This document shows, in pieces, positions 1 to 64,000 of a DNA stretch of 64,000 nt. The number at the start of each line of letters is the position of its first letter. Positions within the stretch are counted from its first letter, which is position 1. The notes beneath the pieces are model-generated. The model searched no databases and was not told the DNA's origin. It saw only the letters and a list, made by a program, of their open reading frames with translations. Both the position numbers and the translations under genes were made by a program. Source of the DNA: Clostridia bacterium (GTDB lineage Bacteria; Bacillota; Clostridia; Oscillospirales; CAG-382); contig JAFQHW010000010.1 of assembly GCA_017397805.1 (NCBI GenBank), forward strand, positions 2,069 to 66,068. Reading direction: 5' to 3'.

Positions 1-1226
1 CGGATAGTTTTAATTATCTCGTCGATAAAGTCAAGTGCTTTCTTGTAGCCTTCGTAGATATGTGCCGCTTTTTCCGCCTTCGCCAAATCAAACTTGGTGC
101 GGCGTACTATAACGTCCTCCTGATGGCGTAGATAATGCTCTAACATCTCCTTAAGGTTAAGGGTCTTAGGCTCACCGTTAACCAGCGCCAGCATATTTAT
201 GGGGATAGTGTCCTGCATCTGTGTCATTTTGTACAGATTATTAAGCACTATCTGAGGGTTAGCATCCTTTTTAAGGTCAACGACCACCCTCATACCCTTT
301 TTACGGTCGGACTCGTTACGGATATCGCTTATGCCCTCTATCCTCTTGGTCTTAACCAAATCCACCATGCTTGCCAGCATAACGGAGCGGTTTACCTGAT
401 AAGGCATTTCCGTAACCACGATGCTCGTTCTGCCGTGTTTTTCTTCAAAATGAGCGGCGGCGCGCACCTTTGCTCTGCCTCTGCCCGTCATATACGCTTC
501 GTAAATGCCGGAAACACCGTAAAGCGTACCCGCAGTGGGAAAATCGGGTCCCTTTATAAACTGCATAAGGTCGGGCACCGTACAGTCGGGGTTATCTATA
601 AGATGATTAAGTGCATCGATAACCTCACCCATATTATGGGGCGGGATATTGGTTGCCATACCAACCGCAATACCTACCGAGCCGTTAACCAAAAGGTTGG
701 GGAAACGGCAAGGAAGCACCTCAGGCTCTTTAAGAGTGTTATCGAAGTTGGGTAAGAAATCCACCACGTTCTTTTCTATATCCGACAGCATAAGATTTGA
801 AATCTTGGTCATACGGCTTTCCGTATAACGGTATGCCGCCGCCTTATCACCGTCGATGGTACCGAAGTTACCCTGACCGTCAATAAGGGGATACCTTAAA
901 GAAAAGCTTTGTGCCATACGCACCATGGTATCGTAAACAGCCGCGTCACCGTGGGGATGGTATCTACCAAGCACAGCACCGACGGTGGTAGCGCACTTAC
1001 GGTAATCGTGATCGTAAGTAAGCTTATCCTCGTTCATAGCGTAGAGGATACGGCGGTGAACGGGCTTCAAACCGTCACGCACGTCGGGTAATGCTCTGCC
1101 CACTATTACGGACATGGCGTAGTCAATATAGGCGGTCTTTACCTCGCCTTTTATATCTACGTCAAGTATTCTTTGGTTATAATGATGCTCGTATTCTTTT
1201 TCTATGTTTTTGTTTTCGTTATCCAT
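1..1226 (-). CDS. gyrA: DNA gyrase subunit A, N-terminal ~408 codons (rest runs off the left edge)
   Basis: My own minus-strand translation from the ATG (cat at 1224-1226) gives MDNENKN...[29 protein letters not shown]...[29 protein letters not shown] lies just upstream. It is absent from the ORF track because no stop falls in the window. It follows gyrB as in the canonical origin cluster. Confidence 0.95.
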
Positions 1227-1240
1227 CTGAAATCCCTCCC

Positions 1241-3163
<1,923 letters not shown>

Positions 3164-3172
3164 TTATATTCC

Positions 3173-3421
3173 TCACTTTTCCGTCCTTCCGCGGTTTTTA
3201 AGCACCTTTGCGGAAAGAGATGTTATATATATTCTGTCAGTATATTCGTTATCTGCCAGCACGAAGGCGTTTGGCAGGTCCGTACACAGATTGACCGCTT
3301 TGTATTCCTTTTGCATCCGTGCCAAAAAATTTTTGGTATCACCGGACTCGGTGGCTTTGTCTATATCAAAAATCCCTATTATCTCTCTGTCGCGAACCGT
3401 TTCATTCTTTCCCAAGTGCAT
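3173..3421 (-). CDS. remB: DUF370 / RemB (YaaB)-like small protein
   Basis: 82 aa. The N-terminus MHLGKNETVRDREIIGIFDID resembles B. subtilis YaaB/RemB, and it occupies the same recF-gyrB slot. Confidence 0.7.
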   Translation of the reverse strand: MHLGKNETVRDREIIGIFDIDKATESGDTKNFLARMQKEYKAVNLCTDLPNAFVLADNEYTDRIYITSLSAKVLKNRGRTEK

Positions 3422-4544
3422 TATTTTCCTCTCCCTCAGCTTTTTCCGCGATGCACATACCTTTCTCTACCCTTATGCGGTTTTGTGTGTTCAGGGTTGA
3501 AAAATACTCTTTTTCACAGGCGGTTATAATAACCTGTCTACCCACGGTTTTTCTAAGGATTATCTCCCGCCTGCTTTCGTCCAGCTCGCTTAATATATCG
3601 TCAAAGAGAAAAACGGGATACTCGCCGGTTATTTTTCTGGACATCTCACCCTCGGCCAATTTTAAAGCAAGCACTGCACTTCTTTGTTGCCCCTGAGATG
3701 CAAAAAACCTTCCGTTTTTGCCGTTAAGATAAATCGTAAAGTCATCTTTATGGGTACCGAAAAGACTTATACCACGCAAAATTTCCGTTTCTGCCTTGCC
3801 GTTAAGGTAGGCAAGCATTGCCTGCCTGGTTTCCTCGGCGGTTTCCGGCTCGTCCTCAAAACAGCCGTTGTATTTAAGCTTCAAGCTTTCACGACCGCCG
3901 CTTATTTCTTCTTGCTGAAGAGCTGCACATTCCTCAAGCTGTTTTAAAAACCGCCTTCGGTTAAAGCTTATCGCCGCCGCGGCAGAGGACAGTTTTTCGT
4001 TGTATATGCCCAGCATATCTCTTTTATAGCCTATATCGCCCTCTTGCTTGAGCAAAGCGTTTTTTTGTATTATTATTTTATTGTACTCGTTCAGATATGA
4101 AACGTATCTCGGATAGGATTGGCATATTGCCATATCTATAAATCGGCGGCGGTTTTCCGGCTGACCCTTTATCAGATTAAGGTGGTCGGGTGTGAAAATA
4201 ACCGCCCTGAAGGCACCTAAATATTCCGATAGCTTGGTCACACCGTTACCGTTACGAAAAAACTCACGCCTGCGGTTTTTGTAAAGCTTTACGCCAAGCC
4301 TCGTTTCCTTTACTCTGTCTTTAAAGGAAAGCTCGGCGGCGGCACCTTCCTCACCAAAACTTATAAGCTCTCTGTCCTTACAGCTGCGAAAGCTTTTACC
4401 TGCGGCAAAATAAAATATTCCCTCAAGAATATTGGTCTTACCTGCGGCGTTCTCGCCGTAGATAATATTTACTCCGTCGGCAAAAGAAAGCTCGCTATGC
4501 TTATTGTTTCTGAAATTTACAAGCTTTAAGCTTTTTATCTGCAT
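3402..4544 (-). CDS. recF: DNA replication/repair protein RecF
   Basis: 380 aa. Walker A GENAAGKTNILE and the SMC-like signature SQGQQRS...LFDDILSELD. Synteny after dnaN. Confidence 0.95.
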   Translation of the reverse strand: MQIKSLKLVNFRNNKHSELSFADGVNIIYGENAAGKTNILEGIFYFAAGKSFRSCKDRELISFGEEGAAAELSFKDRVKETRLGVKLYKNRRREFFRNGNGVTKLSEYLGAFRAVIFTPDHLNLIKGQPENRRRFIDMAICQSYPRYVSYLNEYNKIIIQKNALLKQEGDIGYKRDMLGIYNEKLSSAAAAISFNRRRFLKQLEECAALQQEEISGGRESLKLKYNGCFEDEPETAEETRQAMLAYLNGKAETEILRGISLFGTHKDDFTIYLNGKNGRFFASQGQQRSAVLALKLAEGEMSRKITGEYPVFLFDDILSELDESRREIILRKTVGRQVIITACEKEYFSTLNTQNRIRVEKGMCIAEKAEGEENNALGKE

Positions 4545-4545
4545 T

Positions 4546-5673
4546 TTATCCGTTAAGCCTCATGGGAAGCACCAAGTAAAGATACTTGCTTCCTTCTTTT
4601 TCCACTGCGGGGGTTATTACCATTGACATCAGGGGTGAAGAAAGAGAAGCCAATATAAGCTCGTCCTTACAAGCCCTTAAAGCATCCAGCAAATAACGGT
4701 TGTTAAAGCCTATTTCTATATCCTCGCCGTCCTTGCTTACGGGGATATTATCGTTTACCTTACCGTATTGGGTATTACAGGAAACGTTTAAGTTACCGTC
4801 CTTAAAACTGCATTTAAGGGGAGTTATAAGCTTATCGTCTATGAGCAAGGAAGCTCTTTCAACACTGTCTATAAACAGACCGGTATCTACTTTTACGAAT
4901 ATTTTATTTTGAGTGGGGATGGCTTTTCTGTAATCAAAGAACTCACCCTCTATAAGACGGGAGAAGAAAACCGTACTGCCCACCTTCATAATAATGTGCT
5001 TACCCGTAAGCTCTACCTCCACGGTTTCGTCAGCATCCGTAAGAAGCTTTGAAAATTCGTAGATGCTCTTGCCGGGAACTATAAAGCCCATTTCCGTATT
5101 ACTTACGGCGGAAATTGCGCTTTCTTCTTCACGTAAAGCCATACGGTGGTTATCAAGGGCAACCACTGTCAGCTTATTTTCTTTTATCTCAAAATATTCA
5201 CCGGTAAGTATGGGGCGCGCATCCGTTTGCGCTACCGCAAAATAAGTGGAAGAAATTATTTCTTTTAACAGTCCTGCGTTTATTCTGAAGCTTTTATCAC
5301 CGCTGAGCTCAGGCAGATTGGGAAAAGCTTCTGCAGAAAGAGCGTGTACAGAAAACTCACTCATACCACCGCTTATGGTAACGGTGTTCTTTTCGTTGAT
5401 CTCAAAGCATATATCACAATCGGGGAAGTTACGTACTATCGCGCTTATCTTCTGTGCGTTAAGTATAACCGCGCCGTCTCCTTCACCCAAAACGGTGGTA
5501 ACGGTTTTTACACCTTTTTCCAAATCGTAGCCGCAAACGGAAAGCTCGTTACCGCAAAGCTCGAACAAAAGACCTTCCAATGCGGGAAGCGTGCTTTTAT
5601 TGGAGGAAGCGGCAAGGGCAGGCATTATTGCGGAAAGCAAGGTTTTTCTGTCTGAAGTAAATCTAAGTGCCAT
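4546..5673 (-). CDS. dnaN: DNA polymerase III beta sliding clamp
   Basis: The ORF 4546..5712 is clamp-like throughout. I prefer the internal start MALRF (cat at 5671-5673) because a GGGGAG RBS lies upstream, whereas nothing RBS-like precedes 5712. Confidence 0.9.
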   Translation of the reverse strand: MALRFTSDRKTLLSAIMPALAASSNKSTLPALEGLLFELCGNELSVCGYDLEKGVKTVTTVLGEGDGAVILNAQKISAIVRNFPDCDICFEINEKNTVTISGGMSEFSVHALSAEAFPNLPELSGDKSFRINAGLLKEIISSTYFAVAQTDARPILTGEYFEIKENKLTVVALDNHRMALREEESAISAVSNTEMGFIVPGKSIYEFSKLLTDADETVEVELTGKHIIMKVGSTVFFSRLIEGEFFDYRKAIPTQNKIFVKVDTGLFIDSVERASLLIDDKLITPLKCSFKDGNLNVSCNTQYGKVNDNIPVSKDGEDIEIGFNNRYLLDALRACKDELILASLSSPLMSMVITPAVEKEGSKYLYLVLPMRLNG

Positions 5674-5712
5674 TTTTAAAAAAATTTCTCCCCTTCGTAA
5701 ATCAAATATCAT

Positions 5713-5877
5713 ATATCGAATTTCTATAGGATTAATAGTAGTAGTACTATTAGGAACTGCGGAAAATGAGGGAAACTTCGTTTTTCCGCTTTTTTCTTGG
5801 CTTTTTCGACGGTTTTCTCTGTGGAAAATCCTGTCCGAACGGTATGGAAAAATTTTGGAAAAGTAGGGAAAGTTTTT
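5713..5877. promoter_or_regulatory. dnaA-dnaN intergenic DnaA-box-like cluster (candidate oriC half)
   Basis: Five nnnGGAAAA nonamers fall within 105 bp. They are TGCGGAAAA 5758-5766, AGCGGAAAA (reverse) 5782-5790, TGTGGAAAA 5820-5828 (8/9 to TGTGGATAA), TATGGAAAA 5843-5851 and TTTGGAAAA 5854-5862. Confidence 0.5.
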
Positions 5878-7245
5878 CTAAGAATTAAGCTCTTTCTCTA
5901 TAGATTCCATTTCTCGCCTGAAATTATCGGAAGTCTTCATTTTTTCCTCAATTTTCTGACAAGATTCCATAATCGTGCTGTGGTGTTTGCGGAGAACTGT
6001 TCCTATCTCCTTAAAAGTCATGTTAAGAAGGTTGCGCATAAGGTACGCGCAGATGTGGCGGGCGTTCTTAATTGAAGAGTCACGCTTACTGCCCGTTATA
6101 TCTTCCTTTTTTATCTCGTAGCGCATGGAAATATACTTTAATATCTTCTCGGAATTTACGCTGTCTTCCTCCGCTTTTTTAAGGTATTCGGAAAGCACTC
6201 TCTTCGCCATGGCAAAGCTTATTTTTTCACCGCCTATAAGACTGTGGGCTTTGAGGGTTTTTATTGCGCCTTCTATCTGTCTGATGTTGGTTTTTATGTT
6301 TTCTGCAAGATACTGCAAAACGTCGTTGGGTATATCTACCCCGAAAGACTCTGCCTTTCTTTTAAAGATTGCCTGCCTTAATTCCTCATCCGGCGGCTGA
6401 ATGTCTATAACACCGCCTGCGGAGAAACGGGAGGTCAAGCGCTTGTCTATATCCTGAAGCTCCGAAGGCTGCTTGTCCGACGCGAAAACTATCTGTTTAC
6501 CCTTATTGTACAACGCCTCAAAGGTATGGAACATCTCCTCCTGTACCGCGTGCTTGCCCTTTAGGAACTGAATATCGTCTATCAGCAAAAAGTCCAGATT
6601 ACGGAACTTGGACCTGAACTCCATAGGGTCCTTCTTTTTTGCTATGCTTTCGATAAGTAAGTTGGTAAAGGCTTCACAAGTTATGTAAACCACTTTAAAA
6701 TCCGGCTTATTTTCAAGTATATCGTTTATTATTGCAAACAGTAAATGGGTCTTACCCAAGCCGGAGGGACCGTATAAGAACAGAGGGTTATAAAATTCAG
6801 CCGGATAGCGGCAAGCCATAAGGCTGGTTTCGTAGGCTACGCGGTTGGAAGAGCCTACCACAAAGTTCTCGAAGGTATAAGCGGGGTTTACCATGGGAAG
6901 TTCCTCAAGCCTTCTTGCCCTTGCTTCCTCCTCTTTTTTCTTCTCTAACTCCTCTTCTCTTTTCTTCTCGTCCTCTTTTTCTATTTCCGCGCGGGTGCGG
7001 AACACAAGAGTTACGTCATCTCGCTCCAGCTCTATCTCAAAAGCCTCGGTCAGATCGTCCACGTAAGAGGTCAAAACCTTGTTACGCTTAAAATCATTCT
7101 CACATATAAGAGTAACGGTGCCGCCGTCAATACTTTGAACCGTCATGGGTTTTATCCAGAGGTTCATGGTAATATCAATATAATCAAGCTCTTCCTCAAG
7201 GTAATCCAAAACGCCTTGAAAAATAGTTTCTTTACTTAAACCCAT
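5878..7245 (-). CDS. dnaA: Chromosomal replication initiator DnaA
   Basis: 455 aa. AAA+ Walker A GPSGLGKTHLL, box VII, and the C-terminal DNA-binding motif IARHICAYLMRNLLNMTFKEIG. Confidence 0.97.
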   Translation of the reverse strand: MGLSKETIFQGVLDYLEEELDYIDITMNLWIKPMTVQSIDGGTVTLICENDFKRNKVLTSYVDDLTEAFEIELERDDVTLVFRTRAEIEKEDEKKREEELEKKKEEEARARRLEELPMVNPAYTFENFVVGSSNRVAYETSLMACRYPAEFYNPLFLYGPSGLGKTHLLFAIINDILENKPDFKVVYITCEAFTNLLIESIAKKKDPMEFRSKFRNLDFLLIDDIQFLKGKHAVQEEMFHTFEALYNKGKQIVFASDKQPSELQDIDKRLTSRFSAGGVIDIQPPDEELRQAIFKRKAESFGVDIPNDVLQYLAENIKTNIRQIEGAIKTLKAHSLIGGEKISFAMAKRVLSEYLKKAEEDSVNSEKILKYISMRYEIKKEDITGSKRDSSIKNARHICAYLMRNLLNMTFKEIGTVLRKHHSTIMESCQKIEEKMKTSDNFRREMESIEKELNS

Positions 7246-7423
7246 ATTTTTATCCTTTCTCAGCCAAAAATAAAGATCGGCTGAAGTATCAATATCCGAA
7301 AAATGCGCATATATACACTATTATAGTATATACTTATATATAGTATAGCATAAACATTACATAAAGTAAATAGCGCGCAAAAAAATTTTTTTAAAAGACG
7401 TGGAATAAATTTAATAAAAACCC
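7246..7423. promoter_or_regulatory. AT-rich region between divergent dnaA and rpmH (candidate oriC unwinding region and dnaA promoter)
   Basis: Very AT-rich with reiterated TATAGTATA/TATATA motifs (about 7300-7370). It sits between divergently transcribed dnaA and rpmH as in Firmicutes origins. Only weak (6/9) DnaA-box matches occur here. Confidence 0.45.
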
Positions 7424-7451
7424 TTGACAAATCTTGAAAAATGTGTATAAA
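7424..7451 (+). promoter_or_regulatory. sigma-A type promoter of rpmH-rnpA operon
   Basis: TTGACA (7424-7429), 16-nt spacer, TATAAA (7446-7451). Confidence 0.6.
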
Positions 7452-7518
7452 ATATATGTTGCTGCTTTAAAAGAGCAAAAACTCGGCATTTACAGTTATT
7501 TAAGGAGGTGCAAATACC

Positions 7519-7653
7519 GTGTTAAGAACATATCAGCCCAAAAAGCGTCACAGAAAGATGGAGCATGGCTTCAGAAAGAGAATGGCTACTGCTAACGGCA
7601 GAAAAGTGCTTAAGAGAAGAAGAGCAAAGGGTAGAGCAAGACTCACCTATTAA
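7519..7653 (+). CDS. rpmH: 50S ribosomal protein L34
   Basis: Not in the ORF track (GTG start, 44 aa). My translation is [44 protein letters not shown]. An AAGGAGG RBS lies 8 nt upstream. Confidence 0.95.
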
Positions 7654-7667
7654 TTTTTCGGTTATAG

Positions 7668-8015
7668 ATGGTAACGGCAATGAAGTTCCCTGTTATAAAG
7701 GAAAATCATTTGTTTCAAAAAGTCTACGATAAAGGCAGATGTTACGTTTCTGAGGGTTTGGCGGTCTACGTGCTGAAAAACCGTAACAGAGAGGTAACGG
7801 CTGTCGGCTTCACCGTATCTAAAAACAGAGGGAATGCGGTTCTGCGGAACACCGTCAGAAGACGGATGAGAGATGCGTACCGCATTCTTTACCCATATCT
7901 AAATAAAGGGTATTTAATCGTAATAGTCGCCAGACAACCGTGTATTAATTTCAATTCAACCGAGCTTTGCGAGCAGCTTTGCGGTTCATTTAGAAAGGCG
8001 GCCCTGTTTTTGTAA
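7668..8015 (+). CDS. rnpA: Ribonuclease P protein component
   Basis: 115 aa, basic, FTVSKNRGNAVLRNTVRRRMRDAYR motif. Follows rpmH. The start could instead be the M at 7680. Confidence 0.9.
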   Translation: MVTAMKFPVIKENHLFQKVYDKGRCYVSEGLAVYVLKNRNREVTAVGFTVSKNRGNAVLRNTVRRRMRDAYRILYPYLNKGYLIVIVARQPCINFNSTELCEQLCGSFRKAALFL

Positions 8016-8066
8016 GATCTCCCCCCTCTTTTAGCGGAGGTTTTTTCGGTGTGATTTAAGATTTTA

Positions 8067-8297
8067 ATGAAAAAAATATTTATTTACCTTATAAGGCTCT
8101 ATCAAAAGCATATTTCATCAGGAACCCGTCGGCATTGCAGATTCACGCCGACCTGTTCTCAATACGCTATAGAAGCGATTAGTGAGTGGGGTGCTTTTAG
8201 GGGCTTTTTTTTGGCTTTATACAGGATATTGCGCTGTAACCCTCTTTGTAAGTACGGGTACGACCCTGTACCCTTAAGGAAAGATAAGAAAGGGTAA
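8067..8297 (+). CDS. yidD: Membrane protein insertion efficiency factor YidD
   Basis: 76 aa with [15 protein letters not shown]...RILRCNPL...GYDPVP. Confidence 0.9.
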
Positions 8298-8302
8298 AGG
8301 AA

Positions 8303-9757
8303 ATGTTTGATTTTTTATACGTAATTATAGGTTGGATAATGAAGCTGTGCTACAGCATATCATTTAACAACTATATTATTACCCTGTTTATTTTTGCGCT
8401 TGTTATGCAGGTTATTCTTTTTCCATTTGGTATCAAGCAGCAGAAGTCTTCCGTTAAGTTGGCGTCTATCAGACCCAAGGAGATGGCTATAAGACAAAAG
8501 TATAAGGGCAGAAACGACCGTGTTACACAGCAGAAGATGCAAATGGAAATACAGGAGATGTACAAGGCGGAGAATTACAGCCCCACAGCAGGTTGTTTGC
8601 CTTTGCTGATGCAAATGCCCATAATTTTGGCACTTTTCGGCGTTGTAAGATTGCCCATAACTTATTCTACGAGTATTGACGACGTACAAGGCTTGTACGT
8701 TGAGGCTTATCATATTGCCGAAAACCAGAAGGAAGCATACGAGTTGTGGATGGAAAACGATCCCGACGTGAAGAAGCATTGCGAAAGCATGATTGACGAG
8801 CTTGAAGAAATGCAAAATCGTATTATTCTCAAAAAGGAAGGCGATAAGAGTCCTACACAGTTTGACGAGCTTTCCATGGTTAAGTTCATGCAAAAGGGTA
8901 TAGACAACTTTATGGCTGATTTCGGCTACGAAAACGGCGTTTATACCAAGCTTGAAGCGTTGAAAGCCGGCGAGACCGATGCGGAACTCGGCAAGGACAA
9001 GGAATACAGCGTATTCAAAGAAGGAAGCTTTATGGATAAGCTTTTGTATAAGGAAAACGCACTTGTATCCGCAAATACCGAAGAAGTTTACGACTTTAAC
9101 GCATTTTTAGAGGAAAAGGGTATTTATACGGAAGAAAAACAGAAGGAAGTGGAAAACGGCAGTTACAGCTTCCCCGATTTTGATTTCATCGGTGATACTA
9201 CCACTCTTGATACTCCTTCCTTCTCTCTTAATTGGCTGTTGCTCGTACCCATATTGGTATTCATATCCAGCTTCCTGTCTTCTGAGATATCCAGAAGAAT
9301 CACCACCCAGCCGGTTTCTGACCCCAACCAGCCTAACCCCAACAGCGGCTTTATGCGTTGGATGATGCCCGCCATGTCTACCTATTTTGCATTCACTTTC
9401 CCTGCGGCAATAGGTATTTACTGGGTGTTCAGAAGCATATTCTCCGTAGGTCAGCAGTTTATATTGACTAAGATGTATCCCGCACCCAAGTTTACCGAGG
9501 AAGATATGAAGAAGGCGGTAAGCGAGGTTAAGGCGGCTAAAAAGCGTAAGAAGCTTATTACCATCGAGGTTGACGAGGACGATACTTCCTACGATGATCT
9601 TGCAATAAGCGAAGAAAAAGCAGAGAAGATCCGTCGCCGTAAGGAAAAGCTTGAGCGTGAAGCGGCTGAAAAGGCTTCCGAAGCCAAGAAAGAGGAAAAA
9701 GCTTCTTTGGTTGAAAAGCCCGTTTTGAAAGACGACGACAGCGACAGAAAGGAATAA
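8303..9757 (+). CDS. yidC: YidC/Oxa1 family membrane insertase (unusually long, 484 aa)
   Basis: Conserved YidC core segments (KYKGRNDRVTQQKMQMEIQEMYKAENYSPTAGCLPLLMQMPI and MMPAMSTYFAFTFPAAIGIYWVFRSIFSVGQQ) are separated by a roughly 180-aa insert. A roughly 90-aa K/E-rich tail follows. Confidence 0.9.
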   Translation: MFDFLYVIIGWIMKLCYSISFNNYIITLFIFALVMQVILFPFGIKQQKSSVKLASIRPKEMAIRQKYKGRNDRVTQQKMQMEIQEMYKAENYSPTAGCLPLLMQMPIILALFGVVRLPITYSTSIDDVQGLYVEAYHIAENQKEAYELWMENDPDVKKHCESMIDELEEMQNRIILKKEGDKSPTQFDELSMVKFMQKGIDNFMADFGYENGVYTKLEALKAGETDAELGKDKEYSVFKEGSFMDKLLYKENALVSANTEEVYDFNAFLEEKGIYTEEKQKEVENGSYSFPDFDFIGDTTTLDTPSFSLNWLLLVPILVFISSFLSSEISRRITTQPVSDPNQPNPNSGFMRWMMPAMSTYFAFTFPAAIGIYWVFRSIFSVGQQFILTKMYPAPKFTEEDMKKAVSEVKAAKKRKKLITIEVDEDDTSYDDLAISEEKAEKIRRRKEKLEREAAEKASEAKKEEKASLVEKPVLKDDDSDRKE

Positions 9758-9761
9758 TTCT

Positions 9762-10394
9762 ATGATAAAGGAAACCACCGTTTCCGCAAAGACCGTAGAC
9801 CTTGCAGTGCAAATGGGCGCTGAAGAGCTTGGTTACGGTGTGGAAAAGGTAAAATATGAAGTTATAGAGGAAGGCAAAAAAGGTATTCTCGGCATAGGCA
9901 GCAGTAACGCAGTGGTAAGAGTTTATCACGAGGATACACCTACCGAGATAGCACTGAACTTTATAGGCACTCTCCTTGAAAATATGGGCGTTAACGCATC
10001 AGTTGCCGTTAAAGCAGAGGATGATGAGGGTGTGCAGATTGAGATAACGGGCGAAAATTTGGGACTTCTCATAGGCAAACACGGTGATATGCTTGATTCC
10101 GTTCAGTATCTTGCAACCCTTGCCGCTAACAAGGACAGAGATAAGGACGATTTCTTCCGTATCTCCGTTGACGTGGAAGGCTACAGAGAAAAGCGTGCCG
10201 AGGCGCTTCGTGCACTTGCAAGAAGAATGGCAGACAGAGTGCTTCGTTCCCGCCGCAACTATACTCTTGAGCCTATGAACGCTTACGAGCGCCGCATAAT
10301 CCACAGCGAAATTCAGCTTATAGAAGGCGTTACGACTTATTCAATAGGTCAGGACGTGGACAGAAAGATAGTTATAAGCTTAGAAAAGAAATAA
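9762..10394 (+). CDS. jag: Jag/KhpB RNA-binding protein (Jag_N, KH, R3H)
   Basis: 210 aa. R3H motif YERRIIHSEIQ and synteny after yidC. Confidence 0.9.
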   Translation: MIKETTVSAKTVDLAVQMGAEELGYGVEKVKYEVIEEGKKGILGIGSSNAVVRVYHEDTPTEIALNFIGTLLENMGVNASVAVKAEDDEGVQIEITGENLGLLIGKHGDMLDSVQYLATLAANKDRDKDDFFRISVDVEGYREKRAEALRALARRMADRVLRSRRNYTLEPMNAYERRIIHSEIQLIEGVTTYSIGQDVDRKIVISLEKK

Positions 10395-10407
10395 AAAAAT
10401 AATAAAG

Positions 10408-10446
10408 TGCCGAGTTACCTTTTTTGGGAAACTCGGCATTTTTTTC
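10408..10446. terminator. Bidirectional rho-independent terminator
   Basis: Stem TGCCGAGTT/AACTCGGCA, flanked by an A-rich run on the left and T8 on the right. Lies between convergent jag and the 10474 gene. Confidence 0.8.
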
Positions 10447-10473
10447 AGTTATATTCGGCTAAAGCCGAGTTTT

Positions 10474-12621
10474 TTATTTTCCGTTTCGTATCTCTTTCTC
10501 TGCGGAATTAAATATTTCCTGCGCGGCTTCAGTGCTTACTGCCTCAGCAAAGAGGCGGAATCCACCGCCGTTAAGGGGAATAACCGTTACGCTTCCGCGC
10601 TTATAATGAAGCATTACCCCTTCACCGCCGCGGCCAACGGTGCCCTTGTTATGCAGTCTGTCCATGGTTTCCGCCTTCATATCCTCGTCGCAAATGCAAT
10701 TTTTTGATTCTATAACACGCTTGGGGATTTCCCCGTAAAGCTCCGACACGGTCTTTTTAAGCTTTAGGGAGCTTTCCAAGGCTTTAAGCACCAAGGCGTT
10801 GCCGTCAAAGCTCCAAAAACAGCGGCTTGCCGCCTCACGGCTTCTGCCCGTGGCTTCGCCGTAAAATACTGGCTTACAGCCTGATTTTTCTACCGCTTCC
10901 TCCACGAAGCGAGGACATAGAGTGGGCAAAGCCACCTCCCCGTCGGCACCCTTGGCGGCGATACATAAAAGTGACCAGAATCCGCACTCAGTTTGGTCGG
11001 ACAAGCGCGCCTCCGCGTATAATCCGTCGGCGGAAACGAAAAATACGTCTCTGTCACTACCCGTACCGTATTCCACCTCGGCACCCATTTTTGAAGCTAC
11101 CGAATATAAAAATTCCGAGGCGGGATTCTTATCCCCAACGTAAAACTTTGCCCCTCTGAGGCTTTCCACCGTATGGGTAAGACGGGCGGCATAGCGGAAT
11201 TTTGGCGCGTCGTCACCGTCAAGTGTCAGTATTTCACCTGCGGAAACGGTACTGGGTACGGGACGCGCCAATGCCGCCTCCAAGGCGCGCTCCTCCTTAC
11301 CCGTAGGGGGCAGACCGTCACCGTCAAAAACGGTAATATGGGCGATGCCGTTGTTAACACCCACCACCACGGAATAAGAAAGACCGTATTCCACTGCGGA
11401 AAAGGATGCCAAGGCACCAAAACCCTCCCCTAAATCGTAGGCTCTGCCGCCGTAGATACGCACACCGCACAGAATACTGTCGGAAAGCGCCTTGGCTTCA
11501 CTGCTTCCGTCGGAAAAAACGCCGATGGCAGAGCCTGCACCGGCGGTATAAGCCAAGGCACCGCCTAAGCGTGAAGTCAGCTCACCGCCTATATAACTGC
11601 CGTATTTGCCGCTTATTTTGCCACCCTCTATATGTCTTTTTCTTATATCACCGAATATAACGCTTCTCATTACTCTCGTCCCCTTTTCTATCATCAGTCC
11701 CGATTTAAGCACCGTACCGCCTGCAATATAGGCGCCGTCACCGATGACCGTACCGCCGCCGATAACGCACCCCATACCTATAAACGCACCCTTGCCTACG
11801 TGCACGTTCTCGCAAAGGATACTGCCGTAAACGGCGGCACCGCTTTCCACGAACGCGCCGTCAAAAAGGATGGCGCCCTCCACTGCCGTATCCTGCTCGT
11901 ACTCACTCTTGCCGAAAAGCACGTTTTTGACCTTGCCCGCCTGTCTGAAGCAACAGTTATAATAGCTTTCTATATCACCTATATCGCACCAATAGCCTTG
12001 CTCCTCTATACAGTGGAGGGGTATCCCCTCTGCCATCAGCCGCGGAAACAGGTCAGCGGCAAAATCCCTCTGTCCCTCGCCGATAAAGGGCAATATTTGG
12101 GGCGAAAGCACGTAAATGCCCGTGCTGACCAGATTGGTAAGGGTTCTGCCCCAGGAGGGTTTTTCCACAAAGCCTTGGATAATACCGTTTTTTACATAGA
12201 CGGTGCCGTATTCCGTGGGATGGCTTACGCGCTTGCAGACGATGCTGAGAACTGCGCCCGAAGCCTTGTGGCGCTTCATAATCTCGCCGAAATCAAAATC
12301 GCAAACGGTGTCACCGCTGACTACCAAAAAGCAGTCGTCAAAGCCTGCGGCGGCGTTTTTTACGCAACCGGCGGTGCCCAGCGGCATATTCTCCCTGAAA
12401 TATTTAATTTCCGCACCCTGCACGGGATAGGCTTCGATTTGCTCTGCCTTGTACATGGTGGCAACGGATATTTCCTTCGCCCCCGCCGCCGTAAGCTGTT
12501 TTATCAGCTTTCCGTAAACGGTGCCGCCCTCTATGGGCAGAAGTGGTTTTGGGCGGGTTTCGGTAATGGGTGATAATCGCTTGCCGTAGCCTCCCGCAAG
12601 CACAACCGCGTATTTTAACAA
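10474..12621 (-). CDS. Sugar-phosphate nucleotidyltransferase fused to a left-handed beta-helix and a PGM/PMM-like C-terminal region
   Basis: N-terminus (M)LKYAVVLAGGYGKRL...TRPKPLLP is an NTP_transferase. Hexapeptide repeats GAFIGMGCVIGGGTVIGDGAYIAGG follow. The C-terminal half resembles phosphomannomutase architecture. The track start at 12696 is a TTG inside a terminator hairpin. I prefer the TTG at 12619-12621, which has an AAGGGAGG RBS 10 nt upstream. Confidence 0.8.
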   Translation of the reverse strand: MLKYAVVLAGGYGKRLSPITETRPKPLLPIEGGTVYGKLIKQLTAAGAKEISVATMYKAEQIEAYPVQGAEIKYFRENMPLGTAGCVKNAAAGFDDCFLVVSGDTVCDFDFGEIMKRHKASGAVLSIVCKRVSHPTEYGTVYVKNGIIQGFVEKPSWGRTLTNLVSTGIYVLSPQILPFIGEGQRDFAADLFPRLMAEGIPLHCIEEQGYWCDIGDIESYYNCCFRQAGKVKNVLFGKSEYEQDTAVEGAILFDGAFVESGAAVYGSILCENVHVGKGAFIGMGCVIGGGTVIGDGAYIAGGTVLKSGLMIEKGTRVMRSVIFGDIRKRHIEGGKISGKYGSYIGGELTSRLGGALAYTAGAGSAIGVFSDGSSEAKALSDSILCGVRIYGGRAYDLGEGFGALASFSAVEYGLSYSVVVGVNNGIAHITVFDGDGLPPTGKEERALEAALARPVPSTVSAGEILTLDGDDAPKFRYAARLTHTVESLRGAKFYVGDKNPASEFLYSVASKMGAEVEYGTGSDRDVFFVSADGLYAEARLSDQTECGFWSLLCIAAKGADGEVALPTLCPRFVEEAVEKSGCKPVFYGEATGRSREAASRCFWSFDGNALVLKALESSLKLKKTVSELYGEIPKRVIESKNCICDEDMKAETMDRLHNKGTVGRGGEGVMLHYKRGSVTVIPLNGGGFRLFAEAVSTEAAQEIFNSAEKEIRNGK

Positions 12622-12688
12622 AAGACTTGCGCCTCCCTTTATGGTTTGAGATAAGTTTTTGCAAAATTCTACAATTTTATGCACAAAA

Positions 12689-13019
12689 AATCCCAAGTGC
12701 TCGTTTTGAACACTTGGGATTTCAGACCGCTGACAAAGGCACAGAACACGAAAAAGAAAAAATACTACTATTTTAAGGTAGAAAATTCAGGGGAAATCCC
12801 TGAATTTTCTGCTTTTTATTATAGTTTTTCGTTCAAAACGAACCTCGGCTCACAGTACCGTTCGGGGTCCCCGTTACGAACGAAGTGAGTAATGGGGTGG
12901 CATAACAGCTATCGCCTCGGTTCGTCTTGTCTGCACTCTTTCTCAGCACTCTGCCAAGCTGATGACAAACTTTGTCATCAGCTTGAAATCCCAAGTGTTC
13001 GTTTTGAACACTTGGGATT
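12689..13019. repeat. MITE-like non-coding element, copy 1 (core 12723-12986) bracketed by two copies of a 33-bp terminator hairpin
   Basis: The hairpin aatcccaagtg(c/t)tcgttttgaacacttgggatt occurs at 12689-12721 and 12987-13019. The core is about 95% identical to 61412-61636 in its left 40 bp and right roughly 115 bp. No reading frame is conserved. Confidence 0.75.
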
Positions 13020-13035
13020 TTTGAATTGTTATATC

Positions 13036-14547
13036 TTATTTGCTTGCTTCTTCGCTTGTATCTTCTGCGTTGTTATCGCTTAAAGCTACAACCTTATAAG
13101 CGTCCTCGCCGCCGAAGGCTTTAAGGGTGGGCATAAAGTTCTTTCTTTCCTCTTGGATGCCCTGAAGGGTACCTGAGGTGTTAAACATTGTACTGTAGGT
13201 GTAGAATACGAAGCCCTCGTTATTACCGGTGGTTTCCAAGAACTCAAGCTGGCGCTTGGTAACGTCCTTGTTGGTAGCGTATTCCTTAAAGGCTTCCTGA
13301 CCGCTGTCCTTTATTCTGTAGATACCGATACCGATTATAAGTCTTACGGCATCGCTGGTGCACAAATCCATCCAAGCCTTGGTGCACACGTCGAACTTAC
13401 AGCTGTTTGTGGGATGCTCAAAGCCCCAATAAACCTGAGGAACCAAGTAGTCACAGTAACCCTCGGTGCTGCCCCAGCTATATACGTCTGCAAAGAGCGC
13501 GTTCATGTTGTTGCTTATGTTACCTGCGGGGGAGATACCGAACCAAATGGTTTCGTCAACGGCTTTAACTGCATCGTACATACCCTTAACGAGGCTGTTA
13601 ACCTGGTCAAGACGGTACTGACGGCGGTCCAGCAATTCGTTGCCGGTTATGTTGTATTCTTCCGCAACCTGAGTCCAGTGAGCGTCGTCAAAGCTATCTT
13701 CCATGGTGGGATAGAAATAGTCGTCGATATGTACTGCATCTACGTTGTAGTTGGTGCATATCTCGGTAACACCGTTCCAAACGAGCTCTTTGTTCTCCTG
13801 AACGCCGGGGATAAGGTAGTAAAGACCGTCGTATTCGGAAAGGTTGGAAGCTCTCTTAGCCTCGTCCTTATACCACTGAGTCAAGGGGTACTGATCGCCC
13901 ATAATGTTAAGGTTGGGGCCTGCGGTTAAGCGCATGGGATTTACCCAAGCGTGGAAGGAAAGACCGTAGGAGTGAGCTATCTCGATGAATATCTTGAGCA
14001 TATCGTACTCGAACTCGTTACCGTATTTACCTACCGTAAAGTGAGAAGGAGCGTAAAATTCAGAGGGATAGAAGCTATCGCCGTTGGGACGCACCTGAAC
14101 GATTATGGTGTTAAAGCCTGCGTCTGCAATACCCTTACAAACCTTGGTTATCATGCGGGTATAGTTTTCTTCGGGTTTTTGACCGTTACCGCCTTTGTAG
14201 ATGCTGGTCATGCTGAACTGGTCAAGCCAGATACCGCGCATACTTTCGTAGTTGACGCTTACGTATTCGGGGTCGCGCTGTGCGCTGCCGTCGTCAGCGG
14301 TATCGGAGAAGGTGTCGGCAGGTATCAAATGAAGCTTGCTTGTTTCTTCGGGTTGACTGCTTTCGTCATCGGGTTGGGAAATAAGCTCGGAAATAAATTC
14401 GGAAACGTCGCTTACCTCGGTATTTTCGCCTGAAACGTCGGGGGTACTGCTTGTGCCTTCCTCGTTCTTCTTACCGCAGGAAGCTGTGGAAACAACGAAA
14501 GCTAACGCAAGCAAAAGAGCAAGTAAAGCCTTAATTCTTCTTGTCAT
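13036..14547 (-). CDS. GHL10 (DUF187, YngK/DigH-like) glycoside-hydrolase-like lipoprotein, paralog 1
   Basis: 503 aa. Lipobox LAFVVSTASC. Family motifs GFNTIIVQVRPNGDSFYPSEFY, AHSYGLSFHAWVNPMRL, VDAVHIDDYFYP and ISPAGNI...VPQVYW. Confidence 0.8.
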   Translation of the reverse strand: MTRRIKALLALLLALAFVVSTASCGKKNEEGTSSTPDVSGENTEVSDVSEFISELISQPDDESSQPEETSKLHLIPADTFSDTADDGSAQRDPEYVSVNYESMRGIWLDQFSMTSIYKGGNGQKPEENYTRMITKVCKGIADAGFNTIIVQVRPNGDSFYPSEFYAPSHFTVGKYGNEFEYDMLKIFIEIAHSYGLSFHAWVNPMRLTAGPNLNIMGDQYPLTQWYKDEAKRASNLSEYDGLYYLIPGVQENKELVWNGVTEICTNYNVDAVHIDDYFYPTMEDSFDDAHWTQVAEEYNITGNELLDRRQYRLDQVNSLVKGMYDAVKAVDETIWFGISPAGNISNNMNALFADVYSWGSTEGYCDYLVPQVYWGFEHPTNSCKFDVCTKAWMDLCTSDAVRLIIGIGIYRIKDSGQEAFKEYATNKDVTKRQLEFLETTGNNEGFVFYTYSTMFNTSGTLQGIQEERKNFMPTLKAFGGEDAYKVVALSDNNAEDTSEEASK

Positions 14548-14565
14548 GTTAAAATTCCTTTCAGT

Positions 14566-15936
14566 TTATTGTTCGTTTTTAAGAAGGGGCAAGAAGTTTT
14601 CAAGCTCCTCTGTTATCTTACCGTTATACTCACCGCTGTAAATATCGTACATAGAGCAGTAATCAAACATGATAAAGCCTTCTGCCACGTCAAAATCATA
14701 TGTAAACTCAAGTATGCGCTTGATGTTATCCTTATACAGATACCAACCCGGGTCGCTTTCGGTAAGGGTGGGGCTTACCGTGCGGTAGAGGCCTATGCCC
14801 AGTACCAATTTAACGCTGTCGCATCTTATAAGGTTTGCCCAGTTGATGGAGCATATATCAAACTTCGCAAAATCGCGGTAGTAATCAAAGCTCCAATAAA
14901 CCTGAGGCGCTATATAGTCGATATATCCCGGCTGAGAGCACCAGGTATCAATATCGGCGGAAAGATATCCGCGGTTGTTTTCGATATTACCTGCGGGTGA
15001 GATACCGAAAAGCAAGTCGGGATGGACCGCGTGGATGGCGTCGTACATCCCCTTAACCAGGCTGTTAACGCTGTCGTAACGGAACTGCTTTAAGGTTCTG
15101 CCGTTTGCCAGCTCGTTAAACGCCTTGGTATCAAACTCTTCCGTAACGCCCGAGGGATAGAAATAGTCGTCGATATGGATGCCGTCAATATCGTAGTTAT
15201 TGCATATTTCCACGGCACCATCGATAACCAACTGCTGAACCTCTTCATAGGCAGGGTTTGCGTAATATCTGCCGTCGATGGCGATTATGTAATCCCCTTC
15301 CTTGTTGTTGAACCATTCCTTGATAGCGTAGTTATCGGGGACGGACACTATCTGGCCGGCCAGAAGCAGTCTGTAAGGGTTAAGCCAGGCTTGAAGCGAT
15401 ATATTGTGCTTATGAGCTATATCACAGAAGATCTCCAAGGGGTCGTACTCAAAAACGCTGTCGTAATCGCTTACCGCGTAGCGGGAGGGCGGATAAAGCT
15501 CAGAGGGATAAAAACTGTCCCCATGGCCTCTCACCTGCAAGAACAGAGTGTTGTAGCCGTCCCTTTCCAAGTTAGAGCAGATCTGCTCCACCAATCGGGT
15601 ATAATCGGCTTCATCTCTTTGCTTGCCGCCGCTGCGGAACAAGCACTCGGCACTGTACTGATAAAGCCAAATGCCCTTCATATACTCGTAGTTAAGCGGG
15701 GTGTGTCCTGTAGGCATCGTTTTCTCCTCGTTACTTTCTTCCGTACCCTTGCTTTCCTCAAGGCTTTCCTCGCCGCTTTCCTCTTGGGGTACGGCGCTTT
15801 CCTCGCGGATTAACTCGGATGACGCGTCCTCCAAAGCAGAGTCTGCACCGCCCTTTGCTTCCTTTTTACAGGAAGCAAGGACGGATAAAAGCATAACGCA
15901 TACTAAAAACAAGGATAGAAGTCTTTTAATGTTCAT
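14566..15936 (-). CDS. GHL10-like lipoprotein, paralog 2
   Basis: 456 aa. Lipobox LSVLASC and the same motif set (GYNTLFLQVRGHGDSFYPSELY, IDGIHIDDYFYP, APQVYWSFD). Confidence 0.8.
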   Translation of the reverse strand: MNIKRLLSLFLVCVMLLSVLASCKKEAKGGADSALEDASSELIREESAVPQEESGEESLEESKGTEESNEEKTMPTGHTPLNYEYMKGIWLYQYSAECLFRSGGKQRDEADYTRLVEQICSNLERDGYNTLFLQVRGHGDSFYPSELYPPSRYAVSDYDSVFEYDPLEIFCDIAHKHNISLQAWLNPYRLLLAGQIVSVPDNYAIKEWFNNKEGDYIIAIDGRYYANPAYEEVQQLVIDGAVEICNNYDIDGIHIDDYFYPSGVTEEFDTKAFNELANGRTLKQFRYDSVNSLVKGMYDAIHAVHPDLLFGISPAGNIENNRGYLSADIDTWCSQPGYIDYIAPQVYWSFDYYRDFAKFDICSINWANLIRCDSVKLVLGIGLYRTVSPTLTESDPGWYLYKDNIKRILEFTYDFDVAEGFIMFDYCSMYDIYSGEYNGKITEELENFLPLLKNEQ

Positions 15937-15966
15937 TAACGTAAGCTCCTTTCGGGGCGATGGGAT

Positions 15967-17892
15967 TTACCAATCTTTTACCATACCTATGTAGTTGGCA
16001 ATCTCCTGAGAGAAGGCGGAAGAATAACTGCCAACGGTTGTATTGATATTATATGTGCTTTCATACTTGAAAAATACCCAACCGGAAGCTCTGTCGTGAT
16101 TCTTTAGGTAGGTAAGCATACGGGCGATGTTATCCTTGCGGTTATACCAACCGGGGTCGGTCTCGTTGTAGGAAGCATTATTTTCTGCTCTGTAGGTAGG
16201 TATGCCTATAATCAAGTCAACCTCATCGGCGGTACACATTGCCGCCCAGTTTTCGGTACATACGTCAAATTTTGCAGGGTTCCATGAATAATCAAAGCTC
16301 CAATAAACCTGAGGACAGATATAGTCCACGTAACCGGGAGTGGAGCACCAGGTTTTTACGTCTGCGCAGAGGTAACCGGTCTGGTTGTTATCGATGTTAC
16401 CCGCGGGGGAGATACCGAATATCAAATCGTCGTTATACTCGTGCATTGCGGAGTAAATGTCACGCAACAAGGTGTTTACCTGCTGACGGCGGAACTCTTT
16501 TCTTACGGAAAGGCTGGAAGCGGAGCCGTAAGAGGAGCCGTAAAGGTTAAACGCCGCCTGGTCGAAGGCAAGGTCTGTGGATTCGGAGTCAATGCTTACG
16601 TAGAAATAGTCGTCGAAATGGATACCGTCTATATCGTAGTTTTCGCAGATCTCCATAACGCCGTCGATAATAAGCTGTCTTGCTTCGGGATAAGCGGGGT
16701 TAAGATAATACTTACCGCTTACGTTTACTATGTAGGTGCCGTTTTTTGAGCTGTCGTTATACCACTGTTTAAGGGTGAACTGAGAATTTACTGCGCTTAA
16801 CTGAGAGGAGGACATAAGACGCATGGGGTTAAGCCAAGCGTGTACGGAAATATCCTTCTCGTGTGCTATCTCCAGGAACACCTCTAAGGGGTCGTATGCA
16901 AAGGCGCTGTTGGTACTGCCGTAGCTTGTACCGCTTACTGCGTAAGGCGAAGGAGAGAAGTACTGAGATGGGTACAAAGAGTCGCCGTTGGGACGCATCT
17001 GAAGCAGAACGGTGTTGAAGCCGTCCTTAACCATATTGTCAACTACCGTCTGTACGTACTGTCTGTAGGAGCTTTCGCTTCTCTGAGAAGTACCGCTTTT
17101 GAACATACCGCCGGAAGTATAGTACTGGAACAACCATACACCCTTCATTCTGTCATAGTTGAGGGGCATATACTTAGCGGGTGCGGTAACTACTACGGTA
17201 ATCTTAGCGCCCTCGCCCGCCTTGGTGCCGGCAGAGGTCTTTTGGTACACTACCTGACCGGGAGTGCCTTCGGAAACGTAACGCACGTCTGCAACGAATC
17301 CCGCGCTTTGCAACGCTTGCTCTGCTTCTCTTTCGGTCATACCGCTGAGGTTGGGAACGGAAGCGGTAGAGGGTGCGCTTTGAACCAAAAGCTGGCAAGC
17401 CTCCAAGTGCTTGATGGTGAGATAGTCGGCAGAGGACATAATGCCGTCGCCCGTAAGCTCAGCCGCCAACGCCTCAAGGGCGGAGGAAGACCTGGCGTTA
17501 ACCAAAATAGCTTTTGCTATCTCTACGTCGTTATTATCCGTTGCGCCGTCGCCCGTGGTATCACCCGTTACGACTACGGTAACGGTAACACCGTTTACGG
17601 TAACGGTACAGCCTGTGGTAAGCTTTTCCGCAGAGGAAAGCGCGGCGCCGCTTTTGCTTTTAACGGTTATTGCGGTGGTGCCGTAGTAATAAGCAAGCTC
17701 GGCAACGGTGGTGTTGACCTCTACACCCTTCAAATAACTACCGTCCAAGGTGTAGGGGCAACGGGAGGGCATATAGAACTCGCTGTCGGCGGCGGAAACA
17801 GTTACGGTGCTTTCAGCCTCCGTGGGGAAGTAAAAACCGCCTACGGCAAATACGAATGCCAATACTAATGCTAAAAATCTTTTGGTTTTCAT
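15967..17892 (-). CDS. GHL10-like secreted protein with dockerin-like repeats and a PASTA domain, paralog 3
   Basis: I prefer the start at MKTKRFLALVL (GGAAGGAG RBS). Dockerin-like repeats are GDTTGDGATDNNDVEIAKAIL and LTGDGIMSSADYLTIKHL. PASTA-like segment VPNLSGMTEREAEQALQSAGFVADVRYV...AKITVVV, then the GHL10 catalytic region. Confidence 0.8.
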   Translation of the reverse strand: MKTKRFLALVLAFVFAVGGFYFPTEAESTVTVSAADSEFYMPSRCPYTLDGSYLKGVEVNTTVAELAYYYGTTAITVKSKSGAALSSAEKLTTGCTVTVNGVTVTVVVTGDTTGDGATDNNDVEIAKAILVNARSSSALEALAAELTGDGIMSSADYLTIKHLEACQLLVQSAPSTASVPNLSGMTEREAEQALQSAGFVADVRYVSEGTPGQVVYQKTSAGTKAGEGAKITVVVTAPAKYMPLNYDRMKGVWLFQYYTSGGMFKSGTSQRSESSYRQYVQTVVDNMVKDGFNTVLLQMRPNGDSLYPSQYFSPSPYAVSGTSYGSTNSAFAYDPLEVFLEIAHEKDISVHAWLNPMRLMSSSQLSAVNSQFTLKQWYNDSSKNGTYIVNVSGKYYLNPAYPEARQLIIDGVMEICENYDIDGIHFDDYFYVSIDSESTDLAFDQAAFNLYGSSYGSASSLSVRKEFRRQQVNTLLRDIYSAMHEYNDDLIFGISPAGNIDNNQTGYLCADVKTWCSTPGYVDYICPQVYWSFDYSWNPAKFDVCTENWAAMCTADEVDLIIGIPTYRAENNASYNETDPGWYNRKDNIARMLTYLKNHDRASGWVFFKYESTYNINTTVGSYSSAFSQEIANYIGMVKDW

Positions 17893-17921
17893 AAAATAGC
17901 TCCTTCCGAAGCGTGGTGTTT

Positions 17922-19436
17922 TTACCACTCTTTAATCTTACCTATATAGTTGTCTATTTCCTTGGAGTAGTTGGTTGCGTAGCCGCCGGTGAACAGATTA
18001 TAGGTATTACCGTAAGCGAAGAAGATAAAGCCTTCAGATCTGTTGTGAAGCTTTACGTAGTCAAGCATTCTTGCTATGTTGTCATCATAGTTTTTCCAAC
18101 CCACGTCAGAACCGGAGGGTGCGGAGTTAGAAGCCAGATAGGTGGGGATACCGATGTACAGCTTCACGGAGTTTGAGGTGCAAAGGTTTGCCCAAGCGCT
18201 TACGCAGTTATTGAACTTGGAGGAGTAGGTGGGATGGTCAAAGCTCCAATAAACCTGAGGACAGATATAGTCCACGTAACCGGGGGCGGAGCACCAAGTT
18301 CTTACGTCTGCGCAAAGGTAGCCTGCTGTGTTGGTGGAAATATTACCTGCAGGGGAGATACCGAACACCAAATCGTCGTTATACTCGTGGATAGCGGAGT
18401 AAACGTCCTTTACCAAGGTGTTAACCTGTTGGCGGCGGAAATCCTTACGGAAGGTAAGGTTGGTTTCGGTGCCTGCGGAATTGCCGTAAAGCTCGTAAGC
18501 TTTCTGGTCAAATGCCAAGTTCAAGGATTCGGGGTTTATGTCTGCATAGAAATAGTCGTCAAAATGTACACCGTCAACGTCATAGTTTTCGCACATTTCC
18601 ATAACGCCGTCTATAACAAGCTGTCTTGCTTCGGGATATGCGGGGTTAAGGTAGTAATAACCGTCGTAAGCAACGATATAGGTGCCGTTCTTTTCGGAAT
18701 CGTTATACCACTCACCGAGAGTGTACTTGGTGGGTACGTTTACTATTTGTTCGGTCTTCATAAGACGCATTGGATTTATCCAACCGTGAACGGAAAGATT
18801 CTTTGCGTGTGCTATTTCCAGGAATATCTCCAACGGGTCGTAAGCAAACTCACCGTCGTACGCTACGCCTACGGAAGGAGAGGGGGGATAGATCTCGGAG
18901 GGATAAAGAGAGTCGCCGTTGGGACGCATCTGCAAAATAACGGTGTTAAAGCCGTCACGGCTTAAATTATCCACCATCTTCGTAGCAAGCGTCCTGAAGG
19001 ACTCTTCGCTTCTCTGGGTGCCGGCGTTGTTGAAAAGACTGCCTGCGGAGAACTGGTCAACCCAAACGCCCTTCATGTTATCGTAGTTTATGGGGCCGTC
19101 AACGGGAGTACTGCTGCCGTTGGGGTCCAGGCTGTCTATCATACCTGCATCGAATTTAAGTATCTGCGCCGCATCAAGGCTGTTAACGGAGCCGTCGCCG
19201 CTAACGTCACCGCGAGTTAAAGCGGCACTGTCAAGGGTGATCATCATAGCGTCGTACTTAAGCACTTGCGCCGCATCAAGGCTGTCCACAGAGCCGTTGC
19301 CGTTAACGTCACCGTACAACACGTCGGCGGCGGAAGCTTCAATGGAAACGCTTTGGGAAGGGAAGCAAAAGCTGCCCGCCAAAACAGCCAAGGCGATAAC
19401 CATGGTCACAAACTTTAAAGCCTTTGTATTTCTCAT
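17922..19436 (-). CDS. GHL10-like secreted protein with an N-terminal type I dockerin, paralog 4
   Basis: Signal peptide, then dockerin repeats YGDVNGNGSVDSLDAAQVLKY / RGDVSGDGSVNSLDAAQILKF, then a GHL10 region very similar to paralog 3. The start is the ATG at 19434-19436 or the TTG at 19442. Confidence 0.8.
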   Translation of the reverse strand: MRNTKALKFVTMVIALAVLAGSFCFPSQSVSIEASAADVLYGDVNGNGSVDSLDAAQVLKYDAMMITLDSAALTRGDVSGDGSVNSLDAAQILKFDAGMIDSLDPNGSSTPVDGPINYDNMKGVWVDQFSAGSLFNNAGTQRSEESFRTLATKMVDNLSRDGFNTVILQMRPNGDSLYPSEIYPPSPSVGVAYDGEFAYDPLEIFLEIAHAKNLSVHGWINPMRLMKTEQIVNVPTKYTLGEWYNDSEKNGTYIVAYDGYYYLNPAYPEARQLVIDGVMEMCENYDVDGVHFDDYFYADINPESLNLAFDQKAYELYGNSAGTETNLTFRKDFRRQQVNTLVKDVYSAIHEYNDDLVFGISPAGNISTNTAGYLCADVRTWCSAPGYVDYICPQVYWSFDHPTYSSKFNNCVSAWANLCTSNSVKLYIGIPTYLASNSAPSGSDVGWKNYDDNIARMLDYVKLHNRSEGFIFFAYGNTYNLFTGGYATNYSKEIDNYIGKIKEW

Positions 19437-19600
19437 AACCAATAAGGATTCCCACCACGCAGAAGGTGAAAAGCAATATCCTGTAAGTATTTGAATACAT
19501 CCTTAGTGCCGTCTGCGTATAATACAGCAGATTGTATCAATTGCATTATAACAGAAGAAAAGTCAAATGTAAAGGGTTTTAAATATAAAAATAAGAACAA

Positions 19601-19646
19601 AAAAAGAAAAAACTTGCGGAAGACGGTTTCTCTCCGCAAGTTTTTT
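19601..19646. terminator. Rho-independent terminator downstream of the GT2 pair
   Basis: Stem ACTTGCGGA/TCCGCAAGT, with A-rich and T6 flanks. Confidence 0.75.
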
Positions 19647-19658
19647 GCAAGGTGATTA

Positions 19659-20918
19659 TTAGTTTTTGTTTATTTCATCTATTCCCACGCTTGCCTTGTG
19701 AGGTATGGGCTTCCAGGTTACCTTACTGAAAAGGGCTATCCACATGGTAATGTCGCCGATAATGCCGAAGGTGGTAAAAAACAGCGAATACCACAAAATT
19801 TTATGCAACCCCAAGGATTTAAGCCGTTTCCGTTCCGTAAAGAACAGCAAAAGTCCCATGGGCAAGGACAGTAAATGCTCGAACAAAAGGATTTTTACCA
19901 CGCTTAACGCCAAGGAGGCAACGGAGGCGGCGGAGCTTGCAAGCAGTACCAGCAGTACGGCACTTAAAAGCTTTACGGGGATTATTAGCATACCGTAGGG
20001 CAGGTTCGTAAGCTGAAAATCCAAGGCTGAAGCCTTATTCCGTAGGGTTTTGCCCCCGAAAGTGCACTTCCACAGCTTAACGAAGAACATCCGAAACGCC
20101 ATAAGATGCCCCTTTGACCAGCGGATACGCTGGCGGAACGCGATCCTCATATCCGTAGGCTGTTCATCGTAGAAGACCGCCTGATGCTGATAAGTAACGG
20201 TTATCCCCTCGGCAATTATATCCGAGGTAAACTCTCTGTCTTCCGTAAGGGTGGTATAATTCCAGCCGTCTTTTACCAGAGAGGAGCTGAACAAAAATCC
20301 GGTGCCCTGCAGTCGGGTGGAGATTCCCAAAACCGATCTTCCGCGGCTTTCAAAGCGGGAAGTTCTCAGCCAATGCAGTGCGTATGAGGCTGAGATGGCG
20401 CAGTCGTCTATATTTTTGGTGTTTCTGTAGGAGGTTATCGCCTTCTCTCCGGTGTGGAAGGCATCGTTCATACGGCTTACGTAATCGGTGCTGAGCAGAT
20501 TGTCCGCATCGAACAGAAAATACCCCTCAAAGCTCTCGATTCCGTAGTCCTTTTCTATGTTTTTGAACAGAAATTGCAGTGCGTAACCCTTGGTGCGGTG
20601 CTCGTTGTCAAAGCGCTCGTAGCAATGGGCGCCCAAGCTTCTTGCTATCTCCGCTGTCTTGTCTGTACAGTTGTCCGCCACCACGAAAATATCCAAAAGC
20701 TCTTTTGGGTAATCCTGCTTTTTGATACTGTCTATAAGCTTGCCGATGACCGCCTCCTCGTTCCTTGCGGCGATGACCACGGCGTATTTGTGCTTTTCTT
20801 CCGTTTGGGGGAATTTTTTCGTGACGAAAAAGCCGACGACCATAATAATCGACCTGTAAGCGTAGATCGCCCCGAACACCGTTATGATTATTTCGCAGAT
20901 TCGGCTCAGTAGTTCCAT
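19659..20918 (-). CDS. Membrane-embedded processive family-2 glycosyltransferase (PgaC/IcaA/NodC-type), copy B
   Basis: 419 aa. N-terminal TM helix, GT2 core (VVIAARNEE, DADN), Q(R)xRW motif FRQRIRWSKG, and several C-terminal TM helices. Confidence 0.8.
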   Translation of the reverse strand: MELLSRICEIIITVFGAIYAYRSIIMVVGFFVTKKFPQTEEKHKYAVVIAARNEEAVIGKLIDSIKKQDYPKELLDIFVVADNCTDKTAEIARSLGAHCYERFDNEHRTKGYALQFLFKNIEKDYGIESFEGYFLFDADNLLSTDYVSRMNDAFHTGEKAITSYRNTKNIDDCAISASYALHWLRTSRFESRGRSVLGISTRLQGTGFLFSSSLVKDGWNYTTLTEDREFTSDIIAEGITVTYQHQAVFYDEQPTDMRIAFRQRIRWSKGHLMAFRMFFVKLWKCTFGGKTLRNKASALDFQLTNLPYGMLIIPVKLLSAVLLVLLASSAASVASLALSVVKILLFEHLLSLPMGLLLFFTERKRLKSLGLHKILWYSLFFTTFGIIGDITMWIALFSKVTWKPIPHKASVGIDEINKN

Positions 20919-20934
20919 ATATACCTCGTTGGTA

Positions 20935-22194
20935 TTATTTTATGTCGTCTATTCCTATGTCCGACTTATGGGGTATAGGCTTCCAGGTAACCTTGCTGAA
21001 CAGTGCTATCCACATGGATATATCACCGATTACGGTGAATATGGGGAAGGTTATGCAGAACAGGATATGCTTCCACCGCTTCATTCGTTTAAGCCGCTTG
21101 TGCTCTGCTATCACCACCGCCGCTATCCAAGGGATATCCCCTATCTTGCCGATAAACAAAATGCCCAATATTTTATAACATAAGCTCCACCAATGGGGGT
21201 CATCCGTCGCCAAGGCAAAGCCCAGCGCCGCCGCCAGAAGCTGAATGGGCACCATAAAGATGCAGTAGGGGAAGTTGGTTATCTGAATATCGAAGGCAGA
21301 AAGCTTGTTTTGCCAGGTCTTGCCCGTGAAGGTACATTTCCACAGCTTGAAGAAAAACATCTTGAACGCCAAAAGGTTGCCCTTTGCCCAGCGGATGCGT
21401 TGACGGAATGAGATGCGCAAGGATACCGGCTGTTCGTCGTAAAACTCCGCTCGGTGCTGATAGCTTATCCTGACACCCTCCGCTATGAGATGTGAGGAAA
21501 ACTCCCTGTCCTCCGTAAGGGTAACGAAGTTCCAACCCTCTTTCACAAGGGAGGAAGCGAAAAGATAGCCGGTGCCCTGCAATCGGGTGGAAAGACCGAA
21601 AAAGGACCTTCCTCGGCTTTCAAGGCGTGCCGTACGTACCCAGTGAAGGGCGTAGCTTGAGGCTATGGGGTTATCGTCTATATTTTTGGTGTTTCTGTAG
21701 GAGGTTACGACCTGCTCACCGCTGTGGAAGGCGTCGTTCATACGGGCGATGAAGTCTTTTTTAAGGAGATTATCCGCGTCGAATATAAAATACCCCTCAA
21801 AGCTCTCGATTCCGTAGTCCTTTTCTATGTTCCTGAACAGATATTGCAGTGCGTAGCCCTTGGTGCAGTGCCGGTTATCGAAGCGCTCGTAGCAATGAAC
21901 GCCCGCGTTCCTTACTATTTCCGCTGTCTTGTCGGTACAGTTGTCCGCCACCACGAAAATATCCAAAAGCTCTTTTGGGTAGTCCTGTTTTTTGATACTG
22001 TCTATAAGATTACCGATGACCGCCTCTTCGTTCCTGGCGGCGATGACAACGGCATATTTATGCTTAACTTCCGTTTCGGGGAACCGTTTGGTAAGGAAAA
22101 AGCTTATAAATTTAAGGACGGTGCGGTGGAAATAGCACACGCTTACGATGCTTATTAAAAGATTACACAGCCAAAGCAGTTCCTTCATACCCAC
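20935..22194 (-). CDS. Membrane-embedded processive family-2 glycosyltransferase, copy A (tandem paralog)
   Basis: 419 aa with the same architecture (FRQRIRWAKG). It shares 45-47 bp perfectly identical DNA tracts with copy B. Confidence 0.8.
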   Translation of the reverse strand: MGMKELLWLCNLLISIVSVCYFHRTVLKFISFFLTKRFPETEVKHKYAVVIAARNEEAVIGNLIDSIKKQDYPKELLDIFVVADNCTDKTAEIVRNAGVHCYERFDNRHCTKGYALQYLFRNIEKDYGIESFEGYFIFDADNLLKKDFIARMNDAFHSGEQVVTSYRNTKNIDDNPIASSYALHWVRTARLESRGRSFFGLSTRLQGTGYLFASSLVKEGWNFVTLTEDREFSSHLIAEGVRISYQHRAEFYDEQPVSLRISFRQRIRWAKGNLLAFKMFFFKLWKCTFTGKTWQNKLSAFDIQITNFPYCIFMVPIQLLAAALGFALATDDPHWWSLCYKILGILFIGKIGDIPWIAAVVIAEHKRLKRMKRWKHILFCITFPIFTVIGDISMWIALFSKVTWKPIPHKSDIGIDDIK

Positions 22195-22322
22195 ACTCCC
22201 CCTATTTTAATAACTACATAGTATCACAAAGCGGTGGGGTAGTCAAGATTTTAACGTAATAATTGACAAAAAGCCGTATATGGGTTATAATCGGTGTAAT
22301 TAATTGAAACTACGGAGAAATT

Positions 22323-23420
22323 ATGAAGAAACAAAGACTTTTGGTATTGCTTGCGGCGGCGCTGTGCCTTGGCGCTTGCAGTGATATAAACGTGGAAGAA
22401 CCGCCTGCCTCCTCGCAAGTCGCGGAGGAGAGCGTTATAAGCGAGGAAACCGCAGAAGAAGGGGAAAGCCTGTGGATTTCCGAGGAAGAAAGTGCGTTCA
22501 CGGCAGAAAGCAGTGAGCCGACCGCCGAAGAGAGCAGTGAAGAACCCGTTGAGGAAAGCGCTCCTCCCCAAGTGACGGAAAGCAGTTCCGCCCCCGAAAT
22601 CAACGTAAACACGGCGGAGATATGCGCGGCCATCGCCGCCATTAAGGAAAGCGGGTTCACCACCGATATAGACGACCCCGAGGCGCAGGAAAAGCTAAAA
22701 GAGCTTCAGGAATACCTTGAGGGTACGACTTACGGCTTTTTTTACTGCGATCTGGAGTTTACCCGCTATATAGCTTACGGCACGAACAAGCAATTCCACA
22801 CCGCAAGCACCTCCAAACTGCCCTACATAAAGCATCTTGCGGAGAGGGTGGATGCAGGTGAGATAGATTTAAGCGAACAGCTGGTACAGCTTGCGGAATA
22901 TCACGACCCCGGCAGCGGAATCCTTAAAAACAACACCCCCGGCGGCAGTTACAGCGTTGCCACCCTTATGGATTACGTGCTGAGATACAGCGATAACATA
23001 GCGTATAAGATGCTGATACAGCGTTTCGGACTTGCCGAGTTCAAAGAAGGGCTTAAAAACATAGGCGTAAGCTTCGAAACCTATAACGGCTACGGTAACT
23101 GTACCGCTTCGGAGATGGCGGCAATGCTTTTTGACGTGGCAACCTATAAGGGCGGTTGCGTGGAGCTTATCCAAAACGCCGCATGCAACGCCAGCTATAA
23201 CTGGCAGTTCGGCGCGGAGCTTTCCGAGTACAAGGTGATGCAAAAATACGGCGTTATCAAGCCTTCCAACCTTATGTACCACGATATTGCCGTGGTTTAC
23301 GCGCCTAAGCCTTATCTTATAGTGATGTACACCAACATTAACTACGACAGTGCTGATAAAAACGTTCCTTTCCGCAAAGTTGGCAGACTTGTGGAGGAAA
23401 TAGACGCGCTTTTGCGGTAA
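22323..23420 (+). CDS. Lipoprotein with class-A beta-lactamase-like serine hydrolase domain
   Basis: Lipobox LCLGAC, an E/S-rich linker, the SxxK motif STSK and the SDN motif (YSDNIAY). Confidence 0.7.
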   Translation: MKKQRLLVLLAAALCLGACSDINVEEPPASSQVAEESVISEETAEEGESLWISEEESAFTAESSEPTAEESSEEPVEESAPPQVTESSSAPEINVNTAEICAAIAAIKESGFTTDIDDPEAQEKLKELQEYLEGTTYGFFYCDLEFTRYIAYGTNKQFHTASTSKLPYIKHLAERVDAGEIDLSEQLVQLAEYHDPGSGILKNNTPGGSYSVATLMDYVLRYSDNIAYKMLIQRFGLAEFKEGLKNIGVSFETYNGYGNCTASEMAAMLFDVATYKGGCVELIQNAACNASYNWQFGAELSEYKVMQKYGVIKPSNLMYHDIAVVYAPKPYLIVMYTNINYDSADKNVPFRKVGRLVEEIDALLR

Positions 23421-23474
23421 AATTTGCGCAATATTAACGAAATGTGTACAAAAAATAAATTTTTGTAAATACTA

Positions 23475-23503
23475 TTGAAAAGGCATTTCGTTTATGATAT
23501 AAT
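23475..23503 (+). promoter_or_regulatory. sigma-A type promoter of secG
   Basis: TTGAAA, 17-nt spacer, TATAAT. Confidence 0.65.
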
Positions 23504-23543
23504 TCGAATGTTGTAGACTTTTATGGATTTATTGGAGGTATGA

Positions 23544-23990
23544 TTGGTTATGACCACTCTTGAAATTGTAATAGGTATTCTTCTTTTTATAATGGCAATA
23601 TTCCTTATCGTTTCCATTCTTATGCAAAGCGGTAAGAGCAAGAAGCTTTCCGGCACTATCGCCGGCGGCGCTGAGACTTTCTTTGGTAAAGAAAAGGGTC
23701 AGGCTATAGATAGGACTTTGTCTAAGGTTACTAACGTCGTTTCCTTGATATTCGTTGCGCTTATCCTCGTTCTTTTGTTTGCTGACGCTAAGAACGACGC
23801 TGAAGCTAACAAGAACACCGATACCGGCAAGAGCCCCGAAGAATCTACCGAAGAAAAGGCTGATGCGGCTGAAAGCTCTGAAGAAGCTGTTTCCTCTCTC
23901 GTTTCCGAGGAAGCTTCCGTTGAGGTTCCCGAAGCAGACGATGCAAGCGCAGAAGTTAGCGCAGCAGTAGCTGAAAGCTCTGAAGCGTAA
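23544..23990 (+). CDS. secG: Preprotein translocase subunit SecG with long acidic C-terminal tail
   Basis: The N-terminal 75 aa (LFIMAIFLIVSILMQSGKS...GG...FFG) is SecG-like. Roughly 70 aa of D/E/S/A-rich low complexity follows. The start is the TTG at 23544 or the ATG at 23550. Confidence 0.85.
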   Translation: MVMTTLEIVIGILLFIMAIFLIVSILMQSGKSKKLSGTIAGGAETFFGKEKGQAIDRTLSKVTNVVSLIFVALILVLLFADAKNDAEANKNTDTGKSPEESTEEKADAAESSEEAVSSLVSEEASVEVPEADDASAEVSAAVAESSEA

Positions 23991-24098
23991 GCGCAAAACA
24001 CAAAGGGTTACCGTTTTTCCGCGGAGATAAGCCGCGGTAAGCAATGACACAACTGGCGAGGTTGTCCTTTGGTTAAAAACAACATAAGTAAACACAAA

Positions 24099-24141
24099 AG
24101 CTTCCTCCTTTATACATAAAGTAGGGGAGCTTTTTGTTTTT
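24099..24141 (+). terminator. Rho-independent terminator after secG
   Basis: An imperfect stem AGCTTCCT/AGGGGAGCT (with G-U pairs) followed by TTTTTGTTTTT. Confidence 0.55.
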
Positions 24142-24159
24142 CGCAAATGGGAAAGTGGG

Positions 24160-25878
24160 TTGAATATGCAAGAAACAATGAGTTTTACAGAGAATAACGG
24201 CGAAAATAACGGTGCGGTGCTTAAAAGCGTAACCGGCAGACTTTATACGGAAAACGGCAAATTCTACGTATACGGCGACTGCGGTGAGACGATTGAGGTG
24301 GACGGTGCCGTTCCCAATGGTTACAAGGACGGCGACAAGGTGGCGCTGGATATAAAAGCAGAGGGCGTGGTTTTTACGGAAAACTTCGGTCCCTCCGCAG
24401 AGGCGGAGCCGAATTTAAAGGCTATGCTTCGCCGCGGCGGCTTTGACAAGCCTTTTGAGGCGGATGCGCTGATGGAGGCTAAGGCGGCGGCGTTTACGGA
24501 GATAACCGCCCGTATGGCAAAACGCACCGACCTGAGAGGTAAGACCATAATAACTCTGAGCGAAACGGAAAACAGCCGTACCGAGTGCGGGTTTTCTGTA
24601 GAGCTTGATAAAGAAAACCACTATATATTGGGCATACACACTGTTGACGTAGCAGAATTTGTGGATAAAGGCAGTCCCTTGGAGAAAGCCATATTCAGTC
24701 GCCGCAAGACCGTTATGCTACCTTCCAGGGAAATTCCCATGTTGCCCGAAAGCCTGACTAAAGGGCCCTGCTTTTTGGAGGTAGGTGCGGACAGGTTGGC
24801 GGTAAGCTACTTCCTGACCGTGGACGAAAACGGCAACGTTCTCTCCTTCGATTTTTGTGAGAGCGTTATAAATACCGCGGCAAACTGCCTTTTCGGTGAA
24901 ATAGAAGCGCTGTTTTTGGATTACGATACCTCGGCTATTATGCCTTTACGCAAGGCTTATGCTTCCGTTTTCCCCACCATTGCCAATATGTTTTCCTTGG
25001 GCGCGGCGCTTCAAAATGCGAGAGCCATAAGGGGCGGCGCGGATATAGATAATGCGAAGCGTTACTTCTTGTACAGCCGCCACGGCGGCAAGCCTATCGG
25101 TATTGCTTTCCGCAAAGACAGCGACCCCCGCAGATTGATAAGAGAGTTTTTGTCCGTTGCGGGGCAGGAGCTGGCGGCGGCGCTTTATAAAAATGATATG
25201 CCTTGTCTGTACAGAGTGCAAGCCGAGCCTGCGGCTGAGGCTATTGCCCGTTTCCGCAACCACGCGGAGTTAGTGGGTGTTGACACTGAGCCTTACGGTG
25301 ATAAGGAGCTTTTTGCCGCTGTTGCAGACAGCATAAGAGGCATCAGAGAAGAGGAGCTTTTGCTCAGCGATTTGCATTCTCTGCTGCCGGAGACGGATTT
25401 TGACCAAAATCCGCACACTCATTTCATTCACAACACGGATATGTACACACGATTTGCTTATCCTCTAAACCGTTGCGCGGATTTTGCAATGCAGAGGATA
25501 GTGAAGGCGGTCATAGCCAAATCCGAACAAATGGATTTGCTAAGAGAAAAGTCAAAGGAAAGCCTTTTGGCGGCAAAGGGTGAAAAGGACGTAAACCGTT
25601 GCGAGAAGCAAGCCGAGGATTTAGTGGCTTTGGATTGCTTGAAGCGTGACAGAGAAAAGGATTACTGTGGCTTGGTTAAATCTATAACCGCCGACGGCGT
25701 AACCTTGCTTTTGAACAACGGTTGCGTAGGTAAGCTTACCGCAGAAAGCGTGGAAAAGCTCAACGCGGCGGACGAAACTGCCGTAATAGGCGGCAAGCTT
25801 TGCCGTTTCGGAACGGAATTGAAGGTGCGCTTCTCTTCCGTTGACTTTGAAAGCGCGACGTTGTACGTGGATGCTTAA
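24160..25878 (+). CDS. RNB-domain (RNase R/RNase II family) protein with degenerate catalytic motifs
   Basis: 572 aa. RNB motifs GIHTVDVAEFV and TVMLPSREIPMLPESL are present. The DxxxxxDxDD motif is replaced by TLSETENSRTECGF, and PIRRY by PLNRC. It sits in the secG-rnr syntenic position. An alternative start is the ATG at 24166. Confidence 0.75.
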   Translation: MNMQETMSFTENNGENNGAVLKSVTGRLYTENGKFYVYGDCGETIEVDGAVPNGYKDGDKVALDIKAEGVVFTENFGPSAEAEPNLKAMLRRGGFDKPFEADALMEAKAAAFTEITARMAKRTDLRGKTIITLSETENSRTECGFSVELDKENHYILGIHTVDVAEFVDKGSPLEKAIFSRRKTVMLPSREIPMLPESLTKGPCFLEVGADRLAVSYFLTVDENGNVLSFDFCESVINTAANCLFGEIEALFLDYDTSAIMPLRKAYASVFPTIANMFSLGAALQNARAIRGGADIDNAKRYFLYSRHGGKPIGIAFRKDSDPRRLIREFLSVAGQELAAALYKNDMPCLYRVQAEPAAEAIARFRNHAELVGVDTEPYGDKELFAAVADSIRGIREEELLLSDLHSLLPETDFDQNPHTHFIHNTDMYTRFAYPLNRCADFAMQRIVKAVIAKSEQMDLLREKSKESLLAAKGEKDVNRCEKQAEDLVALDCLKRDREKDYCGLVKSITADGVTLLLNNGCVGKLTAESVEKLNAADETAVIGGKLCRFGTELKVRFSSVDFESATLYVDA

Positions 25879-25909
25879 TGTTTCACATGAAACAATTTAG
25901 GAGGGTTCT

Positions 25910-27277
25910 ATGTTTATGAACTTTGGGAAGAAGGCTGTAGCTTTGCTGTTGGCGGTAGGGATACTTGCAGTTTCGGGATGTGACGAGCAAAAAGAGCCGT
26001 CACCAGAAAGCAGTGAGGTTGAAAGCGTGGCGGTGGAGAGCGATACAAGTCTTACGCCTCAAGAACAGCTTCAGCTTCTTGACGATTTGGACGGCAAATA
26101 TAAGGGCAGAACCTTTAAAATCGTTACCACGGAAACTTCTCTTTTCGAAAACGATGCGGAAAGTCCGTTGGGCAAGGCAGTCAGCGAAAGAATAACGTTG
26201 ATTGAGCAAAGCCTGGACGTTAACGTGGAAATCGTTGAAAAAAGCGTGTCTTCCATTAAGGAAGGACTGAGAAAAGCCAAAAGCGAGGGCAAATCCTATG
26301 CGGATATGATCTGCGCCCCCGCACACGCTATGGCAGAGCTTGCGGAGGCGGGACTTTTGCAGGATGTTTCTTCCTTGCCTTACTTGGATTTAGACGCAAA
26401 TTACGTAGATAAAGAGCAGATAGAAAGCCAAAGCGCATCGGGCAAGCTCTATTTTCTGTCAGGTGACGCTACTTTGAATATAAACAGCGCTACGGTGCTT
26501 TTTTACGACAAAAAGCTTCTTGACAGCGTGGGGATCTCCCCTGCGGACAAGGTGTTCTCCGGTGATTTCACTTGGGATGAGCTTTTGAGTATGATAAACT
26601 CCGTCAGCACGAGTGGTGTTAAAGCCGACTACGCTTTAAGCGAGGAGGAGCTTTACTACTCCGTGTATAAGTCCATGGGCGGCAGTTTTATAAAAACCTC
26701 CGAGGACGGTGCCGAGCTTTGCTATGACAGCACCTTGGCAAAAACCACCGACAGTATATGTAATTCCTTGTTTAAAAACGCCGCGGGCGAGGACGGCGGC
26801 GCCTTGGTTAACTTCGTTAACGGCAAGACCGCGTTCTTGGTTGCAAGACTTGACAACGTGGTCAACATAGCCAAAAAGAAGTCCGAATGGGGTATTTTAC
26901 CCTTGCCCAAGCTATATTCCGGCAGCAGCGACTATAACTGCGCGGTAAGCGCATCCGTGGCTTCCTTGGGTGTTCCCACCGCTTGCAGTGACAGTGCGTT
27001 TTCGGGATTTATGCTCAACGCATTTTTGGCGGCAAGCAATAACGGATTGGATGAAGGGCTTAAATCCACCTATATCAACTACTATTTCTGGAGCAACGAC
27101 AGTGCCCGCGTGCTTGATTTGACCGAGCAGTCCTTGGCATACGATTTGGGTATTTTATACTCGTCTTTGCCTGCGGTTTACGACGTAAGCACCAAGTTTT
27201 TGGCAAACGACCGAAAGCAGACCTTGGAACAGGTGGATATACAATATTTTTATGAGTTTTGGCAGGAGCTTTTCTGA
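25910..27277 (+). CDS. Lipoprotein, extracellular solute-binding-protein-like (no adjacent permease genes)
   Basis: 455 aa. Lipobox LAVSGC. Size and composition are typical of family-1 sugar SBPs. This family assignment by eye is weak. Confidence 0.5.
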   Translation: MFMNFGKKAVALLLAVGILAVSGCDEQKEPSPESSEVESVAVESDTSLTPQEQLQLLDDLDGKYKGRTFKIVTTETSLFENDAESPLGKAVSERITLIEQSLDVNVEIVEKSVSSIKEGLRKAKSEGKSYADMICAPAHAMAELAEAGLLQDVSSLPYLDLDANYVDKEQIESQSASGKLYFLSGDATLNINSATVLFYDKKLLDSVGISPADKVFSGDFTWDELLSMINSVSTSGVKADYALSEEELYYSVYKSMGGSFIKTSEDGAELCYDSTLAKTTDSICNSLFKNAAGEDGGALVNFVNGKTAFLVARLDNVVNIAKKKSEWGILPLPKLYSGSSDYNCAVSASVASLGVPTACSDSAFSGFMLNAFLAASNNGLDEGLKSTYINYYFWSNDSARVLDLTEQSLAYDLGILYSSLPAVYDVSTKFLANDRKQTLEQVDIQYFYEFWQELF

Positions 27278-27285
27278 TAAAACTA

Positions 27286-27314
27286 TTGCATAAGCGGAAT
27301 ATTTGTGATAAAAT
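27286..27314 (+). promoter_or_regulatory. sigma-A type promoter of pgk-tpiA
   Basis: TTGCAT, 17-nt spacer, TGaTAAAAT (extended -10). Confidence 0.6.
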
Positions 27315-27360
27315 AACTTGATAAATAAAATTTTTCTTATATAAAGAAAGGTGTTTTGAT

Positions 27361-28566
27361 ATGGCAGTTAAAAAATCAGTTGAAGACCTTCAGGTGGCAG
27401 GCAAACGCGTTCTTGTAAGATGCGACTTTAACGTTCCTCTTAAGGACGGCGTTATTACAGACGAAAACCGTATAGTTGCGGCTCTTCCCACGATCAAGTA
27501 TCTTCTTGACAACAACGCAAAGGTTATTCTTTGCTCTCACTTAGGTAAGCCCAAGGGCGTTGCAGATCCTAAGTATTCCTTGGCACCCGTAGCAGTAAGA
27601 CTTGGCGAAAAACTGGGTAAGGAAGTTGTTTTTGCCGCTGACGACGAAGTTGTAGGCGCAAACGCAAAGGCAGCAGTTGCCGCTATGAAGGATGGCGACG
27701 TTGTTCTTCTTCAGAACACCCGCTACAGAGCAGAAGAAACCAAGAACGGTGAGGCTTTCTCCAAGGATCTCGCTTCTTTGGCAGACCTTTTCGTTAACGA
27801 TGCATTCGGTGCCGCACACAGAGCACATTGCTCTACCGTAGGCGTTGCTTCCTACGTTGAAGAATCCGCTAACGGCTACCTTATGGCTAAAGAAATTAAG
27901 TTCTTGGGCGATGCTGTTAACGCACCCGTAAGACCTTTCGTTACCATCCTCGGCGGCGCAAAGGTTGCTGATAAGCTTGCAGTTATCGAAAACCTTCTCA
28001 ACAAGGCTGATACCCTTATTATCGGCGGCGGTATGGCTTATACCTTCCTTAAAGCTAAGGGTTATGAGATCGGTACCTCCCTCGTTGACGACGAAAAGAT
28101 AGATTACTGTGCAAAGATGCTTAAGGATGCAGAGGCAAAGGGCGTTAAGATACTTCTTCCCGTTGACTGTGTTATCACTAAGTCCTTCCCCGATCCTATC
28201 GATGCTGAGATAGAGGTTACTCCCGTTGCGGCTGACGCTATCCCCGCAGATATGATGAGCCTTGATATAGGCCCCAAGACCCGTGAGCTCTTCGCAAACG
28301 AGGTTAAGAGCGCTAAAACCGTTGTTTGGAACGGTCCTATGGGCGTGTTCGAAAACCCCATCCTTGCAAACGGTACCATAGCTGTTGCTAAGGCTCTTGC
28401 TGAAACAGACGCAACCACCATCATCGGCGGCGGCGACAGTGCGGCAGCAGTTAACACCTTGGGCTTCGGCAGTAAGATGAGCCATATTTCTACCGGCGGC
28501 GGCGCTTCCCTTGAATATCTTGAGGGTAAGGCTCTTCCCGGTATCGAAGCAATGACAGACAAATAA
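27361..28566 (+). CDS. pgk: Phosphoglycerate kinase
   Basis: 401 aa. [15 protein letters not shown] and GGGDSAAAV motifs. Confidence 0.97.
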
Positions 28567-28617
28567 AACAAGAAAGGGCGGCAATTTGGTTAACATAATG
28601 CCGTAAAAGTATAGAAA

Positions 28618-29391
28618 ATGAACAAAGCTACAAGAAAAACCGTTATCGCAGGCAACTGGAAGATGAACAAGACTCCCGATGAGGCAGTTGCACTTATAGA
28701 AGCTATAAAGACAGAGATCGCAGGCAAACAGACTGACGGTTGTGAAATAATCGCAGGCGTTCCCTTCGTTGATTTGGCAGTAGTTGCTAAGGCAATCGAA
28801 GGCAGTCCCATCAAGTTGGCAGCTCAGAACGTACACTGGGCGGCAAGCGGTGCTTTCACCGGCGAAATCAGCGCAGATATGCTCAAAGCAGTAGGTGCTG
28901 AGTACGTTATCATCGGTCACAGCGAAAGAAGACAGTATTTCGGCGAAACAGACGAAACCGTTAACAAGCGCGTTGCCGCTGCTCTTGCCGCCGGTCTTAA
29001 GGTTATCCTTTGCGTAGGCGAGCTTAAGGCAGAGCGTGAGTCCGGCATAACCGAGGAAATCGTTTCCATGCAGGTTAAGCTTGACTTGGCAGGCGTTAGC
29101 AAGGAAGATATGGCAAACGTTATTATCGCTTACGAGCCTGTTTGGGCTATCGGTACCGGTCTTACCGCTACCTCTGCTCAGGCTGAAGAGGTTTGCGCTT
29201 CCATCAGAGGCGTAGTAGCAGGTCTTTATGATGAAACCGTTGCTGAAGCAACAAGCATTCAGTACGGCGGCTCCATGAACGCAGGCAATGCGGCAGAGCT
29301 TCTTTCCATGAAGAATATCGACGGCGGTCTTATCGGCGGCGCTTCTCTTAAAGCTCCCGATTTCGCAACCATCATCGCCGCTGCTCAGTAA
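28618..29391 (+). CDS. tpiA: Triose-phosphate isomerase
   Basis: 257 aa. AGNWKMN, IIGHSERR, AYEPVWAIGTG and GGASL motifs. Confidence 0.97.
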   Translation: MNKATRKTVIAGNWKMNKTPDEAVALIEAIKTEIAGKQTDGCEIIAGVPFVDLAVVAKAIEGSPIKLAAQNVHWAASGAFTGEISADMLKAVGAEYVIIGHSERRQYFGETDETVNKRVAAALAAGLKVILCVGELKAERESGITEEIVSMQVKLDLAGVSKEDMANVIIAYEPVWAIGTGLTATSAQAEEVCASIRGVVAGLYDETVAEATSIQYGGSMNAGNAAELLSMKNIDGGLIGGASLKAPDFATIIAAAQ

Positions 29392-29401
29392 GGAGAAATG
29401 C

Positions 29402-29507
29402 GTTGTGCTTGCACACAACGAAGCGATATAAATCCCTTACGGGATTTGCGATATGCCTGAAGGCGCGATATGCGTTACACGCGCGGTATGTTGCCTTCGG
29501 CAACGAG
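29402..29507. repeat. GCGATAT/hairpin array, copy a
   Basis: gttgtgcttgcacaac, then GCGATAT-aaatcccttacgggattt-GCGATAT-gcctgaaggc-GCGATAT-gcgttacacgc-GCGGTAT-gttgccttcggcaac. Confidence 0.8.
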
Positions 29508-29523
29508 AAAAAAGGATGCATGA

Positions 29524-29566
29524 GAAATTCCCAACCTTTCCTATGGGTAAGGTTGGGAATTTTCTT
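29524..29566 (+). terminator. Rho-independent terminator of pgk-tpiA
   Basis: Stem GAAATTCCCAACC/GGTTGGGAATTTT followed by T-rich sequence. Confidence 0.75.
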
Positions 29567-29765
29567 GGTTAACAATAAAAAACGTATTGACAAATGATGA
29601 AAAGCGTGTTACTATAATCGTGTGGTCTATACACAATAGACCAAAAGGCGGAGCAAGCGCCGAGAAAAAACGCGGCTCAATCAAATAAGAACAAGCAAGC
29701 GGAAGGAGAAAACGAAAAGGGATGAATTAAAAATAGGGGTTGTAGAATCCCGTTTTGCGGATTTA

Positions 29766-30089
29766 GTGTGGAGCAACGAGCCATTAAGTTCAGGCAAGCT
29801 TGTGGAGATATGCAACAAGGAGCTTGGCTGGAAGAAGTCCTCCACCTACACCGTTCTAAAGAAACTCAGCTTGCGCGGAATCTTTTGCAATGACGGCGGC
29901 ATCGTGAAGGCGCTCATGACCCGTGACGAGTTTTACGGCATACAAAGCCGTCAGTTTGTTGACGAGAATTTTGATGGTTCGTTACCTTCGTTTATCGCCG
30001 CGTTTGCCGCGGGCAAAAAAATAAGCGAAGAGGAAAGCAAGCAGATAAAAAAGCTTGTTGACGAGCTTTGCGGAGATAACCATGATTAA
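29766..30089 (+). CDS. BlaI/MecI/CopY-family transcriptional repressor (N-terminus possibly frameshifted)
   Basis: wHTH plus C-terminal dimerisation helix. The similarity continues upstream in frame (ELKIGVVESRFADLVW) to about 29712 with no in-frame ATG. An out-of-frame ATG at 29722 sits behind a GGAAGGAG RBS. Confidence 0.7.
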   Translation: MWSNEPLSSGKLVEICNKELGWKKSSTYTVLKKLSLRGIFCNDGGIVKALMTRDEFYGIQSRQFVDENFDGSLPSFIAAFAAGKKISEEESKQIKKLVDELCGDNHD

Positions 30090-30315
30090 CGTATTTGAAG
30101 CGGTACTGCGGATGAGTGCCGCCGCCACCTGCGTTCGCATTGAAAACGGAGATGCCAACGGTGACGGACTTATAAACAGTATTGATGCGGCGTTTGTGCT
30201 CAGGTACGATGCGGGCATACTTCAAACCATTGCCGCAGGCGACGTATCCACGGACGGTGTTATAAACAGCATCGACGCGGCGTTGATACTTAAACACGAT
30301 GCGGGCATGTTCTGA
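30082..30315 (+). CDS. 77-aa protein: BlaR1-like N-terminal 16 residues fused to a single type I dockerin
   Basis: The ATG overlaps the blaI-like stop by 8 nt. MINVFEAVLRMSAAAT resembles M56/BlaR1 N-termini. Then GDANGDGLINSIDAAFVLRY...GDVSTDGVINSIDAALILKH. Confidence 0.55.
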   Translation: MINVFEAVLRMSAAATCVRIENGDANGDGLINSIDAAFVLRYDAGILQTIAAGDVSTDGVINSIDAALILKHDAGMF

Positions 30316-30433
30316 ACGGAGCGTCGATAAAGGTACAGACCACGTATTGATATTTCATTCACCCGAAGGCGTTGCATATTCACGTTTTTATGTTATAATA
30401 TCTATTAGATCTTATTAAACGGAGGTTTTACAA

Positions 30434-30781
30434 ATGGCAAAATTTCAAGATAAACTGATTGCTGACGGCTATTGCGATAATCGCGGTGCAGGTTTTTGCG
30501 CAAACGCTACTAGATTGCCCGAAGGTGAATACGGCATAGTGGCTCTTTGTGTAAACGGAAGCACGCTAAATCTGTTTGATGTGGATATAAGAAGCAATAT
30601 TGGTGAATTGTTGTATTCGGTGGATTTGAAGCAAATTGAAAACCTGAAGATTCGGGCAGGAATCTTCAGACAGGTATTGAAGTTTGAATATAACGGTTCT
30701 ACCTATTCTTTTACGAACTTTATCGGCGTAAAGCCTGCGTTGAAAGTGATTGAAGAAGAGGCAAGCAACCGAGGAGAGTAG
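30434..30781 (+). CDS. Hypothetical protein (possibly bacterial PH-like fold)
   Basis: 115-aa ORF with a GGAGG RBS. No motif that I recognise with confidence. Confidence 0.5.
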   Translation: MAKFQDKLIADGYCDNRGAGFCANATRLPEGEYGIVALCVNGSTLNLFDVDIRSNIGELLYSVDLKQIENLKIRAGIFRQVLKFEYNGSTYSFTNFIGVKPALKVIEEEASNRGE

Positions 30782-30784
30782 TGT

Positions 30785-30905
30785 TCTTTAGAACCCTGCT
30801 CGACGATATAAATCTCTTGCGGGATTTGCGATATGCCTGACGGCGTGATATGCGTTACACGCGCGATATGTTGCTTTACGGCATCGCGAAGCGATATGTT
30901 GCTGA
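30785..30905. repeat. GCGATAT/hairpin array, copy b
   Basis: ...cGATATAaatctcttgcgggattt-GCGATAT-gcctgacggc-GTGATAT-gcgttacacgc-GCGATAT-gttgctttacggcatc-GCGAAGCGATAT... Confidence 0.8.
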
Positions 30906-30943
30906 ATATTTTTACAATAATTAACAAGAAAGGGGTACAAATT

Positions 30944-31780
30944 ATGAAAAAGAGTATTATGGTACTTTTAGCTCTGCTCATGGGCTTAGGCGCTTTTAGC
31001 CTTACTGTATTTGCAGAGGAGACTGTTCTTGTGGGGGACGCCAGCTGTGACGGCATTGTTAACAGCTTGGATGCGGCGTTTATCCTTCGCCACGATGCAG
31101 AACTGATAACCCTTTCCGAAAACGGGCTGAAGAACGGTGACGTTAATTTTGACGGTATTGTTAACAGCTTGGACGCGGCACAGGTGCTCCGATATGATGC
31201 AGGTCTTTCTGACGGCTTTTTTGAAAATGAAGAGCCTGATGACACCCCCTGCGGCGATGCTTATCACGTTGTTTCAGATGGCGTGTGCACCGAATGCGGT
31301 TACACCGACAAAAGCCTTAAGGCTTTTTCCGCCGTTGCAAACTTTTTGGTTGGAGTCGCACCTCGCGAGGGCGACACAGGCCCCTACAGCATCAGCAAAA
31401 GAATGGACGATTCCTATAGTCAGTTCGTAGGATTTTCCTATGACCCCGATAGCAGTCCTTGCCGTCTGGAGATATTCTACTATAACGACGACTACAGACA
31501 AACCACCCTTACCTATATCTGCGGCAAGTCCTTGCTTGACGTAACGACCAAACGCATAATCGGAGATTCGAGAAGAGCAACCGCACTTATAAGCGTTGCG
31601 GATTTTAACGCCGATGACCCTAAGGTGATAGATTATACGTCTGAAGTAGCTGAGAATGCAGATGAAAATGAAAGGATTATGGCAGAGGATATCGTTATAG
31701 CGATAAAGGCTCTTGACAAGCTCCTGACTGACGACGATTTAGGATACACTTCCGCCGATTTTGGTTTTGTTGCGTTCTAA
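30944..31780 (+). CDS. Secreted dockerin-containing protein with uncharacterised C-terminal domain
   Basis: I prefer the start MKKSIMVLLALL (AAAGGGG RBS). A signal peptide is followed by the dockerin GDASCDGIVNSLDAAFILRH / GDVNFDGIVNSLDAAQVLRY, a CGD...CTECGY cysteine pair, and about 170 aa of unknown function. Confidence 0.7.
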   Translation: MKKSIMVLLALLMGLGAFSLTVFAEETVLVGDASCDGIVNSLDAAFILRHDAELITLSENGLKNGDVNFDGIVNSLDAAQVLRYDAGLSDGFFENEEPDDTPCGDAYHVVSDGVCTECGYTDKSLKAFSAVANFLVGVAPREGDTGPYSISKRMDDSYSQFVGFSYDPDSSPCRLEIFYYNDDYRQTTLTYICGKSLLDVTTKRIIGDSRRATALISVADFNADDPKVIDYTSEVAENADENERIMAEDIVIAIKALDKLLTDDDLGYTSADFGFVAF

Positions 31781-31794
31781 ATAGTATGGAGGCC

Positions 31795-31932
31795 ACCAAC
31801 GAAGCGATATAAATCCCCTATGAGCAGGGTTATTTAGAACCCTGCTCGGCGATATAAATCCCTTACGGGATTTGCGATATGCCTGAAGGCGCGATATGCG
31901 TTACACGCGCGCTATGTTGTCTTCGGCAACGA
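31795..31932. repeat. GCGATAT/hairpin array, copy c
   Basis: caacgaaGCGATAT-aaatcccc..gagcagggttatttagaaccctgctc-gGCGATAT-aaatcccttacgggattt-GCGATAT-gcctgaaggc-GCGATAT-gcgttacacgc-GCGCTAT-gttgtcttcggcaac. Confidence 0.8.
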
Positions 31933-31946
31933 GGTTTAGAAAATAT

Positions 31947-31983
31947 GAAAAAAGATGCACGATTTTTCGTGCATCTTTTTTTT
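31947..31983. terminator. Bidirectional rho-independent terminator
   Basis: A6, stem AAGATGCACG/CGTGCATCTT, then T8. Lies between convergent genes. Confidence 0.8.
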
Positions 31984-32008
31984 GCGGGGTGATTAGTTAT
32001 GTCTGACT

Positions 32009-32518
32009 TTACAGAACCAAGGAGGGAGCGCTGTAAACTCTTGCGGCTAATTCCTGGTTGAGCATATAAAGGCTCTTGGGGTCGGAGCCGAACAGCTCCA
32101 TCTTGGTGATCATGTCGTTGGCGTTGGTTTCTTCCTCACCCTGTTCCTTTACGAACCAGTCCAAAAACTGCATGGTGCGGAAATCTCTTACGTCGTAAGC
32201 GGCACCGTATATATCGTTGATAAGAGAGGTAACGTACTTCTCGTGCTCAAGTCCTGCCTTCAACGCGTCCATATGGCAAGTGATAACCTTATCCGGCTTG
32301 TCGATAGCTTCAAGAGTTACCTTCATGCTCTCGTTTTGCAGATACTTATAGAAAAGCATTGCGTGGTCTCTTTCTTCCTGTGCCTGTATCATATACCAAT
32401 TAGCAAAGCCGTCAAGTCCGGCATCCTCAAAATAGTTGGAGATATCCAAATACAAATATGCGGAATACAGCTCCTTGTTTATCTGCTGATTTAAAAGTTC
32501 GTGTACTTTCTTATCCAT
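32009..32518 (-). CDS. ftnA: Ferritin (non-haem)
   Basis: The start MDKKVHELLNQQINKELYSAYLYL has a GGGAGG RBS. Ferroxidase-site residues (E..Y, EE..H). Confidence 0.85.
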   Translation of the reverse strand: MDKKVHELLNQQINKELYSAYLYLDISNYFEDAGLDGFANWYMIQAQEERDHAMLFYKYLQNESMKVTLEAIDKPDKVITCHMDALKAGLEHEKYVTSLINDIYGAAYDVRDFRTMQFLDWFVKEQGEEETNANDMITKMELFGSDPKSLYMLNQELAARVYSAPSLVL

Positions 32519-32534
32519 TAGTAGATCCTCCCTT

Positions 32535-33083
32535 TTATTTGAAATAACGGTTGAGCAGACCTTCAAATGCTTTACCGTGGCGGGCTTCGTCACGTGCCAT
32601 TTCGTGAACGGTGTCGTGGATAGCGTCAAGACCTAAGTCTTTAGCCATCTTTGCCAACTCGAACTTACCCATGGTAGCACCGTTTTCAGCGGCTACGCGC
32701 ATCTCAAGGTTCTTCTTGGTGGAGTCGGTAAGCTCCTCGCCCAAAAGCTCTGCAAACTTTGCTGCGTGTTCTGCTTCTTCAAAAGCGGCTTTTTCCCAGT
32801 AAAGACCTATTTCGGGGTAGCCTTCGCGGTGTGCCACTCTTGCCATGGCAAGATACATACCTACCTCAGAGCATTCACCCATAAAGTTAGCGCGAAGTCC
32901 TTCGATAATAGCTTCGGGAGCGCCCTTGGCAACGCCCAAAACGTGTTCAGCCGCCCAAGAAAGCTTTTCAGCCACTACTTCTTCAAATTTGTCGTCACCC
33001 ATAACCTTGCAGCGGGGGCACTGGTGGGGGATAACGTCGCTCGTTATAATTTCACCGCATACTTTGCATCTGTACTGTTTCAT
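32535..33083 (-). CDS. Reverse rubrerythrin (N-terminal rubredoxin-like CxxC...CxxC plus di-iron four-helix bundle)
   Basis: [13 protein letters not shown]...CPRCK, then the ExxH motifs EEAEHAAKF and DEARHGKAF. Confidence 0.85.
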
Positions 33084-33106
33084 TTTTTTCCTCCTAAAAA
33101 TATGAT

Positions 33107-33547
33107 TTATTTTATAATATTTATAAGCTCGTTTACGGGTATTGCGCCGTCGGTCATCTGACCTATGGTAAGCTTATCCAGCTTTTCCGTTATCATGCCG
33201 TTTAAAGCGGCAAAAACCTTGTGGAAACGGCAACGCTCCTTATCGGGGCTGTTGGTGCATATATGCTCCTCACATAAGCAGTGGCGGATGGCTATCGTGC
33301 CGTCGATGGCTTCAATAACCCTTCTTAGGCTCAGCTCCTCGGAAGGGAGCGACAAGTTGTAACCGCCGTTTATCCCTCTTGCGGAGTGAACTATGCCGCT
33401 TTGCCCCAGCTTCCGCAGGATTTTTACGGCAAACCTGGCGGGGACCTTAACCTTTTCCGCCAGCAGGGGAGCGCCTATAGGCTTTTCGCTTTTGGCAAGT
33501 ACGCTTACTATCCGCAGTGCGTAATCTGCTTCTTGAGTGATTCTCAT
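33107..33547 (-). CDS. Rrf2-family transcriptional regulator
   Basis: Start [19 protein letters not shown] (GGAGAG RBS). wHTH plus a C-terminal Cys cluster [17 protein letters not shown]. Confidence 0.85.
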
Positions 33548-33593
33548 AAGCTCTCCTAAAACAATACCTTTTTGGTGCGGTTTTATTCTACAA

Positions 33594-33623
33594 TAAAAAA
33601 ACCTATTTGTCAATAGGTTTTTT
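33594..33623. terminator. Rho-independent terminator
   Basis: A8, stem ACCTATT/AATAGGT, then T6. Confidence 0.65.
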
Positions 33624-33657
33624 AAAAAATTTTTCACTTTTTTATAAATGCCGAATT

Positions 33658-34665
33658 TTACTTGAATATTACGTGCTTTTGCACATAAAAATTAACGAAG
33701 AACAGCAAAACGTCTATGGGTAGCTTGATAATCGCTTCGTTTGCGCCTAAATAATCGGTGGAAAACATAATAAGCATAGATCCGATGGACATGGTACACA
33801 CCGACAGCATATAATAGGCGGCTGTGGTGCGCCAATCGGGCTTTGCCTTGAACACTATGCGCTTTGAGAGCTGGTAGTTCACCACCACGCTTATTATCTT
33901 GCCTATCAGATAGGCTATCGCCGGGTCAACCATCGTCCACGCCAACAGCGCCAAGTATATGATATAGTCAAGCAAGGTACAAAGCAGTGAAGAAACCGTA
34001 TGCTTTATAACCTGCCCGAAAACTATAAGACTGTCTCTTATGGGATGGAAATGGGATGACGGGTTCCCTTCCTCGTATATGGTATCGATAACCGTTTGAA
34101 TAACGGGGATTTCCCATTCCTTGAGATTGAGCAGAACGTTCATCTCGTATTCGTAGCGGTTACCGTCTGCGGTAACTAATTTATCCGCGGTTTTGTGGGA
34201 AAAACCTCTAAGCCCCGTTTGGGTATCCAGTATTTTGTTATGGGTCACCAAATGGAAGCAACCTCTGGTCATGGTGTTGCCGAAGCGGCTTCTGAGGGGC
34301 ATTTGGCTGAAATCACGCACACCCAAAACCATAGCGTCCGTATTTTCCTCAGCTAATTCCGCCACGGCTACTATATCCTTAAGGCTGTGCTGACCGTCGG
34401 CATCCGCGGTAACAGCCACCCAATTATCGCCCCGCTTGATAAGGTAATTGATAGCGGTTTTAAGGGCGGCACCCTTGCCCTTGTTAACGTCGTGGCTTAT
34501 CACCGTTGCCCCCAACTCCGCCGCCTTTATAAAAAGGGGGGCGCATTCCTTGGGACTGCCGTCGTTAACCGTAAGAACTTCAAATCTATCGGTAAGCTTC
34601 TCGATCAGCTCTATGTATTTATTATCGGGTTTGTATGCGGGGATAATCACAACGGTTTTCGCCAT
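33658..34665 (-). CDS. GT2 glycosyltransferase fused to a GtrA-like membrane domain
   Basis: 335 aa. VVIIPAYKP...TADADGQH (polyprenyl-phosphate glycosyltransferase-like) followed by four TM helices of GtrA type. Confidence 0.75.
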   Translation of the reverse strand: MAKTVVIIPAYKPDNKYIELIEKLTDRFEVLTVNDGSPKECAPLFIKAAELGATVISHDVNKGKGAALKTAINYLIKRGDNWVAVTADADGQHSLKDIVAVAELAEENTDAMVLGVRDFSQMPLRSRFGNTMTRGCFHLVTHNKILDTQTGLRGFSHKTADKLVTADGNRYEYEMNVLLNLKEWEIPVIQTVIDTIYEEGNPSSHFHPIRDSLIVFGQVIKHTVSSLLCTLLDYIIYLALLAWTMVDPAIAYLIGKIISVVVNYQLSKRIVFKAKPDWRTTAAYYMLSVCTMSIGSMLIMFSTDYLGANEAIIKLPIDVLLFFVNFYVQKHVIFK

Positions 34666-34704
34666 TATGCCTACTCTCCTCGTTTATCGTATGTGCAGAT
34701 TATA

Positions 34705-35337
34705 TCACAGTATGCACTTAAAATCAAGAGCATTAAAGGGGCAAACTGAGCATCTCGGCTTTTTTGCGGAGCAATATTCCCTGCCGAAAAGCACCATCCT
34801 ATGGCAGAAGTCGCTTTGCTCCTCCTTGGGGATAAGCTTATCTAACTGACGCTCCACCTCTATGGGTGTGGTCTTGTTGACCAACCCAAGCCTTGCGGAG
34901 ATGCGGATGCAGTGGGTGTCAGCCACTATGCCGCCAAGGCCGAAAAGGTCACCGCGCACCAAATTTGCCACCTTGCGGCCTACACCGTCAAGGCTTAAAA
35001 GCTCCTTCATTTCTTGGGGAATCTCGCCGCCGTAGGCTTCGCAAAGCCTTACTGCCGCACCCTTTATGTTTTTCGCCTTACTGCGGTACAAGCCTACGGA
35101 GTGGATTATACGCTCCAAATCCTCAATTTCCGCCTTTGCCATGGATTTTGCCGTAGGATAAGCCTCGAAAAGCTCCCGGCTTACTATGTTCACCCGCGCA
35201 TCGGTACACTGTGCAGACAGAATCGCCATTATAAGCAGACGGAAGGGGTCATTACCGTGGTCAAGGGAGCACACCGCCTCCGGATACAGATTTTTTAAAA
35301 CCTCCACGGCATTAACGGCTTTTTGTTTTTTAGTCAT
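34705..35337 (-). CDS. nth: Endonuclease III
   Basis: Start MTKKQKAV. Motifs LIMAILSAQCTD, HhH-GPD (LDGVGRKVANLV) and a C-terminal 4Fe-4S CysX6CysX2CysX5Cys. Confidence 0.9.
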   Translation of the reverse strand: MTKKQKAVNAVEVLKNLYPEAVCSLDHGNDPFRLLIMAILSAQCTDARVNIVSRELFEAYPTAKSMAKAEIEDLERIIHSVGLYRSKAKNIKGAAVRLCEAYGGEIPQEMKELLSLDGVGRKVANLVRGDLFGLGGIVADTHCIRISARLGLVNKTTPIEVERQLDKLIPKEEQSDFCHRMVLFGREYCSAKKPRCSVCPFNALDFKCIL

Positions 35338-35350
35338 GTTAATTTGCAAC

Positions 35351-35890
35351 CTATTCGTCAAAAATAAAATTGATGTCGCCGGAAAGCAATGCCATGGCGC
35401 CCTTGTAGATAATATCGGCGCGCTCGTTAAAATTCGCCTGCATCTGCTTGGCATAGTCCTCGTCGGTAACGTAGGTGTCCAACCTCAGCAAGGTCTTTTC
35501 CTTGTCAGTTATGGAAGCGGAAAGCATATACCCTCTGTCGCAAGGGCTGACCTCACAGTTTATGCGGTTGCCGCCTCGTTTAAGGGCGATAAGCCGTTGG
35601 GCAGAGCGCAAGGCTTTTTCCTTTACACCTGCGTACAAGGCGCTTTCCACCTCGTCAACGGAAAGTATGCCTTCCTCAGATATGGCGTAAAGCTTCTCGC
35701 CGTTTTCCTCCACCTCTTCTACCTGGCGCGACTCCAACAAATCGGAAAAGCAAACCGAAAAATCAAAGTAGTTTACGAAGGCATCCTGAACCACTACCTC
35801 GCCTATGGTGGTTATATCCAAGGCCTCGCCTATATTCTTGAGAAGATATAATATAAAAACCTTTATTTCAAATTTATTGGTAAGCTCCAT
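35351..35890 (-). CDS. DUF4364-like hypothetical protein
   Basis: 179 aa. The N-terminus KVFILYLLKNIGEALDITTIGEVV resembles the clostridial DUF4364 family. This is a by-eye assignment. Confidence 0.5.
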   Translation of the reverse strand: MELTNKFEIKVFILYLLKNIGEALDITTIGEVVVQDAFVNYFDFSVCFSDLLESRQVEEVEENGEKLYAISEEGILSVDEVESALYAGVKEKALRSAQRLIALKRGGNRINCEVSPCDRGYMLSASITDKEKTLLRLDTYVTDEDYAKQMQANFNERADIIYKGAMALLSGDINFIFDE

Positions 35891-35968
35891 GGGACGCCTT
35901 TTCCCCCTTTAATTCCATCGTATTTGTATTATATAACAAAAAAACTTTATTTTCAATAGGAAAAGTAG

Positions 35969-35997
35969 TTGAAAAATACTTATTTCTATTGTATAAT
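35969..35997 (+). promoter_or_regulatory. sigma-A type promoter of rnf operon
   Basis: TTGAAA, 17-nt spacer, TATAAT. Confidence 0.65.
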
Positions 35998-36026
35998 GTA
36001 GTTAATTTATTTAGGAAGGTGATACC

Positions 36027-37352
36027 GTGGCTTATACTTTTCTCGGTGGGATACACTTAAAAGAAAATAAAAACACCGCCCACATGAAGGCAGAGCTTTT
36101 TACGGACGTAGCTTTCGTTGCCATCCCCATGCAACAGCATATCGGCGCACCCTGTAAGCCCATAGTTGAGGTGGGTGACACGGTTACCGTGGGCCAGTGC
36201 ATCGGTGAGAATAACGAAGCGCTGTGTTGCAACGTGCATTCCAGCGTTTCGGGCAAGGTAACTGCGTTGGAACCGAGAAGGGTTGCCAACGGTGCGTCCG
36301 TTATCCACGCGGTTATCGAAAACGATATGCAATATACGGTGTGCCCCGACCTGAAGCCGGTTTCCAAGCCTTTGGAGGAGCTGACGGCGGAGGAGGTAAT
36401 CTCTGCGGTTCGCAGTGCCGGCGTTGTGGGTATGGGCGGCGCAACCTTCCCCGCTTATGCCAAGATACAGTCGGCGTTGGGCAAGGTCAAGCACCTTATA
36501 ATAAACTGCGCGGAGTGTGAGCCGTATATTACCGCTAACCACCGTTTGCTTTTGGAACAGCCTGAGGCGGTGATCAAGGGCATAAAAATATTGATCCACA
36601 CCTTCGGTGTCCGTAAGGCGACGATAGCCATAGAGGATAACAAGGAAAACGCAATAGAGCTTTTGGAGCAGAAAATAACCGACAAGGCTTTAATAGACAT
36701 AAAAGTGATGAAGACCAAATACCCGCAAGGTGACGAAAGGCAGATAATCTACGCCCTTTACGGTAAGGAGATACCTGCAGGTAAGCTTCCTGCCGATGTG
36801 GGCTGTGTGCTTTTCAACCCGGAAACGGTGGCATCCATATACAGGGCGCTGTCATCGGGTATGCCCGTGGTGCAAAAGCGCATCACCGTGGACGGTGACT
36901 GTATTAAAAAGCCCTGCAACCTAATCGTGCCCATAGGCACCTCCTTTAAGGATATTGCCGACCGTTGCGGCGGTCTTAAAAAGCGTTTTGCAAGGCTTAT
37001 TACGGGCGGGCCCATGATGGGGCAAAGCCAATGGAGCCTTGACGCACCCGTAACCAAGGGTACGGGAGCTTTGCTTTTCTTCAGCGAAACGAAGGAAGAG
37101 ATAGGTCAGTGCATACGTTGCGGAAAATGCGTAAGAGCGTGCCAGATGCATCTTATGCCCGCGTTGCTTGCGGCTTATTCCGAAAAAGGAAAGTATGAAG
37201 AGTGCGAACGGCTTGGGGTGATGAGCTGTGTGGAGTGCGGATGTTGCACCTACGTTTGCCCCGGCAAGGTTCCCATAGTTCAATATATTCGTAACTCAAA
37301 AGGTGCTATAAACGAACAGAAGCGCCTTCTTCAGCAGAAAGGGGGAAATTGA
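36027..37352 (+). CDS. rnfC: Rnf electron transport complex subunit C
   Basis: 441 aa, GTG start. Motifs GMGGATFP and two 4Fe-4S sites CIRCGKCVRAC / CVECGCCTYVCP. Confidence 0.93.
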   Translation: MAYTFLGGIHLKENKNTAHMKAELFTDVAFVAIPMQQHIGAPCKPIVEVGDTVTVGQCIGENNEALCCNVHSSVSGKVTALEPRRVANGASVIHAVIENDMQYTVCPDLKPVSKPLEELTAEEVISAVRSAGVVGMGGATFPAYAKIQSALGKVKHLIINCAECEPYITANHRLLLEQPEAVIKGIKILIHTFGVRKATIAIEDNKENAIELLEQKITDKALIDIKVMKTKYPQGDERQIIYALYGKEIPAGKLPADVGCVLFNPETVASIYRALSSGMPVVQKRITVDGDCIKKPCNLIVPIGTSFKDIADRCGGLKKRFARLITGGPMMGQSQWSLDAPVTKGTGALLFFSETKEEIGQCIRCGKCVRACQMHLMPALLAAYSEKGKYEECERLGVMSCVECGCCTYVCPGKVPIVQYIRNSKGAINEQKRLLQQKGGN

Positions 37353-37355
37353 TAA

Positions 37356-38342
37356 GTGAAGCTTTTAAAGGTCAGTCCTTCTCCCCACGTTCGCAGCAGC
37401 GAAAGCACCGCTTCCGTAATGCGTGACGTTATTATCGCTCTTTCCCCTGCCCTCATCTGGGGTGTTTACGCTTTCGGGTTCAGGGCGCTTACCATAACCC
37501 TTATATCAATTTTTTCCTGCGTTGTGTCCGAGTCTTTGTTTTGCTACGCAACTCACAGAAAACAGAGCGTAAAGGATCTTTCCGCAGTGGTTACGGGCAT
37601 TATCCTTGCATTCAACCTGCCCGTTTCCGTTCCCTTGTGGCTACCCGCCGTGGGCGGCGTGTTTGCCATAGTTATAGTTAAAATGCTTTTCGGCGGCATC
37701 GGCAAGAACTTTTTAAATCCTGCCTTAGCGGCAAGAGTGTTTTTGTTCCTGTCCTTCCCCAACCTTATGGCAAACTGCTTCGTTTCTCCCGAGGCGAATA
37801 AGCTTTCCCCCTTGGCTCTCAGCCCGTCCATAGACGGCGTAAGCTCTGCCACCCCTCTTACCGTGCTGGAGGACGGTGTGGACGTGAGCGTGCGCGTTGA
37901 TATGTTTTACGGCAATATCGGTGGCTGTATAGGCGAGGTTTCAAAACTTTGTTTGCTTATCGGCTTTTTGTACTTGCTTTTCCGCAAGGTTATCACTTGG
38001 CATATCCCCGTAGCGTACCTGGGTGTGTTCTTCCTTTTGGCTTTTTGCTTCCCTCAAGGGGACGACGAGGCAATGAGCTTTGCTCTTACCAGCCTTCTTT
38101 CCGGCGGCGTTATTTTAGGTGCCGTATTTATGGCAACGGATTATTCCACCAGCCCTCTTACTGCATCGGGTAAGCTTATATTCGGTGCGCTTTGCGGCGG
38201 ACTGACCATTTTCTTCCGCTACTTCAGCAGTTATCCCGAAGGGGCAAGCTTTGCAATACTTATAATGAACACCTTCGTTTATTATATAGACCGTATCACC
38301 AAGCCCGTTAAGTTTGGAGGTGGCAAGCATGCAGGAAAATAA
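37356..38342 (+). CDS. rnfD: Rnf complex subunit D
   Basis: 328 aa polytopic protein. Includes the FMN-attachment-type SGAT-like motif (VSSATPL). Confidence 0.9.
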   Translation: MKLLKVSPSPHVRSSESTASVMRDVIIALSPALIWGVYAFGFRALTITLISIFSCVVSESLFCYATHRKQSVKDLSAVVTGIILAFNLPVSVPLWLPAVGGVFAIVIVKMLFGGIGKNFLNPALAARVFLFLSFPNLMANCFVSPEANKLSPLALSPSIDGVSSATPLTVLEDGVDVSVRVDMFYGNIGGCIGEVSKLCLLIGFLYLLFRKVITWHIPVAYLGVFFLLAFCFPQGDDEAMSFALTSLLSGGVILGAVFMATDYSTSPLTASGKLIFGALCGGLTIFFRYFSSYPEGASFAILIMNTFVYYIDRITKPVKFGGGKHAGK

Positions 38343-38904
38343 AAAAGGCAACGTAGGCTTTTCAGCCGTGTCCTTGCTTCTTATATCCGGCTTTATCGCT
38401 TGCCTCGTGGCGCTTGTTAACAGTATCACCGCGCCCGTTATCGCCGAACACGGTGTGGAAAGCTTAAAGGAAAACATCGCCTTGATTTTTGCGGGCAGTG
38501 AGGATTTTGACGATATAACGGGCACCGTGACCGAAACGAGCGGTGTGGAAGCCATTTATAAGGTGAAAAGCGCAACCGGCGGTGAGGACAACTATTGCGT
38601 TCATACCTCTACGGCAGGCTACGGTGGTGCGGTGGAGCTTTTGGTTGGCTTTAACTGCGACGGGCAGATCGCGGGTGTTGCAGTGCTTAGCGCCGACAGC
38701 GAAACCCCCGGTGTAGGTCAAAAGATTACGGAAAAACAGTTCCTTAACGGGTTTAAGGGACTAAGCTATAACGATGAGGGAGCCAAGGTGGACGGTGTTA
38801 CCGGTGCTACCGTAAGCTCTAAGGCGGCGCTTTCGGGTGTGAACAGCGCTTGCGTGGCGATAGACAAAATACTTAACGGCGAGGAAGAGGAGGTGTCGGC
38901 ATGA
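38329..38904 (+). CDS. rnfG: Rnf complex subunit G
   Basis: ATG at 38329 with a GGAGG RBS (the track start 38314 is a TTG). FMN-binding motif GVTGATVSS. Confidence 0.9.
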   Translation: MQENKKGNVGFSAVSLLLISGFIACLVALVNSITAPVIAEHGVESLKENIALIFAGSEDFDDITGTVTETSGVEAIYKVKSATGGEDNYCVHTSTAGYGGAVELLVGFNCDGQIAGVAVLSADSETPGVGQKITEKQFLNGFKGLSYNDEGAKVDGVTGATVSSKAALSGVNSACVAIDKILNGEEEEVSA

Positions 38905-39512
38905 AAAGGCGCGGTATCTCTTGGTTTGCCAAGGAAGGTCTTCTTGGCAATAACCCCGTTTTAGTACAGCTTTTGGGGCTCTGCTCCGTTTTGGCGGTAT
39001 CCACCTCCATGAGCAACGCCATAGGTATGGGTGTTGCGGCTACCGTGGTGCTTATTTGCTCCAATCTGCTTATATCCCTTTTAAGAAAATTCATCCCCGA
39101 ACAGGTGAGGATAGCCGCGTACATCGTGGTTATTTCAGGCTTCGTTACGGCGGTACAGCTTCTTATAAAAGCATACTTCCCCGCTATCGATAAATCTCTC
39201 GGCATATTTATTCCCCTTATAGTGGTTAACTGTATAGTGCTGGCAAGGGCAGAGGCGTTTGCCTCCAAAAACAAGCCTGCCGCGGCACTTTTGGACGGTT
39301 TGTTTATGGGTATAGGCTACACGGCGGCTTTGCTGGCGGTGTCCTTTATCCGTGAGCTTTTTGGTAACGGTACCGTATTCGGCATCTCCGTTTTCGGCGG
39401 CAGTTACCCCAAGGTACTGCTTCTTACCATGCCCGCAGGCGCGTTTATCTGCCTTGCTTGCGTGGTGGCGGCGGTAAGATATTTTACCATGAAAGGGAGG
39501 AGTAAAAAATGA
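38901..39512 (+). CDS. rnfE: Rnf complex subunit E
   Basis: 203 aa. NNPVLVQLLGLCSVLAV. Confidence 0.9.
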   Translation: MKRRGISWFAKEGLLGNNPVLVQLLGLCSVLAVSTSMSNAIGMGVAATVVLICSNLLISLLRKFIPEQVRIAAYIVVISGFVTAVQLLIKAYFPAIDKSLGIFIPLIVVNCIVLARAEAFASKNKPAAALLDGLFMGIGYTAALLAVSFIRELFGNGTVFGISVFGGSYPKVLLLTMPAGAFICLACVVAAVRYFTMKGRSKK

Positions 39513-40126
39513 CGATAACCGAGCTTTTGTTGCTTTGCTTCTCCGCTATTTTGGCAGAAAACTTTATCTTCGTTAAATTTATGGGCGTTTGCCCCTTCCT
39601 CGGTGTTTCGGGAAGAATAGATACTGCGCTTTCCATGGGCATGGCGGTTACCTTCGTTATGACGGTGGCTTCCGCCGCAACCTGTTCGGTTTATAACTTC
39701 GTCCTCGTGCCCTTCGAGCTGGAGTATTTGGAAACCATAGCCTTTATCATAATCATCGCTTCTCTTGTTCAGCTTATAGAGATGTTTATGAAGAAGGCGT
39801 TCCCTCCCCTTTATAAGGCGTTGGGCATCTATCTGCCCCTTATTACCACCAACTGCGCGGTTTTGGGCGTTGCTCTGCTTAACGTGCAAAACGAGTATAA
39901 TATGCTTCAAAGCGTTATGTACGGCTTCTTCGCCGCCTTGGGTTTTACCTTTGCTTTATTCGTGTTTGCGGGGGTAAGACAGCGCTTGGAGTTAGCTTCT
40001 CCCCCCAAATCCTTCGAGGGTGTTCCCCTTTCCCTTGTGGCGGCAGGACTTATCGCCATGGCATTTTCGGGTTTCCAGGGCATAAATTTGGGCGGTTCGG
40101 GTTTCTTCCCCTTCAGTCTGAGTTAA
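39509..40126 (+). CDS. rnfA: Rnf complex subunit A
   Basis: 205 aa. ENFIFVKFMGVCPFLGVS. Confidence 0.9.
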   Translation: MTITELLLLCFSAILAENFIFVKFMGVCPFLGVSGRIDTALSMGMAVTFVMTVASAATCSVYNFVLVPFELEYLETIAFIIIIASLVQLIEMFMKKAFPPLYKALGIYLPLITTNCAVLGVALLNVQNEYNMLQSVMYGFFAALGFTFALFVFAGVRQRLELASPPKSFEGVPLSLVAAGLIAMAFSGFQGINLGGSGFFPFSLS

Positions 40127-40226
40127 GTATTGCAAGGTCGAAAAATCAAAATTTGCCGAAAAGCATTGCGGTTCAGCCCTTTTGGGCCGGTTCGGATTGC
40201 AATGCTTTGGCTAAGGAGGCAGTGTT

Positions 40227-41072
40227 ATGAACCCTATCCTTCTTGCGTTAATATTCTTCGCCGTTTTAGGCGGTGTTTTAGGCTTTCTGCTGGCGCTTTT
40301 CGATAAAAAGATGAAGGTGCAGGAGGACCCCCGTATAAAAGAGGTGACCGAACTGCTTCCCGGCGCAAACTGCGGCGGTTGCGGTTATGCCGGCTGTGGC
40401 GGACTTGCCTGTGCTATCGTAGAGGGAAAGGCACCTATTACCAAGTGCGCCGCCGTCAGTGACGAGAACTGCAATAAAATTGCGGCTATAATGGGCATAG
40501 AGGCGGGTAATCGCCAAAAAATGCGTGCCCTCGTCCTTTGTTCGGGTGCAAAAAGCTGTTCCGTACAAAAATACGACTACATAGGTATAAACGACTGCGT
40601 TGCCGCCGCAAAGCTTCACGGCGGTTCCCGCTTGTGCCCCAACGGCTGTATCGGCTTGGGTACTTGCATACGCAGTTGTAAGTTCGACGCTATCTCCGTA
40701 AAAGACGGTGTGGCGGTGGTCAACCCCCGCAAATGCATCGGTTGCGGCGCTTGCGTTGTAAGCTGTCCCAAGCATTTGATAAAGCTTATACCGGCATCCG
40801 CCAAGTATTGGGTGGCTTGTAATTCCCCCGATAAGGGCGTGGTGGTCAGGGAATATTGCGACGCGGGTTGTATCGCTTGCGGTCTTTGCCGCCGTAATTG
40901 CCCCAACGATGCCATTATAAAGCAAGGCTTCTTGGAGGAGATAGACTACTCCAAGTGCGTAAACTGCGGCATCTGTGCGGAAAAATGCCCAAGAGGTGTC
41001 ATCCGTTCCAAAAACGGCAAGCCAAGGGTTAATCCAACTCTCAAAAAGGAAGAGAATAATGAAAAAATATAA
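40227..41072 (+). CDS. rnfB: Rnf complex subunit B (polyferredoxin)
   Basis: 281 aa. N-terminal TM helix, PGANCGGCGYAGC, then several CxxCxxCxxxCP motifs. Confidence 0.9.
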   Translation: MNPILLALIFFAVLGGVLGFLLALFDKKMKVQEDPRIKEVTELLPGANCGGCGYAGCGGLACAIVEGKAPITKCAAVSDENCNKIAAIMGIEAGNRQKMRALVLCSGAKSCSVQKYDYIGINDCVAAAKLHGGSRLCPNGCIGLGTCIRSCKFDAISVKDGVAVVNPRKCIGCGACVVSCPKHLIKLIPASAKYWVACNSPDKGVVVREYCDAGCIACGLCRRNCPNDAIIKQGFLEEIDYSKCVNCGICAEKCPRGVIRSKNGKPRVNPTLKKEENNEKI

Positions 41073-42210
41073 GGGCATCGCCCTTGACATAGGTACTACC
41101 AATATAGTCGCCGCCCTTATTTCGGGCGGCGATTCCATAGAAGGGGAAATAAGTCCCACTTATAGAGTAACTAATTGCCAAAATATTTACGCACCCGACC
41201 TTATCGGGCGCATCTCCGCGGCGGAGAAGGATTATAAGGCGCTTAGAGAAGCCCTTGTGTTTTCCGTAAACTGCGCCGTATCGGAGATATGCGCGGTGGC
41301 AGGTGTTTTTGCCGACGAGCTTTACACCGTGGCGGTGGGCAACAGCCTTATGTCCTGCTTTTTTGCGGGTCTGCCCGTGGACGGACTCGGCAAAAGTCCC
41401 TACACCGCCCCTTCACGCTTCGGTAAGGAGTACGAGATTGCAGGCTATATAGGCGGCAAAGCCTATATCGCACCCATAATCGGCAGCTTTGTCGGCGGTG
41501 ACGTTTCCGCAGGCATTTACCGTTTTGCCCGTGATCGGGACGGGGTTCTGTTTATAGATGCAGGCACCAACGGTGAGGTTTACGGTTGTTACGGCGGCAG
41601 GCGCTTGGCTTGTTCCGCGGCGGCGGGCCCCGCCCTTGAGGTGGGTGTGGGCGACGTGCCCTTCCATCAGCGTGGGATAGATGCCGTCCGTACGGAGGGT
41701 GCCATCGTGTCCCATACCGTAGGCGGTGAGCTGCCGCAAGGCTTGGCGGGAAGCGGTGTTATTGAGCTGATTTCCCTCCTTTTGGGCAAGGAATGCGACG
41801 AAAGAGGGAAAATTGAGGGAGGAAAAGTCACCCTTCAGGGCGGATTTGAATTTACGGAGGAGCACGTGTGCCGGTTCCAGCTGGCAAAGGCGGCGCTGGC
41901 GGCGGCTACGCTTTCCGTTATGAGAGGACTTAAAATGCCGCCCAATGCCCTTAAAAAGCTTTACGTGGCAGGGGCGATAGGCTCTGCCGTAAGCGAGGAT
42001 GCCCTTATAAGAACGGGCATAATCCCCGCGTTTGCCAAAGGGAAGACGGAGTTTGTAGGAAATTCCGCTTTGCAAGGCAGTGTTTTGTTGACGGAGGAAA
42101 AAGCAAGGCAGGAAATAATGGCGCTGGTTTCGGCCACTTCGGTGCTCCCCTTGGAAAAAAGCGAGTATTTTAAGGAGCGTTTCGCAGAGGAGTTGTTTTT
42201 CTATGAGTAA
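41059..42210 (+). CDS. ASKHA-fold ATPase-like protein (DUF4445 / RACo C-terminal-domain-like) lacking the usual ferredoxin domain
   Basis: The start MKKYKGIALDIGTTNIVAAL overlaps the rnfB end by 14 nt. Actin-like phosphate motifs DIGTTN and IDAGTNGE. Confidence 0.6.
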   Translation: MKKYKGIALDIGTTNIVAALISGGDSIEGEISPTYRVTNCQNIYAPDLIGRISAAEKDYKALREALVFSVNCAVSEICAVAGVFADELYTVAVGNSLMSCFFAGLPVDGLGKSPYTAPSRFGKEYEIAGYIGGKAYIAPIIGSFVGGDVSAGIYRFARDRDGVLFIDAGTNGEVYGCYGGRRLACSAAAGPALEVGVGDVPFHQRGIDAVRTEGAIVSHTVGGELPQGLAGSGVIELISLLLGKECDERGKIEGGKVTLQGGFEFTEEHVCRFQLAKAALAAATLSVMRGLKMPPNALKKLYVAGAIGSAVSEDALIRTGIIPAFAKGKTEFVGNSALQGSVLLTEEKARQEIMALVSATSVLPLEKSEYFKERFAEELFFYE

Positions 42211-43555
42211 AAAGGAATGGCGCTTTGAAGGCGCGTTTACTGATATAAGTGATAAAGGCTTCGGCGTGTGCCGCGCTCCCGACGGGCGCACTGCCTTCGT
42301 TGCCGATGCCTTGACGGGTGAGGAAGGTACCGTTAAGGTCATTAAGGAATATAAAAATTACGTTATAGGGAAAATGGAGGAGCTGAAGGTTGCTTCCCCC
42401 CATCGAATCCAACCGGACTGCACCGTCTTTCGCCGTTGCGGCGGTTGTATCTACCGCCATTTGGACTACCAAGCCGAGCTTGAGTACAAGCGCAAGGGCG
42501 TTGAGGAGGTTCTAAAGCGAGTGGGAGGTGTTTCCGTTTCCGTGCCCATGCCTTTAAGCGGAAAGGAAAAAGAGTACCGCAACAAGCTTCTTTTGCCCGT
42601 GGGCAAGCGTGACGGTGAGCTTGTCTGCGGTTTTTACGCTCCTCACAGCCACAGTATCATCCCTTGTGATAAGTGTCTTCTGCACACCGATGATTTTTCA
42701 CAGATAAGCGCGGGCCTTTTGCAATTGCTGAAGGGCAAAAACCCTTACGATGAGGCCACGGGCAAGGGACTGCTTCGCCATATATATCTGCGACGCAACG
42801 GCAAGGGCGAGTTTTGCGTTACCGTCATAGTTAACGGCAAGCGCCTACCCTCCGCAGAAGAAACGGCAGAGCTGTTGATGGCACGTTTTCCGCAGGTTAA
42901 AAGCTTCTACGTTAACCTCAACGTTTCCCGCACCAATAACGTAACGGGTCCCGATTGGGTACATATAAAGGGTGAAAAACTGCTTACCCAAGAGCTTTTG
43001 GGCAAGACCTTCAAGATGTCGCCCGCGGCTTTCTTCCAGGTCAATACGGAAATGACGGAAAAGCTTTACGCAACTGCCGCTGAAATGGCGGATATTCGGA
43101 AGGGAGAAACCGTTTTCGATATGTATTGCGGTATCGGCACCGTGGGACTTTGTCTGTGTCCCGACGGTGTGGAGCTCTGCGGCGTGGAGATAGTGCCCGC
43201 CGCCATAGAAAACGCAAGGCAAAACGCCATCCTTAACGGCAGGAGCGAAAAGGACACGAAGTTTTTCGCTTGCGATGCCGCCGAGGGGTTTGAACGGTGC
43301 TACAATGCCTTCGGTAAAAAACCCACCACGGTATTGCTTGACCCGCCCAGAGCGGGACTTGCCCCCTCACTTACGGAAACTTTGATAAAAGAGCGTCCCG
43401 AAAAGATCGTGTATATTTCCTGCAACCCCGCCACCTTGGCGCGTGACGTGGCACTGCTTAAAGACGGTGGATATAGCTTTGCGGATATTGCTACGGTGGA
43501 TATGTTCCCCCGTACCGGGCATGTTGAATCTATTGTCTGCTTGCGCAGACGATAG
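42203..43555 (+). CDS. rlmD: 23S rRNA (uracil-C5)-methyltransferase, RumA/RlmD family
   Basis: 450 aa. TRAM domain, Fe-S cysteines C..FRRCGGC, SAM motif DMYCGIGT, and catalytic ISCNP. Confidence 0.85.
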   Translation: MSKKEWRFEGAFTDISDKGFGVCRAPDGRTAFVADALTGEEGTVKVIKEYKNYVIGKMEELKVASPHRIQPDCTVFRRCGGCIYRHLDYQAELEYKRKGVEEVLKRVGGVSVSVPMPLSGKEKEYRNKLLLPVGKRDGELVCGFYAPHSHSIIPCDKCLLHTDDFSQISAGLLQLLKGKNPYDEATGKGLLRHIYLRRNGKGEFCVTVIVNGKRLPSAEETAELLMARFPQVKSFYVNLNVSRTNNVTGPDWVHIKGEKLLTQELLGKTFKMSPAAFFQVNTEMTEKLYATAAEMADIRKGETVFDMYCGIGTVGLCLCPDGVELCGVEIVPAAIENARQNAILNGRSEKDTKFFACDAAEGFERCYNAFGKKPTTVLLDPPRAGLAPSLTETLIKERPEKIVYISCNPATLARDVALLKDGGYSFADIATVDMFPRTGHVESIVCLRRR

Positions 43556-43727
43556 ATTCAACAATGAATTGCGCCGACGCATGAATTGGCTTTGCCATGA
43601 TTTGCCTGACGGCATGAATTGCGCCTATGGGCGCATAAAGGATAAGGCGCAATTCAATTCATGGAGCGAAGCGAGAAATCATGATGTATCGGCATCAATT
43701 CACGACACGTAGTGTCAATTCATAAAA
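43555..43727. repeat. ATGAATT/hairpin array (4 forward 7-mers, then 3 reverse-complement 7-mers); first 84 bp is direct-repeat copy A
   Basis: ATGAATT-gcgccgacgc-ATGAATT-ggctttgcc-ATGATTT-gcctgacggc-ATGAATT-gcgcctatgggcgc ... AATTCAATTCAT ... AATTCA ... AATTCAT. It ends right at the RBS of the four-helix-bundle gene. Confidence 0.8.
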
Positions 43728-43738
43728 CGGAGGTTTTT

Positions 43739-44110
43739 ATGAAACAAAATGTTTTAATTGATATATCTAAGCAATTTGCTGTTGAAATCGTAAATCTTTG
43801 TACGGAAATCAAAGATAACAGAAAAAGCAATGTACTGCTGAATCAGCTTTTGCGTAGCGGAACAAGTATTGGGGCAAATATACACGAAGCCAATTATGCA
43901 GCAAGCAAGGCTGATTTTATCAACAAATTTCAGATTGCTTTGAAAGAATGTTATGAAACCGACTATTGGTTGGAGCTCTTTAAGGACACTAACATGATCA
44001 CACAGAACGAATATGATGCGCTGTTTCCTCAATGCAGCAAAATACGAAAGCTTTTGATAGCTTCTATAACTACCGCAAAACAAAATACAGGGGAGAAAAA
44101 AGCTGAATGA
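43739..44110 (+). CDS. Four-helix-bundle protein (23S rRNA intervening-sequence protein family, PF05635-like)
   Basis: MKQNVLIDISKQFAVEIVNL...LLRSGTSIGANIHEANYAASKADFINKFQIALKECYETDYWLEL. GGAGG RBS. The track start 43712 lies within the repeat. Confidence 0.85.
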   Translation: MKQNVLIDISKQFAVEIVNLCTEIKDNRKSNVLLNQLLRSGTSIGANIHEANYAASKADFINKFQIALKECYETDYWLELFKDTNMITQNEYDALFPQCSKIRKLLIASITTAKQNTGEKKAE

Positions 44111-44183
44111 TGACATCGAAAAGCTATATACCCAGTTGTATGGCGAGTATCCCGTTGAATCCGTCGTTTTGTTAAAACGAACG

Positions 44184-44267
44184 GATTCAACAACAAATTG
44201 CGCCGACGCATGAATTGGCTTTGCCATGATTTGCCTGACGGCATGAATTGCGCCTATGGGCGCATAA
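44184..44267. repeat. ATGAATT/hairpin array, 84-bp direct-repeat copy B
   Basis: Nearly identical to 43555-43638, differing only in caatgaatt versus caacaaatt near the 5' end. Confidence 0.85.
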
Positions 44268-44373
44268 GCGGCGCAGTGGTGCAACGGTTCAACCTGCCCA
44301 TAGTTTTAAGGCTTATGAATAGGCTTGACGGCCGTCGATATGTCCCTTCGGGACGTGAAAAAGGAGTAGAAAA

Positions 44374-44856
44374 ATGGAAATAAGACAAGGAACCCTTGAT
44401 GATTTAAAGCTGATAGCGGCGGCAGAGGCGGTAAGCTTCCCCGCAGCGGAGGCAGCAAGCGAAAAAAGTTTTGAAAAGCGGCTTACCGTGTACCCCGAAG
44501 GCTTTTGGCTCGCTTTTGAACAGGATGAGTTCGTTGGCTTCGTTAACGGTATGGAAAGCGGGGAGCGGGATTTAAGCGACGAGATGTACGAGAGTCCTTC
44601 CCTCCACAAAAAAGACGGCGAATGGGAAGTAATACTGAGCGTTGTTACCCTGCCCCAATTCAGGGGTAAGGGCTACGGCACGCGGCTTTTGGAAAAGGTG
44701 ATTTCCGATACCAAAGCCCGTGGCAAAACGGGGCTTGTGCTTACCTGCAAGGAGCATCTTTTGGGCTTTTACGGCAACGTGGGGTTCGTTAGCGAGGGTG
44801 TTTCCTCCTCCACCCACGGCGGCGCACAGTGGTACCAGATGAGATTGACCTTTTAA
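44374..44856 (+). CDS. GNAT-family N-acetyltransferase
   Basis: 160 aa. Acetyl-CoA motif LPQFRGKGYGTRLLEKV. Confidence 0.8.
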   Translation: MEIRQGTLDDLKLIAAAEAVSFPAAEAASEKSFEKRLTVYPEGFWLAFEQDEFVGFVNGMESGERDLSDEMYESPSLHKKDGEWEVILSVVTLPQFRGKGYGTRLLEKVISDTKARGKTGLVLTCKEHLLGFYGNVGFVSEGVSSSTHGGAQWYQMRLTF

Positions 44857-44959
44857 AAGGGCGGCAATCAAAAGCGGCATTATATCCAACGGCGCAACAA
44901 TGGAAAACATGGGATAAATACAAAAACAAAGGACAGAGAATGTGGATTCTCCGTCCTTT

Positions 44960-45313
44960 TTATTTTGCATTTTCCTTTGCCGTGTTGATGGAGGAAATTA
45001 GCATGACCCGAATGCTGGTACAAGCGGAATTTAAAGCTTTATATTGCTCTTCGGCAATGTAGTTTGTTTTATAGAGCAGTTCTAACCAATACCCTGTTTC
45101 ATTGGCTTCTTTCAGCGCAATCTGTAATTTTACGATAAAATCCGCTTTGCCATGGGCATACTGTGCTTCTCGGATATTTGCGCCGATGGACGTACCGCTT
45201 CTGCCGATTTGATTGGAGATTATAGATTCTCGCTTTTCTTTAAGCTATTTTACGAGATTAATAATAGATACAGCAAAATCCATAGATTGTGTTCTTAGCT
45301 TGCTTTCGGACAT
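44960..45313 (-). pseudogene. Four-helix-bundle protein gene interrupted by an in-frame TAG at codon 23
   Basis: My translation is MSESKLRTQSMDFAVSIINLVK*LKEKRESIISNQIGRSGTSIGANIREAQYAHGKADFIVKLQIALKEANETGYWLELL...NTAKENAK. The stop is cta at 45245-45247. It is not in the ORF track because of the split. Confidence 0.75.
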
Positions 45314-45363
45314 AACAGCGCCCCCTATTCAAATCGCTTATATCATAAAAATGGATATTTTTA

Positions 45364-45545
45364 ATATTTAGTGAAGTTTGGATTGTGCCAAGTGAAGTAG
45401 CGGAGATGTCGCTGTGAAGTTTTGTGCTTCGCACAAAGTGAAGTTAAGTGTTCCGCTTATCGTGCCGAAGGCACACTTCACGCAGGTCGTGCGCTTCACA
45501 TCCGAAGGATACTTCACGTTCCGTGGAAACGGAACACTTAGTTCA
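45364..45545. repeat. GTGAAGT/hairpin array (4 forward 7-mers, then 3-4 reverse-complement copies)
   Basis: GTGAAGT-...-GTGAAGT-agcggagatgtcgct-GTGAAGT-tttgtgcttcgcacaaa-GTGAAGT-...gtgccgaaggcac-ACTTCAC-...-CTTCAC-atccgaaggat-ACTTCAC-gttccgtggaaacggaac-ACTTAG. Confidence 0.8.
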
Positions 45546-45584
45546 AAAAACGCACCTTTGTCTGTAGACAAAAGTGCGTTTTTT
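45545..45584 (-). terminator. Rho-independent terminator of the tRNA operon
   Basis: A6, stem CGCACCTTTGTCT/AGACAAAAGTGCG, then T6. Confidence 0.8.
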
Positions 45585-45586
45585 GG

Positions 45587-45661
45587 TGGTGACCCGTAGG
45601 AGAATCGAACTCCTGTTACCGCCGTGAAAGGGCGGTGTCTTAACCGCTTGACCAACGGGCC
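45587..45661 (-). tRNA. tRNA-Glu (anticodon UUC), CCA encoded
   Basis: The reverse complement GGCCCGTTGGTCAAGCGGTTAAGACACCGCCCTTTCACGGCGGTAACAGGAGTTCGATTCTCCTACGGGTCACCA folds as a cloverleaf and closely resembles Bacillus tRNA-Glu. Confidence 0.92.
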
Positions 45662-45679
45662 ATGAAGTCAGGGATTTTG

Positions 45680-45756
45680 TGGTAGCGGAAGTCGGATTTG
45701 AACCAACGACCTGCCGGGTATGAACCGGATGCTCTAGCCAACTGAGCTATTCCGCC
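45680..45756 (-). tRNA. tRNA-Met (anticodon CAU, elongator-like; tRNA-Ile2 not formally excluded), CCA encoded
   Basis: The reverse complement GGCGGAATAGCTCAGTTGGCTAGAGCATCCGGTTCATACCCGGCAGGTCGTTGGTTCAAATCCGACTTCCGCTACCA folds as a cloverleaf. It lacks the initiator hallmarks. Confidence 0.88.
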
Positions 45757-45782
45757 GTAAGCAAATCCCCGACCGCCCAAGT

Positions 45783-45811
45783 AGTATAACAGTTATTTTG
45801 CCGTTTGTCAA
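45783..45811 (-). promoter_or_regulatory. sigma-A type promoter of the tRNA-Met/tRNA-Glu operon
   Basis: On the minus strand: TTGACA, 17-nt spacer, TATACT, about 25 nt upstream of tRNA-Met. Confidence 0.7.
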
Positions 45812-45901
45812 TACCTATTTTTGCATTTTTTTATATTTTTATTCCCATACGGCTGTTTTTTTCACCAAACAGTTATAAATACATTTGATCCCTGATATTA
45901 T

Positions 45902-46996
45902 TTACACGTTAAATCTGAATAGAACCACGTCGCCGTCTTTCATCACGTATTCCTTGCCTTCACTGCGCACAAGCCCCGCTTCCTTTGCGGCGGTCATAGA
46001 GCCTTTTTCCATCAGGTCGTCGTATGCCACGACCTCTGCGCGGATAAAGCCGCGTTCAAAGTCGCTGTGTATCTTGCCTGCCGCGCCGGGCGCCTTGGTT
46101 CCGTTTACTATGGTCCACGCTCTGACTTCTTTGGGGCCCGCGGTGAGGAAGCTTATAAGCCCCAACAAACGGTAAGAAGCGCGTATAAGCTGGGAAAGAC
46201 CGGATTCACTAAGCCCCAAATCTTCAAGGAAGGGCGCTCTGTCCTCCTCGTCAAGCTCTGCAATATCCGCCTCTACGGATGCGCAAACCGCAAAAACTTC
46301 TGCCTTTTCGTTTGCCACCTTTTCACAAAGCGCTTTGTAGTAGGGGTTGTTCTCCGCACCCTCCATAAGGCTTGCCTCGTCCACGTTAGCCGCGTAGATA
46401 ACGGGCTTTGCGGAAAGCAAGGGGGTATCCTCCATAAGCTCCCATTCTTCGGGGCTTAAATCGGCACTGCGGGCAGAAACACCGTCACCCAAGGCATTAA
46501 GCAACTTTTCGCAAACCGCAAGGGATGCACCCAAGGAAGCATCGCCCTTCATGGCTTTTTTAATACGGTCTGCTCTGCGCTCAAGAACTTCTATATCCGA
46601 CAAAATAAGCTCTGTATCGATAATATCCACGTCACGGCAAGGGTCCGCCTCACTCTCCACGTGGATTATCTGACTGCCGCCGAAGCAACGTACCACGTGG
46701 ACGATAGCGTCCACTTCTCTTATATGGGAAAGGAACTTGTTGCCCAAGCCTTCACCCTGGGAAGCGCCCTTAACAAGACCCGCAATATCAACGAACTCGA
46801 TAACCGCAGGGGTATATTTTTCGGGATTATACATCTCAGCCAATCTGTCAAGACGGCTATCCGGCACGGGAACGATGCCCACGTTGGGATCTATGGTACA
46901 AAAGGGGTAGTTTGCGGATTCCGCACCGCCACCCGTAAGTGCGTTAAACAAAGTGCTTTTGCCTACGTTGGGCAAGCCGACGATACCTAATTTCAT
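45902..46996 (-). CDS. ychF: Redox-regulated ATPase YchF
   Basis: Start [24 protein letters not shown] domain at the C-terminus ([14 protein letters not shown]). Confidence 0.93.
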
Positions 46997-47121
46997 AATA
47001 CAAATCTCCGTTTTTATAGGGTTTGGATTTATAATAGCAGAAACGGTTGATTTTTGCAATATTTTTTTAAAAACAGGTTAGGTTATCACTGATAACTTTA
47101 AACAAATTATAAATTTTGTTA

Positions 47122-47150
47122 TTGACATATTAACAAATTGGGTGTATAAT
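47122..47150 (+). promoter_or_regulatory. sigma-A type promoter of the response-regulator gene
   Basis: TTGACA, 17-nt spacer, TATAAT. Confidence 0.65.
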
Positions 47151-47217
47151 GTGTAGCGTGGGGATAAGGTCTACCCGTTTGGGTAGTTAAGCGCTCCCGC
47201 AAAGGATGGAAAAATTT

Positions 47218-47904
47218 ATGACAAGGATACTTATTATTGATAACGATGCCGAGATATGTTCTTTGCTTCGTGAATATTTGGAAAATGAAGGATACGAGGT
47301 TAATATAGCCTTGGACGGTGTTGAGGGTGTTGCCGCCTTCCGTTCTTCTTCCCCCGATCTCGTTTTGCTTGAGATTGCTTTGCCCAAGAAAGACGGTTGG
47401 CAGGTTTGCCGTGAGATAAGGGAGCATTCCTCCAGGCCTATTATATTTATCAGCTCTAAAAGCGACGTTATTGAGAAGGTGTTGGCTTTCGACTTGGGTG
47501 CCGACGACTATATAGTTAAACCCCTTGATATGCAGGAGGTTTTTGCGCGAATCAAGGCGGTGCTCAGGCGTTATACCAAGCACGAGGTCAGTGACGGCGA
47601 GATGGTTAAGTTCGATAATATCGAGATCTCTTTACAGCGTTACGAGCTTCGTATTAAAAACAAACCCATCAGCCTGCCGCCCAAGGAGTTGGAGCTTTTG
47701 TACTTCTTGGCTTCCAACTACAACAGGGTGTTCACCCGCGACCAGCTTTTGGACAAGGTGTGGAGCTTTGATTATTTGGGTGACAGCCGTACCGTGGACG
47801 TGCATATCAAAAGACTGCGTGAAAAGCTGGACGGCGCCAGCGATAAATGGGCGTTAAAGACCGTTTGGGGCGTTGGCTATAAGTTTGAACTTGTTGAAGA
47901 CTAA
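47218..47904 (+). CDS. OmpR/PhoB-family response regulator (no cognate kinase gene adjacent)
   Basis: MTRILIIDNDAE...DLVLLEIALP receiver domain plus a winged-helix output domain (RTVDVHIKRLREKL...VWGVGYKF). An alternative start is 47206. Confidence 0.9.
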   Translation: MTRILIIDNDAEICSLLREYLENEGYEVNIALDGVEGVAAFRSSSPDLVLLEIALPKKDGWQVCREIREHSSRPIIFISSKSDVIEKVLAFDLGADDYIVKPLDMQEVFARIKAVLRRYTKHEVSDGEMVKFDNIEISLQRYELRIKNKPISLPPKELELLYFLASNYNRVFTRDQLLDKVWSFDYLGDSRTVDVHIKRLREKLDGASDKWALKTVWGVGYKFELVED

Positions 47905-47906
47905 AC

Positions 47907-47952
47907 AAAAATCACCCCGCGGAGCGATAGGCTTCGCGGGGTGATTTTTTTT
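47907..47952. terminator. Bidirectional rho-independent terminator
   Basis: A5, stem ATCACCCCGCG/CGCGGGGTGAT, then T9. Lies between convergent genes. Confidence 0.85.
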
Positions 47953-47976
47953 ATTTATAATTTTTCATTTTCAATT

Positions 47977-49428
47977 CTACTCTCCACGGCCGGCGGCAAT
48001 ATACTTACGTATAAGCCTATATATAAACAAAGCAAGGCTTATAAGCAGATAAACGCCGAACAAAACTATGGCAACCGTATATATCTTCTTCATAAACTCG
48101 CTGTTAAGCAAGTTTTTCGTCTTGTCCAGCAGGGAAAGTGCTGCACTTTCGCTTACGGAATCGTTGGCAACAAGGTCGGTTTTAAGCACCTGACCGTTAT
48201 AATACACCGTTGCCACACCCACCTTTTGCCCCTTGGCTATGGGTGCGGTCAGCTCCTCGGAATCCCAAGCGTACTCCACCTTGATGTCCGTATCGGGATT
48301 GATGCTTGAGGGAATAAGCAACTCTATATCCTCTTTGGGGATGATGCTTACCCTGTCGCTGTCCTTCCCCGATTTAACGGGGATGGTCTTAATAACGTTA
48401 AGGGTGCTTACCACCAATTTATAGCTGAAGGTATTAAGCGCCCAAGGCGTAAACTCTTTGATGGTATCGTAGCCGCTTTTTTTGGTGGCTTCCGTTTCCG
48501 TATATTTGGCTATACAAACGAAGATATAGCCTACACCCTCGTCCGTTTCACCTACGGAAACCACGCAATAAGGGCTAAGTCCCTTGGTGCCCATCCAGCC
48601 TACGATAATGCCCGTGGTTCCCTCTATATCCGTGTAACCCGACAAGTTATCGTTACTGCTTACCAAGGCGCTTTTGTTGAATAAGCGGTTGGAGCCGGTG
48701 CTGAGAGTGTAATAAGCCTGTTCGGCTATAAGCATCAGGTCTTCGCTGTTATAAAACGCTTCCGCTATTTTTGCTATATCCTCAGCAGTGGTTTTGGAAT
48801 TAACGTCGTGAGCACCGGTACAGTTGGTAAACACCGTATCCGTACAACCCAGCTCCGCGGCGCGGGCGTTCATAAGCTGTACGAACTCTTTTATAAGGGT
48901 ACGCTCGGAATATTTGCCCTCGTCGGGGTTATCGGTGTTGGCAGCAATCGCCCCGTCGTAGTTGTTGTAGTAGTCGGTCTGTATGCCCTTCTGATACCTT
49001 ACGGAGGCTACTGCCAAGGCAACGCAGGCATCGGAAGCGGAGCTTACCACCGCGGCGGTAACCAAATCCTTTACGGTTAAGGATTTTGCGCTTTTGCTGT
49101 AGGAAAGTCCCAAGGAGAAATCGTTAACTACCGCGCTTTCTATCTCAGTACCCTTTAAGCAAAGAGGTGCGGAAATTTTTATGTCCGCATTTTTCAATAT
49201 CTCGTAGGAGAGCATAGCCGTCATAAGCTTTGCGCCTACACCCGTGGCGGAATAGCTTGTGCTTTTGCCCGTGGGTGCATCTACGTATATCCCCGTGTTA
49301 AGGTTTTTTATTACCAGCACGTTGCTCGTCGTGGGTTGCGGAGTGCCCTCGTCAGCGGCAAAGGCTCCCAAAAAACTGCCGCAAAGGCACAAAACCGCCA
49401 TAAACACGGCAAATATCTTTTTTATCAT
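47977..49428 (-). CDS. PBP5/DacB-like D-alanyl-D-alanine carboxypeptidase homologue with apparently degenerate active-site motifs and a C-terminal TM anchor
   Basis: 483 aa. Signal peptide, S11-peptidase-like region and PBP5 C-terminal domain. VGAK sits where SxxK is expected, SAS where SxN is expected, and no clear KTG is present. Confidence 0.65.
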   Translation of the reverse strand: MIKKIFAVFMAVLCLCGSFLGAFAADEGTPQPTTSNVLVIKNLNTGIYVDAPTGKSTSYSATGVGAKLMTAMLSYEILKNADIKISAPLCLKGTEIESAVVNDFSLGLSYSKSAKSLTVKDLVTAAVVSSASDACVALAVASVRYQKGIQTDYYNNYDGAIAANTDNPDEGKYSERTLIKEFVQLMNARAAELGCTDTVFTNCTGAHDVNSKTTAEDIAKIAEAFYNSEDLMLIAEQAYYTLSTGSNRLFNKSALVSSNDNLSGYTDIEGTTGIIVGWMGTKGLSPYCVVSVGETDEGVGYIFVCIAKYTETEATKKSGYDTIKEFTPWALNTFSYKLVVSTLNVIKTIPVKSGKDSDRVSIIPKEDIELLIPSSINPDTDIKVEYAWDSEELTAPIAKGQKVGVATVYYNGQVLKTDLVANDSVSESAALSLLDKTKNLLNSEFMKKIYTVAIVLFGVYLLISLALFIYRLIRKYIAAGRGE

Positions 49429-50378
49429 AGCAATTTATCTCCTTCCGACTTATAAAACCCCTCGTCTCTCAGGGTGGCTTCCGCCGTGGCGGAATCCTTG
49501 GCGATCTGCGCCCTTAAAGCATCCAAGCTTTCAAACCGCTTCTCTCCTCTTAGGTGCTTGCACAGATATATCCGTACTTCCTTACCGTACAGATCACCGT
49601 CAAAATCAAAAATGTACGTTTCGCAAAGAGGGGCGCTTACCTCGCCTACCGTAGGCTTTACCCCTATGTTGGCAACACCGCCGTACAGCTTGCCCTCTAT
49701 CCCGCACAGTACCGCATACACACCGAAGGCGGGCATTGCCCTATCGGTGGGGAAAAGCTGGTTGATGGTGGGACTGCCCAATTTAGCACCCAGCCTTCTG
49801 CCGTGTACCACGGGCAGATTAAAGCTGTAGAGCCTGCCCAAAAGCCGCGCGGCACCTTCCATATCTCCTGCGGTTACCAAGGCGCGCAGTCTTGTGGAGC
49901 TTATAGGCTCACCGTCGGCGGTAAGCTTATCCGCTACCGTACAGCCTATGCCGCGTTCGCCAAGCAACGCCTTCATCAGCTCAGGGGTGCCGCTTCCGCC
50001 TTTTCCGAAGGCAAAATCGCATCCGCAAACCGCGTACCGCACGTTAAGCTTATCGATAAGCAAAGTGTTTATAAACTCTTGGGGCGACCAATCCTTTACG
50101 GTTTTAAAATCTATCGCCAAATATTTATCTATCCCCGTCAGCGCTATAAGCTTTTCTTTATCCTCCTGCCCCAACAGATACTTAAAGCTGTCTGAGGACA
50201 AAAGGCTTTGGGGGTGCTGGATAAAGGTTAGCACCAACGAAGGAAGCTTTAGCTCTCTTGCTTTTTCAACCGTCTGCTTCATCAAGGCGCTGTGCCCCAA
50301 ATGCACACCGTCAAAGTTGCCTATTGTCAGCACACAGCCGTCCGTTTGCGGCAAATTGTCAAAGCAAAGCTTTTCCAT
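49425..50378 (-). CDS. ribF: Bifunctional riboflavin kinase / FAD synthetase
   Basis: 317 aa. IGNFDGVHLGH. The kinase part has GRRLGAKLGSPTIN and the C-terminal E..F.FDGDLYG motif. Confidence 0.93.
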   Translation of the reverse strand: MEKLCFDNLPQTDGCVLTIGNFDGVHLGHSALMKQTVEKARELKLPSLVLTFIQHPQSLLSSDSFKYLLGQEDKEKLIALTGIDKYLAIDFKTVKDWSPQEFINTLLIDKLNVRYAVCGCDFAFGKGGSGTPELMKALLGERGIGCTVADKLTADGEPISSTRLRALVTAGDMEGAARLLGRLYSFNLPVVHGRRLGAKLGSPTINQLFPTDRAMPAFGVYAVLCGIEGKLYGGVANIGVKPTVGEVSAPLCETYIFDFDGDLYGKEVRIYLCKHLRGEKRFESLDALRAQIAKDSATAEATLRDEGFYKSEGDKLL

Positions 50379-50426
50379 ACGTCCTTACGCCTTTCGGGAA
50401 ATACTATACCACAATATCACACCTTA

Positions 50427-50455
50427 ATAATATAGTTTTTTATCCCTTTTGTCAA
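50427..50455 (-). promoter_or_regulatory. sigma-A type promoter of ribF
   Basis: On the minus strand: TTGACA, 17-nt spacer, TATTAT. Confidence 0.55.
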
Positions 50456-50475
50456 GAGATTTCCTTATTAAATAC

Positions 50476-50504
50476 TTGCATTTTAACAGGCAAAGGTATA
50501 TAAT
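50476..50504 (+). promoter_or_regulatory. sigma-A type promoter of the epimerase operon
   Basis: TTGCAT, 17-nt spacer, TATAAT. Confidence 0.6.
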
Positions 50505-50542
50505 AAAATGAATACTTATAAATCTTATACGGGAGAGTAGAT

Positions 50543-51616
50543 ATGAAAATAACGGCAGTAGAGCTGTTTGAGGAAAACATACCTCTTAAACAGCCGTTTA
50601 TAACCGCTAAAAGGCGCATTGACGTGATAAAAGACTACGTTTTAAGGCTTTCCACCGATGAGGGTGTTTACGGCTACGGCGCCTGCGCACCCACCCCCGT
50701 TATAACGGGAGATACGGTGGGCAGTATCAAGTGTGCAATAGACGATTTTTTGGCACCCCTTTTGATAGGACAGACCTTGTCGGCGGAGCTTCTTCCCCGC
50801 GTGCAGGACGTGCTTTTCCACAACAGCTCACCCAAGGCGGCTTGCGATATAGCCCTTTACGATCTGCTGGCTAAGGAGGCGGGCAAACCTCTGTTTGCCT
50901 ATTTGGGCGGCGAGCTTGAGAATAAGTGCGTGAAGACCGACGCAACCGTTTCCCTTTCCACGCCCGAAGCCATGATAAAAGAAACCAAGGACCACCTTGC
51001 GGCAGGCTTTTCGGTGCTGAAGGTAAAGCTGGGCGGCGAGCGTGCCGATGACGTTAAAAGGCTTGAAAGTCTTAAAACAGTCCTCAGCGACGATATAGTT
51101 TTGCGCCTTGATGCCAACCAAGGCTGGTCTGTAGAAGATGCGGTTTACGTATCTAAGGCGGCAGAGCAGATGGGACTTAATATTGAGCTTATCGAACAAC
51201 CCGTTCATTATACGGATCTTGAGGGCATGGTAGAGGTTACGAGGAAGTGTCCCTTCCGTATTCTGGCAGATGAAAGCGTGTTTGCACCCTCCGATGCGGC
51301 AAGGCTTATCCGTATGGGCGCGTGCGATATGATAAACATAAAGCTTATGAAGTGCGGCGGCATATACGAGGGACTTAAGATTCAGCGCCTTGCGGCTGAG
51401 AACGGTATTGAATGTATGTTAGGCTGTATGATGGAGGGCGGCGTAAGCGTTACCGCGGCGGCTCATTTCGGCGCGGCAGTAGGTATCAGTTGCTATGACC
51501 TTGACCCACCCTATTTGGTGCACAATATGCCGGGTGAGGGTACAACGGTCTTTGAAGGAGAAAATATATATTTAAACAAGGAGGGCTTAGGTCTTGGATA
51601 TTCAAAAGTTATTTAA
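50543..51616 (+). CDS. Dipeptide (L-Ala-D/L-Glu) epimerase, enolase superfamily
   Basis: 357 aa. Motifs KVKLG, RLDANQGW, IEQP, DES and KLMKCGG, typical of YkfB/YcjG-type epimerases. Confidence 0.85.
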   Translation: MKITAVELFEENIPLKQPFITAKRRIDVIKDYVLRLSTDEGVYGYGACAPTPVITGDTVGSIKCAIDDFLAPLLIGQTLSAELLPRVQDVLFHNSSPKAACDIALYDLLAKEAGKPLFAYLGGELENKCVKTDATVSLSTPEAMIKETKDHLAAGFSVLKVKLGGERADDVKRLESLKTVLSDDIVLRLDANQGWSVEDAVYVSKAAEQMGLNIELIEQPVHYTDLEGMVEVTRKCPFRILADESVFAPSDAARLIRMGACDMINIKLMKCGGIYEGLKIQRLAAENGIECMLGCMMEGGVSVTAAAHFGAAVGISCYDLDPPYLVHNMPGEGTTVFEGENIYLNKEGLGLGYSKVI

Positions 51617-52325
51617 TGAACACAACAGCGTGCTCGTATGCCCCTTAGAGGAGGGCAGAGAGGTTATTCACAGCCATAATGCAGATAAGGCTTTTAAGAC
51701 TGCCAGCGTTATGAAAACTTTCGTGCTGGCTTATTATTTGCACACGGGTGCGGATATGGACCGCGTTATCACCCTGCCCAAAAAAAATCTTATAGGCACC
51801 AGCATAATGACCGAGCTTAGGATCAATACGGCTACGGTAAAAGAGCTTCTTATCTACATGATGAGCTTTAGTGATAACAGCGCCACCAACGCCCTTTTGG
51901 AAGACGCTACTTTTGAGGCGATAAACGATTTTTGCGTTAACGTTCTCGGTACCAAGCAGACCGTTATCGGCAGAAAAATGCTGGACTTTGCGGCAGTTGA
52001 AAGAGGCGAGGACAACCTTACCTGCCTTGAGGATTGCTTAAAGGCTATGCGCCTTGTTATAAGCTATCCCGAAGGCAGGGATATAATGAGTCGTCATAAG
52101 TGTACCGACCGCATAATGCGTTACGTTTTCACCAACGATATTGAATATTACGGCAAGGCAGGGGGAATCCCCTTCGTTGTTAACGATATAGGCGTGCTTC
52201 GCCTTCCCGGCGGGGAGTATATGTTTGCGGGCGTGCTTACCTATAAGGATAACGGCGACCGTGCAAGAAAGCTTTGCGGTATGGCGGGCCTTGCGGCTTT
52301 AGGCTTGGAAAGACCTATCGTTTAA
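51594..52325 (+). CDS. Class-A beta-lactamase-like serine hydrolase (no signal peptide)
   Basis: TTG start with an AAGGAGGG RBS 8 nt upstream. SxxK motif SVMK and the SDN motif (FSDNSATN). Confidence 0.7.
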   Translation: MDIQKLFNEHNSVLVCPLEEGREVIHSHNADKAFKTASVMKTFVLAYYLHTGADMDRVITLPKKNLIGTSIMTELRINTATVKELLIYMMSFSDNSATNALLEDATFEAINDFCVNVLGTKQTVIGRKMLDFAAVERGEDNLTCLEDCLKAMRLVISYPEGRDIMSRHKCTDRIMRYVFTNDIEYYGKAGGIPFVVNDIGVLRLPGGEYMFAGVLTYKDNGDRARKLCGMAGLAALGLERPIV

Positions 52326-53077
52326 CGGCAAATATCCGTAAGTTGACCGAAGCTGTAGCCTTCGGCTTTAAGCTCGGTTATCACCTCGTCCAGAATCGCA
52401 GCGTTAGTGGCGGAGTTGGGGTGAAGCAACATAATCTCGCCGTTGTGGGCAGTGGATAAAATTTTGTTTTTTGCGTATTCAAGGTCCGGTTGCTTTCCGT
52501 TATCCCAATCCGCATAGGCAAAGGACCAGAATACGGGCGTATATCCCAATTCACGGCAGAAGCATAGCATTTTTTCCGAGAAGGCGCCTTCGGGCGGACG
52601 GAAAAACTTGGTCATTTCCTTCCCCGTCTTTTCAAAAAACACCTTTTCAGCTTTTTCAAGCTCTTCTTTAAAGGCGCTAAGGTCACTGACTGCGCCCATA
52701 TTGCGGTGGCTGTAGCTGTGGTTACCTATAAGGTGTCCGTCGGCTATCATTCTTTCCACTGTGGGCAGGTTGTATTCCAAAATGGCGGGCAAAATAAAGA
52801 AGGTTGCGTTAACTTCGTGCTTTTTAAGGGTATCGAGGATACTGTCCACGTTTTCGTTACCGTAGCCTGCATCAAAGGTAAGGTATATTACCTTTTCATC
52901 GGGGTTGCCCATATAAAGGGCGCCGTATTCGTCGGGAAGGGCAGAGCCGTCCATGGGTACGGGTCTTCCGCCTTCCTTGGGGTATTTTATATACCAGTTC
53001 TGCACTCCGTCGGCGTTGACGGTGATGGGGCAGATAAATAAAGAAAATGCTAAAATCAAACATATTGTTTTTTTCAT
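52322..53077 (-). CDS. pdaA: Polysaccharide deacetylase, PdaA-like (delta-lactam-biosynthetic de-N-acetylase type)
   Basis: 251 aa. Signal peptide and motifs IYLTFDAGYGN, GNHSYSH, FRPPEG, VFWS.AYADW and LLHP. Collinear with B. subtilis PdaA by eye. Confidence 0.7.
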   Translation of the reverse strand: MKKTICLILAFSLFICPITVNADGVQNWYIKYPKEGGRPVPMDGSALPDEYGALYMGNPDEKVIYLTFDAGYGNENVDSILDTLKKHEVNATFFILPAILEYNLPTVERMIADGHLIGNHSYSHRNMGAVSDLSAFKEELEKAEKVFFEKTGKEMTKFFRPPEGAFSEKMLCFCRELGYTPVFWSFAYADWDNGKQPDLEYAKNKILSTAHNGEIMLLHPNSATNAAILDEVITELKAEGYSFGQLTDICR

Positions 53078-53175
53078 TATCGTTTTTACACTCCTGTTTA
53101 TAATTACTTATTTATTTTGATTTTTTTGTTTCCATATAAACTAAGAAAAATACGGAATTTTTTTGAGAGGGTATT

Positions 53176-53964
53176 ATGAAAGGTTATTTTAATACAGCGT
53201 TATGTCATTTTTATGCAGAGCCCGTGGAAAAAAGCGAGCATTCCGACGAGAGCTTTTACGGTCAGAGCTTCGAGCTTTTGGAGGACGCAGGTGAATTTTG
53301 CCTTATCAACTCCGAGTATAACTACAAGGGTTATTGCAAAAAAGAGGAGCTTTTCTTCGGTGAGTACAATCCCACCCACGTTATAACGAGCGGATTTGGC
53401 GATCTGCTTATAGAGCCTAAGAACTGCTATCTTGCCGCTTACTGTTTGCCCCGCGGCTCCAAAATAAAGGTGCTTGAGGAAGGCGGTACCGACCGCTATG
53501 CCGCAGTAGAGGCTATGGACGGCAAAACCTACTATATCCACCGTATGAACATTATGCCCATAGAGGAGCAAGAGCGCAAGAGAAGCGAAGAGGAGTTCAG
53601 AAAGTCCGTTATCGCCACCGCAAAGCTTTTTGAGGGCAGCGGCTATCGCTGGGGCGGTAAGACCGTTGGCGGTATCGACTGCAGCGGACTTGCTTTTATG
53701 GCGTATTATATGAACGGCGTTGTAATTCACAGAGATGCCAACGTAGAGCTTTCTCCTTGCCTCAGAACCATAAGCCTTGAGGAGGCAAAGGCGGGGGATT
53801 TGCTTTTCTTCCCCGGTCATGTGGCAATATATATAGGCGAAGGGCTTTATATCCATTCCACCACCTCCTTGGGCGGTGTCGGTTATAACAGCTTCAACCC
53901 CTACAGTCCCATTTACCGTCCTCAGCTAAAGGAATCGCTGGAATCGGTAGCAACTATTTTTTAA
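53176..53964 (+). CDS. NlpC/P60 (C40) peptidase with N-terminal SH3b-like domains (YkfC-like gamma-D-Glu-diamino acid endopeptidase)
   Basis: 262 aa. Catalytic GGIDCSGLAF and PGHVAIYIG...H. Confidence 0.8.
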   Translation: MKGYFNTALCHFYAEPVEKSEHSDESFYGQSFELLEDAGEFCLINSEYNYKGYCKKEELFFGEYNPTHVITSGFGDLLIEPKNCYLAAYCLPRGSKIKVLEEGGTDRYAAVEAMDGKTYYIHRMNIMPIEEQERKRSEEEFRKSVIATAKLFEGSGYRWGGKTVGGIDCSGLAFMAYYMNGVVIHRDANVELSPCLRTISLEEAKAGDLLFFPGHVAIYIGEGLYIHSTTSLGGVGYNSFNPYSPIYRPQLKESLESVATIF

Positions 53965-53980
53965 ATTTTAAGGACGTATT

Positions 53981-55390
53981 ATGTTAAAAGACGTTTTTGT
54001 TCCACAAGAGGATATAAAGGCGCAGTTTGAGGCGGCGCAAAGGGTAAAGGAAATTACGGGCGGCGGCAAAAAAGCGTATATAGCCACCTTCGGCTGTCAG
54101 CAAAACGAGGCGGACAGCGAGCGACTTATGGGTCTTTGCCGTTTGATGGGTTACGAGAAGACCTATATCCTTGAGGAAGCGGAGCTTATTATCTTTAACA
54201 CCTGCGCCATAAGAGAGCATGCGGAGCTGAAGGTGTTTTCAAAAGCGGGCGGACTGCGCAAGCTTAAGGAAAAGAACCGCCGTATCGTAACGGCTGTCTG
54301 CGGTTGTATGGCAGAGCAGTCCCATAGGCGGGAGAAGTTTTTGACAAGCTATCCCTATATCGATTTCATCTTCGGTACGGACAGGTTGCATATGCTTCCG
54401 CAAATGGTGGAGAATGCACTGAAAGGTAAAAAACTTAAGGTTTATATAAGCGGACTCAGCCACGATAAGTTCGGCGTTATCGCCGAGGGCTTGCCCGTAG
54501 TAAGGGAAAGCAACTATAAAGCGTGGGTTTCCGTTATGTACGGCTGTAACAACTTCTGCACCTATTGCGTGGTGCCCTACGTAAGGGGCAGAGAAAGAAG
54601 CCGCAGAAGCGCCGACGTGCTTGCCGAAGTGGAAGCTTTGGTAAAGGCGGGGTATAAGGACATAACCCTTTTGGGGCAAAACGTTAACTCTTATAAGGGT
54701 GAGTACAGCTTTCCGGAGCTGTTGCGCCGTGCCGCAAGCTTTGAGGGGGATTATTGGATAAGGTTTATGACCTCCCATCCCAAGGATGCCTCCAAGGAGC
54801 TTATAGACGTAATGGCGGAGAACCCTAAGATTGCACCCCATTTCCATCTGCCCATGCAGTCGGGCGATAACAGGATATTGGAGCTTATGAACCGCCGTTA
54901 TACCGTAGAGCAGTATATGGAAAAAGCGGCGTATATCAAGGAGAAAATTCCCCACGTGGCGCTGTCCTCGGATATTATCTGCGGTTATCCTACGGAAACG
55001 GAGGAGGAGTTTGAAAACACGGTAAAAGCCGTGGACAAGGTAGGCTTTGATATGCTTTTCACCTTCGTTTATTCCCCCCGTATAGGCACCCCCGCCGCAG
55101 AGATGGAGCAAGTGGAGCATAAAATCAAGACGGAGCGTTTTGCGCGGCTTTCCGCCTTGGAAAATCTGCGTGCAGAGGAGCTTAACTCCCGTTTTGCGGG
55201 ACAGACCGTAAAGGTGCTTTCCGACGGACTTCAGGACGGAATATACAAAGGCAGAACGGGACAGAATAAGATAATAAGCTTTACCTTACCCCAAGGCTTT
55301 GACGAGGAAAAAGCCGCGGCGGGCAAGTTTTTGCAGGTTAAGGTAACAAAAGCCGCCGCCTACACACTTGAGGGCGAGGCAACCGAATAA
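53981..55390 (+). CDS. miaB: tRNA-i6A37 methylthiotransferase MiaB
   Basis: 469 aa. N-terminal Cys triad, radical-SAM CNNFCTYC, and TRAM domain. Confidence 0.92.
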   Translation: MLKDVFVPQEDIKAQFEAAQRVKEITGGGKKAYIATFGCQQNEADSERLMGLCRLMGYEKTYILEEAELIIFNTCAIREHAELKVFSKAGGLRKLKEKNRRIVTAVCGCMAEQSHRREKFLTSYPYIDFIFGTDRLHMLPQMVENALKGKKLKVYISGLSHDKFGVIAEGLPVVRESNYKAWVSVMYGCNNFCTYCVVPYVRGRERSRRSADVLAEVEALVKAGYKDITLLGQNVNSYKGEYSFPELLRRAASFEGDYWIRFMTSHPKDASKELIDVMAENPKIAPHFHLPMQSGDNRILELMNRRYTVEQYMEKAAYIKEKIPHVALSSDIICGYPTETEEEFENTVKAVDKVGFDMLFTFVYSPRIGTPAAEMEQVEHKIKTERFARLSALENLRAEELNSRFAGQTVKVLSDGLQDGIYKGRTGQNKIISFTLPQGFDEEKAAAGKFLQVKVTKAAAYTLEGEATE

Positions 55391-55411
55391 TAAAGAGAGA
55401 AGGAAATTACT

Positions 55412-55804
55412 ATGGACAACTATTTGAAAACTTTACTTGATAATTTCGGCGAAGCTATTAAGGATAACGAGGCAGTGGTGGAATACACCAAGGCAAGAGA
55501 AGCTTATATGAAGGACGCGGATATTTCCTGCGCCGTAAGCGAGTACAACGTACAGCGTATGCTTTTGGAGGAACAGCAGTTGAACCCCGAAGCGGATGCA
55601 AACTTAATAGAAAGCATGGAACAGCGCGTTAACGAGCTTTACGAGAAGATCATAAACAGTGATACCATGAAGGCGTTGACGGTAGCCGAAAACAAGCTTA
55701 ACGCTTTGCTTGCGGAGATAAACAAGGTCATTATGTCCTATATCGTTCCCGAAAGCGAAGAAAATTGCGGCGGCGACTGCAGTCATTGCCACGGTTGCCA
55801 CTAA
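55412..55804 (+). CDS. YlbF/YmcA-family regulator with Cys/His-rich C-terminus
   Basis: 130 aa helical protein in the miaB-(ymcA)-mutS position. The tail is CGGDCSHCHGCH. Confidence 0.7.
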   Translation: MDNYLKTLLDNFGEAIKDNEAVVEYTKAREAYMKDADISCAVSEYNVQRMLLEEQQLNPEADANLIESMEQRVNELYEKIINSDTMKALTVAENKLNALLAEINKVIMSYIVPESEENCGGDCSHCHGCH

Positions 55805-55854
55805 AAACAGAGGATTCGTAAGTCACAAAGTCAAACTCCGCGGAGGTGTAAAAA

Positions 55855-58401
55855 ATGGGGCTTTCCCCTATGATGAAGCAGTATATGCAAATAAAAGCCG
55901 AAAACCCCGATTGTCTTTTGATGTTCAGGCTGGGGGATTTTTACGAGCTGTTTTTTGAGGATGCTAAAACAGCCTCCCGCGAGTTGGAGCTGGTGCTTAC
56001 GGGCAGAGATTGCGGCGAGAAGGAGCGCGCCCCCATGTGCGGTGTGCCTTACCATGCGGTAGAGGGTTATTTAAGCAAGCTTATAAGCAAGGGGTACAGA
56101 GTTGCCATTTGCGAACAGCTTGAGGACCCTGCCACCGTTAAGGGGATAGTTAAGCGTGACGTGGTGCGTATCGTTTCCCCCGGTACCGTTACGGAAGGCA
56201 GTCTTTTAAAAGAGGGGCAGAATAATTACCTGGCGGCAGTGGTAGAGCAGGAGAACGGATACGGTCTTGCCTTCGGCGACGTTTCCACGGGTGAGATATT
56301 TGCCACGGAAGCGGTGGGCGAGGAAAAAACAGCCGCCCTTTATGCGGAGTGTGCCGCCTTTTCCCCTTCCGAAGCGGTTATAGGCAAGGGTGTTTCCGAG
56401 GAAACGGGCGCTTTCCTGAGAGAGCGTATGGGCGCATTGCTCAGCCGCGCGGAGGAAGAGATAGAAGAAGGCGGTGACGAAACCGCCGAGGAGACGGTAG
56501 GATTCGTTACCGACCTGCCCGAAAAGGCCGCAAGGCTTTTAAAGCTGTACATAAAACAAACGCAAAAGACCGAGCTTGGATATATCAAACCCACAAAGTT
56601 TTATAAATCCGATGCTTTTATGAGATACGATGCCTTTACAAGGCGCAATTTGGAGCTTTGCGCCTCCATGCGTAACGGAGAGAAAAAAGGCTCGCTTTTG
56701 TGGGTTTTGGATAAGACCCACACGGGCATGGGTGCAAGGCTGTTAAAGCAGTGGCTGGACAGACCGCTTATAAGCAGTCGCGCCATAAACGCAAGACTTG
56801 ACGGCGTGGCAGAGCTTAAAAGCTCCGCTAAGGAGCGCAAGGAGATAATTAGCTACCTCAAAGGCGTTGTGGATATGGAGAGGATAATCTCCCGCCTTGT
56901 GTACGGTACCGCCAACGCAAGGGATATGAAGGCCTTGGAGGGGGCAATAAAGCAACTCCCCTTTATAAAGGAACGGCTTTATCCCATGCAAAGCGGCATC
57001 TTAAAGGGGCTTTACAACTCCCTTGATCTGTTAGAGGAGATAGGCCGCAGTATAGAAAATACCATAGTGGACGACGCGCCTATTACCGTAAGAGAGGGCG
57101 GCATCATCAAGGAGGGTGCAAACAGCTCCGTAGATGAGCTTCGCTCCATGATGAAGGACGGCACCGCCTGGATCTCACGCATTGAGGCGGAGGAAAAGAA
57201 AAAGACGGGCATCCGTACCTTAAAGGTCGGCTACAACAAGGTGTTCGGCTACTACATAGAGGTCAGCAAGTCCTTTAAGGAGTCCGTGCCCGACAGATAT
57301 ATCCGCCGTCAGACCCTTGCCAACGCAGAAAGATACGTAACCCCCGAGCTTAAGGATATGGAAAGTCGCGTTATAGGTGCCAAGGACAAGCTTACCGCCT
57401 TGGAATACGAGCTTTTCTCCGCTTTAAGGGAATATATAGTAGAACGTACCCGCCGCATCCAAAAAACCGCCGCCGTTTTGGCGGAAACTGACGTTTTGTG
57501 CTCTCTTGCCGAGGTTGCGGCACAGGGTAATTACGTGCGCCCCGAGGTTGACGACAGCGATGTTATAGACATAAAAGAGGGTAGGCATCCCGTGGTGGAG
57601 CGTTTTATAGGGGACTCCTATTTCGTGCCCAACGATTGTTTGTTGGACGGCGGCAGAAACCGCCTTTCCCTTATAACCGGTCCTAATATGGCAGGTAAAT
57701 CCACCTATATGCGGCAGATCGCCCTTTGCTCCGTAATGGCGCAGATAGGTTCCTTCGTGCCCGCAAAAAGCGCAAGGCTTGGCGTGGTGGACAGAGTGTT
57801 TACCCGCGTAGGTGCCTCCGACGATCTGGCAACGGGCAACTCTACCTTTATGGTGGAGATGACGGAGCTGGCGGCAATACTTAAAAACGCTACCCCCAAA
57901 AGCCTTATAATATACGACGAGATAGGCAGGGGCACCTCTACCTACGACGGTATGAGCATAGCACGCGCCGCCTTGGAATATACGGTAAGCAATATTAAAG
58001 CGAAGACCTTGTTTGCCACCCATTATCACGAGCTTACTGCTTTGGAGGGCGAGCTGGAGGGTGTGGTAAACTATAATATAGCTGCCAAAAAGAGGGGCGA
58101 CAGCGTGGTGTTCCTGCGCAAAATTGTAAGGGGCGCCACCGATGACAGCTACGGCATAGAAGTAGCAAAGCTTGCGGGTGTGCCGGATAAGGTGGTAAAC
58201 CGTGCAAGACAGGTGCTTCGCTCCCTGGAGGGGACGAAGCCTACCGTACAAAAAACCGTTCGGGAAGAAGAAAACCTGAGCTTTACCTCTTTTGCGGAGC
58301 AGGAAATCGCCGCAAAGCTCAGAGCTACCGACATTAATACCCTTACGCCCATAGAGGCGATGGGACTTATATATGAGCTGAAAAAGAAAGCCGAAATGTA
58401 A
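55855..58401 (+). CDS. mutS: DNA mismatch repair protein MutS
   Basis: 848 aa. TPMMKQY-type N-terminus, Walker A GPNMAGKST, and DEIGRGTST. Confidence 0.97.
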   Translation: MGLSPMMKQYMQIKAENPDCLLMFRLGDFYELFFEDAKTASRELELVLTGRDCGEKERAPMCGVPYHAVEGYLSKLISKGYRVAICEQLEDPATVKGIVKRDVVRIVSPGTVTEGSLLKEGQNNYLAAVVEQENGYGLAFGDVSTGEIFATEAVGEEKTAALYAECAAFSPSEAVIGKGVSEETGAFLRERMGALLSRAEEEIEEGGDETAEETVGFVTDLPEKAARLLKLYIKQTQKTELGYIKPTKFYKSDAFMRYDAFTRRNLELCASMRNGEKKGSLLWVLDKTHTGMGARLLKQWLDRPLISSRAINARLDGVAELKSSAKERKEIISYLKGVVDMERIISRLVYGTANARDMKALEGAIKQLPFIKERLYPMQSGILKGLYNSLDLLEEIGRSIENTIVDDAPITVREGGIIKEGANSSVDELRSMMKDGTAWISRIEAEEKKKTGIRTLKVGYNKVFGYYIEVSKSFKESVPDRYIRRQTLANAERYVTPELKDMESRVIGAKDKLTALEYELFSALREYIVERTRRIQKTAAVLAETDVLCSLAEVAAQGNYVRPEVDDSDVIDIKEGRHPVVERFIGDSYFVPNDCLLDGGRNRLSLITGPNMAGKSTYMRQIALCSVMAQIGSFVPAKSARLGVVDRVFTRVGASDDLATGNSTFMVEMTELAAILKNATPKSLIIYDEIGRGTSTYDGMSIARAALEYTVSNIKAKTLFATHYHELTALEGELEGVVNYNIAAKKRGDSVVFLRKIVRGATDDSYGIEVAKLAGVPDKVVNRARQVLRSLEGTKPTVQKTVREEENLSFTSFAEQEIAAKLRATDINTLTPIEAMGLIYELKKKAEM

Positions 58402-58404
58402 ATT

Positions 58405-61373
<2,969 letters not shown>

Positions 61374-61389
61374 TCCATAAAAAAGCAAA

Positions 61390-61658
61390 AACTGCAGTTC
61401 ACACTGCAGTTCAGACCACTGACAAAGGCACAGAGCACGAAAAAGAAAACAAACAAATATAATGAAGTAGAAAAATAAGGGGGCAAGCCTCCTTATTTTT
61501 CTGCATTTTGTTATATTTTTTCGTTCAAAACGAACCTCGGCTTGCAGTACTCAGTACAGCTATCGCCTCGGTTCGTCTTGTCTGCGCTCTTTCTCAGCAC
61601 TCTGCCAAGCTGATGACAAGGCTTGTCATCAGCTTGAACTGCAGTTCACACTGCAGTT
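61390..61658. repeat. MITE-like non-coding element, copy 2 (core 61412-61636) bracketed by two copies of a 22-bp terminator hairpin
   Basis: aactgcagttcacactgcagtt occurs at 61390-61411 and 61637-61658, perfectly identical. The core is homologous to 12723-12986. Confidence 0.75.
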
Positions 61659-61673
61659 TTTTATCTTTACTTT

Positions 61674-62837
61674 TTAATACTTCACGGCATCTAAAATCAA
61701 AGCCGCTTCTCTTTTGGTAAGGGTTTCGGAGGAATTTTCAAACCAAGCACTGCTTATGGCAAGGCTTCCTTCGTCCCCCGTGGCACGCTCTGCCATCACC
61801 AAGGCATCCTCTAATTTAATGCTCTCGTTGGGACGGAAGGAGTCGCTTTCGGCTTTAACTATCCCGTTGGTTACCGCCGCCTCCAGATACAGCCGCTTGC
61901 CGCGGCTTTGGCTTGCGGTGTCCGTAAAGACGTTGGAGGGATACAGCTTGTCCTCCACCTTTATCCCCGCGGCGCTTACCAGCATTACCGCAAAGTCGAT
62001 GCGGCTAACCTCCTCCGCGGGGGAGAAATAGTAGCTGTCGCCGATAAGTCTGTAGCTCATAACTTGGTCTTCGGACATACGAATCGCCGCCAAGTGCTCC
62101 TGCTCACCCACCATATCCGCAAAATATATGCCGCCGTCGTTCTCGGCAACGCTTACGGTGGCTTTGGCAAGCTCGCTTTTTTCGCCCCAATCGTTTACTG
62201 CGTAGTAGGTAAAGCTATCCTCACCGCAAAATCCCGTTTTGGGGGTATAGGTTACCGTATCGTCATTCAGGCTTATTCTGCCGCCCGTGGGGTATTGCTC
62301 TATAACGTACTCCAAGTCATCCCCGTCGGGGTCGTAGGCGCCAAGGGCGGCGGTAACGCTTACGTTTTTGTAGGTTTTAAGGGTTGCGGATACGGCAATG
62401 GGCGCAAAGCGCGGTGTGGCGGAATAGCGTATCACGCAGGCAAGCTCCCGGCTTTCCTTGCCGTTTTTCGTTACCGTAAAGCTAAAGCTGCAGTTGTCTG
62501 CAAATTCCTGTGAGGGCAAAAAGCTAAGCAGCTCCACCCCCGCGGCGGAAAGTGTTTGGTCGGGTATGGCATCTACCCCCGCCACCTTTAAAACACCGCA
62601 ACCGATAGGGGGTAGCGATTTTAGGGTTAGGTAGTCAAACTCGGTGCCCACCAGCTCCATCACCTCGCCGCAGTTAAAGTTTACGCGCTCGCCGCCCACA
62701 CTGCACTTTATAAGCCGCGTTTCGTTGCTTATAACCTCCAAGGCAGGGGAAAGCTGTGCCGCTTCTGCCTTCACGGCGGTAACGGTAACCGCAATCAGGC
62801 AAAGGGAAAACACGATCAAACGGAATAATTTTCTCAT
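61674..62837 (-). CDS. Secreted protein with cadherin/Ig-like repeat and two SLH-like domains
   Basis: Start MRKLFRLIVFSLCL (GGAGG RBS). YDPDGDDLEYV...TVTYTPKTGFCGEDSFTYYAVND is a cadherin-like repeat. The C-terminal YFADMVG...FSPAEEVSRIDFAVML and VFTDTAS...FRPNESIKLEDALVM are SLH-like. Confidence 0.65.
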   Translation of the reverse strand: MRKLFRLIVFSLCLIAVTVTAVKAEAAQLSPALEVISNETRLIKCSVGGERVNFNCGEVMELVGTEFDYLTLKSLPPIGCGVLKVAGVDAIPDQTLSAAGVELLSFLPSQEFADNCSFSFTVTKNGKESRELACVIRYSATPRFAPIAVSATLKTYKNVSVTAALGAYDPDGDDLEYVIEQYPTGGRISLNDDTVTYTPKTGFCGEDSFTYYAVNDWGEKSELAKATVSVAENDGGIYFADMVGEQEHLAAIRMSEDQVMSYRLIGDSYYFSPAEEVSRIDFAVMLVSAAGIKVEDKLYPSNVFTDTASQSRGKRLYLEAAVTNGIVKAESDSFRPNESIKLEDALVMAERATGDEGSLAISSAWFENSSETLTKREAALILDAVKY

Positions 62838-62907
62838 AACAACGCCTCCTTTTGTGGTATAGTTTGCCACGGCGACTCAGCTTTTATACCAAATATTTCA
62901 AATATAC

Positions 62908-62936
62908 TTGAAATATTCTTGGGCGAATGATATAAT
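62908..62936 (+). promoter_or_regulatory. sigma-A type promoter of aroA
   Basis: TTGAAA, 17-nt spacer, TATAAT. Confidence 0.6.
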
Positions 62937-62959
62937 AAGCTCGAAGGATGGTGATTTCT

Positions 62960-64000
62960 ATGGATTCTTTAATTACGGGCGCTTCTTTGGAGGGGATGTT
63001 ACCCGCATCTCAGTCCAAATGGGCACTGCACAGGATGATTTTTTGTTGCGCCTTGTCTGAGGAGCCAACGGTTATCACCATAAACGATCTGTCAGGGGAT
63101 ATTTGCGGTGCCATCGATACGGTCATACGCTTCGGCGGCGCGGTTTTGCCCGTTAGCGAGCGTGAGTACAGGATCACCCCCATATGGGAGAAAAAGGCGG
63201 AAAACCCCGTTATCTACGCCCGTGAAAGCGGTACTTTTTTGCGGTTCATCATCCCCGTTGCCGCGGCACTTTTCGATTCCTTTGAGATTCGGTGCGCGGC
63301 TGCCATCCCTCCCTTCAGCCCCATTATGCAACAGATGGAGGAACACGGCTGCAGCTGCAGCTACGGTGACGGCGTTATGCGCTTTAAGGGCAAGCTTAAA
63401 GGCGGCGATTTTACCCTTGCGGGCAACACCGGCGGCAGGTTTTTGTCGGGATTGCTCTTTGCCCTTCCTCTGCTTGAAGAGGATAGCAGAGTAAGCTTTA
63501 CCTCCCGTTTGCAAACCGGCGGTTACGTGGATATGACGCTGGAAAAAGCGGCAAAGTACGGTGTGCGAATATACCGTCAGGGTATGGGGTATTTTGTTAA
63601 AGGAAACCAACGTTACTTAAAGCCTTTTGACCGTGAGAAGCTTACCGTTGAGGGTGACTGGGCAGGGGCGGCGTTTTGGCTTGCGGCGGGTGCCATAGGC
63701 GGCGACGTTTGTTGCGGCGGACTTAGTACCCTCTCCAGCCAGCCCGATAAGGAGATAGTTCCCCTTCTTGCCCGTATGGGTGCAGATATCAGGGCGGATA
63801 ATAGGACGAACAGCGTTTTTGCCCTTAAAAGCCGGCTTTACGGAATCGACGTGGACTGCTCTGCGGTACCCGATCTGGTGCCCGCCTTGGCGGTTGCCAT
63901 GTCCTTGGCTAAGGGCAACAGCATGATAAGAAACATAGGCTGGCTGAGGCATAAGGAAAGCGACAGGATACGTGCCCTGTGCCACAACCTTAATCTAATG
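62960..64000 (+). CDS. aroA: 3-phosphoshikimate 1-carboxyvinyltransferase (EPSP synthase), 5' 347 codons (runs off the right edge)
   Basis: My translation is MDSLITGASLEGMLPASQSKWALHRMIFCCALSEEPTVITINDLSGDICGAIDTVIRFGG...RHKESDRIRAL. It stays open to the window end, so it is not in the ORF track. Confidence 0.85.
   Translation, partial: MDSLITGASLEGMLPASQSKWALHRMIFCCALSEEPTVITINDLSGDICGAIDTVIRFGGAVLPVSEREYRITPIWEKKAENPVIYARESGTFLRFIIPVAAALFDSFEIRCAAAIPPFSPIMQQMEEHGCSCSYGDGVMRFKGKLKGGDFTLAGNTGGRFLSGLLFALPLLEEDSRVSFTSRLQTGGYVDMTLEKAAKYGVRIYRQGMGYFVKGNQRYLKPFDREKLTVEGDWAGAAFWLAAGAIGGDVCCGGLSTLSSQPDKEIVPLLARMGADIRADNRTNSVFALKSRLYGIDVDCSAVPDLVPALAVAMSLAKGNSMIRNIGWLRHKESDRIRALCHNLNLM

Follow-up and report, generated by a model that had tools for sequence, protein, structure and literature searches.

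A small multi-copy mobile element of uncultured gut Clostridia is flanked by duplicated terminator stem-loops

To our knowledge, very few transposons have been documented to choose their targets by DNA shape. The closest described systems are IS1272 and TnSha1 of staphylococci, members of the IS1182 family that target terminator stem-loops of 21-85 bp by structure and without sequence specificity (PMC5678879, PMC4923244). IS1272 deletes the target stem-loop and leaves no duplication, while a route that duplicates the entire stem-loop appears as pathway b of the model by Wan et al. for IS1272, where it is hypothetical (PMC5678879). TnSha1 was found to hit the same terminators repeatedly and in both orientations (PMC4923244). 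Moreover, palindrome targeting by some IS1182-family members is ascribed to Siguier et al. 2015, in the form in which that work is cited in both papers (PMC5678879, PMC4923244).

Here we describe a small non-coding element that lies in two copies in the window (the whole stretch of 64,000 nucleotides of DNA that was analysed), each copy between two direct copies of a hairpin. The features of copy 1 and its locus are as follows.

12688-12722, unstranded: left target-hairpin copy, 35 bp, from repeat and inverted-pair searches; upstream A-run kept, element left end directly after
12723-12985, plus strand: element copy 1, 263 bp, non-coding, CAGACC...CAGCTTG, a long variant with a nested ~40-bp module
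12723-12745, plus strand: left terminal inverted repeat CAGACCGCTGACAAAGGCACAGA, kept in 65 copies, pairing with 12930-12953 in the consensus fold
12775-12815, plus strand: internal terminator-shaped hairpin (hpI) from the terminator scan, made of an A-rich stretch, a stem-loop and a T-run, with compensatory changes at 7 of 11 pairs
12828-12929, plus strand: long-range helix with arms at ~12831-12849 and ~12914-12929, enclosing a small inner hairpin and the nested module; covariation
12863-12899, plus strand: nested hairpin module, 37 bp, CGGGGTCCCCGTTACGAACGAAGTGAGTAATGGGGTG, missing from copy 2 and belonging to a separate small repeat family
12930-12953, plus strand: inverted repeat TCTGCACTCTTTCTCAGCACTCTG on the inner right side, pairing with the left end (helix 2)
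12955-12985, plus strand: terminal right-end hairpin CAAGCTGATGACAA-nnn-TTGTCATCAGCTTG with a perfect 14-bp stem, its outer arm being the right terminus of the element
12986-13020, unstranded: right target-hairpin copy, T-run kept downstream, stop codon of the GHL10-family gene 15 bp away
13036-14547, minus strand: GHL10-family lipoprotein gene, right neighbour of copy 1
Start near 12621, minus strand: nucleotidyl-transferase gene, left neighbour of copy 1

The initial annotation of this DNA had noticed a 33-bp hairpin repeated directly around copy 1. The direct repeat holds, but its length had to be revised: it measures 35 bp (12688-12722 versus 12986-13020), matches at 34 of 35 positions and leaves a core of 12723-12985. 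The right hairpin has a perfect 15-bp stem, while in the left one a single C breaks a pair. Both neighbouring genes lie on the minus strand and are thus in tandem, not convergent. The core ends are indeed imperfect inverted repeats, but these are placed otherwise than proposed: the left end (12723-12745) pairs best with the internal segment 12930-12953, and the extreme right end (12955-12985), previously read as the plain inverted-repeat partner, is a perfect hairpin of its own with a 14-bp stem. The coding capacity of copy 1 is limited to short spurious ORFs (53-69 aa). Among strain variants, every contig of sufficient length was filled and 100% identical at the copy 1 locus, with no empty site.

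Copy 2 and its locus comprise the following features.

60237-61373, plus strand: tgt, left neighbour of copy 2
61390-61411, unstranded: left target-hairpin copy, 22 bp, a minus-strand terminator by terminator scan
61412-61636, plus strand: element copy 2 of 225 bp (the most frequent size class), between convergent genes
61467-61504: internal terminator-like hairpin, by terminator scan
61637-61658, unstranded: right target-hairpin copy, a plus-strand terminator by terminator scan
61674-62870, minus strand: ORF, surface-protein gene, right neighbour of copy 2

Pairwise alignment, within-window BLAST and the repeat search all confirmed a second homologous core at 61412-61636 inside a wholly different pair of hairpins: copy 2 is bracketed by two perfect 22-bp copies of AACTGCAGTTCACACTGCAGTT in direct orientation, a hairpin that bears no relation to that of copy 1. 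Overall identity between the cores is 74%, rising to 84-95% in blocks; they differ by a ~40-bp indel, and no reading frame is kept from one to the other, just as had been claimed, since indels break all frames. At both window loci the A-run is found only with the left hairpin and the T-run only with the right one, again as first described, so that each direction of transcription still meets a complete terminator. An empty copy 2 site was not found in other strains, in which the DNA beyond the tgt stop codon is entirely different. Two metagenome scans, one aimed at an unoccupied site of copy 1 and the other at the hairpin of copy 2, each returned 0 matches in a collection from which the species is absent.

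The element is mobile and multi-copy. A scan of one genome per species with the right-end palindrome CTGATGACAA-NNN-TTGTCATCAG returned at least 94 stretches, four of which were chance matches in Proteobacteria, and placed the element at no fewer than 90 loci in eight uncultured gut or rumen Clostridia MAGs: RGIG1823 (at least 33 loci), SGB_3055 (at least 17), RGIG1907 and SGB_3215 (at least 13 each), with fewer loci listed in SGB_418, SIG636 (Oscillospiraceae), SGB_92 and RGIG6501. BLAST with both window cores yielded 65 complete copies of 219-306 bp among the matches listed. Truncated copies are also present, and many further copies are cut off at contig ends, contigs often ending inside the element. 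The element had no match by BLAST in plasmid and phage collections, scans of viral contigs gave nothing or chance coding matches only, and Rfam searches, both at the gathering threshold and at E<=10, placed no family on it.

A hairpin adjoins both sides of every copy with enough flank among the matches listed. To count as a strict duplication, a direct repeat had to abut the element at both ends, measure at least 15 bp and contain no more than 2 mismatches. By this measure, 37 of the 59 evaluable complete copies among the matches listed are bracketed by a duplication of 20-35 bp (median 25), while a looser comparison of the hairpins found 42 direct flank pairs, likewise among the matches listed. 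When left and right flanks were shuffled, 3 of 2000 pairs qualified, and those 3 came from orthologous loci. The flanking hairpins are unrelated from locus to locus, and the conserved part is the ~225-bp core. The earlier proposal that the flanks are the locus-specific target and the core the mobile part is thus supported by the unrelated hairpins, the shuffles and the empty sites described below; further copies with their own, different duplicated hairpins do exist, and a single flanking hairpin shared by all copies was not seen.

The duplicated segment is the stem-loop itself, with stems of 7-15 bp, loops mostly of 3-7 nt and 0-1 unpaired edge bases. Pairing beyond the repeat is impossible at 22 of the 37 duplications, and the rest leave out a few A-T pairs of the A- and T-runs. 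The segment mostly starts with A and ends with T; otherwise no fixed tetranucleotide flanks the insertions. At the 36 sites with evaluable gene context, the neighbouring genes are convergent (20 sites), tandem (15) or divergent (1). Given this position at gene 3' ends, the targets are terminators: the element sits at terminator hairpins, and the duplication spans the whole stem-loop. Since a full copy of the hairpin is left on each side, the site is picked by DNA shape and not by sequence.

Four sites are filled in one species and empty in others, each empty site consisting of one terminator hairpin of different sequence. Alleles within one species gave the most direct comparison. The contigs L116 and L118 encode an identical 520-aa GHL10 protein (P0005; these genes are homologues of the copy 1 neighbour). 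In L116 a single hairpin, AAGGCTTTTCGGCGTAATGCCGAAAAGCCTT, lies downstream of the GHL10 gene, while L118, with the same flanks bar a few SNPs, carries the hairpin, a 223-bp element and the hairpin again, a net insertion of 254 bp. Therefore the element inserted recently, duplicating a 31-bp stem-loop, and the insertion is polymorphic between strains of one species. Orthologous empty sites with a single hairpin, as the initial annotation had anticipated, were thus seen across species and, with the identical hairpin, between L116 and L118; an empty site with two hairpins was not seen. The terminator that follows the orthologous GHL10 gene is filled in L112, a third species, as well, with its own duplicated hairpin and in the same orientation to the gene as in the window. 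Moreover, other orthologous terminators are filled in two species each, in opposite orientations and with their own duplicated hairpins (for example L012 and L045; L064 and window copy 2; L022 and L091). We read such cases as independent hits on the same terminators.

Some flanks are exceptional. In about a fifth of the copies among the matches listed (~11 of 59), the left and right hairpins differ. Four of ~46 pairs (L023, L028, L032 and L053) have identical stems with the loop exactly reverse-complemented; loop inversion is a hairpin mutation known from plastid genomes. In L061, one hairpin is present in three copies around two elements. The contig L117 shares gene, hairpin and element with L118 and then runs on into another hairpin and other genes, which illustrates how differing left and right hairpins can arise. 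Exceptional flanks could stem from recombination between copies or from short-read mis-joins across the 225-bp repeat; contig ends inside the element are common, and coverage of one MAG is just ~1.5x.

Across copies the element has a constant order: the conserved left end CAGACCGCTGACAAAGGCACAGA, an A-rich stretch, a variable hairpin with a T-run, a T-rich stretch, the long-range helix, an inner hairpin, the internal inverted copy TCTGCACTCTTTCTCAGCAGTCTG and the terminal hairpin CAAGCTGATGACAA-nnn-TTGTCATCAGCTTG. In the predicted fold, the left end CAGACCGCTGACAAAGGCACAGA pairs with TCTGCACTCTTTCTCAGCAGTCTG over 19 pairs (99% of cells paired), forming the terminal-repeat helix. The GCTGA..CAA motif recurs at the extreme right terminus, and the termini are asymmetric, the common GCTGA motif beginning at a distance of 7 nt from the tip on the left and 4 nt on the right. 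Pairing in the variable internal hairpin, which scans as a terminator, is kept by compensatory changes at 7 of 11 pairs; the long-range helix contains a compensatory triple change (CAA/TTG to TGG/CCA) and other covariation; and the right-end hairpin (12955-12985 in copy 1) has compensatory changes at 2 pairs across copies. From this anatomy the element would also be predicted to bring its own internal bidirectional terminator. In longer variants, copy 1 included, a hairpin module of ~37 bp is nested inside the element at any one of three places, and the module occurs elsewhere in these genomes as well. A promoter scan detected no sigma-70-like site inside either window copy. A hammerhead-like CUGAUGA in the right-end hairpin proved, by eye, to be one arm of the perfect palindrome and was set aside.

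The predicted folding is strongly strand-dependent: the consensus fold energy is -76.2 kcal/mol for the minus strand versus -51.2 kcal/mol for the plus strand. In the minus-strand fold 98.3% of cells pair and 14 pairs carry compensatory changes, values reached by none of 500 shuffles. Furthermore, the same helices hold 194 wobble G.U pairs on the minus strand versus 27 on the plus strand, and the terminal-repeat helix alone 132 versus 1. This strand bias may hint at a single-stranded form; it is a hint and not a result, since the minus strand served for predicting the structure and the signal lies in only about 10 positions (~10 versus 4). Because double-stranded cut-and-paste gives no reason for such a bias, a single-stranded intermediate or a functional transcript stays a live rival to it.

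Solitary ends, hairpin repeats 0.3-7 kb apart, multi-copy ORFs, long inverted repeats of the window and single right-end arms were all searched for a mobilising partner. Across ~670 kb (the 94 scan loci plus the window), neither an autonomous element nor a transposase bearing these ends turned up, so that the longer relative sharing the core ends, which had been envisaged at the outset, did not come to light. Gut Clostridia are rich in transposases with DUF772 and DDE_Tnp_1_6 domains, but no connection of any of them to the element could be made. We compared the element with IS1272 from a staphylococcal plasmid, with a close metagenome relative of IS1272 (L120-L129) and with two clostridial IS1182-family members.

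The relative in L120-L129 lies between a bare A-run and a T-run, as replacement of a stem-loop predicts, and the staphylococcal-type IS1182 elements have terminator hairpins of their own just inside both ends. A terminator hairpin after the left end is common to our element, IS1272, ISClbu1 (Clostridium butyricum) and the IS in L120-L129, and in ISClbu1 as in our element the right end is a hairpin formed by the terminal repeat and an inverted copy of it. The terminal repeats of the two clostridial members are GGGGCTGTTGCAAAAG (an IS present in Subdoligranulum variabile and in pig-gut metagenomes) and GGGGCTGTATCAAAAC. Read inward, the right terminus of our element (CAAGCTGATGACAAGG) agrees with GGGGCTGTTGCAAAAG at 10 of 16 positions in register, a modest likeness noted post hoc, while the terminal repeats GAGTCTGGGACATAAA and CAGACCGCTGACAAAGG, compared between IS1272 and our element, have only ~10 of 17 positions in common, with one gap. 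The end motif GCTG-N(1-4)-CAAA is common to the element and the clostridial members including ISClbu1, as is the host group (Clostridia, Oscillospiraceae). Unlike the element, the clostridial members are autonomous, and none with exactly these ends was found among them. End motifs and architecture are thus suggestive of a link to the IS1182 family but not proof of one. Duplications of 0-60 bp are reportedly entered in ISfinder for the IS1182 family, so hairpin-length duplication may already have been seen in some autonomous members; at the insertions inspected here (the IS1272 relative, ISClbu1, and the Subdoligranulum and pig-gut IS), no duplication of that length was visible.

On balance we regard the element as probably, though by no means certainly, a non-autonomous MITE-like transposon that inserts by structure into intrinsic (Rho-independent) terminator stem-loops of any sequence. 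Attachment of its ends to the two strands would take place at both 5' feet of the stem-loop. The simplest geometry would be a palindrome extruded as a cruciform, which would bring both feet together in space; the target is presumed to take this shape. In linear terms the stagger would be as long as the entire hairpin (20-35 bp), and filling of the gaps by repair would leave a complete hairpin on each side, so that with staggered attack at both 5' feet the length of the duplication would follow each hairpin. Such a route would correspond to pathway b of the IS1272 model of Wan et al. (PMC5678879). We infer that the mobilising enzyme would be supplied in trans; it would most likely be a DDE transposase of the IS1182 family, since known members of that family target terminator hairpins by structure.

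Several observations sit uneasily with parts of this reading. The excess of G.U pairs on the minus strand and the compensatory pairing are not predicted by a double-stranded DDE mechanism. Also against it stand the asymmetric termini, the lack of an autonomous partner in ~670 kb, the modest and post hoc likeness of the terminal repeats, and the inspected IS1182-family members without hairpin duplication. Insertion with duplication, for its part, needs secondary events or assembly error to account for the ~11 copies with differing hairpins and the four with an inverted loop.

Among the alternatives, the one we rate as possible, at a low probability, keeps the element mobile and hairpin-targeting but moves it as strand-specific single-stranded DNA, through a structure-specific enzyme (HUH-type, integron-integrase-like or other) that docks on any stem-loop. 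It would account for the far better folding of the minus strand, for the near-complete pairing with its 14 compensatory pairs, for the one-sided wobble that is most extreme in the terminal-repeat helix, for the asymmetric termini with a perfect hairpin at the right end, and for the failure to find a DDE partner in ~670 kb. However, the known single-strand transposons (IS200/IS605, IS91) leave no target duplication, nor does integron recombination, and for a duplication a stagger has to be filled by repair synthesis; the count of wobble pairs has a partial bias, the helices having been found on the minus strand, with ~10 versus 4 independent positions; and orientation relative to the flanking genes has no matching bias. 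An unlikely variant is a mode not described so far, in which a folded minus-strand form would be integrated by a structure-specific enzyme at any terminator stem-loop or four-way junction cut at both feet; if true, the duplication would be set by DNA shape, and the mechanism would differ from DDE transposition of the IS1182 type as well as from every known single-strand transposon, the latter making no duplication. Selection for a function, with the element kept as a host-useful module (a structured ncRNA or a terminator/insulator cassette), appears improbable to us. It fits the strong covariation of the internal terminator-like hairpin (7 of 11 pairs), the conserved internal helices, the constant position at gene 3' ends and an orthologous terminator that is occupied in three species with one and the same orientation to the GHL10 gene; yet the element has no Rfam family and no promoter-like site inside, insertion is polymorphic between strains, truncated copies exist, and nested junk modules occupy three different internal positions. 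Moreover, function leaves the hairpin duplications unexplained, and an insertion event is needed anyway.

We give very little credence to the notion that the flanking hairpins belong to the element or are pre-existing pairs, with the duplication an illusion of gene conversion or site choice. The ~11 of 59 copies with differing hairpins and the three hairpin copies around two elements in L061 could be cited for it, but differing hairpins are explicable by inter-copy recombination or short-read mis-joins, each locus has its own unrelated hairpin, shuffling leaves almost no matching flank pairs, and empty alleles and orthologous sites carry exactly one hairpin; L116 versus L118 in effect refutes it. 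Least credible of all is a Cas1- or casposase-type integrase, a parallel drawn in the initial annotation. The likeness is only formal: in both, a palindromic repeat is attacked at staggered positions on its two sides and then duplicated. Here the duplication follows the length of the hairpin (20-35 bp) and is not fixed as a molecular ruler would make it, and no cas1-like multi-copy gene lies near any copy at the fetched loci. The analogy is also unnecessary, with a closer precedent in the IS1182 family members IS1272 and TnSha1 (PMC5678879, PMC4923244). Insertion guided by RNA (of the IS110 bridge or seeker type) was considered and rejected: the longest word common to a core and its own target averages 6.27 nt versus 6.26 nt for the cores of other copies. 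A 13-nt complementarity between 12831-12843 and the loop of the copy 1 hairpin was dismissed as a guide as well, the segment being part of the conserved core with no excess for its own target.

If the element is, as we prefer, a MITE-like transposon recognising terminator stem-loops by structure, the family provides natural evidence of ~40 independent events and of one pair of empty and filled alleles, and the hypothetical pathway b of structure-dependent transposition becomes directly testable. Both unidirectional terminators stay intact, and the insertion is in principle reversible by recombination between the hairpin copies. Such terminator-sparing insertion would explain how dozens of copies are carried at little harm to the host. 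Furthermore, the element breaks MAG assemblies at terminators and may promote rearrangements, and its paired hairpin copies offer an internal clock for the mutation of terminator hairpins.

In its size (219-306 bp), lack of coding capacity, terminal inverted repeats, locus-specific duplications and many dispersed copies, the element has the traits of a MITE. Like the classical bacterial MITEs (Correia, RUP, ERIC, bcr1), it is small, intergenic and high-copy, bears terminal inverted repeats, folds into a long hairpin and would be mobilised in trans. Classical MITEs make short, fixed duplications (TA, or 2-9 bp) and choose targets by sequence or loosely; here, by contrast, the duplication is 20-35 bp and set by the target stem-loop. 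The searchable literature held no description of a MITE with hairpin-length duplications. Identity with REP/REPIN (RAYT) repeats was rejected on the grounds that the flanking palindromes are unrelated between loci and that the conserved part is a 225-bp core and not a short palindrome. A PATE of the IS200/IS605 type was likewise rejected, given duplications of 20-35 bp and no fixed tetranucleotide beyond a loose A...T.

As with group IIC introns, IS1397/ISKpn1 and IS110/IS1111, extragenic hairpins and terminators serve the element as safe havens. Group IIC introns are ribozymes of >600 nt that insert after a hairpin without duplicating it; the element is too small, has no Rfam match (at gathering or E<=10) and duplicates the hairpin, so it is not one of them. 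IS1397 and ISKpn1 target the loops of REP sequences, IS1397 inserting in the loop with a 3-4 bp duplication, and IS110/IS1111 elements reside in REP or attC sites, IS110 using RNA guides and making no long duplication. A preprint likewise places IS110 in REP-like sites. CRISPR spacer integration and casposons resemble the element in outcome only, namely in a repeat duplicated by staggered integration at its borders; their stagger is fixed by sequence or ruler, and they need Cas1 and leader or tRNA-type sites, none of which was seen for the element.

The nearest relatives in behaviour are IS1272 and TnSha1, with which the element has in common terminator targets of many sizes and sequences that are recognised by structure, and repeated hits in both orientations. 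With IS1272 it further has in common the terminator hairpin just inside the left end and, as proposed chemistry, attack on the hairpin feet by the 3' ends of the element. IS1272 is ~1.9 kb long and encodes its transposase, while the element is 220-300 bp and non-coding. Above all, the stem-loop is removed by IS1272 and duplicated here: shape-based targeting, which destroys the terminator in the one case, can instead duplicate the whole stem-loop in the other.

Copy 1, the window copy (core 12723-12985) of the non-coding mobile element (MITE) that inserts in terminator hairpins, carries a nested hairpin module of ~37 bp, CGGGGTCCCCGYYRCGAACRAAGTGAGYRRTGGGGTG, which is a small repeat family in its own right, distinct from the MITE. 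Inside MITE variants the module occupied three different positions, while it was also found tandemly in arrays of intergenic repeats; moreover its stem covaried (TTGC/GCAA, TCAC/GTGA and CTAC/GTAG). The module and other features were located as follows (L-numbers denote fetched DNA stretches, most of them from related gut Clostridia MAGs carrying the element):

Window 12863-12899; L052:5400-5490 and 6490-6530; L009, L013, L039 and others: nested hairpin module
L052:5294-5329 and 6388-6423: 36-bp palindrome CATATTTTCTGCGGACATGTGCCGCAGAAAATATAC
Window 29396-29493, 30776-30873 and 31822-31919: small intergenic repeat family, 98 nt, three copies
Window 43555-43638 and 44184-44267: small intergenic repeat family, 84 nt, two copies
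Window 45590-45661 and 45683-45756: pair of adjacent minus-strand tRNA genes (Rfam)
Window ~13036-19400, directly right of copy 1: tandem array of GHL10-family (PF02638) lipoprotein genes

The two palindromes in L052, 1094 bp apart and flanking a minus-strand gene, are part of a ~140-bp repeat unit that was found in L009, L013 and L039 as well. The 98-nt family contains GCGATAT-type sub-repeats, and the 84-nt copies (98% identical) contain short hairpins spaced by ATGAATTG. Rfam, searched against the whole window, returned no match beyond the two tRNA genes. The GHL10-family array comprises at least four paralogous genes at a repeat spacing of 1.4-1.9 kb, and the element was present in the terminator behind the last gene of the array in three different species.

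Several element arrangements were unusual. In L061:1-1700 a 0.8-kb cassette of two genes separated two elements: the first element had hairpin A on both sides, and the second had hairpin A on the side facing the cassette and hairpin B on its far side; thus hairpin A occurs three times and brackets the cassette. Read by eye, one cassette gene encodes a protein with an XRE-type HTH and the other a DUF1273/YpsA-like protein. At L067:6168-6198 a lone 31-bp right-end hairpin (the terminal hairpin of the element), with an unrelated terminator hairpin on each side, may be a minimal derivative or remnant of the element. At L070:5821-5875 the right-end hairpin was followed immediately by the left end, a tail-to-head junction adjoining a truncated copy.

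Two further sets of sites concern the host hairpin itself:

L023:4597, L028:5588, L032:3173 and L053:72: flanking hairpin pairs with inverted loop
L120-L129 (IS1182-family IS, IS1272-related) and L119:1097-3050: autonomous elements between A-run and T-run

At the former four elements, the flanking hairpin copies shared identical stems while their loops were exactly reverse-complemented, suggesting either that terminator hairpins often mutate by inversion of the loop or that the inversion is a by-product of the insertion chemistry. The autonomous elements were bordered by a bare A-run and T-run, and thus the host stem-loop was lost. Immediately inside both ends they carried terminator hairpins of their own, which look as if they replaced the deleted host terminator.

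What the first reader, a model, noticed from the sequence alone, without database searches (positions are those of the whole stretch)
43555..44267. Four-helix-bundle (23S rRNA IVS protein family) gene forms a 630-bp cassette bracketed by an 84-bp direct repeat of an ATGAATT/hairpin array
Positions 43555-43638 and 44184-44267 are near-identical 84-bp direct repeats. The first begins on the stop codon of rlmD. Between them lie the rest of the array, the 123-aa four-helix-bundle gene and a hairpin (gaatccgtcgttttgttaaaacgaacggattc, 44153-44184). The upstream array has four forward ATGAATT heptamers separated by GC hairpins. It then has three reverse-complement copies (AATTCAT at 43650-43661, 43697-43702 and 43716-43722), and the last abuts the RBS. 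If single-stranded or transcribed, forward and reverse heptamers could pair into a segmented stem with hairpins branching from both sides. This protein family was named for its location inside the structured intervening sequences of 23S rRNA, and the DGR accessory protein Avd belongs to the same fold family. Finding it embedded in an elaborate repeat structure and flanked by a long duplication suggests a small selfish or mobile cassette. It echoes the hairpin-duplication signature at 12.7 kb and 61.4 kb.
Basis: partly seen in the sequence, partly recalled or inferred. Interest (0 to 1): 0.62.

Follow-up and report, generated by a model that had tools for sequence, protein, structure and literature searches.

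The report
Hairpin-array repeat paired with 4-helix-bundle gene
The repeat-bracketed gene is real, but the "array" is one copy of a widespread, uncatalogued structured repeat (a sister of the orphan Gut-1 RNA motif) that travels with a very conserved four-helix-bundle protein, linking two features of unknown function.

Summary
There is an 84-nt direct repeat (82/84 identical, 629 nt apart) on either side of a PF05635/TIGR02436 four-helix-bundle (4HB) gene.

The upstream "array" is one conserved element of about 200 nt (43522-43723). It has a long hairpin (P0), four mini-hairpins separated by AUGAAUU and closed by a long-range helix (P1), an invariant 27-nt core, and two more mini-hairpins separated by AAUUCAU. 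The exact core occurs in more than 119 places in dozens of uncultured gut Clostridia species, several per genome, usually just after a co-oriented gene. It reaches no Rfam threshold.

Its closest relative is Gut-1 RNA. In another locus, bona fide Gut-1 arrays (heptamer GUGAAAU, followed by their reverse complement) precede a 54%-identical 4HB gene. So each heptamer family appears to have its own 4HB subfamily.

Nearly all of the 78 closest 4HB homologues examined carry the element upstream, and 52 of 78 sit behind an rlmD-family gene. The window's repeat bracket recurs in about 7 other species with the same right-hand edge. A conspecific strain diverges exactly at the rlmD HVES codons and carries a different array family and no 4HB.

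The "mobile cassette" reading is partly supported, as recombination at arrays. The selfish-gene and segmented-stem readings are not.

The parts
42203..43555 (+). rlmD-family 23S rRNA (uracil-5) methyltransferase gene. Its last 11 codons (HVESIVCLRRR) and stop codon are encoded by the P0 hairpin.
   Evidence: PF05958 at E=2.9e-21. A conspecific allele, P0001, is 99% identical but has a different tail, VESVVCLTRRLDN.
43522..43563 (+). P0, the long hairpin that opens the element. The 5' arm is rlmD coding sequence. The outer stem is GTTGAATC/GATTCAAC.
   Evidence: pair I3. In other species the stretch held constant at the nucleotide level begins exactly at GTTGAATC. Identity with the conspecific strain L268 ends at 43520.
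43564..43638 (+). 5' domain ('S array'), copy 1. Four heptamers (ATGAATT, ATGAATT, ATGATTT, ATGAATT) alternate with mini-hairpins H1 43571-43580, H2 43588-43596, H3 43604-43613 and H4 43621-43634, followed by ATAA.
   Evidence: Across 69 unique copies the mini-hairpins are 91-100% paired over the first 3-4 pairs of each stem, with 3-4 pair types per position. RNAalifold and pair counts agree.
43639..43655 (+). Linker. It carries the 3' strand of the long-range helix P1: GGCGCAATTCA (43646-43656) pairs with TGAATTGCGCC (43565-43575).
   Evidence: pair I21. P1 covaries between loci (GCAACC/GGTTGC, GCGCC/GGCGC, GCCGTT/AACGGC, GCTCC/GGAGC). In the variable positions 208 of 276 cells are paired, against a shuffle mean of 132 and maximum of 165. 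Confirmed.
43656..43682 (+). Invariant 27-nt core AATTCATGGAGCGAAGCGAGAAATCAT. It contains the GCGAAGC mini-hairpin.
   Evidence: Word depth is 190-560x here against 6-14x in the flanks in four gut metagenomes. There are no matches in IMG/VR viral contigs.
43683..43723 (+). 3' domain: H5 (43683-43696), AATTCAC, H6 (43704-43716), AATTCAT. The last heptamer ends 5 nt before the ribosome-binding site GGAGG (43729-43733).
43739..44110 (+). Four-helix-bundle protein gene (PF05635/TIGR02436). The family motif RxxxSxxxNxxE is present as RSGTSIGANIHE.
   Evidence: The motif and the pentameric relative are cited from PMC3936711. Median protein identity is 0.90 among 49 rlmD-linked homologues with saturated synonymous sites.
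44154..44191 (+). Second P0-type hairpin (hp2). It has the same outer stem, GTTGAATC/GATTCAAC, and a different but compensated inner stem. Joined to rlmD it would read VESVVLLKRTDSTTNCADA*, so it looks like a displaced rlmD 3' end.
   Evidence: pair I20. Translation read. It resembles the rlmD-linked P0 of other species, GTTGAATCTGTCGTTTGTCTCAAACGACAGATTCAAC.
44192..44267 (+). 5' domain ('S array'), copy 2, without core or 3' domain. Heptamers are ACAAATT 44193, ATGAATT 44210, ATGATTT 44226 and ATGAATT 44243.
   Evidence: The same kind of second copy follows the 4HB gene in L189, L239, L241, L245, L264 and L266. In each case the repeat ends just after H4 + CAT(T/A).
44275..44330 (+). Remnant of the C-terminus of the membrane-protein gene that precedes the GNAT gene in related species. 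It marks the right edge of the replaced block.
   Evidence: Alignment by eye with L004. GNAT orthologues lie 1.0-2.8 kb after rlmD in L002-L004 and L006.

Best explanation
The segment 43522-43723 is one copy of a multi-copy structured repeat family, here called the AUGAAUU hairpin-array element, a sister of the Gut-1 motif. The 4HB gene behind it encodes the family's cognate partner protein.

Shown:
(a) The element has a conserved architecture: P0, then four heptamer-separated mini-hairpins closed by P1, then an invariant 27-nt core, then two more mini-hairpins. Stems covary strongly.
(b) It is dispersed at several copies per genome in many uncultured gut Clostridia, typically a few nucleotides after a co-oriented gene.
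(c) About 20% of copies are followed at once by a 4HB gene, and nearly all of the 78 closest 4HB homologues examined have the element upstream.
(d) A second family, Gut-1 (GUGAAAU with reverse AUUUCAC), has the same layout and its own 4HB subfamily.
(e) The protein and the core are under very strong purifying selection.

Inferred:
- The 4HB protein is pentameric in solved relatives and belongs to the same family as the DGR accessory protein Avd. I infer that it binds the four or so heptamer linkers that the mini-hairpins display side by side.
- The copy in front of its own gene would then give feedback control.
- The dispersed copies would be its cellular targets, either as 3'-UTR or small-RNA elements or as their DNA.

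The 84-nt repeat is a second copy of the 5' domain. I infer that it arose by recombination between two array copies, which put the unit [linker + core + 3' domain + 4HB] between two S arrays. In this lineage the event also replaced the native rlmD tail and the neighbouring genes. The rlmD HVES codons, where P0 begins, form a recombination boundary. The cassette is therefore gained and lost by recombination at arrays, not by any machinery of its own.
For: Architecture and covariation:
- Searches show the conserved layout and paired stems.
- RNAalifold independently recovers P1, H2-H6 and the core stem.
- 96.6% of cells are paired against 81.1% in shuffles. There are 123 double-change cells against 35.7. 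The covariation score is 0.387 against 0.096, reached by 0 of 500 shuffles.

Dispersal:
- more than 119 exact-core sites, with 7 in one MAG (contigs JAFQCY01).
- a 190-560x word-depth spike over the core.
- the upstream gene is co-oriented in 49 of 64 loci, with a median gap of about 12 nt.

4HB linkage:
- 21-25 of 121 core copies have a 4HB gene just downstream.
- nearly all of 78 homologue loci have 3-4 forward and 3-4 or more reverse heptamers upstream, and 52 of 78 have an rlmD-family gene upstream.

Second family:
- in L270 the forward arrays score 72.9 and 69.4 bits against Gut-1 (gathering score 50).
- the 4HB gene behind them is 54% identical to the window's.
- five further Gut-1-type elements are each followed by an L270-type 4HB gene.

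Selection:
- 4HB protein identity is 0.90 against 0.52 for RlmD, while four-fold synonymous identity is 0.42 against 0.35.

Recurrent bracket:
- direct repeats of 41-127 nt at 93-100% identity, with the same right-hand edge. P0 differs between the two copies in L239 and in the window.

Polymorphism:
- L268 and L269 are 98.3% identical to the window up to 43520, then carry a different array family (AGTGAAGTT / AACTTCACT).
- a remnant gene sits at the right edge of the block.

RNA presence:
- family sequences reach word depth 50-340 in four metatranscriptome assemblies.
Against: - There is no direct evidence that the protein binds the arrays. The link rests on gene neighbourhood and on co-variation of families.
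- About 80% of element copies have no adjacent 4HB gene. I could not check whether every genome with arrays encodes the cognate protein.
- Stems show no G.U tolerance (7 G.U, 8 A.C and 13 other among about 570 internal pairs). This is unusual for an element constrained only as + strand RNA and fits a DNA-level or two-strand constraint.
- The forward and reverse linkers are complementary in all three families. A pure "protein binds the heptamers" model does not require that.
- In L067 the 4HB gene sits on the other side of the core in the opposite orientation, so a fixed 5'-leader role is not universal.
- The metatranscriptome signal could come from other genomes' copies or from DNA carry-over.
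- The near-identity of the two S copies (98%) alongside different P0 stems is not fully explained by any recombination model I could test.
Confidence: 0.5

Rival explanations
1. The arrays are a DNA-level mobile repeat, analogous to REP/REPIN or MITE elements. In this reading they are inverted sets of protein-binding heptamers with hairpin spacers that spread as DNA. The 4HB gene would be the single-copy, trans-acting factor that maintains or moves them, as RAYT does for REPs. The 84-nt repeat would be a by-product of insertion into, or next to, an array.
For: - Forward and reverse linkers are complementary in three families: ATGAATT/AATTCAT, AGTGAAGTT/AACTTCACT and GTGAAAT/ATTTCAC.
- Stems are strictly Watson-Crick with no G.U excess.
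- GCGAAGC and GNA-loop mini-hairpins occur on the strand that carries the reverse linkers. Their exceptional stability in DNA is from my own knowledge.
- Copy number is high, hairpin units are shuffled between copies, and the number of units varies.
- A protein gene flanked by its own repeat family parallels RAYT genes flanked by REPs.
- Repeat brackets have sharp edges.
Against: - PF05635 is a small helical bundle with no known nuclease or recombinase activity.
- The 27-nt core and the P0 of rlmD-linked copies are conserved across species with saturated synonymous sites. That points to long-term function, not recent spread.
- The orientation bias towards the upstream gene, the TATAAT box immediately before P0, and the terminator-like hairpins after stand-alone copies suggest transcription units.
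- The core is absent from viral contigs.
- I found no target-site duplication or terminal inverted repeat pattern for whole elements.
Confidence: 0.25
2. This is an ordinary local rearrangement. In this reading a tandem duplication of the whole module [P0 + S + core + 3' domain + 4HB] was followed by deletion in the second copy, or gene conversion acted between two neighbouring arrays. There would be no cassette behaviour and no special role for the repeat.
For: - L094/L203 shows a tandem second element, with a 127-nt repeat at 99% identity, followed by a truncated 4HB start.
- Neighbouring arrays of one family are also similar elsewhere in the window. The GCGATAT arrays at 29.4, 30.8 and 31.8 kb are 76-91% identical.
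Against: - In the window and in L239 the two P0 hairpins differ strongly while the arrays are 98-100% identical. A recent tandem duplication would have copied P0 as well.
- The right-hand edge of the repeat is the same, just after H4 + CAT(T/A), in seven independent loci at unrelated genomic sites.
- A conspecific strain has the whole block replaced.
Confidence: 0.15
3. In this reading a small autonomous selfish cassette carries a transcript or ssDNA that folds into a segmented stem, with forward heptamers pairing to reverse heptamers in nested order and hairpins branching off.
For: - The heptamers are complementary and the region folds far better than shuffles (z = -8.6).
- Complementarity of forward and reverse linkers holds at the family level.
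Against: - There is no compensatory change in any heptamer pair, and the measures equal those of shuffles.
- The only informative column gives A.A in 18 of 20 copies for pair 3-b and in 8 of 20 for pair 1-d.
- The ATGATTT/AAATCAT match in the window is the exception.
- P1 uses heptamer 1 differently.
- The 4HB gene is old and strongly conserved.
- Most elements lack the gene.
Confidence: 0.05

Closest known systems
Gut-1 RNA motif (Rfam RF01706; Weinberg et al. 2010, PMC2864571)
   Same: A long hairpin is followed by short hairpins separated by a constant heptamer, with good stem covariation, in gut Clostridia-type sequences. In L270 bona fide Gut-1 copies (69-73 bits) sit in the same larger forward/reverse layout in front of a 4HB gene.
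   Different: The heptamer is AUGAAUU, not GUGAAAU. The window's ATGAATT element gets no Gut-1 hit. The window's GCGATAT arrays score only 19-28 bits against a gathering score of 50. The published motif covers only the 5' array. P1, the invariant core, the reverse array and the link to PF05635 are not part of its description; the paper gives no function.
REP/BIME elements with RAYT, and modular repeats such as pneumococcal BOX (from my own knowledge)
   Same: They are multi-copy intergenic palindromic units that sit at the 3' ends of genes. They form clusters in direct and inverted orientation with modular shuffling, and a single protein gene is embedded in its own repeat family.
   Different: Here the linkers are constant and the hairpins variable, which is the reverse of REPs. 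A 27-nt core is invariant across many species. The associated protein is a four-helix bundle, not a Y1 transposase.
PF05635 / TIGR02436 four-helix-bundle proteins: 23S rRNA IVS ORFs, DGR Avd, Xcc0516, PDB 2RLD
   Same: The gene is a clear member and has the RxxxSxxxNxxE motif. As with IVS ORFs and Avd, it sits next to highly structured nucleic acid.
   Different: The window contains no rRNA. I saw no reverse transcriptase or template/variable repeat pair next to the gene. The partner here is a dispersed heptamer-hairpin array.
Integron gene cassettes and attC sites (from my own knowledge)
   Same: Small genes are bracketed by similar structured repeats. In other species the region after rlmD-element-4HB is an array of variable genes, each preceded by a conserved motif of about 70 nt.
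   Different: I saw no integrase. The order of the core sites is GTTGAAT...ATTCAAC, not RYYYAAC...GTTRRRY. The repeats are hairpin arrays, not single imperfect palindromes.

Membership tests
Gut-1 RNA (RF01706) | Covariance-model score at or above the gathering score of 50 bits | tested here: not met
   The ATGAATT element gets no hit. The GCGATAT arrays score 27.7, 20.1 and 19.2 bits, and 44301-44366 scores 20.3 bits. L270 scores 72.9 and 69.4 bits, which shows that the test works.
Gut-1 RNA (RF01706) | Three or more short hairpins separated by a constant heptamer, after a longer hairpin | tested here: met
   The heptamer differs (AUGAAUU against GUGAAAU).
PF05635 / TIGR02436 four-helix-bundle protein | HMM score above the curated cut-off | tested here: met
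   PF05635 scores 92.9 bits against a cut-off of 33.8. TIGR02436 scores 105.2 bits against a cut-off of 24.
PF05635 / TIGR02436 four-helix-bundle protein | Conserved motif GxxRxxxSxxxNxxE (PMC3936711) | tested here: met
   LLRSGTSIGANIHE, read directly from the translation. The leading G is not present in this protein.
PF05635 / TIGR02436 four-helix-bundle protein | Homopentamer of four-helix bundles | not testable with these tools
   The closest solved relative, 2RLD, has five chains in its entry. The Xcc0516 pentamer is cited in PMC3936711. I did not model an oligomer.
23S rRNA intervening sequence | Located inside a 23S rRNA gene helix | tested here: not met
   The Rfam gathering-threshold scan of the whole window finds only two tRNAs.
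Diversity-generating retroelement (Avd context) | Adjacent reverse transcriptase and template/variable repeat pair | not tested
   The genes called within about 3 kb on either side are Rnf subunits, RACo, rlmD, GNAT and YchF. I ran no dedicated search for a reverse transcriptase or for template/variable repeats.
Integron cassette / attC | attC with RYYYAAC ... GTTRRRY in that order, and an IntI integrase at the array | tested here: not met
   P0 reads GTTGAAT...ATTCAAC, which is the opposite order. No integrase is among the called genes in the loci I inspected.
REP/REPIN with RAYT | A conserved hairpin sequence with a fixed flanking tetranucleotide, and a Y1 transposase gene flanked by the repeats | tested here: not met
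   Hairpin sequences vary while the linkers are constant. The flanked gene is a PF05635 gene.
Clostridiales-1 RNA (RF01699) | Covariance-model score at or above the gathering score of 48 bits | tested here: not met
   20.0 bits over 43511-43668. The consensus does not share the heptamer layout.

The most novel reading that the evidence does not exclude
PF05635 four-helix-bundle proteins and heptamer-spaced hairpin arrays (Gut-1 and its sister families) form a two-component system. In it, each protein subfamily specifically recognises the linker heptamer of its own dispersed array family, as a pentamer reading four or five repeats. The arrays serve as recombination points at which the protein gene and other small genes are exchanged, anchored in many species at the 3' end of rlmD. 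This would give a function to one of the most widespread uncharacterised bacterial protein families and to an orphan RNA motif. It would also suggest why relatives of this protein sit in rRNA intervening sequences and in DGRs.
Probability: 0.4. Interest if true: 0.85.

Novelty: new variant of a known kind. Interest (0 to 1): 0.7.

Why it matters
PF05635/TIGR02436 proteins are very common in bacteria, yet their role is known only for Avd in DGRs. Gut-1 has been an orphan motif since 2010.

The data here tie the two together. The same element architecture, in two families with different heptamers, precedes matching 4HB subfamilies. That makes a direct and cheap test possible: check binding specificity and swap the heptamers.

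The data also define an uncatalogued, abundant structured repeat of ruminant and other gut Clostridia. It has an invariant 27-nt core and causes assembly breaks and depth spikes.

Finally, the data mark the HVES codons at the rlmD 3' end as a strain-level recombination boundary. In other species that boundary leads into an array of variable genes.

Tried and rejected
1. Nested heptamer "segmented stem". There is no compensatory support, and the informative column is mostly a mismatch.

2. Recent horizontal transfer of element + 4HB. The contrast of 80-92% nucleotide identity for 4HB against 56-71% for rlmD first suggested it. I rejected it because four-fold synonymous sites are near saturation in both genes (0.42 and 0.35). 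The high identity reflects selection on the protein.

3. Integron/attC reading. The core-site order is wrong and I saw no integrase.

4. Search for an empty site.
- The closest species representatives (72-78% RlmD identity) lack the element altogether.
- All contigs with the exact RlmD, 4HB or GNAT protein carry the cassette.
- Logan contigs break at the repeat and show no joints.
- Two metagenome-contig scans for the right-hand junction found nothing.
- The only conspecific alternative allele (L268, L269) carries a different array and ends 420 nt after rlmD.

5. Phage carriage. The core is absent from IMG/VR. One viral-predicted contig carries the Gut-1-type version.

6. RNA evidence for the window locus itself. 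No RNA runs hold the unique 4HB stretch.

7. Clostridiales-1 membership. The 20-bit hit is sub-threshold and the layouts do not match.

8. P1-like closure of copy 2 (UGCGCCG/CGGCGCA). Solo arrays in other loci have no such closure, so I treat it as possibly coincidental.

9. PADLOC. There was no meaningful hit.
Full report
**1. The observation**

The direct repeat is real. Positions 43555-43638 and 44184-44267 are 82/84 identical and lie 629 nt apart. Between them lies a 123-aa gene (43739-44110). It is a clear member of PF05635 (E=1.7e-26) and of TIGR02436 (E=2e-30). It also matches the solved structure 2RLD, an entry with five chains (E=4e-30).

Each repeat copy is preceded by a long hairpin. 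The first is 43522-43563, inside the last codons of rlmD. The second is 44154-44191. Both hairpins start with GTTGAATC and end with GATTCAAC. Their inner stems differ but remain paired. The repeat is therefore about 114 nt long with a divergent, compensated middle.

There are four forward heptamers, at 43564, 43581, 43597 and 43614. There are four reverse heptamers, at 43656, 43676, 43697 and 43717. The pattern is far above chance, and the region folds much better than shuffles (z = -8.6).

**2. The array is one conserved element**

The hits come from dozens of uncultured Clostridia MAGs from animal guts, labelled among others as Oscillospiraceae, Faecousia, Christensenellaceae and Lachnospiraceae. 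One MAG holds 7 copies.

In four gut metagenomes the word depth rises from 6-14x in the flanks to 190-560x over the core.

Around the core, the whole layout of 43522-43723 is conserved:
- a long, locus-specific hairpin (P0);
- four units of (A/G)TGAATT plus a mini-hairpin;
- a linker ending in GCAATTC;
- the core;
- two mini-hairpins separated by AATTCAT or AAATCAT.

In 69 unique copies the mini-hairpins are 91-100% paired over the first 3-4 pairs of each stem, with three or four pair types at many positions.

A long-range helix, P1, pairs heptamer 1 plus the 5' arm of H1 with the end of the linker. It covaries between loci: 208 of 276 variable cells are paired, against a shuffle mean of 132 and a maximum of 165.

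RNAalifold recovers P1, H2-H6 and a core stem on its own. On that structure 96.6% of cells are paired against 81.1% in shuffles. There are 123 double-change cells against 35.7. The covariation score is 0.387 against 0.096, reached by 0 of 500 shuffles.

The one informative column is an A.A mismatch in 18 of 20 copies for pair 3-b. The ATGATTT/AAATCAT match in the window is the exception.

H1 and P1 share a strand, so they exclude each other.

**3. Relation to known motifs**

No Rfam family reaches its threshold anywhere in the window except two tRNAs. A 20-bit match to Clostridiales-1 is sub-threshold, and the layouts do not match.

A second array family in the window uses the heptamer GCGATAT. 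Its copies lie at 29396-29493, 30776-30873 and 31822-31919, each after a stop codon and a long hairpin. They score 19-28 bits against Gut-1, whose gathering score is 50.

The Gut-1 consensus is a set of hairpins separated by GUGAAAU, and its seed alignment shows a long hairpin in front. The authors describe Gut-1 as a candidate noncoding RNA seen only in human-gut sequence and give no function.

**4. Link to the four-helix-bundle gene**

Of 121 core copies, 21-25 are followed at once by a 4HB gene on the same strand. Fifteen follow an rlmD-family gene, and 12 have both neighbours.

Seen from the protein side, at least 579 loci in the genome collection encode relatives. Among the 80 closest (77-87% identical), 78 have enough upstream sequence to judge. 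Nearly all of these show 3-4 forward and 3-4 or more reverse heptamers in the 260 nt upstream. Fifty-two of the 78 have an rlmD-family gene ending about 150-400 nt (mostly 180-220 nt) upstream.

I first read the high nucleotide identity of element and gene (up to 92%), against 56-71% for rlmD, as horizontal transfer. That reading fails. Among 49 rlmD-linked loci, four-fold synonymous identity is 0.42 for 4HB and 0.35 for rlmD. Protein identity is 0.90 and 0.52. The gene is old and under very strong purifying selection.

The constraint also holds at the nucleotide level across the rlmD-linked P0. In six species the sequences are unrelated upstream and identical from GTTGAATC onward.

**5. A second family with its own protein**

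On L270, a 4HB gene 54% identical to the window's is preceded by two tandem elements with forward GTGAAAT and reverse ATTTCAC linkers. The forward arrays are bona fide Gut-1 at 72.9 and 69.4 bits. The reverse arrays hit Gut-1 on the other strand at 37-38 bits.

A scan for three spaced GTGAAAT gave 127 arrays, including chance hits in other phyla. Forty-one of these have two or more ATTTCAC within 170 nt downstream. Five of the 41 are followed, 100-157 nt after the forward array, by a 4HB gene 70-94% identical to L270's.

So two heptamer families share one architecture, and each has its own 4HB subfamily.

A third family has forward AGTGAAGTT and reverse AACTTCACT linkers. It appears behind rlmD in a conspecific strain.

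**6. The repeat bracket and the locus history**

The same bracket occurs in several other loci: a forward array upstream, and the same forward array again within 10-100 nt after the 4HB stop codon.

| Locus | Repeat length | Identity | Note |
|---|---|---|---|
| L189 | 76 nt | 93% | |
| L239 | 75 nt | 100% | |
| L241 | 41 nt | 98% | |
| L245 | 108 nt | 100% | includes the TATAAT box and P0; the next gene looks like pyruvate kinase by eye |
| L264 | 83 nt | 98.8% | |
| L266 | 80 nt | 98.75% | |
| L094/L203 | 127 nt | 99% | full tandem second element, then a truncated 4HB start |

In every case the repeat ends just after H4 + CAT(T/A). In L239, as in the window, the two P0 hairpins are unrelated while the arrays are identical. 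That argues against a simple tandem duplication.

The window's closest species-level relatives (72-78% RlmD identity) have no element and no 4HB. They have a longer RlmD tail and other small genes between rlmD and the GNAT orthologue. Positions 44275-44330 of the window are a remnant of the gene that precedes GNAT in L004.

Contigs from a conspecific strain (L268, L269) are 98.3% identical to the window over 2,092 nt up to 43520. They then diverge exactly at the HVES codons. Downstream they carry the AGTGAAGTT-type element, a conserved motif of about 70 nt and another gene, with no 4HB.

So the block from about 43521 to about 44270 is a strain-variable replacement. Its left edge is the start of P0. 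I found no allele with a single 84-nt copy.

**7. Strand, RNA or DNA**

Several results favour transcription on the + strand:
- The upstream gene is co-oriented in 49 of 64 loci, with a median gap of about 12 nt. The orientation of the downstream gene is random.
- Many stand-alone copies have a TATAAT box directly before P0 and a terminator-like hairpin after the element.
- Family sequences reach word depth 50-340 in four gut metatranscriptome assemblies, while the unique flanks of L092 read zero. Copies from other genomes, or DNA carry-over, could produce the same picture.

Other results count against a purely RNA-level constraint:
- Internal stem mismatches are rare and symmetric: 7 G.U, 8 A.C and 13 other among about 570 pairs.
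- The 3' domain is in effect an inverted array.
- GCGAAGC-type mini-hairpins, known to me as exceptionally stable in DNA, lie on the strand that carries the reverse linkers.

In the window there is no consensus promoter or terminator on the + strand between rlmD and GNAT. If the element is transcribed here, it is therefore probably part of the rlmD-4HB message.

**8. Best reading**

The element and the 4HB protein are partners. I think the protein binds the heptamer linkers that the mini-hairpins hold side by side. It is pentameric in solved relatives and belongs to the same family as the DGR accessory protein Avd. The copy in front of its own gene would then give feedback. These steps are inferred from neighbourhood and from the co-variation of families.

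The 84-nt repeat is a second 5' domain. I think it was left by recombination between arrays, which placed [linker + core + 3' domain + 4HB] between two S arrays. The recurrence of the bracket, its fixed right-hand edge, the differing P0 hairpins and the strain polymorphism support this.

The main rival is a DNA-level REP/RAYT-like system in which the arrays spread as DNA and the 4HB protein acts on them.

**9. Seen along the way**

In other species the stretch after rlmD-element-4HB is an array of variable genes. Each gene is preceded by the same motif of about 70 nt, which consists of a hairpin followed by GGTATAACATATCGAAAGGAG. There are up to four copies per locus. One cargo gene occupies different positions in L152 and L174. 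The window lacks this motif.

Noticed in passing
window 29396-29493, 30776-30873, 31822-31919: A second hairpin-array family with the linker GCGATAT. Each of the three copies (76-91% identical) follows a stop codon (tpiA, a 115-aa ORF, a dockerin protein) and a long hairpin. None has a reverse half. They give sub-threshold Gut-1 hits of 19-28 bits and share the mini-hairpin GCCTGACGGC with the ATGAATT array.
   Followed up: partly
L152 (4 copies), L225 (3), L090 and L174 (2 each); also L268 2365-2420: A conserved motif of about 70 nt, made of the hairpin TTT(T/C)GAGC(A/G)AAACTCGAAA followed by GGTATAACATATCGAAAGGAG. It precedes each of several different cargo genes downstream of rlmD-element-4HB. 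One cargo gene is shared by L152 and L174 at different positions. This looks like a cassette array with no integrase in view. The motif is absent from the window.
   Followed up: partly
L268 and L269, about 2085-2400: A conspecific strain (98.3% identical up to window 43520) carries a third array family behind rlmD. It has forward AGTGAAGTT x4 and reverse AACTTCACT x4 with mini-hairpins, and no 4HB gene within the 420 nt available.
   Followed up: partly
L270 2557-3354 (IMG/VR contig from JGI sample 3300031555): Two tandem Gut-1-type forward/reverse elements lie directly upstream of a 4HB gene on a 73.8-kb contig predicted to be viral. I did not check whether the contig is truly phage.
   Followed up: no
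window 12686-13022 and 61380-61668: Two copies of an element of about 300 nt (84-95% identical in pieces), each bounded by inverted repeats of 46-53 nt that themselves contain hairpins. They share no sequence with the heptamer arrays.
   Followed up: no
window 44301-44366: A degenerate array-like stretch just upstream of the GNAT gene (GTCGATAT GTCCCTTCGGGAC GTGAAAA). It gives a 20-bit Gut-1 hit.
   Followed up: no
L067 about 1005-1441: Here a 4HB gene (77% identical) lies on the other side of the core and reads away from it. On its own strand it is preceded by forward-type units. The gene-element arrangement is therefore not fixed.
   Followed up: partly
L133, L094 and L156, junctions before P0: Extra DNA sits between rlmD and the P0-element-4HB module. 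The junctions read ...ttgacc|CATGTYGA or ...accaaa|CAYGTYGA. This suggests repeated insertions at the codons for the HVE motif.
   Followed up: no
window 13.4-19.0 kb and 30.1-31.2 kb: Four paralogous genes on the minus strand at about 1.4-1.9 kb spacing (repeat families D1-D6, D9, D10), and dockerin-type repeats. Both are consistent with a fibre-degrading Oscillospiraceae-type organism.
   Followed up: no

Follow-up and report, generated by a model that had tools for sequence, protein, structure and literature searches.

The window analysed here, a 64,000-nucleotide stretch of contig JAFQHW010000010.1 from a Clostridia bacterium of the order Oscillospirales (assembly GCA_017397805.1), contains two copies of a short repeated element. 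The second copy lies between two convergent genes, tgt (60237-61373, + strand) and an open reading frame on the opposite strand (61674-62870, - strand). An earlier note, made from the sequence alone, had described this copy as a repeated element bracketed by a perfect 22-bp duplication. The sequence agrees with that description, and all of the coordinates the note gave for both copies are correct. The 22-mer aactgcagttcacactgcagtt occurs as a perfect duplicate at 61390-61411 and 61637-61658. The left copy retains the upstream A-run and has lost the T-run, which is retained at the right copy. The features of the two copies are as follows.

61390-61411, unstranded: duplicated target on the left side of copy 2, a 22-bp terminator hairpin (aactgcagt-tcac-actgcagtt)
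61412-61636, + strand: MITE copy 2, short form, 225 bp, from CAGACC to CAGCTTG
61412-61428, + strand: left terminal repeat CAGACCACTGACAAAGG, identical at 17 of 17 bases to the TIRs of full-length IS1182-family elements
61469-61502, unstranded: internal hairpin 1, composed of an A-tract, a variable GC-rich stem and a T-tract
61530-61576, unstranded: near-invariant stem ACGAACC-TC-GGC / GCC-TC-GGTTCGT around a small GTAC hairpin
61581-61604, - strand: internal second inverted repeat, reverse complement CAGAGTGCTGAGAAAG, identical to the left end at 13 of 16 bases
61606-61636, unstranded: right terminal palindrome CAAGCTGATGACAA-GGC-TTGTCATCAGCTTG, with a 14-bp stem in which pairs 3-5 covary
61637-61658, unstranded: duplicated target on the right side of copy 2
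12688-12722, unstranded: duplicated 35-bp hairpin on the left side of copy 1
12723-12985, + strand: MITE copy 1, long form, 263 bp
12859-12908, + strand: nested hairpin module that converts the short form to the long form
12986-13020, unstranded: duplicated 35-bp hairpin on the right side of copy 1, mismatched at one position to its left counterpart

When aligned, the two copies share 81% column identity. Relative to copy 2, copy 1 has a block of 41 additional nt in the loop closed by the ACGAACC/GGTTCGT stem, the arms of which are located at 61530-61541 and 61565-61576 in copy 2 and at 12838-12849 and 12914-12925 in copy 1. The internal hairpin of copy 1 (12780-12810) has a stem unlike that of copy 2, with conserved A/T flanks. 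Across the family, the short form measures 223-230 bp and the long form 263-268 bp. The element consists of a core with inverted terminal repeats followed by a 31-nt terminal palindrome, an architecture indicated by the match of the internal inverted copy to the left end at 13 of 16 positions. In older, decayed members of the family the element ends at the internal repeat, and a hairpin duplication accompanies at least one such member as well. A coding role was considered and rejected. The sole long open frame, 40 codons in the conserved half, is broken by 1-nt indels among near-identical copies, and both the 1-nt and the 41-nt indels between close copies fall within it.

The block that distinguishes the long form consists of a nested hairpin module, CCCCGTTACGAACGAAGTGAGTAATGGGG, and its flanks, spanning ~30-50 nt with a 9-bp stem that includes one G-T pair. 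The module is found at two different internal positions of the MITE and is also present in congeners (L201/L203, G064). In the genome to which the window belongs, it is free-standing, in tandem and outside any MITE at C14:4720-4957, and further sites are located at C20:11132-11169 and C77:143-180. From its sequence and distribution, the module looks like a separate small repeat family.

This genome (1.72 Mb in 77 contigs) contains 48 BLAST matches of at least 100 nt to copy 2, of which 17 are full length. Pattern searches count 41 MITE-type left ends and 34 right palindromes, and the genome holds about 35-41 copies. Numerous half copies are truncated by a contig end at position ~139, the point where the short and long forms diverge, and about 28 of the MAG's 154 contig ends fall inside the repeat. 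Several contigs, in this MAG and in sister MAGs, carry unlike hairpins to the left and right of a copy; these are probably chimeras created by assembly through the repeat. All 12 congeners carry the family (80-86% identity), and no copy was found in a sample of 166 other genera from the order. In public records it occurs in uncultured MAGs from human, goat and sheep guts, under the labels Eubacteriales, Clostridia or Oscillospiraceae.

Each copy has its own locus-specific hairpin, which is repeated on both sides of the element. A duplication of 20-38 bp (median 26) was observed at all 20 sites in the genome at which both flanks are readable, six of which were reconstructed by pairing contig ends. 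The duplication is exactly symmetric about the dyad of the hairpin at 15 of these sites; it begins with A at 16 and finishes with T at 18. Where the A- and T-runs would lengthen the stem, the cuts sit 1-7 bp inside it, equally on either side. By crude ORF calls, 37 element ends adjoin the 3' ends of genes and 12 adjoin 5' ends, and the same calls revealed no orientation bias relative to genes (22 vs 15 ends). The element has fixed ends and lacks a conserved reading frame, and it is sited at the 3' ends of genes, always between two copies of a locus-specific hairpin. The recurrence of this pattern is well outside what chance would produce.

A pair of orthologous sites illustrates the insertion. 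In species G102, a single hairpin, gggctgttgcatattgcatcagcccc, lies downstream of a GHL10-family gene without any element. In species G064, the orthologous hairpin is present twice, as identical 29-bp sequences on either side of the MITE, and the outer flanks are orthologous as well. This comparison of an empty and a filled site is between species and not between strains. In same-species contigs from other samples, retrieved through exact matches to the Tgt and GHL10 proteins, the element occupies both window sites in every case, which gives no sign of recent movement at these two positions. A search of metagenome contigs with a 26-mer diagnostic of an empty copy 2 site gave no match. Synteny downstream of tgt is lost in the sister species, so that these provide no orthologous empty site for copy 2.

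Three contigs of the same species from other samples (L177, L179 and L180) depart from the window sequence exactly at the tgt stop codon (61371-61373). A gene for a secreted protein begins 22 nt after that stop and replaces the terminator, the MITE and the convergent gene. By this comparison, the tgt stop codon is the boundary of a strain-variable region and not an empty site. Terminators after GHL10-family genes (L188-L193, L201-L203) hold this MITE in at least four species (G000, G064, G096 and G031), each with its own species-specific hairpin and all four with the element in the same orientation. These may represent repeated hits or an old insertion, the picture being blurred by paralogy. 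At one locus (L057, G031:C70:37488-37910), and also at L082, the stems of the flanking hairpins are identical and one loop is reverse-complemented (ggttt vs aaacc); judged from its sequence, one copy of the target duplication at L057 is flipped.

A full-length partner of the MITE was identified in a sister genome, G017. It is a 1597-bp IS that starts with CAGACCGCTGACAAAG, which is the left end of the MITE. Its other end, as the reverse complement, reads CAGATTACTGACAAAC, which is the second left-end variant of the MITE in the genome under study, where left ends come in CAGACC and CAGATTAC flavours. The ORF of this IS encodes a 492-residue protein that scores 457 bits to NF033551 and contains DUF772 and DDE_Tnp_1_6 domains. 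Both ends of the IS adjoin hairpins, and the hairpin at the left end on one contig reappears at a right end on another. An IS1182 transposase is present in 5-6 of the 12 congeners, and G017 has both IS and MITE copies. The transposase was not found in the assembly that contains the window (88.7% complete, smallest contig 2.6 kb); a 1.6-kb multicopy IS could be missing from it, since the assembly is incomplete and has no contigs under 2.5 kb.

Relatives of the G017 transposase are widespread in Clostridia and Paenibacillaceae. In complete genomes, full-length ISs of this group are flanked by perfect whole-hairpin repeats of 17-45 bp. All nine full-length copies in Clostridium carboxidivorans P7 have such repeats, which likewise occur in Clostridium sp. 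FAM 1755, Cohnella cholangitidis and Paenibacillus curdlanolyticus, and the two closest MAG relatives of the IS have whole-hairpin repeats of 27 and 33 bp. The same end sequence and the same insertion footprint are thus found with full-length ISs in the sister genome and in many Clostridia and Paenibacillaceae.

The similarity between the MITE and these ISs is confined to their ends. Between 15 and 17 terminal bases are exactly common to the MITE and ten IS relatives, at both ends in one of them (L096). The left end of the MITE agrees with IS ends at 16-17 of 17 bases; its outer right end agrees with the IS end consensus at only 9-11 of 16, with the pattern CA......TGACAA and the terminal-hairpin build common to both. 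In all 11 full-length ISs examined, the left end is a terminal palindrome followed by a T-run and the right end is a subterminal hairpin, with differing sequences. The right palindrome of the MITE is built like the left end of a full-length IS. A search of 92 IS loci with a profile of the MITE (nhmmer) detected no similarity past the terminal 17-25 bases, and an origin of the MITE as a simple deletion derivative of these ISs was rejected for this lack of interior similarity.

Two solo hairpins made of IS ends were noticed in the genome under study. One, of 47 nt (C62:54487-54533), consists of two inverted copies of the G017-type right end; the other, of 34 nt (C25:4593-4626), consists of two inverted copies of the IS terminal repeat. 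Both adjoin other hairpins and may represent either minimal elements or remnants of an IS that has been lost.

Taken on their ends and footprints, copies 1 and 2 are likely non-autonomous MITEs that are moved in trans by an IS1182-family DDE transposase.

The earlier note had emphasized differences between the two copies that preserve structure, including an internal hairpin with different stems and conserved flanks. We analyzed covariation in 48 distinct short-form copies from 13 genomes. Bases can pair in 98.8% of cells over these copies, compared to 35-45% with slid partners. Changes on both sides were observed at 16 pairs: 10 of the 13 pairs of internal hairpin 1, 4 of the 14 pairs of the right terminal palindrome, and 2 pairs of the small GTAC hairpin. 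Thus, the observation of the note extends to the family, in that two hairpins, the internal one and the right palindrome, keep their pairing through changes on both sides. The compensatory change it had placed at the apex of the terminal palindrome (caaaCtttg versus caagGcttg) is real for the hairpin, where three pairs near the foot covary, but not for the apex itself, which lies in a 3-nt loop and is mostly G..T. The ACGAACC/GGTTCGT stem and the long-range pairing between the left end and its internal copy are invariant across the 48 copies, and invariant stems are uninformative on selection for pairing. The note had located this stem and the extra block of copy 1 correctly, while the folding it proposed there gains no support from a stem that never varies.

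Hairpin 1 has the appearance of a terminator. Its A- and T-tracts are invariant around a freely changing GC-rich stem, and a terminator scan flags it in both copies in the window. After insertion, each duplicated target stem retains just 1-3 inner T's. Since insertion cuts the duplicated stems off from the inner T-run, hairpin 1 would provide a spare, and its sequence suggests that it probably acts as a built-in two-way terminator. The covariation of the right palindrome would reflect a family-wide feature of IS ends, because this palindrome has the build of an IS left end, and by analogy it is probably the end substrate of the transposase. These data support the conclusion that the folding, or at least the palindromy, of two hairpins is under constraint.

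The same compensatory pattern could arise without functional selection if palindromes correct themselves in DNA, by intrastrand template switching or hairpin-primed repair. Such self-correction fits the fact that the covarying hairpins are both near-perfect DNA palindromes, with a symmetry that in many copies also takes in the 3-nt loop of the right palindrome, and the target copies at L057, which differ by the flipped loop only, indicate that exchange within a palindrome does occur. However, intermediate G-T and A-C states are present in several lineages, as expected of stepwise mutation followed by compensation. Moreover, the tracts beside hairpin 1 are invariant, though palindromy alone does not need them, and the IS-end hairpin is kept across elements of unrelated sequence. 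We consider self-correction an unlikely source of the pattern.

The earlier note had also found the right half of the element compatible with a plus-strand small RNA of roughly 130-170 nt. Stated fully, the element would be or contain an sRNA gene that starts near 61520 and ends at the right hairpin and its T-run, and its structure would be maintained by selection on RNA folding. The covariation in two hairpins is genuine, and the right target hairpin with its T-run would terminate a plus-strand transcript. Both strands fold far beyond shuffled sequences (z about -10). However, no promoter-like site was found inside copy 1 or copy 2. The -10-like string TGtTATATt is present at 61508-61518, as the note described, but varies between species and is not conserved in the sister species. 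Comparison with Rfam, also suggested in the note, returned no family near threshold for the element (best matches ≤24 bits, against gathering scores ≥36). The stems that would make up the body of the RNA are invariant and lend it no support, and the orientation of copies is random relative to neighbouring genes.

The strand signals do not favour the plus strand either. Copy 2 folds at least as well on the minus strand (-100.7 kcal/mol, z -10.7) as on the plus strand (-90.5 kcal/mol, z -9.8), and the consensus fold has 77 pairs and -95 kcal/mol on the minus strand, compared to 56 pairs and -60 kcal/mol on the plus strand. On the minus strand, several pairs drift through G-U and not A-C, and the conserved CCGAGG...CCGAGG would give tandem G-A pairs, both of which would suit an RNA. 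Hairpin 1 and the right palindrome lean in the opposite direction. Base composition accounts for most of the energy gap between strands, as seen from the shuffles (-48.9 vs -55.0 kcal/mol). The G-T pair in the internal hairpin of copy 2, which the note had taken as a plus-sense signal, is a single inherited change, with G-T in nine copies of this genome and A-T in five, and is uninformative on strand. An assignment of strand by wobble pairs and folding energies was, thus, abandoned, the signals being contradictory and mostly compositional. IS end architecture and terminator shape explain the covarying hairpins. The note had itself set the ends of an IS-derived MITE family against its reading as an explanation of the palindromes, and such ends do account for the terminal palindrome and the left end. 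The analysis gave no indication of a small-RNA gene in the element, and we regard this reading as quite unlikely.

The IS1182 family (NF033551; DUF772 and DDE_Tnp_1_6), which includes IS1272 and TnSha1 of staphylococci, is the transposase family of the full-length partner of the MITE. Its members share with the MITE terminal repeats of ~16 bp and the use of stem-loops of any sequence as targets (PMC5678879). IS1272 replaces its target stem-loop and leaves no duplication (Wan et al. 2017, PMC5678879), whereas the MITE duplicates the whole stem-loop and has no gene. Duplication of a whole stem-loop is drawn in that paper only as a hypothetical 'pathway b' (Fig 13). MITEPye1 of Paracoccus yeei (PMC11578231) resembles the MITE in being small, ORF-less and intergenic, with IS1182-type terminal repeats and presumed movement in trans; however, it makes 4-bp direct repeats and is present in 1-3 copies per chromosome, compared to hairpin duplications of 20-38 bp and ~40 copies here.

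Elements outside this family behave similarly. YPAL/RU-2 of Yersinia (De Gregorio et al. 2006; PMC2229807) is non-coding and ~168 bp long, is co-transcribed with upstream genes, and makes duplications of 3-26 bp that span or adjoin dyad symmetries and vary in length, as those of the MITE do. It is unrelated to the MITE in sequence and host, has no known driver, and its duplications are often far shorter than the hairpin. IS1630 of Mycoplasma fermentans (IS30 family; Calcutt et al. 1999, J Bacteriol 181:7597, as cited in PMC2853133) is likewise described there as duplicating inverted repeats of variable length, but it is a full-length IS with a transposase of another family. That an IS30-type enzyme of this kind, for which targeting and duplication of inverted repeats of 19-26 bp are reported in the same citation, mobilises the MITE and that the match to IS1182 ends is coincidental is very improbable, given the 17 of 17 terminal bases shared with IS1182-type elements of the same footprint, the presence of both G017 end variants among MITE left ends, and the solo hairpin in this genome that is identical to the right end of the G017 IS. 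Hairpin-duplicating behaviour is, therefore, known in kind. In the literature searched, neither this MITE family nor its apparent link to an IS1182 clade has been described.

Targeting of hairpin shape with duplication of the whole hairpin is documented for very few elements, and for the IS1182 family the literature we found proposes it as no more than a model (Wan et al. 2017, PMC5678879). The present data provide a high-copy MITE, its likely driver, and full-length copies that show the same footprint in completely sequenced, cultured bacteria, which makes the duplication model directly testable in the laboratory. The repeat is also a source of fragmentation, and probably of chimeric contigs, in assemblies of gut Clostridia.

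Movement in trans by an IS1182-family transposase suggests the following pathway. The palindrome of a terminator would be extruded as a cruciform, or bound as a dyad. The element's two 3'-OH ends would then attack both strands at the 5' feet of the hairpins, which would be near each other in space and 20-45 bp apart along the duplex, and repair of the gaps would copy the whole hairpin onto both sides. Copies that retain hairpin 1 would be those that are tolerated or propagated.

Each insertion of the MITE rewires a terminator between genes. It is possible, though we hold it only tentatively, that the transposase of this IS1182 clade reads DNA shape at both partners, the terminal hairpin of the element and the extruded cruciform of the target, and that the MITE has evolved a two-way terminator to replace the one it splits. 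As a weaker addition to this idea, minus-strand read-through transcripts could form a long rod with tandem G-A pairs that host RNases could process. On this reading, the MITE would be a terminator parasite that insulates itself and could accumulate ~40 copies in a genome of 1.7 Mb with little cost.
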